Below are positions 1-53,603 of a stretch of DNA of 53,603 nt, piece by piece. The DNA comes from Octopus sinensis. Its lineage: Eukaryota. The stretch's first letter is position 1. Each line of letters starts with the position of its first letter. The notes under the pieces were generated by a model, which was given only the letters and a program-made list of their open reading frames with translations, had not been told where the DNA came from and did no database searches. The stretch lies in the NCBI RefSeq assembly GCF_006345805.1, contig NW_021835770.1, positions 1-53,603 of the forward strand, in the 5' to 3' direction. Position numbers and translations under genes: made by a program.

Positions 1-130
1 CCAAGGCCGACTTTGCCTATGATCATTTCGCAGTTGATAGAAGTAAGTACAAGTTGAACCTTGAGATCCATGTAATCGACTTGCCCCCACTCCCAAAATG
101 TCTGGCCTTGTGCCAAAATTTGAAGCCAAT
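1..130 (+). mobile_element. SINE family A, diverged partial copy
   Basis: ccgactttgcct...gtaatcgactt...ggccttgtgccaaaatttgaa matches the central/3' part of other copies. Confidence 0.7.
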
Positions 131-520
131 ATTGATATCGCATCCACTGATTAGATAACGCTTTGTAAGCCATGTGTGTGTCGAGACGACTGGAGTTGTC
201 TCAACTTAAATATGAAACCCAATCTGTTTAGACACGTGTATGTTGCACAGCATTATTTCCCGAAGGTGATAGTTATGTAATCTAATGAGAAAATGAGGCA
301 ATGAAGTCCTTAAACTCCGACGATGCTTCAGTGAATATCGATTTAGCCATTCTTCTGCAGAGGATATAACACTTATAATTAGCTGCTTTCCAAAACACGT
401 CACCGAAATAGAATCTGTCATTACGACATGACGATGTTTTGAAAACTATATACAATGCTATCAAAAGAAAAGCCCCGTGTTTGATATAAACAACACAGTT
501 GTTATTGAACACATTACATC

Positions 521-710
521 TTGGTTTCAAGTTTTGGCACAAGGCCAGTATTTTCAGGATGGGGATTGAGTAGATTACATCGACCCCAGTATCCTGCTGG
601 TACTTAATTTATCGACCCCGAAAGGATGAAAGACAAAATCTACCTCGACGGAATTTCAACTGAGAACGTAAAGTTGAACGAAACGTTGCTAAACGTTTTG
701 TCAGGCGTCT
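521..710 (-). mobile_element. SINE family A, diverged copy
   Basis: atcgaccccagt...ggtacttaatttatcgaccccgaaaggatgaaag is the reverse complement of the family core. Confidence 0.8.
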
Positions 711-1410
711 TGAACATAATAAAACAGAGAGTACTGGCGTGCACTACAATCTTGACTTCTACGAAATACAAAAACATGTTGCATATTATTCGATGGAATA
801 AAAAATAAAGTATGTATAATCATAGACGTTAGCGGCCTTTTTCAGCGGGAAGGTGAATATTCATGGAGAACTGCTTCGAGAACCACTGTTCCTCTCCCTG
901 ATTAGAAATTCACCTTTATCCCAATAAATATTGATGCATTTATTTATATTACTAAATGTCTAACTGACAATATAGAATTTTCCAAGGAAGCAAAAGACCG
1001 ACTAACATGCACTTTACAAATACAGTCTGTAAGTGGAGCAGTTAAAATATGCGTGACTTTTCTAAATTTCAACATGCCATTGTTCTCATTCAAATTCTAG
1101 CGATTGAAATTTATTTCTTTGATGCAAACCAGCTCCTTCCAAATAAAAAAACAAAAAGGCAGAAAAAGGGAATAGAACTAAACACACGCACACTCGCATA
1201 TATAAGCACAAACATGTATGAATGTGATAAGTCTAAGAAATAAAACTGTTCTTTACTCCGAGATTCGCGTTGTTACAAATTCAAATTAAAGTTCACTTTT
1301 AATAAGAATAAAACAACTTTACTGTTATACGTTGGGACGGTCATATTTTGCCATTTAAACACGCACCTTATATTTGGTCTTCACCACAGCTTTATTATTT
1401 TTACCACAGC

Positions 1411-1412
<2 letters not shown>

Positions 1413-1486
<74 letters not shown>

Positions 1487-1500
1487 CTTATTAATATTAT
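1413..1500. repeat. (TTA)n microsatellite
   Basis: direct reading. Confidence 0.95.
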
Positions 1501-1515
1501 AATGCACCGCAGTCT

Positions 1516-2036
1516 TTAGTCATCTGTCAAGTCACAACAAGGACCCCAGACAGATAATAATTTCCTTAAGATGTGCGCTGTGCACAATAAGGCTCCTCGT
1601 TGCAAGACATCAATCTTGCATGGGATTTCCATTTGCCTTAAAAAGTCTTGAGGTTTCAATGGAATTGAACCCAACGCTCCAATAACCACTGATATCAATT
1701 TTACATTACCCTCTCGCATTCCATATAGTCTTGCCATTTCCACTTTCAATTCGGAGTACTTGGCGATTGTTTCAACCTCTTTACTCACAACCTTCATGTC
1801 ATTTGGTATGGCTACATCAATGATCTGACAGTATTTGTCTCTCTTATTCAATATGACAATATCTAGCCGTCAGTGTTCGTTTACACGCTCCGTCTGAAAA
1901 TCATAGTCCCAGAGTATCGTTACTTTTCCATTCTCCTGCATAACTTTACTTGGTACATGCTCATACCAGTTCTCTATTACTTCATATTGATATTTACGGC
2001 ATAAGATCCAATGAAGATACACACACACTTTATGAT
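1516..2036 (-). pseudogene. C-terminal restriction-like endonuclease domain of an R4/Dong-type non-LTR retrotransposon, 5'-truncated
   Basis: Translates to LHWILCRKY...ILWDYDFQT...RLDIVI...CQIIDVAIP...KYSEL...VVIGALG...ILRKLL with one in-frame stop; its 3' end runs into (AAT)n. Confidence 0.85.
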
Positions 2037-2048
2037 TGTAATTATTAT

Positions 2049-2237
2049 TACCTTTGCACAGCTTCTAACGCTGGATATGTACTACGGTGTCAGCTGTTCC
2101 CTACCAGTGAACTAAGGTAACACCTCTTATTTTTCGAGCACCTTCCAGAGTATTCGAGCGGTTCCAAGCAGTGCTGTTTTCTGCAAGTGCTCCACCTATA
2201 TTGCAGCCCCCTACCCTATTTGTTCCATGTACTTCTC

Positions 2238-2238
<1 letters not shown>
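2049..2238 (-). mobile_element. Second R4/Dong-type LINE 3' end fragment
   Basis: EHLQKTALLGTARILWKVLEK* plus short 3' UTR, with TAA repeats on both sides. Confidence 0.75.
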
Positions 2239-2284
<46 letters not shown>

Positions 2285-2349
2285 TAATAATAACAATAAT
2301 AATAATAATAATAATGATGATGATGATGATGATGATAATAACAATAATA
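2238..2349. repeat. (AAT)n/(GAT)n microsatellite
   Basis: direct reading. Confidence 0.95.
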
Positions 2350-2761
2350 GAGCTGAAGTGAATACCTAATATATGTTGCTTGTGTTTAATTGGTAAAATA
2401 TGACCTTCGCCAAGTATAACAATATTTGTTTCAACACACGATCTCACATCAAGAATCTTGCAAAAAAAAATACAAAAACGTAGATCAAGTTTGTTTTAAC
2501 TATTAAACAAAACCAAACTGGTAGTATACAACTATACGCCCTACCCGTTCTCATTCACGGCTTTGATTATTATGTTAATTAGACACTAATTATTATATTA
2601 AGAATCATCCATATTATATTAATATTAATATAATAATAGTTATTATAATATAATTATTGTTATATTAAGTCACATTTATTCAGTAATTTCTCCTTTCGTT
2701 CATATTAAATTCTGTATTAATATGCATGTACAGATGTATGTATGTATGAATAAATGAATGT

Positions 2762-2929
2762 AGGCGCAGACGTGGCTGTGTGGTAAGAAGCTGACTTCCC
2801 AGCCACATAGTTCCTGATTCAGTCCCACTGCGTGGCACCTTCGGCAAGTGTCTTCTTTTATAGCCTCAGGTCGACCAAAGCCGTGTGAGTGGATTTGGTA
2901 ACTAGAAACTGAAGAAAAATGCCGTCGTA
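2762..2929 (+). mobile_element. SINE family B, 5' half
   Basis: ggcgcagacgtggctgtgtggtaagaag...ttcagtcccactgcgtggcaccttcggcaagtgtctt; pol III A/B-box-like head. Confidence 0.85.
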
Positions 2930-3007
2930 TGTGTGTGTGTATATAACACACACACATACGACAGCATTTTTTTCAGTTTCCGTCTACCAAATCCACTCAC
3001 ATATATA

Positions 3008-3103
<96 letters not shown>

Positions 3104-3132
3104 TATATATGCATATATAATATATACATATA

Positions 3133-3165
<33 letters not shown>

Positions 3166-3237
3166 GATTATATTATATATACAATATGTGACATTACTCG
3201 GTATTTAACGGTATTTTTCATAACGTTTCAAATAGCC

Positions 3238-3300
3238 AGATAACCGAAGAGATGGTGTTGTGGATTTCCACTTCGGCATCTGAAACTCAGAGTTTTATCT
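3238..3300 (+). ncRNA. Type I hammerhead ribozyme-like motif (core CCGAAGA) in a Penelope-like fragment
   Basis: AGATAA-CCGAAGA-GATG..CATC-T-GAAA-CTC-A-GAG-TT-TTATCT; helix I AGATAA/TTATCT. Confidence 0.7.
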
Positions 3301-3455
3301 TGACTACGAGTAATGTAAAACTATTGTATAGATAAATTTCCTCTATTTACATAATATTGAGGTCTCTTTCTTTCTTTTGTTATCTTACCGTTTTATCAAT
3401 ATATACTATATATATATATATATATATATAGAAAAAATATATATATATACATAGA

Positions 3456-3489
<34 letters not shown>

Positions 3490-3496
3490 CACATGT

Positions 3497-3793
3497 GGAG
3501 GTGTAATGGACCAGTGGTTAGGGCACCGGACTCGCGGTCGTAGGATCGCGGTTTTGATTTCCAGACTAGGCGTTGTAAGAGTTTTTTTGAGCGGAAACAT
3601 CTAAAGCTCCACGAAGCTCCGGCAGGGGATGGTGGCGATCCCTGCTGTAATCTTTCGCCGCAACTTTCTCTCACTCTTTCTTTTGATGGCCTGCTCGCTT
3701 AGCCAGCGGGGGTGGCGTCATTGCGAAGCGCATTGTGACCAGCAACGTGAAGCAACAACATCTGATAGCCTGGTTGATTACGTGATCACATGA
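3497..3793 (+). mobile_element. SINE family C (tRNA-Arg-like head)
   Basis: tggaccagtggttagggcaccggactcgcggtcgtaggatcgcgg..gattt; second copy at 29199. Confidence 0.8.
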
Positions 3794-3808
3794 TATATAT
3801 ACACATAT

Positions 3809-3845
<37 letters not shown>

Positions 3846-4182
3846 GAATATATATATATATATAAAACAGAGTTAGCGGTTATAATAAACGGCTAAGGGA
3901 AAGATATCCGTATGTACTATCGGTATCCGTTACCAGTGTTATCCCCAGGCATTGGTGTGTAGGGACACGATGCACGTAGAGTGCAGATAACAACAGGTTA
4001 AACAAGAATTTACGAGGAAACAAATATAAGCGATCAGCAAATGGAGAAAACCTCAGCTTAACAAACACATCGATTGGGCCACATTTATAACTTATGTTTT
4101 AATATACAAGGCATGACAACAAATGTCACCTATTTGCTATCTCATATATATATATATATATATATACATACGTTTATGCGTG

Positions 4183-4402
4183 TATGTCTTTGTGTCTGCG
4201 TTTGTCTTCCCACCATCGCTTGACAACCGATGCTGTTGTGTTTATATCCACGAAAGTTAGCTAGCGGTTCTGCAAAAGAGAACGATGGAATAAGTCCTAG
4301 GCTTACAAAGAATAAGTCCTGGAGTCGATTTTGTTAGACTAAAGGCGATGCTTCAGCATGGCCGCAGTCAAATGATTGAAACAAGTAAAAGAATAAAAGA
4401 AT
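4183..4402 (+). mobile_element. SINE family B, 3' half
   Basis: ccatcgcttgacaaccgatgct...cagcatggccgcagtcaaatgattgaaacaagtaaaagaata. Confidence 0.85.
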
Positions 4403-4467
4403 ATGAACGCGTGACATATGTAAGCATTCATGTGTGTGTGTGTGTGTGTGTGTGAGTGTGTGAGTGT

Positions 4468-4542
<75 letters not shown>

Positions 4543-5515
4543 GTAATATCAGTTGAAACGGTGGCACAATGCGAGTTTGTGTTTTCGCTCTTCGACCCGT
4601 CAGCAGTTATGACTTATATATTTACCTCTCTATATCAAAATATATTTATACACATTAACCATACATCACTAATCATTTCATATACGTCTATAAATCATTT
4701 GGCTTGACTTGGGAGGTGCCAAAGTATTTGAAAATGTATGCGAAATTTGATTGGTTGTTAGTCACCATGGAGATAAAGTTTGTAAAAAGAAAAAAAAATT
4801 CTCTCGTAGACTGTTGGATACAAGGATGTGAAAGAAGGAAAGAGAGAGAAGCTGAAGGATAGAAAGACAGAAAAAAGGAAGGGAGGAAGGAAAGAAAGAA
4901 ATGAAGGGAGAAGGGGAGAAAATACAGAAGCAAACTAAAAAAAAAATTGTGGAATGAGGAAGGAAAGAAAAATAAAAAAGAAAGAAGGTGCAAAAACGAA
5001 AAAGTAGAGGAAAGCATGATTGAAAAGAAAGATGAAAGGAGGAAAAAGAGGAAGTACGCGAATAAAAAGGAAATGAGAGTATGAAGGGAAAACGGGTTAG
5101 ATATTAAAGATGAAAGGAGAGATAATTGATGAAAATTAAAGGTTAACATTATCTATAGATTTATAATGCCTGTATATCAACGGCGTGTTTGAAAGCTGGA
5201 GATAAAGTGGATGGGATAAAAGGAAACGTGTAAGGTGTCATGTTTTTCTTTATGGTTCTTGATGGTGTAGTAAGTTATTTTGAAGACGGTTTATAGAGAG
5301 AGGCTTTGTTTACAAAATAGAGGTAAAACGTCAGAGAAAAAAAATCAGGAAATGATGTGTTCTAGAAGACGTAGCGGGAAATAGTAAAATGAAATGAAAT
5401 ATGGTCTAAGAAAGAGATATGTAAAACAGGTGTGAATGTTAACAAGTGATAGTATGATGTAATTAGTTAAACTTATGAAAATTCTTGCCTTTTATTTTTT
5501 AAACTTTTTATCTAT

Positions 5516-5960
5516 TATTTGTTGCAATCATTAGAGCGCAGCCATGCTGAGGCACCGTCTTACAAGTCTTTTTTTTTATTATTTAGTCCAACGAAACGAC
5601 CCCAGTACCTGTGTTCTTTTTTATAAAGCTTAATACTTACTCTATATCGTTATCTTTTGCCGAACCGCTAATTTGCGGGAACGTAAACAAACCAACACCG
5701 ATTATCAAGCGGTGATGAGGAAACAGAGAAACAAAGACACACACACACGCACACACACACACACACAATCACAATCACACACACATATACGTGCATGTGT
5801 GTACAACAGGATTCTTTCCGTTTCCGCCTATCAAGTGCTCAGGCAAGGCTTTGGCCAGTTCGAGTTTATTGTAGAAGACACTGGTCCAAGTTGCCACACA
5901 GTGAGATTGATCTCGGAACCACATGGTTCTGTAGCAAACTTCTTAACGCACAGCCACCGT
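5516..5960 (-). mobile_element. SINE family B, diverged full copy
   Basis: Both halves present around an internal (CA)n. Confidence 0.8.
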
Positions 5961-6074
5961 GTACGAAGAATGTATATTGAAAGCGGAAATACGGTATTGT
6001 ATAAATATTTCGTATAGGAAGGATAGTGACATCAAGGAAATAAATAACTTTATAGTTACCGAATGAAAATTAAT

Positions 6075-6335
6075 GTCAGCGTCTGTGAAAGCATATAACT
6101 TCGAAATTGTTATTTAGAATATTCCAGGAGGTGTGGAAGAGTATATCGAGTGTTTTTCTTTCTTGTTTTTTTTTTAGTTATGAATAAATCACAAAAGCTT
6201 CAAAACTAGTTATATTGTACTGAATTGTGATTCACACACTAAGATTCGACGTCGATATTGGTGTATTTATCAGTCAATTGCCAAATATGTTTTGACAAAG
6301 TACTGTCTGCACATCTGGCAGTGTTTCGGTAAGTG
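6075..6335 (-). pseudogene. Penelope-like GIY-YIG endonuclease C-terminal remnant
   Basis: YRNTARCADSTLSKHIWQLTDK resembles the PLE ST.LSK.IW.LK motif; degenerate downstream. Confidence 0.55.
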
Positions 6336-6556
6336 CAAATAATAAATAATAAAAGCAGTAAGAATATAAAAAAAAATGAAAGTATCATAAAAGCAAAAAA
6401 AAAAAGTATAGAAAACAGACATAGAAACAAATTCAGATGGAAATATGGAAGAAAAAATTAAAAATGCAAACAAAATATGAATTCTAGTTCAAACGGTGAG
6501 TGAAGGAAAGGAATATATATGTATAAAATACATATATGTGTATGTATATACGTATG

Positions 6557-6669
<113 letters not shown>

Positions 6670-7500
6670 TATATACATGTATGTATGTAGTATGTATGTA
6701 TGTATGTATGACCCCAGATTAATAACACTGTCCCGTATAGCCACAACCACACTTGTTGGCAATTATATATATATATATATATATATATGTGCGTATGTCC
6801 TCTGTTTGTATATGTGTGATGAGTGAAGACAGAAGCGGGAAAGAACGACTCAGTTTCATACAGTCTTAAAAATAAATGGGAACAAAAGGATGAATGGAAA
6901 AATGGTGAAACCCAATAAACCCCACACCCCAAAATGCGAGTTTTAAATGTGAATATCTACAAGTATTAATAGTTTTATTAATAGGAGTTTTTAGGGCGAA
7001 ATATTGTAGGAAAAGAGGAAAACATTGGGAAAATAAGCAGAAGCTAAAGGCCTAGGTATGGGTTTGTGATTACGAAGCTTGCTTGCTATGCTACTACGGA
7101 ATTTTGGGATTAGTATATCTTGGGCAAGTGCATTCTGCCATAGCTCTGTGAATGAATTTGAAAGACGGGAACTGAATGGAGGACCATCGTCGCCTAATAT
7201 ATGTATACATATATGTATATATATATATATATATATATAGATAATATATATATATATTATAATATATTATATATATAATATATTATAACTAAGAAGCGTA
7301 AGTCTCGTGATATTAATATTTTCCACTATAATCATTATAAGTTTACAAATGGTTAGATGTTGCAAATCTAACGATTTCCAGACATCCAAACAATAAAGGG
7401 GGAAAATAATTATGAAAGAAGACTCTGCTTCAGTTTTTCTAATATGTTCTACCGTACTACCAGGATTGTTTTTCAACCTAGTTTTGTTAGATTCTAACAA

Positions 7501-7536
7501 AACTGTCTGACGAACGGAAACGTGAAACACTGAGTA
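7501..7536 (+). ncRNA. Hammerhead core lacking the 3' strand of helix I
   Basis: CTGACGA-ACG-GAAA-CGT-GAAAC-ACTGA-GTA, followed directly by microsatellite. Confidence 0.6.
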
Positions 7537-7681
7537 TGTGTGTATATATGTATGCATACATGTATGTATGTATGTATGTATGTATGTATGTATGTATGTA
7601 TGTATGTATGTATGTATGCATGTATGTATGTATATACGTATGTATGTATATGTGTATGTGTATATATATATATATATTCAT

Positions 7682-8118
7682 TTATTCTTTTATTTGTTTC
7701 AGTCATTTTGACTGTGGTCATACTGGAGCATTCACTTTAATTGAGGAAATCGGCGTTAGGACTTATTCTTTGTAAGCCTTGTACCTATTCTATCGGATCT
7801 CATTTGCCGAACAGCTAAGTTACGGGGATGTAAACACACCAGCATCGATTGTTAAGCGAGGGGGGGGGGGGCAAGCACAGACACACAAATATACATACAC
7901 ACACACTACGACAGGGTTCTTTCAGTCTACCAAATCCACTTACAAGGCTTGGTCGGCCCGAGGCTGTAGTAGAAAACACTTGGCCAAGGTGTCACGCAGT
8001 GGGACTGAGCCCAGAGCCATGTGGTTGGTAAGCAGGCTACTTAACACACAGCCATACCTGCGCCTCAGAGCCATGTGGTTGGTAAGCAGGCTACTTAACA
8101 CACAGCCATACCTGCGCC
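7682..8118 (-). mobile_element. SINE family B with a tandem duplication (about 54 bp) of its head
   Basis: cagagccatgtggttggtaagcaggctacttaacacacagccatacctgcgcct occurs twice in tandem. Confidence 0.85.
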
Positions 8119-8241
8119 TATATATAATATATATATAGGCGCAGGTATGGCTGTGTGTTAAGTAGCCTGCTTACCACCACATGGCTTGGGCTCAGTCCCA
8201 CTGCGTGACACCTTGGCCAAGTGTTTTCTACTACAGCCTCG

Positions 8242-8465
8242 GGCGGCGAGCTGGCAGAAACGTTAGCACGCCGGGCGAAATGCGTAGCCGTATTTCGTCT
8301 GTCATTACGTTCTGAGTTCAAATTCCGCCGAGGTCGACTTTGCCTTTCATCCTTTCGGGGTCGATAAATAAAGTACCAGTTTCCAACTGGGGTCGATGTA
8401 ATCGACTTAATACATTGTCTGTCCTTGTTTGCCCCTCTATGTTTAGCCCCTTGTGGGCAGTAAAG

Positions 8466-8470
<5 letters not shown>
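8242..8470 (+). mobile_element. SINE family A, full length
   Basis: A-box-like tggcagaaacg, B-box gagttcaaattcc, core gcctttcatcctttcggggtcgataaa, tail ending taaagaaata. Confidence 0.9.
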
Positions 8471-8510
<40 letters not shown>

Positions 8511-8750
8511 GTGTGTGTGTGTGTATGTGTACAAGAGAGTCATGAGTGTTAGCATGATATTATTGAAACGTCATGACCTACAAGGGACATACCCAATTTA
8601 AAATTATTACACACACACATATTCACACACACACTCATACACATGCACACAACATATACACGGTATATCGAATATTGTGGAGATGACTCCTCATTATACA
8701 CATATATATATACATACCCCATATATATATATAATATATATATATAATAT

Positions 8751-8933
8751 ATTAGTGAATTGAAGAAATGGAGTTGGACGAAGATTGAACAGAAATCGTT
8801 TTATTGCATTCTACACGTGTTTCGAAAGGCACAATTTACCAAATTTCGATTGCCTTTCGAAACACGTGTAGAATGCAATAAAACGATTTCTGTTCAATCT
8901 TCGTCCAACTCCATTTCTTCCAATTCACTAATA
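8751..8933. repeat. Near-perfect inverted repeat, arms about 82 bp, loop about 19 nt
   Basis: attagtgaattg...cgaaaggca / tgcctttcg...caattcactaat. Confidence 0.95.
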
Positions 8934-9100
8934 ATATTAAAATTCAATTATCCGCACCAAACGCACGGTTGCAAACACCATATGGTTGTACCTCCAACCG
9001 TGCTGTCTTCTGCTGTGATTTTTGCTACCAAGGTATCGGTTAAACTTTTGATTAATCTGCAACAAGATTATTCATCTTTCTATTTCACTATATATATATA

Positions 9101-9140
<40 letters not shown>

Positions 9141-9268
9141 ATATATATATACATATGTATGTATATATATGTATATATATATGTATGTATATATGCCTGT
9201 ATGTATTATGTATGTATTTATATACGTGTGTGCGTGTGTGTATATCGATAGATAAACAGACATAGATT

Positions 9269-9352
<84 letters not shown>

Positions 9353-9399
9353 TAGATATAATCATGTTCACGATTATATATCAAGGAGGTTGAAGTATT

Positions 9400-9900
9400 G
9401 TCCTGAATGCAAGACTTCTTTTGTTAATCTATAGCAATCAATTCCAACCTGATTTAAAAGGAGGAAGCGCAAGCATTGTGAGCCCACATCAATTTAAAGT
9501 AGGGGTAATTCATTCATTTTCTCTAGAGATTCTTGATAGAATTGATATGTGTAGACAATGGTAACGTGTTTTTATTTCGTTATTGATATCATCTACATAA
9601 TTCAGTCGTATTGTGTATGCAGAAATCCATTGTGTATGTGTGAGTAGGATGATTGTGTAATTAAGAAGCTCCTTTTGGAACCACGTTCAAGAGGAAGAAA
9701 AAATTTATAATGGCATGGCAGCGCAGAAAGAAAAAGTCAAAATTTTCTGCATTTTTGTAAGGATCAGAACAGTTGAAAATGATGTTGTGAGTTCTTAGTG
9801 TCTGAAAATCATGTAGAATAGAAGCAAGCCTGTAGGTATCACTGTAAACCGATCCTTGAATGATAGGCTCAAGTGCCTGCATATTGGCCCAGCAATTGAA
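9400..9900 (-). pseudogene. Highly decayed non-LTR reverse transcriptase remnant
   Basis: VVPKGAS (GVPQGS-like) followed by RLNYVDDI across frameshifts. Confidence 0.35.
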
Positions 9901-10131
9901 TTAGGGACTAGTTTAACGTGACATTTAATAACGAAATATCCATTAAGCATTTGTAGTTCATGTGTAATATGAAACACAATGTAAACCACTGTAATAAATA
10001 TGGAAGGGAGAACGAAGCATATTCATTATGGGAGAAGCCGTGTTCGATGAAATGAAGGATTGGTATTGAAATAATGTTTCAAAGTAGAACTGAAGGGACT
10101 AAAACCTAAGAGGATATTCTAAAGAAAATGC

Positions 10132-10358
10132 TGCAAGCTGGCAGAAACGTTAGCACGCCGGGCGAAATGCTTAGCGGTATTTCATCTGCTGCCTATGTTC
10201 TGAGTTCAATTCCGCCGAGGTCGACTTTGCCTTTCATCAGCCTTTCGGTGTCGCTTAATAATAACAGTCACGCACTGGGGTCGATGTAATCGACTATATC
10301 CGTTTTTCTGTCTTGTTCGTCCTCTCTGTGTTTAGCCCCTTGTGGGTAGTAAAGAAAT
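10132..10358 (+). mobile_element. SINE family A with 21-bp target site duplication
   Basis: aggatattctaaagaaaatgc at 10111-10131 and 10359-10379. Confidence 0.9.
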
Positions 10359-10819
10359 AGGATATTCTAAAGAAAATGCATACTCTTATGATCGATAATT
10401 TTACCACAGATTCTACTTCCTGCCATTTCATGAAATGCAAGAGGGACGCTGGCGTTGCTGAGTGGGAAGAAGTTTGCTTCCCAACCACATGGTTCTGGAT
10501 TCAGTTCCAAAGCCTTCTGAGTGGGTTTGATACACTGAAATATATGTGTGTGTATATATGTGTGTGTTTGAAAGTTGTGTTCTTTTTTGGTACATTTCTT
10601 CCAAACAAGACTTCTTTAAGTGCTGTTAACACCGCCGGATTGAGTGATACTGCCCATGTGTCGAAACCATAAAGATATCCGTAGGGCAGCTGATGTTGGA
10701 TTGTTGGTATGTCTGTTTGGTATATGTGGAATAGTGTTATAACACGTCCATTATACACACACACACATACACACACACACACACACATACATATATATAT
10801 ATGTATCTATCTATATATA

Positions 10820-11120
10820 TCATTCTTCAGTTTTATTGCAAGATTTCTTGCTAGTAGAGAAAGAGCTGGTTTCTAACCTAAATACAAGGCTCCTCCATTG
10901 AATTTCAACATCAACAGCAGGGTATTTTTGTATGAATGTATCTATGTATGTATGTATATGTGCAGATTTGTATGTTTTGCTTTATGTATGTATTCTCATG
11001 CACATAGTTGCATAGCTAGACATGTTCATATATACTTAGATATTAAGCTTCTGGAAAGTTTTACAGCTTATTTCAGTTTGAGTGGTGGACTCGATCTACA
11101 GTCTTTGTATTAGCTTTCTC
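10820..11120 (-). mobile_element. 3' end of the LINE family also present at 29500-30318
   Basis: Shared motifs tttctaacctaaatacaaggctcc and ttctggaaagttttaca. Confidence 0.7.
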
Positions 11121-11264
11121 TATGTATGTATGTATGTATGTATGTATGTATGTATGTATGTATGTATGTATGTATGTATGTATGTATGTATGTATGCGTG
11201 TATGTGTACGTACGTGCATGCATACATGCGTGCATGTGTATGTTTGTGAGTGCGTGTGTATGTA

Positions 11265-11470
11265 TCTTTGTCTTTGTGCGTGTGTTTGTCTCACCACTCT
11301 TTAACAAACTGCCTTGATGTGTTTACGTTCTCGTAATATAGCGGTTCGGAAAGAGAGACCGATATAACAAGTATCCGGCTAAAAAAGGTACTGGAATCGA
11401 TTCAGTCGACTCTTCAAGGCAGTGCCCCAGCATGACCACAATCAAATGATTGAAACTAACGAAAGATAAA
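11265..11470 (+). mobile_element. SINE family B, 3' half
   Basis: gcggttcggaaagagagaccgat...gtgccccagcatgaccacaatcaaatgattgaaac. Confidence 0.75.
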
Positions 11471-11725
11471 ATACGAAAAAAATCAAGTTTTCTCTGAGCT
11501 AATGTCCTGTAGGATACACAAATTTATGTTTGGTAAATGAAAACCATTTTTCTCCGGTATTCCACTTCTTTAAATTCACTCAACAAATATGAAAATATGA
11601 ACCGAAAATGGAATCAATATTCTTTGGCAGAAGCTGGACTAAAATTATAATTTGGGAATTATAATAATAGCAACAACAACGAAAAATACCTAAGGAATGA
11701 GAACTCAATTTCGAAATTTCTCCAA

Positions 11726-11771
11726 GACACTTGATGAAGGCTGGAGGGTATATCAGCTGAATTGTTGTGTT
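11726..11771 (+). ncRNA. Decayed minimal type I hammerhead
   Basis: GACAC-TTGATGA-A-GGCTG..CAGCT-GAATT-GTT-GTGTT. Confidence 0.5.
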
Positions 11772-12489
11772 AACAACAAACAAGATGAGGACAAGTATCC
11801 GTCAAATATAAATAATGGAAAGGAAGTTAGACATGCCTAACTAATTAATAAGTAGATTTATTCATTATAATATAGATTGTTAGTATAATTCTGTGACCTG
11901 TTCGTACTCTTGTGAAGTGTTCTCAGGTTACTTATGAAGTTTATAGTATACATCTTTTAGGTTTTTATTTCCGTCCGTAATTACGCTATAAAACGTTTAT
12001 TTCTTCAGCATGTGTTCAGATATTCGAATTGAGTTGTATATGAACACCTCTTGAATGTATGTGTATGTGCGTGTGTGTGTGTGCACGTGGTTGTGTATAT
12101 ATATGTGCTTACGTGTGTTATAGATAATACCGATTTAATGCTAAAAGTCTGCTCCATAACAGATATCTTAAAGAACAACTGCAGGTTGAGATCATAGAAA
12201 CTTTTTATGCAGTGAAGTGTTGAGGATTTTAAGAGGATTTTAGATAAAAGATTCTCCTTAAACCGAACGCAACCCAATTCTCCAACAAGTTTAAAGAATA
12301 CTTGAGACACGAAGCATTTTAAGTGCTGCTTGTATTCTCTGAACGTTCAACATGGAATTGGATATAAAGCCAAAATATCCGTTTACGGATTATCCATATA
12401 AAATTCAGTGCTATATTCCCAGCAGAGAATTAAGAGTATACACTTCTAATTCTCTCAACACAGAGATAAAGTATAGTCTAACTTTTATC

Positions 12490-12628
12490 TTTTATTTCAT
12501 GTTTCAGTCATTAGAGTACAGCCTGGTACTTTTTCCATCGGTCTCTTTTGCCAAACAGCTTAGTTACAGAGACTTAAACACACAAATACTGGTTGTTAAG
12601 GAGTGTAATGGAGGACAGACACAGACGC
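12490..12628 (-). mobile_element. SINE family B, 3' half
   Basis: atcggtctcttttgccaaacagcttagttac matches the family in reverse. Confidence 0.65.
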
Positions 12629-12951
12629 ATTTATTTATCTATTTCGCTATCCAGCCATCGCTCTCTCCTCCTCCTCTCAACCTCTCTCTCTTTCCCTTTC
12701 TCTCTTTCTCTCCCCCTCTCTCTCACTCTATCTGTATATATAGAATCAACAGGTTTTTGGAATGTGACGATACGCCATAAAGGATTTAGGGACGGAAAAC
12801 CTAAGTTAATCCCATAAACCGGCCTTCCCCAGATTTAAAATATATTGCTCTACATCTTACAGTGTGCATCTTCTTTCAGACTTATGCTTACTACAAACGA
12901 TATATATATATATATATATAATATATATATATATTATATATATACTTATAT

Positions 12952-13103
12952 GACGGCGAGTTTCTGTCGACGATTGTCTGTCGGCGTATTACTGTCTGTC
13001 GGCGAATTGTCTGTCAGCGAATCGTCTGTCGATGAATTGTCTCTCAGCGAATTGTCCGTCAGCGAATTGTCTGTAAGCGAATTGACTGTCGGCGAATTGT
13101 CTG
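12952..13103. repeat. 15-bp minisatellite, consensus TGTCGGCGAATTGTC, about 10 units
   Basis: direct reading. Confidence 0.9.
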
Positions 13104-13544
13104 CACAGAGTACGTTCTGTATATCGATATAATCTGTCCGATGTATTTCATTCCGAAATATTTTACATCTAAACTTGGCTGAATTCTCTTATCTCTGTTT
13201 CTATATATATATGATACTAGTGTTTCTAGTGTAGAGACTTGGAGAAACCGCATCATATCATCTAGATTTTATCTAAGTATTTACTAGTTCAAAGGATAAT
13301 GACTGTTTAAGATATCTACAGTAACAGTTATCGGCTACGCAGACCACACGATTGTGCTTTGCTCGGTCGAATTAAAACCGATCATATGCAAGATTTTTTC
13401 CTAATTTTTCTTGAGCCCTACGATTCATATGGCAAGTTACACAGATCCTACAAATTATACAAGAGATCAGGAACAACAACGCTCTCATTGCAGGGGGTCA
13501 TCAGAAGCAATTTTGTGGGGAAGACCAATCATTGATGTCGTTTG

Positions 13545-13690
13545 TATCACCCCCAGTGTTTGTCTGTTAATTTATTCAATCGACCCCTATAAAAGGCAAA
13601 ATCACCCTCGACCAGAGTTGAACTCGTAACGTAAATAACCGAAAGAAAGTGTAGTAAGCATTTAATCCAACTTGCTAACACTGTACTAGC
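13545..13690 (-). mobile_element. SINE family A, very diverged
   Basis: ccccagt...aatcgacccc...aaaggcaaa...ttgaactc. Confidence 0.5.
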
Positions 13691-14564
13691 CAGCCAGCCA
13701 ACCAGCTTCGTTGACATAGATACGGTTACTAAAAATAATATGTGCCACTCTGTGCGTGGAAAGACAACATCAACCGTGAATTAGTGACGCAGATGTTGAC
13801 GTCAATAACAAGCTTGTCTCTTTAGAAGAACCATTAAAAAAGAACTGATTACAACAAAGAATTAACAATTTCAGTGGGAGCAAGGTGACAGATGACACTG
13901 CAATTTGATACAACACCACTGACGTCGATGCGCTGGCAGCAAAGATGAGAATACAACATTTCTTGACGCAAATATGAAAGCTGCTTTCTTGGCGATGTTG
14001 TCGACGTTGACGTTGTGATATTTATGTTCCTATTAGGCGATTTAGCGGATCAAAGATCATCTGTGTGTTAAATGATCGTATCTTATCGTATGTCATCTTA
14101 AATGACCGGCACAAATGATATAGATAAAAACCACAATGGTTAATAATTGTTGTTTATTGTTGTGGAGACAGAAGAGGAAGAAAAAACATTGAAAACAAAC
14201 GAGCGATGAAAACTGACTGCTGACCTTCAATGTGTTGCAATTCTTATAGAAATATAAACACACACACACACCACACACACACACACACACATACACATAC
14301 ACACATAGACAGAGAGACACACGGACATGAGCCCGCGCACATATGATAAAAACGGATATAAAAGAAAAACATGTGTGTATATATATATATATATGTGTGT
14401 GTGTGTGGTGCGTGTGTGTGTGTGTGTGAATAAATCAATAGATGGATATGCATATGTATATCTATGTATGTTTTACAAATATATGCATATGAATATAAGT
14501 ATACACACACAGATATATATACATGTATATATACGTATATATATATATGTGTTTTACACACATG

Positions 14565-14623
<59 letters not shown>

Positions 14624-14819
14624 ATATATATATATATAGATATATGAATATACATTTGACATACAAATACAAATACGTAGATATATCAATATACATGTAA
14701 ATATATACTTATATATATATATATATACATATATACATATACATATGAATGTATATATATGCATATGCATATGTATATATACATATATATATATATATCT
14801 AATAATATATTATATAGTG

Positions 14820-14862
<43 letters not shown>

Positions 14863-15433
14863 CATATATACATACATACATATATATTATATATATTTTG
14901 GAATATGTTTACACGTATACAAATGTGTATGTATATTTGAATATGTTTATTATATATTCATGTATATATGAATGCACACACGCACACACGCACACTACAT
15001 ACATATATACACACATATATATATATATATTTATATTTATATATGTACACACACACAAACATATACGTTATATTTGTCGCTTCAATGTTCTCCCTGTTAA
15101 TGTTTACAAGCACGTGCGCACTTCACGCGCATAGACACCCATAGACACACACATTAATGACATGACAAAGAAAAATATATATACATATCTATAAATAAAA
15201 ATAAGGCCACTGATTGTGTGAATACAAAAAAAGCAAACATAAAATAAAAACAAGACAACTCATCACAAAACTAATTAGTGAAGATTTCTTGGTGGTGTTG
15301 ACAATATAACGTGTCTACAAAGAAGACTTGTAACCGAAAGAGGCTTCACTATACGCTAGGTGTTATATTTGTCTGAGTAGACAAACATATAACCCTATAC
15401 ACACACCCCACCCACACATACACACACACACAC

Positions 15434-15482
<49 letters not shown>

Positions 15483-16986
15483 GGTATACATGTATACATA
15501 CTTATATACAAATGTCTATATATATATATATATATATATATACTAGACGCATACATATATGTGTGTGCGTATGTATGTATATTTGTCGTATTTCGATTTA
15601 CATTCTGACACTTCTATATCTATCTAACTCTGCGCACGCGCGTGTGAGTATATCTCTGTGTGTGGGTGGGTGGGTTTGTGTGACTGTGTATGTGTGTGTG
15701 TGTGCGTCAGCCTCTGTCTGTGATTTCTAATGTAGAAAAGTCCACTGACATATGTAAGCATGGGTGTGTGCATGCACACACATGCACGCATACACACACA
15801 TATATTGGTACACACACACACACACACACAATATATATACTTATAGGTATGTATCTTAATATTGTCTCTCTCTTTACATATGTGCGTGAAGGAATGTGAT
15901 TGTGTCGATATTAAAACACAGTGTAGCTCTGGGTATATGTGCATTATTGCTCACGTGTGTGTGTATGTGTGTGTTCATGTGTGTGCACGCGTGTATGTGT
16001 GTGTGTAATGTTGTGTTGTGTTTATGTGTGTGCGTGTGTGTATGTGTTAATGTTCGTGTTTAACAGTGTGCGTATTTGCCTGTGTTTGTATTTGGCGAAA
16101 ATTTCGCAATGTAAAGATCGTAAATGAAGCTACAAAATTCACAAAATGCCTGAGGCCAACAGAGTTGGTCGATAGGAGTCGATAGAATTTTGAAGAAAGA
16201 AAACGAAAGAAAAACTAAGAAGTCCAAAGGAACTAAAACAATGTTACCATGAAATAAACAGACTAAAAAATAAATTTTAAACTAAACGCAACATCATGGA
16301 CAATCTCGACATCAGCCATATTGGTACGACTATACTATACTGATTATATGCGTGTGTATACATATATTATATATATATATATATATATAGATATATATAA
16401 GATGATGTATGTGTGTTTGTGTGTGAGTGTCTGTATCTGTGTGTATGTTGGTAGTGCATCAATATCTGACGCTGACAAAGTCTGTGTTCTCAGTAATGAG
16501 AGCGCTTGTAACCTTGCAGTCCAAAGCTGAAAGCACACAGGTGCCCACAAGTGCCCACAGGCTTACAACGAAAGTCTGTTGTCTAAATTCAGACGGTCAC
16601 TGCTCGCTAGATGGACCTTCACGCTGATCTGTGTGCGGCGAAGACTTGGAGTTTGCGCGGACTAATACCGCTCCATTTGCGGTGGTTTTTCAGGGCATAT
16701 AAGACACACAAATATATAAAGTGCACCCCAATTTTGGCAGGCTTAATGTACGAGAAAATAAGAACAAAGAAAACTGCTGCGAACTCCGAATCGCCTATTT
16801 AACGGATATAGGAAGAAAACCCAAATTTACAGATATAGGAAGTGTAGAAATTTAGACTGACGCACTTTGATAAGCAAATATGGAGGGCTACTTTTCGATA
16901 TTTACCTTAACACTACTAAATAAAATCAGAGGCCTCTACCGTAATCAGTATTATCCACCCCTAATAACAATAACCAAGCCTACCTA

Positions 16987-17017
<31 letters not shown>

Positions 17018-17253
17018 GATGCACACAAACAGACACACCCACAGAAATTCCGATCTCACTTCTAACAACACAATGTGACAATGCGACACGCCTTGAACAT
17101 TTTCCAGTGGCCATCTTGGACTCACCATTCGTAATCTGAGCATGAACGGTCAAGATTTCAGTAAGAATCCAGCGAAACTTTAAGTTGCTTGTAACCGAAG
17201 CAAAGGTTTTCACATACCTACATACTATACATAATTAACGTACACACACACAC

Positions 17254-17294
<41 letters not shown>

Positions 17295-17592
17295 CTATAT
17301 ATATATTATATATTATAGATATATATATATAATATATATTTCCGTGAAGTTAGAGGTTGGGAAGCCAACCAATTAAGGGTAATACCTATCCAATATACTG
17401 ATCTTTAAGAACTGATCTTTTAATGTTTTATACTCTTTTATGTATTACTGGTATATATTGTGTAGCACACAGTCTTTGTGTTGTTTATGTATTCTTATAA
17501 TATTCCCTTTTGTTTTGGAATATTAGACATAATAGACGCCTACCGGCGGATGTATTTCATTTTTGTATCCCGTCCATTTTCTTTTTGCCGTG

Positions 17593-17649
<57 letters not shown>

Positions 17650-17738
17650 GTGTGTGTGTGTGTTGTGTGTGTATGTGTGTGTGTGTGTGTGTGTGTGAGT
17701 GTATAAATATAATATGTGACTATTATTCGGTAGCCATG

Positions 17739-17797
17739 ATAAGACTCCGAGTTTCGGATGCCGGGGCGAGAACCCACGCCGGCATCTCTTCAGTTAT
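17739..17797 (-). ncRNA. Type I hammerhead ribozyme with intact core
   Basis: Reverse complement: ATAA-CTGAAGA-GATGCCGG-(14 nt)-CCGGCATC-C-GAAA-CTC-G-GAG-TC-TTAT; GUC cleavage triplet. Confidence 0.85.
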
Positions 17798-18513
17798 GGG
17801 GCCATCATAAAAGATGCTTTGAAAATGACCGTTAAACAAATAGAAATTACTTTGTGAATGACCGTTATTAAGACAAAAGAGCTATTACAATGACCGCTAA
17901 GTAAGGGGAAGGAGTAAAGGTAAGGGAGTAAAAATGTTATACTCCTTTACCTTCACTTAGAGGTCATTGAGCCAGTGTATGTGTTATTGGTATCGGCGTA
18001 ATAACCCACCCAAGGTGCACCAGAATTTCTTTCAACACACAAATTCACGTCAAGAGACTTGCAAACCAAATACAAAAGCTTCCATTATCTTTTCTCCTTA
18101 TTCACGAATCTTTTCAATGCTTTGCATTTCTTTGTTTCGTTTATCTTTAATAGTTTATCTTCCCTTCCTCGCATCTGCTTATCTCTAAGTTTCAATCTTT
18201 TATCTAAGATCTTCTAACTTTCTAACATTTTACCTTTCGATTCGTCCACCCGATTCTGCTTTCATCTGTACGCTTCTCTTCCACCATTATCGCTTCCTCA
18301 TCTTCGTTTCTTGAGAGGACCACGTTATCTTCCCGTTTTGAAGCTACCTATCGTATCTATACTGACGGTTGCCTTGGTCCGTTGCATTTCCGCAGTTCCA
18401 GCTTTCGTCTGAGATATGAAATTCAGCTCACTCTCCTACTTTGTCTTCGTCTAACGTTTGAAATCGTTTCTTTGAATTTTTCTCATATATATAAGGCGTG
18501 GCTGTGCGAAGGT

Positions 18514-18917
18514 GCAGGTGTAGCTGTGTGGTAAGAAGCCTGCTTTCCAACCACATGGTTCTGCGTTCAGTCCACCTGCGTGGCATCTTGAGCAAGTGTC
18601 TTCTACTAGAGCCTCTGGCCGACCAAAGCTTTGCGAGTGGATATGTTAGATGGAAACTGGAAAGACCCCGTCGTATATATATATATATATATATATGTAT
18701 ATGTATATGTGTGTGTGTGTGTCTTTGTGTCTGTGTTTGTCTCTCCACCATCGCTTGACAAATGATGTTGGTGTGTTTATGACCCCAAAACTTAGCGGTT
18801 CGTCAAAAGTGACCGATATAATAAGTACAAATCTTACAGGGGTCGATTTGTTCGACTTAACGCGGTGCCCCATCATGGCTGCAGTCAAATGAGTGAAACG
18901 TGTAATATGATAAAAGA
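18514..18917 (+). mobile_element. SINE family B, full length
   Basis: Head, internal (TA)n(TG)n and tail all present. Confidence 0.9.
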
Positions 18918-20499
18918 GTATATATTGTCTTTCTATATGTACTTTCCAAAGTCCGAAAGGACATCCCCTTTCCTACAAGTGTTAGTTTCGTACACATCTG
19001 TTAACTTTGTCGCATAGCCGAAGGGTTTTCTATGTATACAAATATCTCACTGTGTCGTTTATTATATGTATATATTCTTCTGTTGTCGTCCTTCCTTATT
19101 CATCTCTTTCCCTTTGTATACATATTTCCTGTTCTCTTCAGATCACGTTTTTCTCGTTATTATTCTGTTACTCTATGTCCGTTCATTTATCATCCAGCAG
19201 CTTCTGTTGTGGATACCATCAACTTTAACATTATCTTGTGTCAAAACTGTGGTGATATTTAGTCGATAATTGATAAGGAACGGAGCACGTTCACGTCCAT
19301 TGCGTGGCGGGTTTTTTATTTTTCCGGTTTGCCGTATATAAGGTTGTCGTTCACTTGTGCCACATTTGCTTATTACTGATGATAATAATAAAAGTCGACT
19401 TGAGAGTAAGAATGAGGATGTTTCATTGGAATTTCGACAGCGTCAACAATCTGCAGCCATACTGGGACACAGACTTGACCGATCTTTAGTCTGGACGAGG
19501 ACATAAAAAACAAGTGGTTGTCATGCGGTAGTCGCGGAGACAAACAGATACAAACACGCGCACACAAGACACACACTCGCATATAAACATGTGTGTGTAT
19601 ATATATATATATATATATGGATACATACATAGGCACATAAATATGCATACACACACATATACAAACACGCGCGCGCACACACATATATACACAAATATTC
19701 GACAGACCCCCACAGACTCCGCCCAATCAAATTAAATTCATTCACATGGTACTGGACGGCACAAGGCTATGGTGGGAGACCCTTGCCCAAAGAGCCCAGC
19801 AGAGACCTCCTTTACTGGGCTGATCACAGATTTTGCATAAGACACATGTCTGCTTGAAGAATTTCACGTTTTTTCACTATACACCCACACATATATACCC
19901 TCACATATACATACATACACTCGCCCACAAATTTCTACACACACACAAACAAACTCACACACAGACACACACACACACGCACACACACACAGACAAACAC
20001 ATACATACACATATATATATATATATATATATATAAGTGTATGTAGGTAGGTAGGTCGGTAGCTAGCTAAGTAGGTAGGTAGGTAGGTAGGTAGGTAGGT
20101 AGGTAGGTAGGTAGGTATGTAGGCGTATATCTACACGTTAGTGGAGACATAGTGGGCCGTGTATATGCGATTTATTACATGTTAAACTTCTTAAATGTTT
20201 TACATATCTCGACTGTGCCTTCTATACTTCATAATTATATATATATACATAATTATAGGTGTCTGGGTGTGCACGCGCGCGTGCGCGCGTGTGTGTGTGT
20301 GTTGGTACGAATGTGTGTAAATCAACAATGCGTTCAATATTATAGAATTCCAAGAGAATCAAAGACAATCCAATATGTCGCCGGTTCCACGAATATCAAA
20401 GCTGGAACTGAAATAGTCTCGAGGAGAGAAAATGGACGAAACCACTCGATTGGAATATTTCTATTTTCGTGTCTTTTACACATATTTCAATGTGTTTTT

Positions 20500-20795
20500 T
20501 TTTATCCATCAATATGCTCTTTATGTACGCATGTGTACACACGCATTACGCACGCACACACACAATCACACACATACACACATATTGATTTGAATGTGTA
20601 TGCGTGTAATTTTATTGCTCTCTTTCTCCCTTTCTCTCTCTCTCTCTCTCCGTATATATATATACATATATATATAATATATATGTATATACATCACATA
20701 CACAAATATATGCACACACATACATATACAAAAGTACCTGTGTTGTTTCCCGATGTGTACATATATACATATATATGTAAATATATGTACATATA

Positions 20796-20842
<47 letters not shown>

Positions 20843-20872
20843 ATATATTATTATATATATATATATAATATA

Positions 20873-20921
<49 letters not shown>

Positions 20922-21459
20922 TATATGTACATATGCACACACATACATCCATACGTACATAATCGATATAACTTAATGTGTTTACGATTTTTTTTTTACG
21001 GTGGTGTGTATGCATAGATCTATATAGGAGTATATGTTTGTATGTGTTTTTCTGTATGGATATCTCTACGTGTACGCATTTATGTTTATGCACACATGTG
21101 TGTGCGTGTGTAGAAATTTGTGAGCGAGTGTATGTATGTATGTATGTATGTATGTATATGAGTATATATATGTGTACCTGCGAGATGCATATGTGAGTGT
21201 CTTTTGGGTAGATATGTGCTGGTGTATCTGTGTAAGTACTCCTGCTTGTGGAGTTTTGTATGGATGTATGTGAATGTTTCTCTGTGTGTGTATGTGTGTG
21301 TGTTGATGTGTGTGTGTATGAGTGCGTGTGTCTGTACGTTTGTGTGTGTGTATGTGTGTATGTGTGGCTATGTTTCATTCGTTACTGACGCACAGTCATT
21401 GTTTTTATCGCCAGAAGCTGACGATAATAACCGGAACGGAACAAATTGCAGGATGACAA

Positions 21460-21550
<91 letters not shown>

Positions 21551-21695
21551 CATCAATACATACGTACATATAATACACATACATACATATACTACAGACA
21601 TATACATATGCATAAATGCATATACACACACACTCACACACACTAACATATATATCACCTACATACAAGCATATATACATACATACGTACATGTA

Positions 21696-21732
<37 letters not shown>

Positions 21733-22434
21733 ATATCTATTATATGTATACATATGTTACATATATTATATATGCATGTATATATATATATATGTATATA
21801 TATATGTTAACAGGAACACACAGGAATACACACATACCTACATACCCATACACTCACCCATAAATTTATCCACTCACACCCACGCACATGCATTCATATG
21901 AACACACACATACATACCCATACAAAGGTGTATAACGATAGATTCCTATTTCTTCATCAGCTAATCTGTACACACACATACATATGTAATCCCAACAACG
22001 CACAGACACGCACACCAGGCACATACACATATATACACATACACACATACATACATTCATGCATAAAATTACACACTAATATATCTATTCACACGCAGTC
22101 ACACCCACACATATACATGGTATACAGGTACATACACACATGCATACTTATATACATGCATTCATCCACAAATTTGCACACACTCACACGTTCACATGCT
22201 CCCCCCCCCACACACACGCATACACACATATAGGCATACTCATAGAAATACACACAAACATGCACATATATACATATAGACATTTACAAAGACACATATA
22301 CTAATATATATACTCATCACACAAACTCACATGTCTATATGTATGTATATGTATGTATGTGTATGTATGCATATATATATGTACATGCCTTAACACACAA
22401 ACACACACATATATATATACACATGCACCCCCAC

Positions 22435-22465
<31 letters not shown>

Positions 22466-22864
22466 ATTCATATACCCTCACACATACACACATATATTCA
22501 CATGCCCTCGCACACACACTTATACACATATATATTCACATGCACCCCATCACCACCATATATATATTCACATGTCCCCCATATATATATATATATATTC
22601 ATATACCCTCACACACACATGCTTATAAATATGCATCAAACATACATATATACACATGCACACACGTATTCTTAAATAATACACACACGTACACCCAAAT
22701 TATCACATGCTAATATACGCAACCACCAATAAGCACGTACATGCATACAGACAAATAATGCAGATACTCACAAACACTCTCACAAGACATACATGTATAT
22801 ACACACACACCTCACACATACACATCCTCTTTAAGAGTTTACCTGGCCATCCATACGGACCCGC

Positions 22865-22911
<47 letters not shown>

Positions 22912-23330
22912 ATATATATATTATATATACACATACATACATGCACAAAGACACACGCTTATACGCACTCACACATTTACACAGATGCACGCTTTAATAG
23001 ACATTTAATATTAGAACTGAGTTACACGTACGCATGCGCTCACGCACACCCACACGACATATATATATACATAAACAGAATTTATCGGTACACGATGTAT
23101 ATATATGTAGATATATCAATAGATGTATTTGATGTAAGCATTTGTGCGTATCTGTGTGTGTGTATATCTCTATATGTATGTTGTGTCTGTGCATGTATTT
23201 CTGTAAATGTTTATATACGATCGAACGTGTGTATGACTGTATCAATGCAATTTCGTGCTTTTGTGTGTGTGCGTGTGTGTGTGTGTGTGCATGTGCATGT
23301 ATTTGTAGTTATGAATGTGTTTATATAGAA
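20500..23330. repeat. Long degenerate TA/CA/TG low-complexity tract
   Basis: direct reading. Confidence 0.9.
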
Positions 23331-23589
23331 ATTGCATGTGGATCTGCATTGATTTGTGTTAATTTTCATACTTCAATATTTCATTTCGTTTCGTTTCCGA
23401 TTTTATCATTCGTTTTTGCAGCCACCAGCAAACGACAAAAGTGTGTCTCTAGTTTTATTATGTAGTTATGGATGTTAGCATTAGTTCTATTGTTGTTGTT
23501 GCTGCTGCTGTTATTGTTTCTTACAAATAATGCTCTTTATATTATCATAGATACATAGATACAGACATAGAAACGTACATACATATATA

Positions 23590-24117
23590 CTGGTGTTATC
23601 AAAAAGAAAACTACAACACAAATCGATTCGGCATTTAATCTCCTTCATAGTTGTCCCCTTCTGAAGCCTTATACTTTACGCAGCGTTGTTTCCATTGCTT
23701 GAAGCATTCCCGGAGCTACTTTTTGACGATAGCATGTAGCCACTGCTGCGTAGAATTCTCTTGCATTTCCGCGACTTCTTGAAATGTTGTTCGTTTCAGG
23801 CCTTGGTTTCGGGGTCATTTCCATGTACCCACGATTCGTCACCTTTTTTGACCGTTTCCAAAAAGCCTTCACCTTCCTCAGCCCTATCAAAGAGATCCTA
23901 CGCAGATGAAAAACCGATCTTCTTTTTGAGAGGATCGCACTCTACACACTTCACTTCCATACGCTGCTATAAGCAAACGAAACGAGGAAGAAAGTTATAA
24001 ATTTGTGAGCATGCGTGGTAGAGTCCAAGAGCAATCTGTACCATGCGATTTCTCTCTGCCTCCTTTAGCTGCCTTACTATAGCAAACACACCGATACCTT
24101 TTGATCAGACCCCGAAT
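23590..24117 (-). mobile_element. Internally deleted mariner transposon
   Basis: FLETVKKGDESWVHGNDPETK joined to ECFKQWKQRCVKYKASEGDNYEGD; degenerate TIRs (atcaaaa) in TA context. Confidence 0.75.
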
Positions 24118-24134
24118 ATATATATATATATTTC

Positions 24135-24340
24135 AATATGTGACCGCGTGTATATCATTAGCGATTTTGTTTTTCTGTCTTCCCTTCCTGGGACATTGCT
24201 TTTTCTTTTTCGGACGAAGACCTCCGCTCGAAACGTTAAATCCTTCTTCTTTCTTTCCGTTTCCTGAGCACCCAATAGCACTATACTGGTTCCACCACCT
24301 CGCGTTGTTGTGTTTTCTCTTTGTTCATGTTTGGATTAAC

Positions 24341-24341
<1 letters not shown>
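24135..24341 (+). mobile_element. Penelope-like terminal fragment with a decayed minimal hammerhead (24208-24240)
   Basis: TTT-CGGACGA-A-GACC-TCC-GCTC-GAAACGTT-AAA; homologous to 52717-52905; flanked by (TA)n. Confidence 0.65.
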
Positions 24342-24371
<30 letters not shown>

Positions 24372-24484
24372 TACATATATATGGTAAATATATATATATA
24401 CATACATGCATATATATATATATATATAGTAAATATGAATATATATATATGTGGTAAATATTTATATATATATATATATAAATA

Positions 24485-24650
24485 TTACTTGTTTCAATCA
24501 TTTGACGGCGGCCATGCTGGAGCACCACCATTAGTCGAACAATTCAATCGCAGGACTTATTCCATCGGTCCTAGTTTTTATTCTATCGAACTCTTTTGCC
24601 GAATCGGCCTGCGTACACACCAACATCGGTTGTCAAGCAATGTTGGGTGG

Positions 24651-24694
<44 letters not shown>

Positions 24695-24832
24695 TATTAT
24701 ATATATATATATACGGCGGGCTTCTTTCAGTTTCCTCTTTGGTCGGCCCGAGGATATAGTAGAAAACACTCGCCCAAGTTTCCACGCAGTGGGACTGAAC
24801 CCGGAACCATGTGGTTGGTAAGCAAGCTTCTT
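24485..24832 (-). mobile_element. SINE family B interrupted by a 3.6-kb insertion; head resumes at 28422-28458
   Basis: aagcaagcttctt duplicated at 24820-24832 and 28422-28434. Confidence 0.85.
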
Positions 24833-25372
24833 TATTTCATTACATTTGCCATGAAGGCAGTACATAAAGTAAAGTAGCTTTGCGGGCTGGACGAGGACAT
24901 TAATGAAATGAATGATAATGAAAGAAAGATTATAAGGATGGGAGAAGACAAAAAGCGCCCGCCGACTTCTGCTCCTCTGAAATATTGTTCTTCAAAACCA
25001 AACACAAAACGAGGTATTAAACCTCTTACAACTTTTACAACTTTTCAATTTTTGGACTTAACAGTCCATTACAAACAACAACATAGTTCAATAATTACTA
25101 TAAATATAATACAATACACAAAGCCCCTCCTCCCAGACCTGGCTTACACTTCCCTTAGGAATGCGCCAGCTCTAGATCGGGGCCCCTCAAGTCGTATCTA
25201 AACATGCCCTATCAAACGTAAAAAATACAATATCACTTCTCCCTTCCTCCTCTTTCCGGACCTCCAGTCAAATATCTAGCCGCCTGCAGAGCAGACCACG
25301 TTGACAGCCGGGGAGTTCAGAAAGAAAGCGAAGTGCCTATTATCCAATGTTTGTGTCACACAGTGCCACAAT

Positions 25373-26608
25373 TTATGACTCATCCACAAAATAACTTGTG
25401 CCCGCATCCTCTGCCATCCTCCACGCCTCTTCCAAAACCGCATCGAGTTCCGTGTTAGCGTTGCCCGGGAACAAGCGATATTCTTCATTGAGCTCCTCCA
25501 GCTCAAACGTCACATCGAACGTCGTGGCCTCCACAGTTATCTGCGGAGGCCATTCGGGGTCCTGTGTGAAGGCTGAAGGTGCTCCCTTATGGTGCTTTTC
25601 CATCATCTTTTCAATTTCTCCGCCTCTATGGAAGAAGATCAATACATCGTCTTTCCCCGGGGGCGGGATATTCAATTCTTTCATTGGCGGCACAGTTCCC
25701 GCCAACGGTATTTCTTCTCCTGTCGGTGGCACAACCCCAACCGACGTAGTTCCGGGACATTCCGGTACTATGTCACCGACTGCCGGTAATGTCCCGTTTC
25801 TCTACCTCTTTTTCTTTTTTTTCTTTTCAACTGAGGGAGGGTGCGTCTCCTCCGTGGCCGGAAGATTCGCCTTTCCCTCCTCATCCCTAGTATCCTTTGG
25901 TGAGCACCCAGTACGCAACTGCTACTTAATTTATCGACACCGAAAGGATGAAAGGCAAAGTGTACACTAACATATCATTCTCCTGCAGCTCCACCCCTTC
26001 CGCAATAGAGATAATGATAAAGGCGGCGAGCTGGCAGAAACGTTAGCACGCCGGGCGAAATGCTTAGCGGTAATTCGTCTGCGTTACGTTGTGAGTTCAA
26101 ATTCCGCCGAGGTCGACTTTGCCTTTCATCCTTTCGGGGTCGATAAATTAAATACCAGTTTACGAACTGGGAGTCGATGTAATCGACTTAATACCTATGT
26201 ATGTCCTTGTTTGTTCCCTCTGTGTTTAGACCCTTGTGGGTAATAAAGAAATAGGTACTATGTCACCGACTGCCGGCAATGTCCCGTTTCTCTTCCTCTT
26301 TTTTTTCTTTTCAACTGAGGGAGGGTGCGTCTCCTCCGTGGCCGGAAGATTCGCCTTTCCCTCCTCATCCCTAGGATCCTTTGGTGAGCACCCATTGTTG
26401 CTCACCTTCTTCCTCTTTCGGCCCCTGTTTGAGGAGTCCTCCGCTTCCTCGGCCGTCTTCATCCCCTCTTCTACAGGGTTTCACTTAACTGCTCCGGGAT
26501 CTTATTTTGTTCCCGGGGACAGTTTTTCTTTATATGGCCGGACTCCAGGTACCGATGACACATGGGGGGACGACCCTCAAGTATCACCGGATACCTGCAC
26601 CCGGCCAT
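25373..26608 (-). pseudogene. LINE ORF1/gag-like protein with degenerate CCHC knuckle, interrupted
   Basis: MAGCRYPVILEGRPPMCHRYLESGHIKKNCP, 1-nt frameshift into MKTAEE...GDIVP, continuing in ORF 25373-25732 once the insertion is removed. Confidence 0.65.
26022..26253 (+). mobile_element. SINE family A, full length
   Basis: ggcggcgagctggcagaaacg...taataaagaaata. Confidence 0.9.
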
Positions 26609-26882
26609 TTTCAAAAAATCTGGAAAAACCAGTAGGGAGAAAGTGGAAAAACAAAAAGGAGGAAGTCAAATAAAGTTTAGAAGAAAGTCAATAGTTCAGG
26701 AACACAGAAAAAAAAAATCTTCCGGCCTAGGTTGAACCCGGAACGCCACAACTGGAACACGACTTCCACAAAAATTGATATACAAATTGTTCAATCTTCA
26801 GAGGCAAAGCACTCCCCCAAACAGCAGTTCTCACAATTATTAAAGTTCTTCGAAAGGCACAATACAAGCAATAATTCTCATA

Positions 26883-28122
26883 CGAGGGGCGTTCAATAAG
26901 TAATGCCCCTGACCCACGAAACTTGGCACAGTTATTAGTCTTTTTCTACATAGGAACCACCCAGAGTTACGCATTTCTCCCATTGTTTGATGCAGCTCTG
27001 GAGACCGTTTTGTGTAGAAGGCCCCAGCTTGGTCCTCCAACCTGACGTGACTTCAGAATCAAGGCTGCATCATCTGGGAACGCTTTCCTTTCAAAAACAA
27101 CTTTGATACTGGGAAGAGGTGAAAATCAGAGGGTGCAAGGTCAGGAAAGTAGAGGGATGGGAGGAGTTCATAGCCATACGCCTGTGCTTCTGATCTGGCG
27201 ACAAGCGAGTTGTGGACCGGAGCGTTGTCTGCGGAGGAGGATGCCTTTGCTGACTTGCCCCGCCTCTTGATTTTGATAACTTCTCTTAATTTCCTCAAAA
27301 GTGAAGCATAATAAGCTCCTGCAATTGTGGTACCCTTTGCCAGGAATCTGTCATCACTACTCCGTCCTGGTCCCAGAAGACTGTGGCATGACCTTGCCAG
27401 CGGAGGGTGCACCCTTGCCTTCTTTGGAGGGGGTGAGTCACGGTGCTTCCACTGCATTGACTGGGCTTTGGTCTCTGGTCATCGTGATGGACCCAGGTTT
27501 TATCCTGTGTTTCAGTCTTTTGAAAATTTTGACTCATCTTCTTGGCACATCTCCAAATTCACCCTCGAGCACTCGACGCTTCTTACTTCTGGAAAGGCGT
27601 GAGCAACCTGGGAATCCATCTGGCAGACACCTTTTGCTATGCAAATGGTCATGAATGATAGTTTCCACAGACCCGGTACTAATCTTGACCTCATGGGCTA
27701 TTTGGCGAATAATTATGCGTCGATCTTCCAAAATGGCAACCTCAATTTGACGGACAGATGCCTCATCAATGGCAGAAGGGGCGACCAGATCTGGGAGCTG
27801 TTCCACAGAGTTCCGACCATGTTTGAATTCACGATGCCAGCGTTTTACAAGGTCATATGATGGGGCATCATCACCATAAGTTACTTCATTTCATCAAAAG
27901 TCTCCCGTGGTGTGCGTCCTTTCAAATACACAAAAACCGATCACTGCTCGACACTCAACAGGCTCCATTTCACACTTGACTCGGTTCAAACACCTGTAAA
28001 TCAGAAACCACAATTAATTCAGAACTTACTCTATAGAGATATAAATGATTGCACATGCAAAATTTCAGCTAGATCAAACAACTGCAAGTGGGTCAGAGGC
28101 ATTACTTATTGAACGTCCCTCG
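26883..28122 (-). mobile_element. Full-length mariner DNA transposon
   Basis: TIRs cgaggggcgttcaataagtaatgcccctgaccca / tgggtcagaggcattacttattgaacgtccctcg, TA duplication on both sides. Confidence 0.95.
26935..27968 (-). pseudogene. Frameshifted mariner transposase
   Basis: MEPVECRAVI..., QDKTWVHHDD, QWKHRDSPPPKK, DNAPVH, YFPDLAPSDFHLF, WEKCVTLGGSYVEKD*. Confidence 0.92.
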
Positions 28123-29198
28123 TAATTAAGTGAGAAAAATATTCACTCAACATAAACCAAAGACGAAACACACCCAAAACAAAAATTCTCACGATTCAGC
28201 GAGAAAAATTATGTGCCCCATGTCGGCAGAGCCAGAATTCTGAATCCAGTAGGAATTCCTGCCTGTACAAAAACAATTCTCAACAAAAATTCCCGCTGGA
28301 CCCAAAAAACAGAATCTTACCTTACAATGGAGCTTCAAAATTTTTCAATTCGAGACGGCTTCAAAAGCATGTCTCATCTCTTTGGTGCCGAACACCACAA
28401 TTATTCGCACATGCGCAGTGGAAGCAAGCTTCTTACCACACAGCCACTTCTGCGCCTACACAGCCACTATACACTATATATGTGTTGTGTGTGTGTGTGT
28501 GTGTGTGTATCACAGTTCACTGACAGAAGTGAATAAAAGTTAAACGATAGAACGTAGCTAGGGACCTGCTATATTTTTGAGGTTTCTCTTTTTTCCTTGT
28601 GTTTTATTAAATTCTAAGAGTTTAATGCCAGAAATTCTATTCCAGAATATCATTGAGTAACGAATGTAACGCAATAATGACGCAAGTCTCATTACTCTCA
28701 ATGACATTAGCTAAAACATGCGCTTCACGACGCTTCCGGGGAAAGTCGTTAGACATACCAGCTTTATACATGCGCTGACGTAACCGTAACTACAGTAGGT
28801 GGTATCTTCCGGAATGTCAAGTCTTGAAATAATTTTTTTGAAGCAAATTTAATGTTGCTTCCATTAATTGTGTTACGTGTTAAAAATGTTACAGATGTAA
28901 ATATGTTCAATATGCTAATTATTTTAATGTATTGAATGTTATCTAAATATGCCGTGTGCTTAAGGAATTTGATTCGCTGTCATGTAGCTTCTTGTTCGGT
29001 CTCTCTGCGCGGCAACTTCGGCAAGTATCTTCTGCTATAACCACGGGCCGATATTGCCATGTGAGTGCATAGGCAAAATGAAATTGTGTTTAAGTACATC
29101 GAATAGCTAGGTATGTATGTATGTATGTATGTATGTATGTATGTATGTATGTATGTATGTATGTATGTATGTATGTATGTATGCATGCATTAATGTGT

Positions 29199-29460
29199 GG
29201 AGGCGCAATTTCCCAGTGGTTAGGGTAGTGAACTCACGGTCGGAGGATCGCGGTTTCGATTCCCAGACCGGGCATTGTGTGTATTTATTGAACGAAAACA
29301 CCTAAAGCTCAATGAGGTTCCAGCAGGGGGTGCTGGCGACCCCTGTTGTACTCTTTCGCCCCAACATTCTGTCACTCTTTCTTCCTGTTTCTTGAGTAAC
29401 GCCGCGAATGATTGGCGTCCCCTCTAGCTGGGGGGAAAACAAACGCCATAGAAACAGGGA
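29199..29460 (+). mobile_element. SINE family C
   Basis: Homologous to 3497-3793. Confidence 0.8.
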
Positions 29461-29499
29461 AAGGATTGAAAAGGGTGCAAAAACAATATATGTATAGAC

Positions 29500-29780
29500 T
29501 TCTTGTCAGTAAAGAAATAGTCATTTTCGAACCTAGATCCAAGGCTCCTTCACTGGAATTTGAACGAGGTATTTTTGTATGTATCTATGTATGTATGCAT
29601 GTATGTATGTTTCGTTTTATGTATATACTAGCTGGTCCCGTGCCCTCAAAAATTACGGCTAATTGTAGAATTTTATATTGAAATAAGGTATACAAACCCA
29701 TAAAACCATACGCTCATTGTTATATTAGGAGATTTTCATGCATATAGTTGCATGCCTAGACATTCTTATATATTTTTTAA

Positions 29781-29840
<60 letters not shown>

Positions 29841-30318
29841 TTTAACTTAAATATAAAATTCTGGAAAGTTTTACAATTTTTTACAGTTCCAGTGACGGAT
29901 TTGATCTGAAGTCTTTGAATCTTTTTTCTCTTGTCTGGTTTTGAGAAGCCTAATTTACATATAATTACAGGAATAAACCTGAACTTGTAATCTCGATTGA
30001 GTAACTGCAGATTTCTGAATAGTTCAGCGTAGGTACTCTATTTTTCACTGATCTTCAGGTTTGTTAAACTCCATTGTACACAGTTTCTCTTCTCTATCCG
30101 AAATCCTTACATCAGGTCTGTTGTGCATACATTTTATTGAGGTTTTCACTGGAACATTCTACCAGTGCTCCTTTATATTATGAGTGGCTATGGCTTCTAC
30201 CATAATGTGGGTTCTTATTTCTTAGGCTCGTGGTTATCATTCCGGCGGTTCTCATTATATAGTGTCCTTGCTACAACATCATGTCTCATCGCTAAATAAT
30301 ACCGTGATGACACCTGTA
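29500..30318 (-). mobile_element. Decayed RLE-type (R4-like) LINE 3' region
   Basis: MRHDVVARTLY...KCMHNRPDV...TYAEL...FRFIPVII; 3' UTR repeated at 10820 and 30490. Confidence 0.75.
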
Positions 30319-30340
30319 AGTACGTACGTACGTATGTATG

Positions 30341-30374
<34 letters not shown>

Positions 30375-30756
30375 TGTATGTATGTATGTATGTATGTATG
30401 TATGTGTGGATGGATGGATGGATGGATGAATGGAACTATCTATCTATCTATCTATCTATCTATTTCATTATTCAATTTTTTTTCACGATTTCTTACCAAA
30501 ATGGACAGAGCCAGTTTCTAACCTAGATCAAATGTTCCTCCATCAGAATTTCAGCATCAACAATAGGGTATGTGTGTATGTATTTGTGTATACGTATGTT
30601 ATGTATGTATATGGATACACACACACGCACACACACATACAGACGCACACGCACATACAGATACAGACGCATACGCACACACACACATATATATATATGT
30701 CCAAGTAAGAGGACAAATGAAAGAAGGGCACTCAATCAATTCATTGTGAGTTACAC

Positions 30757-30887
30757 ATATGGATCAAAATATTTTGGTTCAAGTTCGTTGACACTTTTGA
30801 GTTTCAAGTGCGATGCTAGTCGTCAGCGATTTTGAATCGCATTTGAAACTCAACAGTACTAACGAATTTGAATCAAAATGTTTTGAT

Positions 30888-30893
<6 letters not shown>
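30757..30893. repeat. Imperfect inverted repeat, MITE-like, arms about 58 bp
   Basis: tatggatcaaaatattttgg...gtgcgat / atcgcat...caaaatgttttgatccata. Confidence 0.85.
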
Positions 30894-30927
<34 letters not shown>

Positions 30928-30999
30928 TACATATTGGAAAACTGCCAGAAATCGGTTGAGGACTTTGCCCCGCAGAAGAATTCAATAAGGGCTAATACA

Positions 31000-31040
<41 letters not shown>

Positions 31041-31631
31041 GTGTGTGTGTGTCTGTGTGTATAACACACACACATACATACATACATACATACATACATA
31101 CATACATACATACATACATACATACATACATTTTGTAGAAAGTATGGGCTATTTACGGAGTGCTCCTAGAGAACCAATCCTCAAAAATACAAAGTAGAGA
31201 AAATTGAAAACGTAAATCATAGGCAGTCAACCATATTCCCGAACGCATAAATGAAGATATTTAATCTTAGTAATTGAATCATATAGATTTATGCACATCA
31301 ACATAAATCATGCATGTGCAGGCGTAAAGATTCTCCGAGGGTATAAAGACTAAAAACAAACATACATAAAAATATAGAAGAAATACAAAAGCATATAAAC
31401 ATCCATATAATCCCGTATAAATAAAGATTATATGTAAAGGGTTATGCGTGATAAATATAGGAGGCGCAAAACGAATGAAAGGTTGATAAATATAGGAATA
31501 AAATCGTCTAAATGGCAGAGTGCATAAATCGTCTAAAAATGTCTAATACATCTAAGATATGAGATAGAAGTGATGCAAGATATCAAATTTAGGAACAATA
31601 AATAAAAAGGGCACGAAAAATAGGAGGGTGT

Positions 31632-31719
31632 TCCATCGACGGCCGTTTCAGGGGTACGTTACAGGTCAGTGTTAAAAATTAAAGACTCTATATATGTAAT
31701 GTGCCCATCATTAGGATGA
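31632..31719 (-). ncRNA. Type I hammerhead with one core substitution (CTAATGA)
   Basis: CATC-CTAATGA-T-GGGCACATTACA..TGTAACGTACCC-CT-GAAAC-GGCC-GTC-GATG. Confidence 0.7.
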
Positions 31720-33288
31720 TGTAGTCCTTGGTAGCTGCCACCATACTAATAAAGCAGAATCAAAATTTCCTAATAATATGATTTACGGCTCATATGCAAC
31801 TGATCACATGTTTGCTATTAGCGGATGAGTCCAAATACCTTTCTACTCTACTTCTACGTTTAAGTATGTAAGCAACACAGGCATATCTTAATTGCTAACA
31901 AAGGGTCAGAAGTCGGAATCCAATTAATAAGAAAATTAACGAGACTATATAAATTATTGTAAAAACAACATACATGCATGTTATTTGCTACCAGATAATT
32001 ATAAGGGAAATTTTACTCCATGAAAAACACTAAAAGGGGGGAAAAAAACCTTACGTATAATGAGAAATAAAGGAAATCGTTACTTCGTGGACAAATACCA
32101 CGCAAAGTACATCCTACACTTTTTAAAACGAGAATGGGCATTTTAAGATGCTGCTATGTTGGATGACGTTTGGTTGCAACCAGAAATGTTCATGGTTGGA
32201 AACTATTTAATCATATTGATGTTCGATCATGACTAATCTTAAAACTAAACAACAACAACCCATAAAACATAATAATATCTAAGCTTCGATCTGGGATCAA
32301 AAATCGACCAAAAAAATGTCACTGGCTAATGCAAACCTTAGATTAATCAATTTTCACTAGGAAAAATATGGACTGGAAGACTACAGTGGACATCGGTTTA
32401 TACCAAAAGTTTGTAAACAAATATTGACGAAAAGTTGCTTTTTAAGGTAACACATAGTGTTTAAAAGTACAGGATAAACTAAAACGTAAAATAACTGGGT
32501 ACAATATAAATGTGGGGTGGCGATGGAATACTAAATAAATATGCGAAATAACTGAGAGGATTAAGTTTACAAATAACACGGTTTTATGTGGTTTTTCTAC
32601 CCACATACACACCTGCGCACTGAGTAAAAATAAGAGACAGAGATGTAGTGAGATGCAACGTCAATGAAACAAGCGTATATGCAGAAAATAGATGGATAGT
32701 AAATTTTATAACTACTATATACATTGATCGATATAAATAGATTGATATACATCTATATACACACACTACATCCACGCACACACATTTACTCATATAAACA
32801 TATATATATATATATATATGTATGCTTGCATGAACATATATATATATATATATGTATATATGATTGTATATATATGTAGATATATATATATATGTGTATG
32901 TATATGTATATATGTGTGTATGTGTGTGGACTATATATCTATTATGTGTGTATGTATGTACACAGAGAGAGGAAAAGAGAGATAGAGGGAAACCACAGAA
33001 CTAGATGTCTACCTGCCAGGCTAGTCTGTCTTTCAGCCTCTTTATCCCTCATCCAGGAGTGTCTCTTGGTTATCGTCAATATTTATAACTAATGCAATAA
33101 CCATTAAACTTGTGCAGAAATGTTTTTCCAAGCTGCCAAGGGATATAAAACCAGCTAGGATTAAATTGGACAGTGAGTGTGTGTGTGCATGCATGTGTTT
33201 CATGTGTGATTGTGTGTGCGTGTTTGTGTGTATTCGCATACATGTATTCAGATACACATACACACATAATATACACAAACGTGAACAT

Positions 33289-33324
<36 letters not shown>

Positions 33325-33482
33325 CTATACCAGAGTAGAATGTATTTTCACGTCACGTACGATCGGAAGCACAAGCATGTGTGGGATTATAATGTTTGTG
33401 TACGTGTAAGTATGCTTATATATATATGTGTGTGTGTGTGTATGTGGGTGTGTGGGTGTATGGGTGTCTGTCTGTATCTATA

Positions 33483-33536
<54 letters not shown>

Positions 33537-34339
33537 TATAAGCATATATGCCCATACATATGTGCATATTTTTGTATATACGTTTATATGTATGCATATT
33601 ATAAATATATATTATCCACATGTGGACTTTCTTACAAACATAAACACATGTAACTACAAATACGCACATAAACATATACATACATCCACACGCACACACA
33701 CACACATATGTATATAAGGCTATATACATACTTATTCAAATATAGCATTAGCTTGTATATCTTTATGTTCCAGTATGCATGTGTCCACATCGTATGCATA
33801 GCCACACACACACCACAACACACACACGAAAGAAACATACATGCGTCCACACGCCTTCACACATATCTGCATCTGTAATATATATATTATATATATTATA
33901 TATACATACACCACTATATATATGTATATACATATATATATATATATAATATATATATATATATCTATATATATATTATATTATATATATTATATACACA
34001 GTTTTAAACACTTATGCATGCACGTAGGTGTGCATATCCATACATGTATTTCAATCTTATGTATGTATGTACGTAAGTAAGTATTATGTATGTGTGTATG
34101 TATGTATGTATGTATGTATGTATGTATGTATGTATGTATGTATGTATATATGTATGTATGTGCGTATGTATGCATGTATGTATGTATTGTATACTTGAGC
34201 GAATATATCGAGTGCTTCCATGTACGATTTTAGTACATTTCTATGAAGTTTGTTCTCTTTCGTTTTAATATTAACTTTACTATTTACTACCAAAAGCTTT
34301 CCAGTATTTTTCTGTTCAACAGTTTGATTATAGCAGTTA

Positions 34340-34746
34340 TCTTCTTGTCGTTTCAATCATCGGACTGCAGCCATGGTGGAGCCTCGCTTTGATAGGATTT
34401 TAGTCGAAAGAATAAATTCCAGTACATATGTTACTTATTTTTAAGCATCCTACTCATTCTATCGGTCACTGTTGCCGAAACGCTAAGTTATGATATTGGA
34501 AACGAACCAACATCGTTTGTCATGCATTGGAGGAGGACAATTACAAACACACATGGATAAATGTAGAGAGGGCGAGGAAGTGAAGGAAATGGAGAAAGAG
34601 TGGGGTCAAACAAGTGGTTGAAATATATTTTGGTATTATTCATTCACCATTACACGTGTTCCATTTGCTAACAGATCCTGCAAAATATGCAAATATGCTT
34701 CAAGAAGTCACAGCTTGAATTTTAACTCTATCTATGTTACGACTAT

Positions 34747-34795
<49 letters not shown>

Positions 34796-34990
34796 GCATG
34801 ACGCACACACACACATGTTCATAATGGTGATATGACTTGCATCAAAGCTGTGTCTTGTCTACCAAAACCATTTACAATTTTCAGGTTGGTCCAGGTCTAT
34901 AAAACAAGATACTCGCTCAAGGTACCATGCAGTGGGACCGAACCCAAAACCTTGTGATTGGGAATCAATGTTCTTACCATACAGTGCTGT
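34340..34990 (-). mobile_element. SINE family B, diverged, halves separated by about 300 bp
   Basis: Tail at 34340-34550, head at 34850-34990. Confidence 0.6.
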
Positions 34991-35316
34991 CTATAGCTAT
35001 ATATGTTTTTTGTTTCCATGGTTTTTTGTTTCTGTCTTCGTTCTACTCTCGGATATTCTGATCATCGTATTTGGACCATTCTGTCTGATGCCTCTCCAGC
35101 TGTTTCTAGTCGGCGCAGATAATTGTATTAAATTAAAAATTTGTAATTTATGGTATTTGTTTATGGTGTTCAAATCCACGTTACTGGCTAATCAAAGTTA
35201 TTTCCGTTAGCTTATCTCTGAATAAATCATGCCAATTATGTGGGACATATACACTTTCTATTCTTTTTTTGACGATTTCTAAGTCCTTTGGTTACTGGAG
35301 AAAAAGTCAGGTCAAT

Positions 35317-35359
35317 GTCGTGCCGATGACACCTATTGAGGTAGAAACATATACGCGAC
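35317..35359 (+). ncRNA. Minimal type I hammerhead-like motif (core CCGATGA)
   Basis: GTCGTG-CCGATGA-C-ACCT-ATTG-AGGT-A-GAAAC-AT-ATA-CGCGAC; 6-bp helix I. Confidence 0.65.
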
Positions 35360-35531
35360 TGCTTTCTTTTGTCTAAGCAAGAAGCCTGAAATTACTACAC
35401 ATCCACTAAAGGCAGAGATGATTATAATACACGAAGAATTTCTCTTATGGCACTTGGTGTCTTTTATTTGCGTATTTCGCTTTAATCATTTTCAACCATA
35501 CCAATTTGTCTCTTTATCTACCTATCTATTG

Positions 35532-35566
<35 letters not shown>

Positions 35567-35621
35567 GACACACACACACACGCACACACACACGCATATA
35601 TATATATATATATATATATAT

Positions 35622-35900
35622 ACAGGGGAGGATTCACGAAAAAGAAAAGGACGAAACAGGTGGTGTAGGAAACAAACAGATGTATTAGTATAACGCTCGG
35701 GAATTGAAAAAAGTCTTTAACCTTTCGAGCCTACGCTCTTCCACAGAACGGAACGCACAAAGAAACAAGGAGAGAAAATAATGTGTGTAGTGGCTACCGA
35801 TCTTTCATGGCGGATGCCGGACAGAAGTGTCACACAGGAGAGCTAAGAAGTAAGGGAGATAACAAAGTAGTAGAGATCCCAAAACGAAGGTTCGCGTATG
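35622..35900 (-). mobile_element. Penelope-like terminal fragment with a decayed hammerhead (35716-35748)
   Basis: Reverse complement CTGTGGA-A-GAGC-GTAG-GCTC-GAAAGGTT-AAA; abuts (TA)n. Confidence 0.55.
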
Positions 35901-36021
35901 TGTAAGAGAGTACTTATGTGCGTGTGTTTATGTGTAGGTGTGAAGATACACATTCATACATAAATAAATACATATATACATACAACACCCACACATAGAT
36001 ATATATATGTATATATGTATA

Positions 36022-36076
<55 letters not shown>

Positions 36077-36764
36077 TATATAAATGTATATAGATAACAT
36101 ATACATTTAATGTAATTATGCGCGCGCGTGTACACTCACATACGCACATACACACACACAGAATATCACGAACACGCAAATAACTGAATCAGCAGAATCT
36201 TAATTTTAGTACTATTTCCATTTTCACGTGAAAACCTTTTTGCATTTATAATTAACTGATCTCGAATTTCCTTTTCATCGCTAGTCGTTGTGACTAGCGG
36301 ATGCGCGAAACTCAGTACATCGACGCGAAGAAGTCACACATTGCCACACATGAATAAATACTACCATATGTTGTTCGTCACTCACCCCGTTTTTCATTTC
36401 AAACGCATTTCGAATGTATACGCATCGTTAATGCCGTGATCTTCGTGATTAGCTCGTTGGAAACCTGCAATCAGCGGCGCTATTGTTCCCAATAAATGAT
36501 ATAACGCTATATACATACACATGCGCACGTATACACTAACACATTTCGTATATTGCTAGATACGCACATTCATGTTATTATATTATGCTTGTATTGATGT
36601 GTGAGTATATATCCATGTGTATATATATTTGTGTATATGAAATATATATAGATATATGTGAGTGTGTGTATGTTCGTAAGTGTATATATATATATATGTA
36701 TATATATATACATATATGCATGTGTGTATGTAGGCATATATATAAGTATATATATATATACGTA

Positions 36765-36824
36765 TATAGATAGATAGATATGCAGGTAGACAGATAGATA
36801 GACAGATTGATTGATTGATTTATT

Positions 36825-36893
<69 letters not shown>

Positions 36894-36988
36894 ATGATAG
36901 ATAGATAGATGGATAGATAGATAGATAGATAGATAGGTAGGTAGTAGGTAGATAGATAGATAGATAGATAGATAGATATTAGATAGAT

Positions 36989-37074
<86 letters not shown>

Positions 37075-37083
37075 GGATAGATC
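36765..37083. repeat. (GATA)n microsatellite
   Basis: direct reading. Confidence 0.95.
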
Positions 37084-37568
37084 AATGCCTCTGGTTAGTC
37101 ATAGTTCGTTCTTTTCTCTCCATGTTCTGCAGTTCCCTCTCTTTCTCCTGATTCTTCTAAATCAATCTATGTAACGTGTATTTGCACATCAGATCGATCA
37201 ATATTTCCACATATGATTGGAAACCACACACCACACAGACAAATAAATCACATCCAGTATCTTATTAAACATGCCTCAAATCTGCATATATCTAATTGAT
37301 CTTCATCATCTTGTACTGCCATCGGTACATATATCTAACTGATCTGCATAAAGTTACGCTGACTCCGGCATGTAGAGTGACGAACATCAATAAGGACGAA
37401 GTGTAACGTAACCCTAGTTACTACAACTTCCATTCATCTCGAGGTTTTTCAATGGAATGCTGTACACTGACTTACCTTTTCGTTGAATTACAGCATCAAC
37501 AATTTTATCCCAGTGTCACTTTAATGGCATGCACTGCTCTCTCAATAGTAATAATAATAATAATAATA

Positions 37569-37609
<41 letters not shown>

Positions 37610-37710
37610 TAATAATAATAATAATACGGGAAGACACTCGGCAAGAAATGGAAGCAAATGTGAAAGAAGAAAAAAAAATAATAATAAAAATAATAATGAT
37701 AATAATAATA

Positions 37711-38143
37711 AATGCCCTGATGCGGTACCAGGCAGTGGATCTCGTGGCTTCTGATCTTAACTGTTTGGAAGTGTTATCACGTAATTTATTTTGTCATGGT
37801 ATAAAAGATGGGCTACAGCAAATATTCTGCTCAATACCACACATCAGCTTGTCAGTTGTTTGATCTGAACCAGTTGAGCATGTCAGTTCGTTCAACATCC
37901 TTAAACAACTCTTATTCAGGGACCTTTTGAGCGAGATGGGTTACCCGACCAGAAGAAAATTCTAACTGGACCCCACCTGCAAGGTTACGTGCTCTTTATC
38001 TTGATATGAGATTACCATGTCGCGCACATATGGTTGTGATGCATGTGCCTAGTGTACCCTTATCAGACGGGTAGTCATGATGGGTATACTGGGTTTCATA
38101 TATTTTACCCCAGTGTCACTTTAATGGCATGCACTGCTCTCTC
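37711..38143. mobile_element. Non-coding interspersed repeat embedded in (AAT)n/(AAC)n
   Basis: Terminal cccagtgtcactttaatggcatgcactgctctctcaata also at 37503-37546. Confidence 0.55.
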
Positions 38144-38146
38144 AAT

Positions 38147-38220
<74 letters not shown>

Positions 38221-38243
38221 GAATAAGAATAATAGTAACATAG

Positions 38244-38412
38244 GGCGGCGAGGTGGTAGAATCGTTAGCACGCCGGGCGAAATGTTTAGTGGGATTACAT
38301 CTGCCGTTACGTTCAGAGTTGAAATTCAGCGAAGGTTGACACAGCCTTTCATCCTTTCGGAGTCGATAAAATAAGTACTAGTTACGCACTGGGATCGATG
38401 TAACCGACTTAA
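38244..38412 (+). mobile_element. SINE family A, 3'-truncated
   Basis: Head and core present. Confidence 0.8.
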
Positions 38413-38508
38413 AACCTTTGTCTCTCTCTCTCTCTCTCACTCACACACACACACACACACGATGCATTCATTTCCAATTATATATATATATATATGTGTG
38501 TGCGTGTG

Positions 38509-38547
<39 letters not shown>

Positions 38548-38989
38548 ACAATTATATATATATATATATATGTGTGTGCGTGTGTATGTATATATATATA
38601 TATACATGCATATATGGGTACAGGACATCACCAACGGTGCAAATAACACGAAATACGTAAACAAACGAGTTAATTACTTAAACAACGTAAAAGTGGAAAA
38701 CAGGACAAGTAAACAGAAAGAATCCTTCATCAGTTGTCGGCTGTCTATCTACTCCTCATCTCGAACATTATATATATATATATTCAATTAGAGGTAAAAT
38801 TAGTTACAATAAAGGATGGTATCATTTAATGAATTATTGGTTTAATACATAATATTTGTTGAGAATAGTAATATTCTAAAAACAATAGGTTTACAAATGA
38901 ACCATGGTTTATAATCATTCAAAAAAAAAGTAAGAAAATGAAGATATAGAATTTAATAAAAATTCATTATCTGCAGAAATCACACATAG

Positions 38990-39075
38990 TCCCTTACAGC
39001 TGTTTCAATTAAGCCTAAAAGGATTAAATAGCACTTATTAAAATCATCATATAAGGCAAAATCTCTTCAAAGGGG
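38990..39075 (-). ncRNA. Type I hammerhead-like motif (core TTGAAGA)
   Basis: CCCT-TTGAAGA-GATTTTGCCTTA..TAGGCTTAATT-GAAAC-AGCT-GTA-AGGG. Confidence 0.6.
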
Positions 39076-39700
39076 TAGAAAAAAGATATACAGTTATATT
39101 TTTATGTGTTGTATTTTTGAATCATCACAGTAGTACGAAGCTGCGTATGTTTTATAGAGATTTAACTACTCGTATCCATTGGCATGGGTCCGGTGAAGAG
39201 AAAAATACGAACGTGTCTGATGCTAACCAACGATGCAAACGGGTGTTTTTTCTGCAATCAAAGGCAGTGGTGATCAAGAAAATACGTGACAGTGGATGGT
39301 TCACTGCTGCGGGATGAGAATTTGAGGACAATTAATCTTCCGTTCATTTCATGTACAAAGTGCGAACGAGATGATTCATGTATCACGGTCTCTATTTATC
39401 AATCACTACCTGCGATAAAGGATCGTGAGGAAATATCCTATGGCAATCAGTTGAGCTTGTGATACTTCTCTACGACTTAGGATGACTTTATTGTTCGGCT
39501 CTCAATATACCCATGCAATAATACACGGACGACTATATAAGAATCGATATAGGCCGCGATCTAACATGGTCAAACACCGGAGATTGAATGAATCAATAAT
39601 TGAATTAATTTAAAAAAATCTGTTCCAGGGGTAACAAGTTGAAATGAAGTCATGTCCAGCTTAGAATAAAGAATGCAAAGATAATCTTGCAAGTGAATAA

Positions 39701-39839
39701 ATATTTAATCCGTAATCATGAATCCGATGAAATATATTTTGTTTCACCTTTGGTTTTAGTTGTTGAGGGACAATTATCAATAAGCGGGTGAGGTGAAACA
39801 AAATATATTTTGTCGGACGAACGATTGTGAATTAAATGT
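39701..39839. repeat. Imperfect inverted repeat, arms about 48 bp
   Basis: aaatatattttgtttcacct / aggtgaaacaaaatatattt. Confidence 0.8.
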
Positions 39840-39964
39840 TTTAAAGAAAATTTCTTCATTTTTTTTTCGTTCCCCAAGTGTTTTAGGAAAGGCCATGCGA
39901 CTCGCCGACCTTTTGAATTAAGAACCGAGGGTTTAATATTTTAGCTCTGAATGACATTTAATTT

Positions 39965-40506
39965 CCCCTCCTCTCTCTATCTCTCTCTCGCTCTCTCTCT
40001 CCTGCACTTACTCACTCACTCGCACATGCACTCTCTCTCTCTCACACACACACACGCAGAATCGTATTTTTATCTTCTCTTTCTGTTCCTCACTCTAACT
40101 CTCTCACTGTTTCTCACTTTCTCTCCCCCTCTGTCACTCTCACGCTCTCTCTTTCTCTCCGGCTGTTCCTCTCTCATTCTCTTTTTCCTTCGCTATCGCT
40201 CTACCTTTCCCTTTCTCTGTGCCATCTGTTCGTCTTCTCTCTATCATCTCTTTATCTCCTCCTTCAAGTTGTCCATTCTTTCGCTCTATCTCTGTCTCTC
40301 CCTCTCTCTTTCTCTCTCACACTCTTTCTTTCTTCCACTTCCCCTCTCTCTCTCTCTCTTTCTCTTCCCCGTTCTCTCTTTCTTCCTCTCCCCCCGCACG
40401 TTCTCTCTCTCTCCCTCTCTCGCTCTTTCTCGCTCTTTTTGTCTCTGTCGCTCTCTCTCTCTCTCTCTCTCTCCTCTCTCTCTCGCAATCTCTCCTTGTC
40501 TCTCTG
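39965..40506. repeat. Degenerate (CT)n pyrimidine tract
   Basis: direct reading. Confidence 0.9.
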
Positions 40507-41224
40507 CCAATCAACAGCAATGTCGGAACTCTCACATCTGATAAACAGCCTCGTAAATCTCGTACACATCTAGTAAATAGCCTCGCAAATCATACATCTT
40601 TCAAATACAATCCCCCTACACACACACACACACACGCACGTATGCGCATATAAATAAATGCATGCACACCCACACATACACACCCTTGGCATGTTTAAGA
40701 AAATAAATCAGATTTAAAGAAAAAAAATGGTGAGGAATTACGCAAAAAAATATTTCTTTAACAGAAGTAACCTTTTGTATTGATCTAACTGCAGCGTAAT
40801 TGCCATAAATACGTGACAGGCGGAGCTAGGAGTCACACACAAGACACACTGATGCACATATACACGCAAACACAGACACATACACATACACACATGCCCG
40901 CTCGTGTGCATATGTTCGTACACGTGCGAACATACATTCACATACATTCATGCGCACACTCGTACACATACACACACATATATGCATATGCGGACACACT
41001 TGAAGATACACTTACACACACACATATGTGCACATACATTTACACACACTTTGTGTTACGCACGCACACATACATACACACTCACATGCTCATAGACGCA
41101 CAAACATACGCATACATATACGGCCACACGTACGCAAACGCACATACGTCTATACTCGCACACACGCTCACTCGTGCACAGCCGCATACTCATACGCATG
41201 CGCACACATAGACACAATATAAAT

Positions 41225-41681
41225 GCATTTTATCTTCTACTTGGGGCACCACGTTTAAGGGTTTGGTGGGAGAAATCGCCCCCAGTAAATATTTTAAAAG
41301 TCTGGTAATTTCATTATTCTATACGTTTTGTTTTTGCCGATGCGCTAAGTTACGGGAACGTAAACAAACCAACACTGATTGTCAAGTAGTGATGGCGAAC
41401 AAACATATCCTCAAAGACATTCACTCTCGCACTCTCTCCTTCTTTCATTCTCTCCCCCACACATATACACCAAACACATGCACACACATAAACACACTCA
41501 CACGCACATACATACACGCATGTGATACGGGATTCTTTCAGTCTCCTCTTTCCAAATCTACTCACAAAGCTGTGATCGGCCCGATGCTATTGCAGAAGAC
41601 ACTTGCCTAACGTGCCTCGCAGTGGGACTGAACCCGGAACTATGTAGTTGGGAAGCAAAATTCTTACCACACAGCCGCGCC
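41225..41681 (-). mobile_element. SINE family B
   Basis: Both halves present. Confidence 0.8.
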
Positions 41682-41801
41682 CACACATGTACACACTTAC
41701 ACATACGCACGCTCGTATACATACACACACTCGTACACATGCATACATACGTTTCGCCAACACACACACACACAAACATTTCACCGCACGCACACCACAA
41801 C

Positions 41802-41834
<33 letters not shown>

Positions 41835-42259
41835 ATATATATATAATATATATTATATATATATATATATACAATACATACAGCACACACCATTAGTAGC
41901 GTCTACAAACCACGCTACGTCTCCGTCTCTAAGCGGAACCATAATACCTTTCGCGGGAATGATGTGCTGAAGAGTAAATTATGATAGACAAGCGAAGTAA
42001 CCATCAATACTAGCCAACCCTACCGCAAAGGTAATGGGCTTGTCCTCACCGAAACGCAATGCCAATCACTCACAGTCTATGATTGGAATGCGTTGGAAGA
42101 AAGTTTGTTTGTTGTCGTCTTCAATCGATGTTTCTTACAGTTTGCCAGGTTTTGTATGTTGTGTGTGTGTTGTGTGCGTGTGTGCTTTTAATGTTATTTT
42201 TGGTATTTTGATTCTTATTTTCCATTTGGGAATGTGTGAAAATGATGGTTGCTAAAGGA

Positions 42260-42605
42260 TGAATAATAATAATGATATTGGTGATGATGATGATGGTGAC
42301 GATGATCATGACGATGACGACTACAACGATGATGATGATGATGACGACCATGACGACGATGATGACGCTGGTGAGATGATGACGACGACGACGACCACGA
42401 TGATGATGATGATGATGATGACGATGGTGATGATGATGATGATAACATCGACATTAATAACAGCAGGAATAGTAACTACACGAATAATAAAAACAACAAG
42501 CACAACAATAACAAGAACAACAGCAATAATATACACATGAAGAAGGAAAACAACAACAACACCGACGACGACGACGACGATACTAACAGCAATGATAATC
42601 ACGAC

Positions 42606-42653
<48 letters not shown>

Positions 42654-42710
42654 TTTAAGAATGATAATAATAATAAGATAACAATAATAATAATAACATT
42701 AATAAATAAC

Positions 42711-42743
<33 letters not shown>

Positions 42744-42744
42744 T

Positions 42745-42784
<40 letters not shown>

Positions 42785-42883
42785 CAATAATGATAATAAT
42801 AATAAATAATAATAATAATAATAATAATAATTTTAAGAATGATAATGATAATAATAATAATAATAATCTTAAGAAAGATAATG

Positions 42884-42919
<36 letters not shown>

Positions 42920-42940
42920 TTAACAATAATGAAAATAATG

Positions 42941-42989
<49 letters not shown>

Positions 42990-43500
42990 GGAATAACATA
43001 AATGCTGGAAGACGCGGTAGAAAACCCTCCCCCACTTCACACACTCACAGCACACACGTCTTCCGATTGGCTAATGTTTCCTGTTTTTCGTTGTCGGATA
43101 TATTTGTGTGAATCATGTGTTATAACAGCTACATCAACAAAAACAACAACAACAACAACAGTAGCAGCAGCAGCAACAGCAACAACAACAACAATAACAA
43201 CAACAATAGCAACAACAACGACTACCACAGAAAGTACTGGATACGATAGTTTTAGCAATACGGCGAAACTCCATTAGCAAGCAACATTAGCAACAACAAT
43301 AACAAAGGTAGCGATTGCAACAGGGGAAAAAACAAACGAAAATGATAGCATTAGCAACGACAGCAACTGTAATTGCATTTACGTGAACAATCACAACTAC
43401 AACAGCAACAACCACAACAAGAGCAACAACAACAACCACAACAATAGCAACAACAACAACAGCAATAGCTGTAACAGTGAAAGAAGCAAGAGAATTATAA
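42260..43500. repeat. Trinucleotide mosaic (GAT/GAC/AAT/AAC/AGC)
   Basis: direct reading. Confidence 0.9.
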
Positions 43501-43508
43501 ACAATAGT

Positions 43509-43880
43509 AGGCACAGGAGTGGATGTGTGGTAAGAAGCTTGCTACCCAACCACAAAGTTCTGGGGTCAGTCTTGTGAATGGATTTGGTAGACGGAAACTG
43601 AAAGAAGCTTGTCGTATACATACATTCATATACATACATACATACATACATCTATATATATATATTGTGTGTCTGTGCCTGACCCCACCACCGCCATCGC
43701 TTCACAACCGATGCTGGTGTGTTTACGCCTCCGTAACATAGCGGTTCGGTCAAATAAACCGATAGAATAAGTACTTGGCTTACAAGGAATTAAGCCCTGG
43801 GGTTGATTTGTTCGACTAAAGGCGGTGCTCCATCATGGCCACAGTCAAATGACTGAAACAAGTAAAATAATAAAAGAATA
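43509..43880 (+). mobile_element. SINE family B, internally deleted head
   Basis: Head and tail motifs. Confidence 0.85.
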
Positions 43881-44089
43881 ATAAAAGCAGAAAAAAGACA
43901 GCCATAAGAACAACAACACCACCAGCAGAAACAACAACGGTATTAAAAGTACTCCGTCATTTGTGGCGATGCGTGATCCAGGTTATCCGATCAACGTGAG
44001 TATGGTTGAGCACTTCAGAGACACGCATAAACTTAACGTAGTTCTCATGAAGGCACAACGTGACACATAATATGAAAAGACCGGCTCCT

Positions 44090-44500
44090 TTGAATTAGGG
44101 GTACAATTCATTTTTACCCATCTGAATGGACTGGAGCAACGTGAAATAAAGTGTCTTGCTCAAGGACGTAATGCGTCGGTGGAAATCGAGCTCACGACCT
44201 TGCGATTGTCATCCGAGTAGCTTGGCCACTAAACCACGCATTTGCCCAACAGCAGCAGAATACTAGCAACAACAACAGCAACAATGAGATCGTATCATAC
44301 CACGCGCTGTAGCCGTGGCACACGAGTGAGCGCAACATGGTAGAATGGGATTTACGAGTACAACCGGTTTTTACCAGTTGAGTGGAGTGAGGAAACGTGA
44401 AATAATGTGTTTGCTTCAGGAAACAACGCGTCGCTGGAAATGGAACTCAAGACTCTATGATCATCAGCCGTACGCCCTAACCGCTAAGCCACGCGTCTTC
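44090..44500 (-). mobile_element. Two diverged copies of tRNA-like SINE family D
   Basis: aacgtgaaataa..gtgt..tgct..a(a)gga and aacc(a/g)ctaa(a/g)ccacgc recur at about 44130-44240 and 44370-44500. Confidence 0.65.
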
Positions 44501-44589
44501 ACAAAGTAATGACAAAACAATAATTTGAACAGTAACAACAATAACGGCGCAGACATAAACAGAAACAATCCTTTCTACTATGGGCGCGT

Positions 44590-45136
44590 GTCCAGTACAC
44601 AACTGGTACTTAATTTATCGACACCGAAATGACAAAAAGTAAAGTCGATCCTGGTGGAATTTGAACTCAGAACGTAACGGCAGACGAAATACCTATTTCT
44701 TTACTACCCACAAGCGGCTATACATAGAGAGGACAAACAAGGACAGACAAACGAATTAAGTCGATTATATCGACCCCAGTGCGTAACTGGTACTTATTTA
44801 ATCGACCCCGAAAGGATGAAAGGCAAAGTTGACCTCGGCGGAATTTGAACTCAGAACGTAACGGTAGACGAAATACCGATAAGCATTTCGCCTGGCGTGC
44901 TAACGATTCTTATTGCTTTAATGCCCACAAGGATCTAAGCATAGAGGGGACAAACAAGGGTAGACAAAGGTATTAAGTCGATTACATCGACTCCAGTGCG
45001 TAACTGGTACTTCATTTATCGACCCCGAAAGGCTGAAAGGCAAATGCGACCTTGGCGGAATTTGAATGTAACGGCAGACGAAATACTGCTAAGCATTTCG
45101 CCCGGCGTGCTAATGATTCTGCCAACTCGCCGCCTT
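44590..45136 (-). mobile_element. Head-to-tail trimer of SINE family A
   Basis: Core repeated three times, junctions near 44693 and 44910. Confidence 0.85.
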
Positions 45137-45251
45137 TATAAACAACAATAAGACTAGGAACAACAATAATAGCAGTAACGTGCTACTGAGAGAGCGCTTT
45201 CCATGGTGGCTTTGCCACATTCTCATATTATAGACTGCCGTCTTTCAATTC

Positions 45252-45467
45252 ACAACCACATGGTTTCGGATTGAGACCCACTGTGGGGAATCTTGGGCAA
45301 GTGTCTTCCACTATAGCCTCGGGCCGATTTGGTTAACGTAAACTGAAAGAAGCCCGCCTTCTGTGTGTGTATGCGTTTGTGTGTGTCTGTGTGTGTGTGT
45401 GTCTCTCTCTCTGTGAGTGCGTGTATGTATGTATGTATGTATGTATGTATGTATGTATGTATGTATG

Positions 45468-45498
<31 letters not shown>

Positions 45499-45765
45499 GT
45501 ACGTATGTATGTATATACGTATGCGTGTGTGTGTATACGTGTGCGTGTGTGTGCGTATGTATGTGTGCGTCTTTTTGTCTCTGGGCAACCAGTGTTGGTG
45601 GGTTTACATGTCTGTAACTTAGCACATCGTCATATGCGAACGATAGAACAAGTGACATGCTTTGAAGATATAAGTACTGGATCCGAATCATTTGACAAAA
45701 AATTCTTCAATGAAGTGCCCCAGCATGGCCGCAATATAATGAGTGAAGCAAGCCAAAGATAAAAG
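45252..45765 (+). mobile_element. SINE family B
   Basis: Head and tail motifs around internal microsatellite. Confidence 0.8.
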
Positions 45766-46621
45766 ATGTATCCGGTAAACGCAAATAAAGTAATATTAGA
45801 TTAAGATAGCCACCTATGCATCATAATCAACGTATACACAGTAGGTGACTAGTTGCAATATCAGTGAATGTTCAAACTTAGCATTTTAGAAACATAGTCA
45901 CTAATGTTAGTCGATCACGTGGTTACAGTCTACTGATAAAAGACGGAAGAGATATGACGACTATACATCTAAGACACTCTCAATATATTCCATTTTGTGT
46001 AACCCTGGAGATCAACTTTAGAAATTAATGGCACACTTCGCACTGAAAGTTTAAAAAGAAAAGTGCTCTAAAGGTAATTCAGAGAAATCTTTTATTAACC
46101 ATAATTCTGTATGAGGAAATTATGCATAATGTGTTTTTTTTCCAAGATGTTTTAGCGTTAGTATGCATTTTCGAAATTGTTACACGGTATTCTTTATCTC
46201 TTTTTTTTTTAATCTGCGGTGCTATTAGATACCCCCTTATGGTGCATCGTTTGAGAAGTACAGGTATAGATCGATATTTGCAATGCTGCAGTTTACAGGG
46301 AGGGAGAGAGCGAGAGAGAGTGGGAAAGAGGTGGAGAAGGAGGGGGTGAGAGAGAGAGGACACCTGTACGAGAAATGAAACATCGATATATTGTTGTATG
46401 ATTGTATAAACTGGTATGAAGGCTACACACACACACACATACACGCACACACACAATGTACTTTCTTGCATATTTGTCTTAATTTGCATGAATCCAAGGT
46501 GTAAGAGAGAGAAAACTGATACTCACGCGCACCCACACTCAAACGTGCCTATCATCTCCCTCTCCTCTCTCTCTCTCCTCTTTCCTTATTTTTTCTTTCT
46601 CTGTCTGCCTGTCTCTCTCTC

Positions 46622-46709
46622 TCAAATTCGAGTCAAAGACTTTATAACACCACACCTCGAAAACATTTGAGGTGTGGTGTTATATATAAAGTCGTTGACT
46701 CAAATTTGA
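46622..46709. repeat. 88-nt hairpin
   Basis: tcaaattcgagtcaaagactttataacaccacacctc / gaggtgtggtgttata..taaagtcgttgactcaaatttga. Confidence 0.85.
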
Positions 46710-47437
46710 TGTCTGTTCTGTTCTATGATCAATGTTTCTTTATCTCTGCCTCAATTACATTTGAGCACCTCTTTTTTGCAGTCCTATAAACCCTTTTGTT
46801 TCCCTAAAAAGAAACAAAAATTATTTCTCCGAAAAACCCCAAATGTTATTCAATTTGCTTTGCTGGAAGGATTGTTTTAAAGAAGTCGCGTCTTGTCCTA
46901 ATCTTCGAAATGAAGAATAGATAAAACAGTGGACAACTGATAAAGGGATTGTTCTTTGTGTTGCCTTTCTCGTTTCTCAATTTGTTTCTTTCATTGCCCG
47001 GAAAAAAGTTAGTTTTCCATGTTTTTTATGTTCCTTTTTTTCATTTTGTCCACGTTTTTTACGCTCTGTACCCACCGTACCCATATATGCATTATATATG
47101 TAGGTAGGTACATATATATTATATATATATATATATATGGCCAGATGTCACCTGACAGTAAATCAAATCCATTTAATTCCAAGACTTATTTATGTTTAAC
47201 AACTGAATGAATTTAATAAAAGCATCTAAACACAAAGCATCATGAAAATTGTTCAAACTAAAGTCCTTCATGAGTGACATATTTTTCTGTGTGTCAATAC
47301 ATTATTACAGATAGTATTTATGGAATTTTGATTTATTGTCGGGATTTGGCCAATCTTTTATATGTACACGCACACACATATACATACACATATAAACATA
47401 TAAGTGTGCATGGATATATAAGGTGTCTATTTCCCTC

Positions 47438-47497
47438 CGTTTGTCTGTCCTTGTTTGTCCTCTCTGTGTTTAGCCCCTTGTGGGTAGTAAAGAAATA
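47438..47497 (+). mobile_element. 5'-truncated SINE A tail with 17-bp TSD
   Basis: aggtgtctatttccctc (47421-47437) and aggtatctatttccctc (47497-47513). Confidence 0.85.
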
Positions 47498-47533
47498 GGT
47501 ATCTATTTCCCTCATATGTGTTGTTGTGTGTGC

Positions 47534-47572
<39 letters not shown>

Positions 47573-48080
47573 ATCCTCATAACAGCGTGAGGTGCATGAC
47601 AATAATAATAATGATGATGTTGATGATGATGATGATGATGACGACAACAAAAACTAGCAACAACAACGACGACTGCAACATCGATGTAGGAAGCACGGTA
47701 GGATGTAATTATGTGTGACCATTTGAGAATATGGATGCTGCCGTTTTTCTTAATAGACTTATTGTTTCTATGACAACATGAAACAGACTTTGTCATCATC
47801 AAGGTGATTGACCTGAATTTAAAAAAGTTCTGCTCTTCTTCCTCACTTTTACTTCAGTCTATCTATCAATTAGTCAATCTATATTTCTGACATACTATCA
47901 CACTTCCTTGCTCTCTCTGTCTCTTTCTCTCTCTCCATCTAAATTTATATTTCTATTTATCTATCTGTCTGTCTGTCTATCTATCTATCTATCCATCCAT
48001 GTACCTATCTATCTTATTATATATCTCTCTATCTATCTATTTATCTATCTATCCATCCATCCTTCTATCCATCTATCTTA

Positions 48081-48150
<70 letters not shown>

Positions 48151-48151
<1 letters not shown>

Positions 48152-49230
48152 CCGCGAGTGTCGCGTTGCTCTCAAGCAACTCTGCCGTCCTGGGACGACC
48201 TTGAGTGACTTCAACACAACCAAAGCATTCTATAGGGGTTTAGTGGAGGGTAGGTACGACGACGAGCTCGGGGCGAACCTGGACGTCGACGAGGAGTAAC
48301 CTGACCCGCCTGTTCAGGACGACTTTCGGGCCAGGGCCCTGGACAACTTCCAGAGATCCCCTGGCCTGGCATTGCTACCGAGAAGCGTACCGTTCGGGAT
48401 AAGCTCTACAGACACGCTCGAGAACACGGGGCCGACCTGCCGAGATGCGGTCAGAACGACAAAACCGTTCTGCACGCAATCGTGCAGTGTCCAACAATTT
48501 CCGACCTGTGGGCTTGTGTCGAACAACTGCTGTCACGTGTGGGACGAGTGGGGTTTCAGCTGAGTCTATCGTTAATATGTCACGCCTCCCTCCTTCAAAC
48601 GGGAAGGAAGAGCTTTTTTCATCATCCTGTGGCTATGGCGAAAGAATGTATCTTGTGGACGCGTTCTGAAAGGATTGGAGACAAACACTTTCCTCTCTGG
48701 TCAATCTCTCATCAACTTCTTCAAGTACCACTTGAAAAGGAAAGTGAGAGTAGAGAGGCAAGTTTTGTGTCTAGCGAATGTTTAAAAAAAGATGGGTGAA
48801 TGTAGCAGAATGGCACGTATGAATGACGAAGCCACCTTGAGCATGATCCTATGAACCCAGAAATTGAAAACAGAGAGTTGCTTATTTGCAAAAAAAAAAA
48901 AAAATATAACATGTGACTCCATTGACCGAGGTTACCGTGGTCTTTTCCGTAGGCTTTCTTTCCACGGGTAAACCTCACCTGTCCTCCCCTTTACCACTTC
49001 TATTGACATTTCTGTGATTAACGATCCCTATTGATCAAAGTTTTTTTTTTTCCTCTCACCCTTTTTTTAACCCCCCTTTTTTTTGTCCTCTTTCACTCCT
49101 TTTACGATCCCTTTTGATGGAAACTCCCCCTTCTTTTTTTTTTTTTTTTTTTTTTTAACCTTCAAAAGAAAAGCTGTACCTTGTAATTTGTTCTATCTGT
49201 GTGCAGCCCTGTGTGGCTAATAAAGAAACA
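48151..49230 (+). mobile_element. 5'-truncated L1/Tx1-like LINE (ORF2 C-terminal zinc finger plus 3' UTR) within (TATC)n
   Basis: DNFQRSLAWHCYREA..RDKL..C.RCGQNDKTVLHAIVQCP..LW (CCHC), frameshifted; T-rich UTR ending aataaagaaaca. Confidence 0.8.
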
Positions 49231-49264
<34 letters not shown>

Positions 49265-49339
49265 ACTATCTATCTATGTATCTGTCTATCTATCTATCTA
49301 CGTAGCTAGCTATCCATCCATCCATATGTCTATCTATCC

Positions 49340-49372
<33 letters not shown>

Positions 49373-49769
49373 GTGTGCAGCCCTGTGTGGCTAATAAAGA
49401 AACATATCTATCTATCCATCTATCAATCTATGTATCCACCCATCTATACATTCATCGATCCATCCGTCCATCCATCCATCCATCATACACAGATAGATTG
49501 ATAGATGGAGGGATGGATGGAGGAATGGGTGGATTGGTGGACGGGGAAATAGATAGATAGATAGATAGATATATAGATACACGGATGGACGGATAGGTGA
49601 ATGGATAGACGGGTGGATGGAATGTATATCCATCTATCCACCATTTATCTAGCTAGCTAGCTATCTGTTTTTCTCTGACACCCACTTTTTATTCTTTCAA
49701 AAGAATGAATTTCTAACCCTTTCCAACATAAGCAATTTATTATTCTCTTCTCTTCATATGTAAATATAT

Positions 49770-49926
49770 AGACGCAGGAGTGACTGTAAGAATCTTGCTT
49801 CCCAACCATATAATTCTGGGTTCATCCCACTGTGAGGCACTTTGGGCAAATGTCTACCACTATATCCTCGGATTGACCAAAATCTTTTGAGTGGATTTGG
49901 AAACTGAGAGAATCCTGTCGTATATG

Positions 49927-49963
<37 letters not shown>

Positions 49964-50160
49964 GTGTTTGTCCTCTCACCATCGCTTGACAACAGATGTT
50001 GGCGTGTTTACGTCCCCGTAACGAAGCGGTTCGGAAAATGAGACCGATGGAGTAAGTACTGGGCTTGCAAAAGAATAAGTTCTGGGTCGATTTGTTCGAC
50101 TATAGGTTGTGCTCCAGCATGGCCGCAGTCAAATGACTGAAAGAGGTAAAAGAATAAAAC
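49770..50160 (+). mobile_element. SINE family B, full length
   Basis: Head, (TG)n, tail. Confidence 0.85.
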
Positions 50161-50279
50161 AATTATATAATGTACACACAGGAATGTATATGAGTGTATG
50201 TCGCTATGTCCGTGTGTATTACATACACACACACACCATACACACACACACACCAACACACACACACATATATATTATA

Positions 50280-50318
<39 letters not shown>

Positions 50319-50679
50319 GCATACATGCATACACACACACACACACATATATATATATATGTATATATACCGAAAACTACTCTCACTGCATTGTGCGGTG
50401 ATTTGTAATCCCGTCAATTCCCAATATCTAATAAAAAGAACAATCTTAATCACAGAGTGTCAAAGGTCACTAGCAATGTGCATTCAGCTCATTGCAACTG
50501 CACTGCAGGGAAAGAGCCTGTTTAATTATTTTGACTTTTTTCCCTTGTATAATAAGTTTTTTTTTTTAATGGATGTAAGTAAATAAATGTATAATTAAAT
50601 CAATAAATAATAAATACATGAGACTTAATTTTGAATATTTTTTTCCTATCATATTTATCAAATAAAAATGCACAGTCTC

Positions 50680-50916
50680 GTGCACATATCTGTGATCTGT
50701 CGATGGTCCATTAGAATTGAAATGCTTGCCAAATCTGGCTATTTGCAGCGTAAACAAAGTCTTTCCTCACAAGTCTCGATCTCTGAAACTCAAAATACGA
50801 CGAATGGCGACATTTGCAGGGTATCTATGAAGTGAAATAACTTTGCCGTCTACATTCTTCCCTCTATAATTGCTGCATACACAACAGTATTTGAGCGATT
50901 TCTTCGGAAACATCAT
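50680..50916 (-). pseudogene. THAP zinc-finger domain remnant, probably from a DNA transposon
   Basis: MMFPKKSLKYCCVCSNYRGKNVDGKVISLHRYPANVAIRRI, then frameshifted RLVRKDFVYAANSQI and KHF. Confidence 0.65.
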
Positions 50917-52127
50917 ATTAACCGGTCATACAGCTTGTCAGTCGGTTGTCCGCGAAAGTAAAAGCAAGGTACATACGGGAGAGTTCCAATCAGGGGCGGA
51001 TAACTACATTATCGGAATGAACAGCCACGCATGCGCCTTATCATTGAGCCACGCCTTGCTCACTCATTTTCAATTAGAAAAAACAAAATGATTTTATTCA
51101 CGGTAACTGAAAAATATTGATTTAAAATAATATTAAAACATCTTTGTTAATGGCCAAGCATCTCTACTAATTTGGATAAGATATAAGAAGAGGGCAGCCT
51201 TTATTATTTATGGAGTTAATCTTTAATTTCATACTCAGTTTATATTTGACAAAATCCTGATTTCAGTTTTTTTCAACAAATTACTGCTTTGAAAAATTTC
51301 AAACGGTTTTATTAATGTTCTAATATATCTACTCATGTAGATAAAATATAAGAGGAGCTACTCCACTAACATATATAAAAAATGGTTTCTGCAAACACGT
51401 ATCGGTAACCCATACAAAACAGTTAGATCAAAAATTTTTAATAAATATAACCATGCTGAAATACTTCATGTTTCAGCTCTACGTAAGTGCCATTTTTTTA
51501 ATAGTATCGAAAAGAAAAACATTTCTACCACATTAAGGAATATAATACGAATTACCACTAAATGCTTATTAGTGAATGTATTTTAATAGAGAGTCACCCA
51601 GTAATATACATACATACATATATACAAACATACTACATCATACATACATACATATATAATATATATATAATATATTATATATATTATATATATATATATA
51701 TGGTAACTAATTATTATACAAACACACACACACACATATATATATGAATATATGTATGTACGTATGTATATATGTAAGTAGGTAGGTGGGTTGATAGATA
51801 GGTCGGTAGGTAGGTAGGTAGGAAGGTAGGTAGGTAGGTAGGTAGGTAGGTAGGTAGGTTAGGTAGGTAGGTAGGTAGGTAGGTATAATAATAATAAACG
51901 TATATATGTAAGGGATACATCTAAGTGCGTGTGTACGAAGCACAATGTTTATATGAAAATAAATATATGTAATTTTAGCTCTAAAATCTATTAACCTGAT
52001 TTCAATGTATGCGAGATTGCTTTATATATTATGAGAGCTAGCTATAACACATTATAGTTAATTCGAAGTATAATTTACTTGATAGGTATAATGAATATAT
52101 AAATATGGGAATCTGTTTTGCCTATGT

Positions 52128-52170
<43 letters not shown>

Positions 52171-52668
52171 ACTACATCAATATTGTAAGCAGACATACAC
52201 ACATACACAAATTCAAACACTCACGTACACACACATACTAATACATATATTTCATACTTATATTGTTTACATAGACGTATTCGTATACAAAACGTCGTAA
52301 CTTGCACGGCTGGCTCTGAATGCTATAGAAAAGAGACTTAGAAGTAAACTTAAAAGTGAGAATATCGCACTGCTAACACAAAGGCATGGTATTGACTTGT
52401 AAATATTTGATATACTTGGTACTTTATGACAGTTGCGAAACGAAATTCTGTATTTTTACCAGCAATTAAAACAAACACACGCACACACACAAACACGTAT
52501 ATATATATATATATATATATAGGTTATGTTTAAAATTTTAGTTTAGATAGGGGACTTTAAAATGTAGGTCACATGTAAGCTGAAACGATCATCGTGCAGC
52601 GTAAAGTTACAGTACACGCTGGCTTCCATATTCAATATATGTATGTGTGTGTGTGTGCATCTGTATAT

Positions 52669-52716
<48 letters not shown>

Positions 52717-52719
<3 letters not shown>

Positions 52720-52905
52720 AGTCCAAACAATAACAAGCAGGAAGAAAGCACAACGCGAGGACGTGATACAAGTACTTTGTTATTGGACGCTCATGAAAGG
52801 AAAGAAAAGAGAGAGGACCTCACGTTTCGAGCGAAGCTCTTCATCAGAAATATAGAAAAAGTCCAAAGAAGGGAAGACGGAGAAATAAAATCGCCAACGA
52901 TACAC
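52717..52905 (-). mobile_element. Penelope-like terminal fragment with a minimal hammerhead core (52818-52850)
   Basis: Reverse complement TTT-CTGATGA-A-GAGC-TTC-GCTC-GAAACGTG-AGG; abuts (TA)n. Confidence 0.7.
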
Positions 52906-53011
52906 ACTCTTTCATGTACGTATGTGTGTGAGTGTGTGTGGGTGTGTGCGTGCGTGAGAGAGAGACATACAGAGAGTGTATGAGTGTGTGTGTGTATTCG
53001 TGTGTGTGTGT

Positions 53012-53051
<40 letters not shown>

Positions 53052-53603
53052 AGGAGAGAGAAGTGTCTTCACGCACAGGAAAGAGTATAGGCGAAATTGG
53101 GATTTGAAGATGCATCTGAATCTCAAAACGTCTAGATGTTTTCTAAATTTTGTAATAGATTTATTCAAATGCTGAACCGGATTCGACATTTTTTTTTTTT
53201 TGCTTGTTAATGGTAAAAGTAAATAAATATTGGGTTTAACAGATCTTAAAGTTACAGATTAAAATTCAGAAAAATATGTTTGTATGATAAAATGTTGAAA
53301 TGTCCACAGAAATTTCAGTAAGTTTCACAAGAAAGCATTGATATAAATATTCGATGAAGAGCATGACAAGTACAAATGATTGAAAGTTCAGTGATATCGA
53401 GTTTGTATAAGACATAAAATACAAACAAAATCTTCGTTTATTTACTTTTACCATTGGTAATCAAAATTTGTCGAAAGCGGTTTGGCATTTGAATAAAGTC
53501 TATTAAAAAATTTAGAAATGACAACACATTTTGAGATTCAGAAGCATTTTCAAATCCCAAATACTATGTTTGTGTGTGTGCATGTGTATACATAGGTCAT
53601 ACC

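Follow-up and report, generated by a model that had tools for sequence, protein, structure and literature searches.

The insert that splits a SINE B copy in the 53,603-nucleotide stretch of Octopus sinensis DNA analysed here (contig NW_021835770.1, hereafter the window) belongs, as a decayed member, to a large family of ORF1-only retroelements. We consider it highly probable that this broken copy represents a family fixed at one base of the SINE B head, and that a full-length LINE of the L1/Tx1 group found at that base supplied the endonuclease and reverse transcriptase that copied it there. The family is an ORF1-only, non-autonomous LINE and a SINE-targeted variant of the HAL1/HeT-A-like kind; its fixed target, the SINE B head, was overlooked in the first-pass annotation of the window, which had described a HAL1-like element inside a SINE.

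All features of the window given below lie on the minus strand unless stated otherwise. As first annotated, a SINE B is interrupted in its head between a 13-bp exact direct repeat (28422-28434 for the 5' copy, 24820-24832 for the 3' copy). The true length of the duplication is probably 15 bp, reaching 28420 and including one mismatch in this copy, because the next two bases also follow the host in other copies. The host SINE B comprises a 5' part of the head (28435-28456) with a box-A-like motif, a sequence that precedes full-length copies elsewhere too, and a 3' part (24486-24819) with a box-B-like motif, body and tail; these tRNA-like boxes were read by eye, and no tRNA was called in the head by Rfam or ARAGORN.

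The first part of the element's 5' UTR (28125-28421) is 94.7% identical to positions 2-303 of the intact element at locus L035, and is followed by a nested mariner (26883-28122), already recognized earlier, with a TA duplication at 26881-26882 and 28123-28124, 37-nt inverted ends (TA duplication included) and Pfam matches to a broken transposase. The second part of the 5' UTR (26649-26882) ends at a 563-bp deletion at about 26649/26632 which, relative to L035, removed the end of the 5' UTR, the ATG and about 163 codons; the deleted interval is present in 23 of 29 other loci, and its two sides are adjacent in none of the 29. The ORF1 remnant (26254-26632) corresponds to about amino acids 164-293 of the intact protein, with a frameshift near 26478, and includes a decayed CCHC zinc knuckle (26519-26560; Pfam zf-CCHC below cut-off). 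The knuckle, basic patch and acidic end of the ORF are present as annotated, interrupted by one frameshift and one stop, whereas the motif 'CHRY' is a decayed CHRC in which the second Cys has become Tyr; intact copies read C-x2-C-x4-H-x4-C.

A nested SINE A with a LINE-type tail and an inverted SINE A fragment on its 5' side (25911-26253, plus strand) is flanked, as claimed, on both sides by an element duplication of 147/141 bp (25764-25910, which carries the stop, and 26254-26394); the duplicates differ by three substitutions and one 6-bp indel. The C-terminal part of ORF1 through the stop codon lies at 25373-25763, and the 3' UTR (24833-25372), the full-length relatives of which show no ORF2 remnant, contains a predicted stem of 4 bp with a 5-nt loop (24847-24859) in common with the 3' end of the autonomous partner described below. 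The window element has 21 private changes in 930 nt, three of which are of the A-to-G type, so that A-to-G hyper-editing was not seen. The proposed nesting order fits, with the host SINE class (about 11% diverged) older than the element and the element older than the SINE A duplicates.

Across the genome, at least 50 DNA matches to the element (40 of 2139 candidates scored) and at least 150 ORF1 protein matches at 65-100% identity (150 of 11749 scored) were found. Full-length copies, of which 47 distinct ones were identified, measure 1881-2629 bp. The family size of 1.85 kb given in the first-pass annotation is too small, since the window copy is internally deleted; full-length copies have 1.9-2.6 kb. 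The copies are dispersed, form multiple subfamilies whose identity falls as low as about 64% and in which unrelated 5' UTRs occur at the same base, and carry the hallmarks of retrotransposition (duplications, 5' truncations, many copies); they have no poly(A) tail and end in a fixed motif directly on the duplication. An ORF2-sized frame was absent from within the element in the 30 best and in 20 of the most divergent protein matches, and ORF2 was detected in 0 of 11 full-length copies (by tblastn) and in 0 of 30 copies picked by their tails; the suggestion that the family is without a reverse transcriptase agrees with these counts. Of 30 bins, 29 are covered by contigs assembled from a presumed RNA run, a kind of contig that cannot show transcription.

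The copies adjoin a single base of the SINE B head. This was so for 72 of 77 tails picked through the element body (the other five being without the target) and for 30 of 30 copies picked through their tails (the first 30 of 145); genome-wide, 591 exact filled junctions compare with 56588 exact empty sites. The element copies appear to be independent insertions at the SINE B site. The rival reading, in which a few founding insertions were followed by joint amplification of the split SINE and the element within it as a composite unit, would account for the co-variation of element subfamily and host subtype, and the young set in AAGT-type hosts has similar identities in element (92.1%) and host (90.9%), so that the identity test does not discriminate there. 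In the window's subfamily, however, element tails have a median identity of 96.3% and host halves only 79.8% (193 pairs, 22 copies), with a correlation of 0.03. Copies truncated at differing 5' ends lie directly below intact SINE heads (L017, L029, L087, L159, L176, L179 and L183), and mixed tandem stacks also speak against a composite unit, as does the use of this base by elements with unrelated 5' UTRs and by a separate LINE; we consider the composite unit very improbable. Host-private variants flank the element on both sides at L087, L107 and L212. The idea that SINE B itself travels by this targeting was rejected, as nesting at the site was seen for only 2 of the 175 ends and 1 of the 115 heads examined.

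Intact copies encode one protein of about 420 amino acids (ORFs of 422 and 421 amino acids), predicted to bind RNA. Its predicted architecture is two RRMs and a CCHC knuckle: the structural model (pLDDT 88) matches RRMs at residues 14-103 (Z 9.4, rmsd 2.8, 82 aligned) and at residues 103-182 (Z 8.6, rmsd 2.6, 73 aligned), and Pfam gave a weak zf-CCHC match only. ORF1 is under purifying selection. The dN/dS analysis, as had been proposed for the ORF, gave 0.20 on internal branches (bootstrap 0.16-0.25; 64 of 65 loci, with the rows L057 and L062 kept despite long branches that probably reflect frameshift misalignment), and a third-position excess was found between subfamilies; terminal branches gave 0.46, not 1, and ascertainment or mutation bias therefore lowers all ratios.

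A candidate driver was found only through the junction search: of the first 30 filled junctions, nine carry ORF2. This partner LINE is 5.4-5.7 kb in full length and of APE-RT-zf organization, with Pfam matches to Exo_endo_phos, RVT_1 and zf-RVT, and to zf-CCHC over cut-off; at L254 its ORFs of 467 and 1130 amino acids are intact, and an ORF1-only copy comes immediately after it, separated from it by the target repeat, in a mixed tandem stack. It shows the features of the L1/Tx1 group (ORF1 plus an ORF2 with APE, RT and a C-terminal zinc motif), and its RT has human L1 ORF2p as best solved relative (E 3e-65, versus 6e-20 for R2). The partner also has an RRM/CCHC-type ORF1 and a target preference, which are Tx1-clade features according to passages of PMC5203782 and PMC4494074; no named Tx1 sequence was among the best 120 of 141 matches. 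Partner-type tails lie at the target in 62 of 64 cases, a set picked partly with the target in the query, and zf-RVT loci were not found to end at the SINE B site among 16 readable tails of the first 20 loci or among 20 larger loci.

The partner is likely the driver of the ORF1-only element; trans-mobilisation by its ORF2 is inferred because site, duplication, tail and tandem stacks are shared. The mobilisation by an L1/Tx1-like LINE put forward earlier thus has a candidate at the same site with the same duplication. The element and the partner have a 3' end of about 36 nt with a covarying hairpin in common, and the last 26-38 nt of the element are 78-85% identical to four partner copies. The stem is 90.9% paired, with eight cells changed on both sides and 0 of 500 shuffles as good, figures to be read with the hairpin having been derived from the same sequences, 36 of 93 tails having been hand-picked and relatives inflating the shuffle test. 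The earlier statement that the 3' end resembles those of SINE A and of LINEs holds for the LINE-type end, which the partner shares; the last 23 nt of SINE A match another LINE group (L134, L135), not the partner. This second group was examined as a driver and is not it, given that the pattern joining its tail to SINE B had no matches and that 0 of 38 tails abut the site.

The element might instead be proposed to derive from an autonomous LINE through an internal deletion, either unique or recent, or from a processed host mRNA, on the grounds that the copy in the window has a deletion of its own and is broken, that internally deleted partner copies exist, and that look-alikes in the ESM Atlas include ZCCHC3-type host proteins (0.91). 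Either origin is extremely improbable for a family with numerous ORF1-only copies scattered through the genome, a division into several subfamilies, purifying selection between these, and a LINE-type 3' end without poly(A). The homologues of the protein are LINE ORF1s, at 24-35% identity over long matches to those of ORF2-bearing LINEs in the same genome; with the partner's ORF1 the identity is only about 28%, and the ORF1-only element is therefore no recent deletion of the partner. In the ORF1 tree the ORF1-only group is set apart by a long branch with support 100/100; of 12 partner rows, 4 with short matches were left out of the first tree. That the two ORF1 groups are sisters was neither rejected nor shown (p-AU 0.64). 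Longer or fused ORF1 relatives were not found among 446 candidates, which is weak evidence.

Under the preferred reading, i.e. a passenger driven by the partner LINE, the element would be transcribed from its own 5' UTR, and its ORF1 protein, with the predicted two RRMs and zinc knuckle, would package its own RNA; the partner's ORF2 would bind the shared 3' hairpin, nick the SINE head and prime reverse transcription there. The duplication of 13-15 bp would restore the landing site, and later copies could stack head to tail. SINE B would be a dispersed and likely harmless landing pad.

The SINE hosts are of two subtypes, AAGA and AAGT, distinguished by a single base that lies four nucleotides away from the junction. 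The window's subfamily was found in AAGA-type hosts in 28 of 28 cases and the tail-picked copies in AAGT-type hosts in 30 of 30; the partner-type tails examined lie in 56 AAGT hosts and 1 AAGA host, and one partner-tail pattern gave only 2 AAGA junctions genome-wide. Because of this mismatch, the exact driver of the window's subfamily may be an unsampled relative. The coupling could, tentatively, reflect a passenger that inherits its landing address: in the same system, transcription of the passenger would continue past the element into the duplicated target, so that the RNA carries an inherited tag; beyond the borrowed endonuclease, this tag would pair with the nicked strand and pick the SINE subtype. 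AAGA hosts are 11-12% diverged beyond the duplication, versus 5.7% for AAGT hosts, and are thus truly an older class, so that such a tag would not merely be overwriting the site. Timing alone fails to explain the coupling, since window-type copies (nearest-neighbour identity 0.966-0.994, 22 copies) are younger than the older partner family (0.805-0.966, 19 copies), which sits mostly in AAGT hosts, a comparison made across different regions, the rates of which may differ. A requirement of R1Bm for downstream target sequence in accurate priming, described in passages of PMC7265360, is in line with this possibility. A separate driver with an AAGA-preferring endonuclease would, however, explain the same counts, and three partner-type copies lie in AAGA hosts; we regard the inherited tag as possible, though doubtful. 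If true, a three-tier system (SINE host, SINE-targeting LINE and ORF1-only hyperparasite) with heritable, RNA-encoded target choice would result.

A description of the octopus family, or of the combination of an ORF1-only passenger with SINE-head targeting, was not found in the literature searched, a scope outside which Repbase, Dfam, subscription papers, bioRxiv supplements and the O. vulgaris repeat library lie and may contain the family. The system combines ORF1-only passengers with the Tx1-type targeting of other repeats, strategies known until now from separate cases, and has a SINE head as safe harbour. It makes testable what maintains selection on ORF1 in non-autonomous LINEs and whether the passenger's RNA plays a part in choosing the target; the intact partner and passenger ORFs in the genome and the two host subtypes provide natural controls.

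Mammalian HAL1 has a poly(A) tail; the octopus element is without one, has a strict target site and stands outside the mammalian HAL1 lineages. As outlined in passages of PMC5753468 and PMC5786205, mammalian HAL1 (half-L1) is a non-autonomous member of the L1 group that encodes ORF1p only and needs ORF2 in trans, traits that the octopus element shares, with the need for ORF2 in trans being probable; the octopus ORF1 is of the RRM plus CCHC type, whereas the mammalian one is of the Transposase_22 type (coiled coil, one RRM, CTD; PMC5203782, in the part concerned). Ag-Sponge is likewise an ORF1-only, non-autonomous LINE, but of the CR1 clade, and no target specificity is given for it in the relevant passage of PMC5786205. 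R1Bm and SART1Bm are sequence-specific APE-type LINEs in which priming may involve pairing between the target and sequence at the 3' end of the RNA (passages of PMC7265360), and offer a model for the subtype coupling; they differ in belonging to the R1 clade, in having rDNA or telomeric targets and in being autonomous, and such pairing in octopus is hypothetical. Comparable in targeting are Tx1L in Tx1D of Xenopus and the crocodilian Tx1-Mar with SINEU, where, according to portions of PMC4494074, a Tx1-type LINE also targets a transposon, with a passenger on the same target (SINEU target preference 13-90%) and tandem stacking with the duplication between copies; there the targets are DNA transposons and the passenger is the non-coding SINEU, in contrast to the SINE head and the protein-coding ORF1-only element of octopus. 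HeT-A and the other ORF1-only telomeric elements of Drosophila likewise persist, found new families, occur in head-to-tail arrays and use the same target niche as partners that carry ORF2 (passages of PMC13534243 and PMC5786205). They are of the Jockey clade and occupy chromosome ends, whereas the octopus element is of the L1/Tx1 group, has as its site an internal position in a dispersed SINE, defined by a nick, and shows no evident host benefit; the octopus system is an internal-genome parallel to the HeT-A/TART arrangement.

The insert on the minus strand, from 28421 to 24833, splits the head of a SINE B between two copies of a 13-bp direct repeat, in line with the first-pass annotation. Nested in it are a mariner (26883-28122) and, between the two copies of a 147/141-bp duplication, a SINE A insert (25911-26253). 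All the ORF features recognised there (knuckle, basic patch, acidic C-terminus) are retained in the remnant, which is broken by one frameshift and one stop. Relative to L035, the intact ORF1-only reference copy, 563 bp are absent, including the ATG and ~163 codons; this interval is filled in 23 of 29 other loci and closed in none of the 29. The 141/147-bp duplication around the SINE A (25764-26394) is unusually long, and an inverted SINE A fragment lies at the 5' side of the nested SINE A. SINE A tails often precede SINE A head sequence (L002, L032, L109, L132, L220), a separate self-nesting pattern. At 8049-8103 (minus strand) and at L225, the SINE B head is tandemly repeated over its initial 30-55 nt.

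Matches to the 3' 928 nt of the element number at least 50 (40 scored out of 2139 candidates), and those to the ORF1 core at least 150 (65-100%; 150 scored out of 11749 candidates), both counts being lower bounds. Full-length copies measure 1881-2629 bp (n=47 distinct), and intact ORFs of 422 aa (L035) and 421 aa (L036) each carry a complete CCHC knuckle. The insert had been read as ORF1 only, with no RT; ORF2 in other copies, which would speak against that reading, was looked for and was absent from the 30 best and 20 divergent ORF1 protein matches, from 30 tail-picked copies and from 11 full-length copies. Many unrelated 5' ends occur among the ORF1-only subfamilies, and the element is covered by contigs of four public runs with three organism labels. 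In one window-type subfamily (L056-L062), the 3' UTR has an extra segment of 130-170 bp, which ends in a second tail-plus-target-like motif.

For residues 1-210 of ORF1, AlphaFold with a 34-row alignment gave a pLDDT of 88; one half of the predicted model aligned with the RRM fold at Z 9.4 (rmsd 2.8, 82 aligned) and the other at Z 8.6 (rmsd 2.6, 73 aligned). Foldseek matches were tandem-RRM proteins, with low whole-model TM-scores. Type I ORF1, i.e. RRM plus CCHC, is found with Tx1-type elements (PMC5203782). The dN/dS check proposed in the first-pass annotation gave 0.20 on internal branches (bootstrap 0.16-0.25; 64/65 loci) and values down to 0.15 for deep pairs, and between-subfamily differences are concentrated at third positions; a core stop codon is present in 28/64 copies. 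The sample is biased, as the terminal-branch dN/dS of 0.46 (64/65 loci) shows. These codon comparisons show selection on ORF1.

The location inside a SINE B had been seen correctly, but the fixed target had been overlooked: the same SINE B site is adjoined by 72/77 distinct tails picked by element body, and by all 30 copies picked by tail only (first 30 of 145). Genome-wide, 591 exact filled junctions compare with 56588 exact empty sites. SINE B itself does not nest at this site (2/175 ends). The insertions look independent, since 5'-truncated copies sit directly under SINE heads, host-private variants are present on both sides of the element, and element tails in the window subfamily have a median identity of 96.3% versus 79.8% for the host halves; in the young AAGT-type set (92.1% versus 90.9%) this identity test does not discriminate.

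The first 30 filled junctions comprise nine with ORF2, 15 with this ORF1, five short pieces with this tail type and one unassigned. An L1/Tx1-like LINE had been proposed as mobiliser, and a candidate partner with a shared tail was indeed found at this site: an ORF2-bearing element of 5.4-5.7 kb, with young copies 98-99% alike and APE, RT and zf-RVT Pfam domains; its best relative of solved structure is human L1 ORF2p. At L254, an ORF1-only copy comes directly after intact partner ORFs of 467 and 1130 aa; the target repeat separates the two and recurs after them. The 3' UTRs of element and partner are alike in the last 26-38 nt only; this tail contains a 4-bp stem with compensatory changes (structure derived from the same sequences; 36/93 tails hand-picked), and some ORF1-only and partner subfamilies have their first 14-40 nt in common. 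ORF1 identity to the partner is 28%, and the ORF1-only group forms one side of a long branch in the ORF1 tree (support 100/100); an AU test permits, among other placements, a sister relation to the partner (p-AU 0.64). A second ORF1-only element (1456 bp) occupies this SINE B site at L053, in tandem with a window-type copy and upstream of it; the ORF1 of this second element is 37% identical to the partner's and 30% identical to that of the window family.

In the partner lineage, some copies (L219-L223, L227, L228, L245, L248; 1.8-4.5 kb) lack the middle but retain ORF1 and the 3' end of ORF2; they may represent a further non-autonomous class. An extra T in the 5' duplication copy, absent from the 3' copy, is common to several young partner copies (L184, L191, L202, L203, L210, L211, L214, L217), which suggests target-like sequence at the RNA 5' end. 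Another L1/Tx1-group LINE (L151) adjoins, ~260 nt beyond its ORF2 stop and past its 3' end, a U1-like sequence, which we take to be the 5' end of U1 snRNA. The same ~150-nt sequence follows three copies of another LINE family (L137, L148, L149), which suggests a further fixed target.

Tail type is coupled to host subtype, the two SINE B subtypes differing by one base near the junction: the window tail type occupies AAGA-type hosts in 28/28 cases and a younger type AAGT-type hosts in 30/30, while partner-type tails examined divide 56 to 1 in favour of AAGT, with two AAGA junctions for one partner-tail pattern genome-wide. Timing alone is insufficient as the cause: AAGA-type hosts belong to the older SINE B class, and AAGT hosts had already been entered by an older partner family. 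There may once have been an AAGA-preferring driver, so far unsampled; alternatively, the passenger RNA may carry read-through sequence from the target that pairs with the primer, for which R1Bm is a model (PMC7265360).

The SINE-targeted ORF1-only system is real: the anatomy of the element, its fixed target, the tail in common with the partner, the stacking in tandem and the selection on ORF1 are all demonstrated. Because APE-type LINEs insert by target-primed reverse transcription, we infer mobilisation in trans by the partner: its ORF2 would bind the 3' hairpin of the passenger RNA, nick the SINE head and copy the RNA at the nick, and the 13-15-bp duplication left behind would restore the landing site. 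Packaging of its own RNA is the likely role of the retained ORF1 protein; for proteins of this kind, Kojima (PMC5786205) suggested multimerisation with the protein of the partner instead.

In the literature searched (Repbase and Dfam lying outside its scope), no description was found of an ORF1-only family that targets a SINE; L1-Tx1 families are merely counted in the first third of PMC13282606 and one supplement, and the portions covered of PMC9115989, PMC4758252, PMC3747384, PMC8869645 and PMC9004415 hold nothing on such a family. Tx1 elements that target other transposons, with a target common to the passenger, are known (PMC4494074), as are the ORF1-only LINEs HAL1, HeT-A and Ag-Sponge (PMC5786205, PMC5753468), and new families can arise from ORF1-only lineages (PMC13534243). 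The octopus element works like HAL1 and HeT-A but lacks the features tested for membership in mammalian HAL1.
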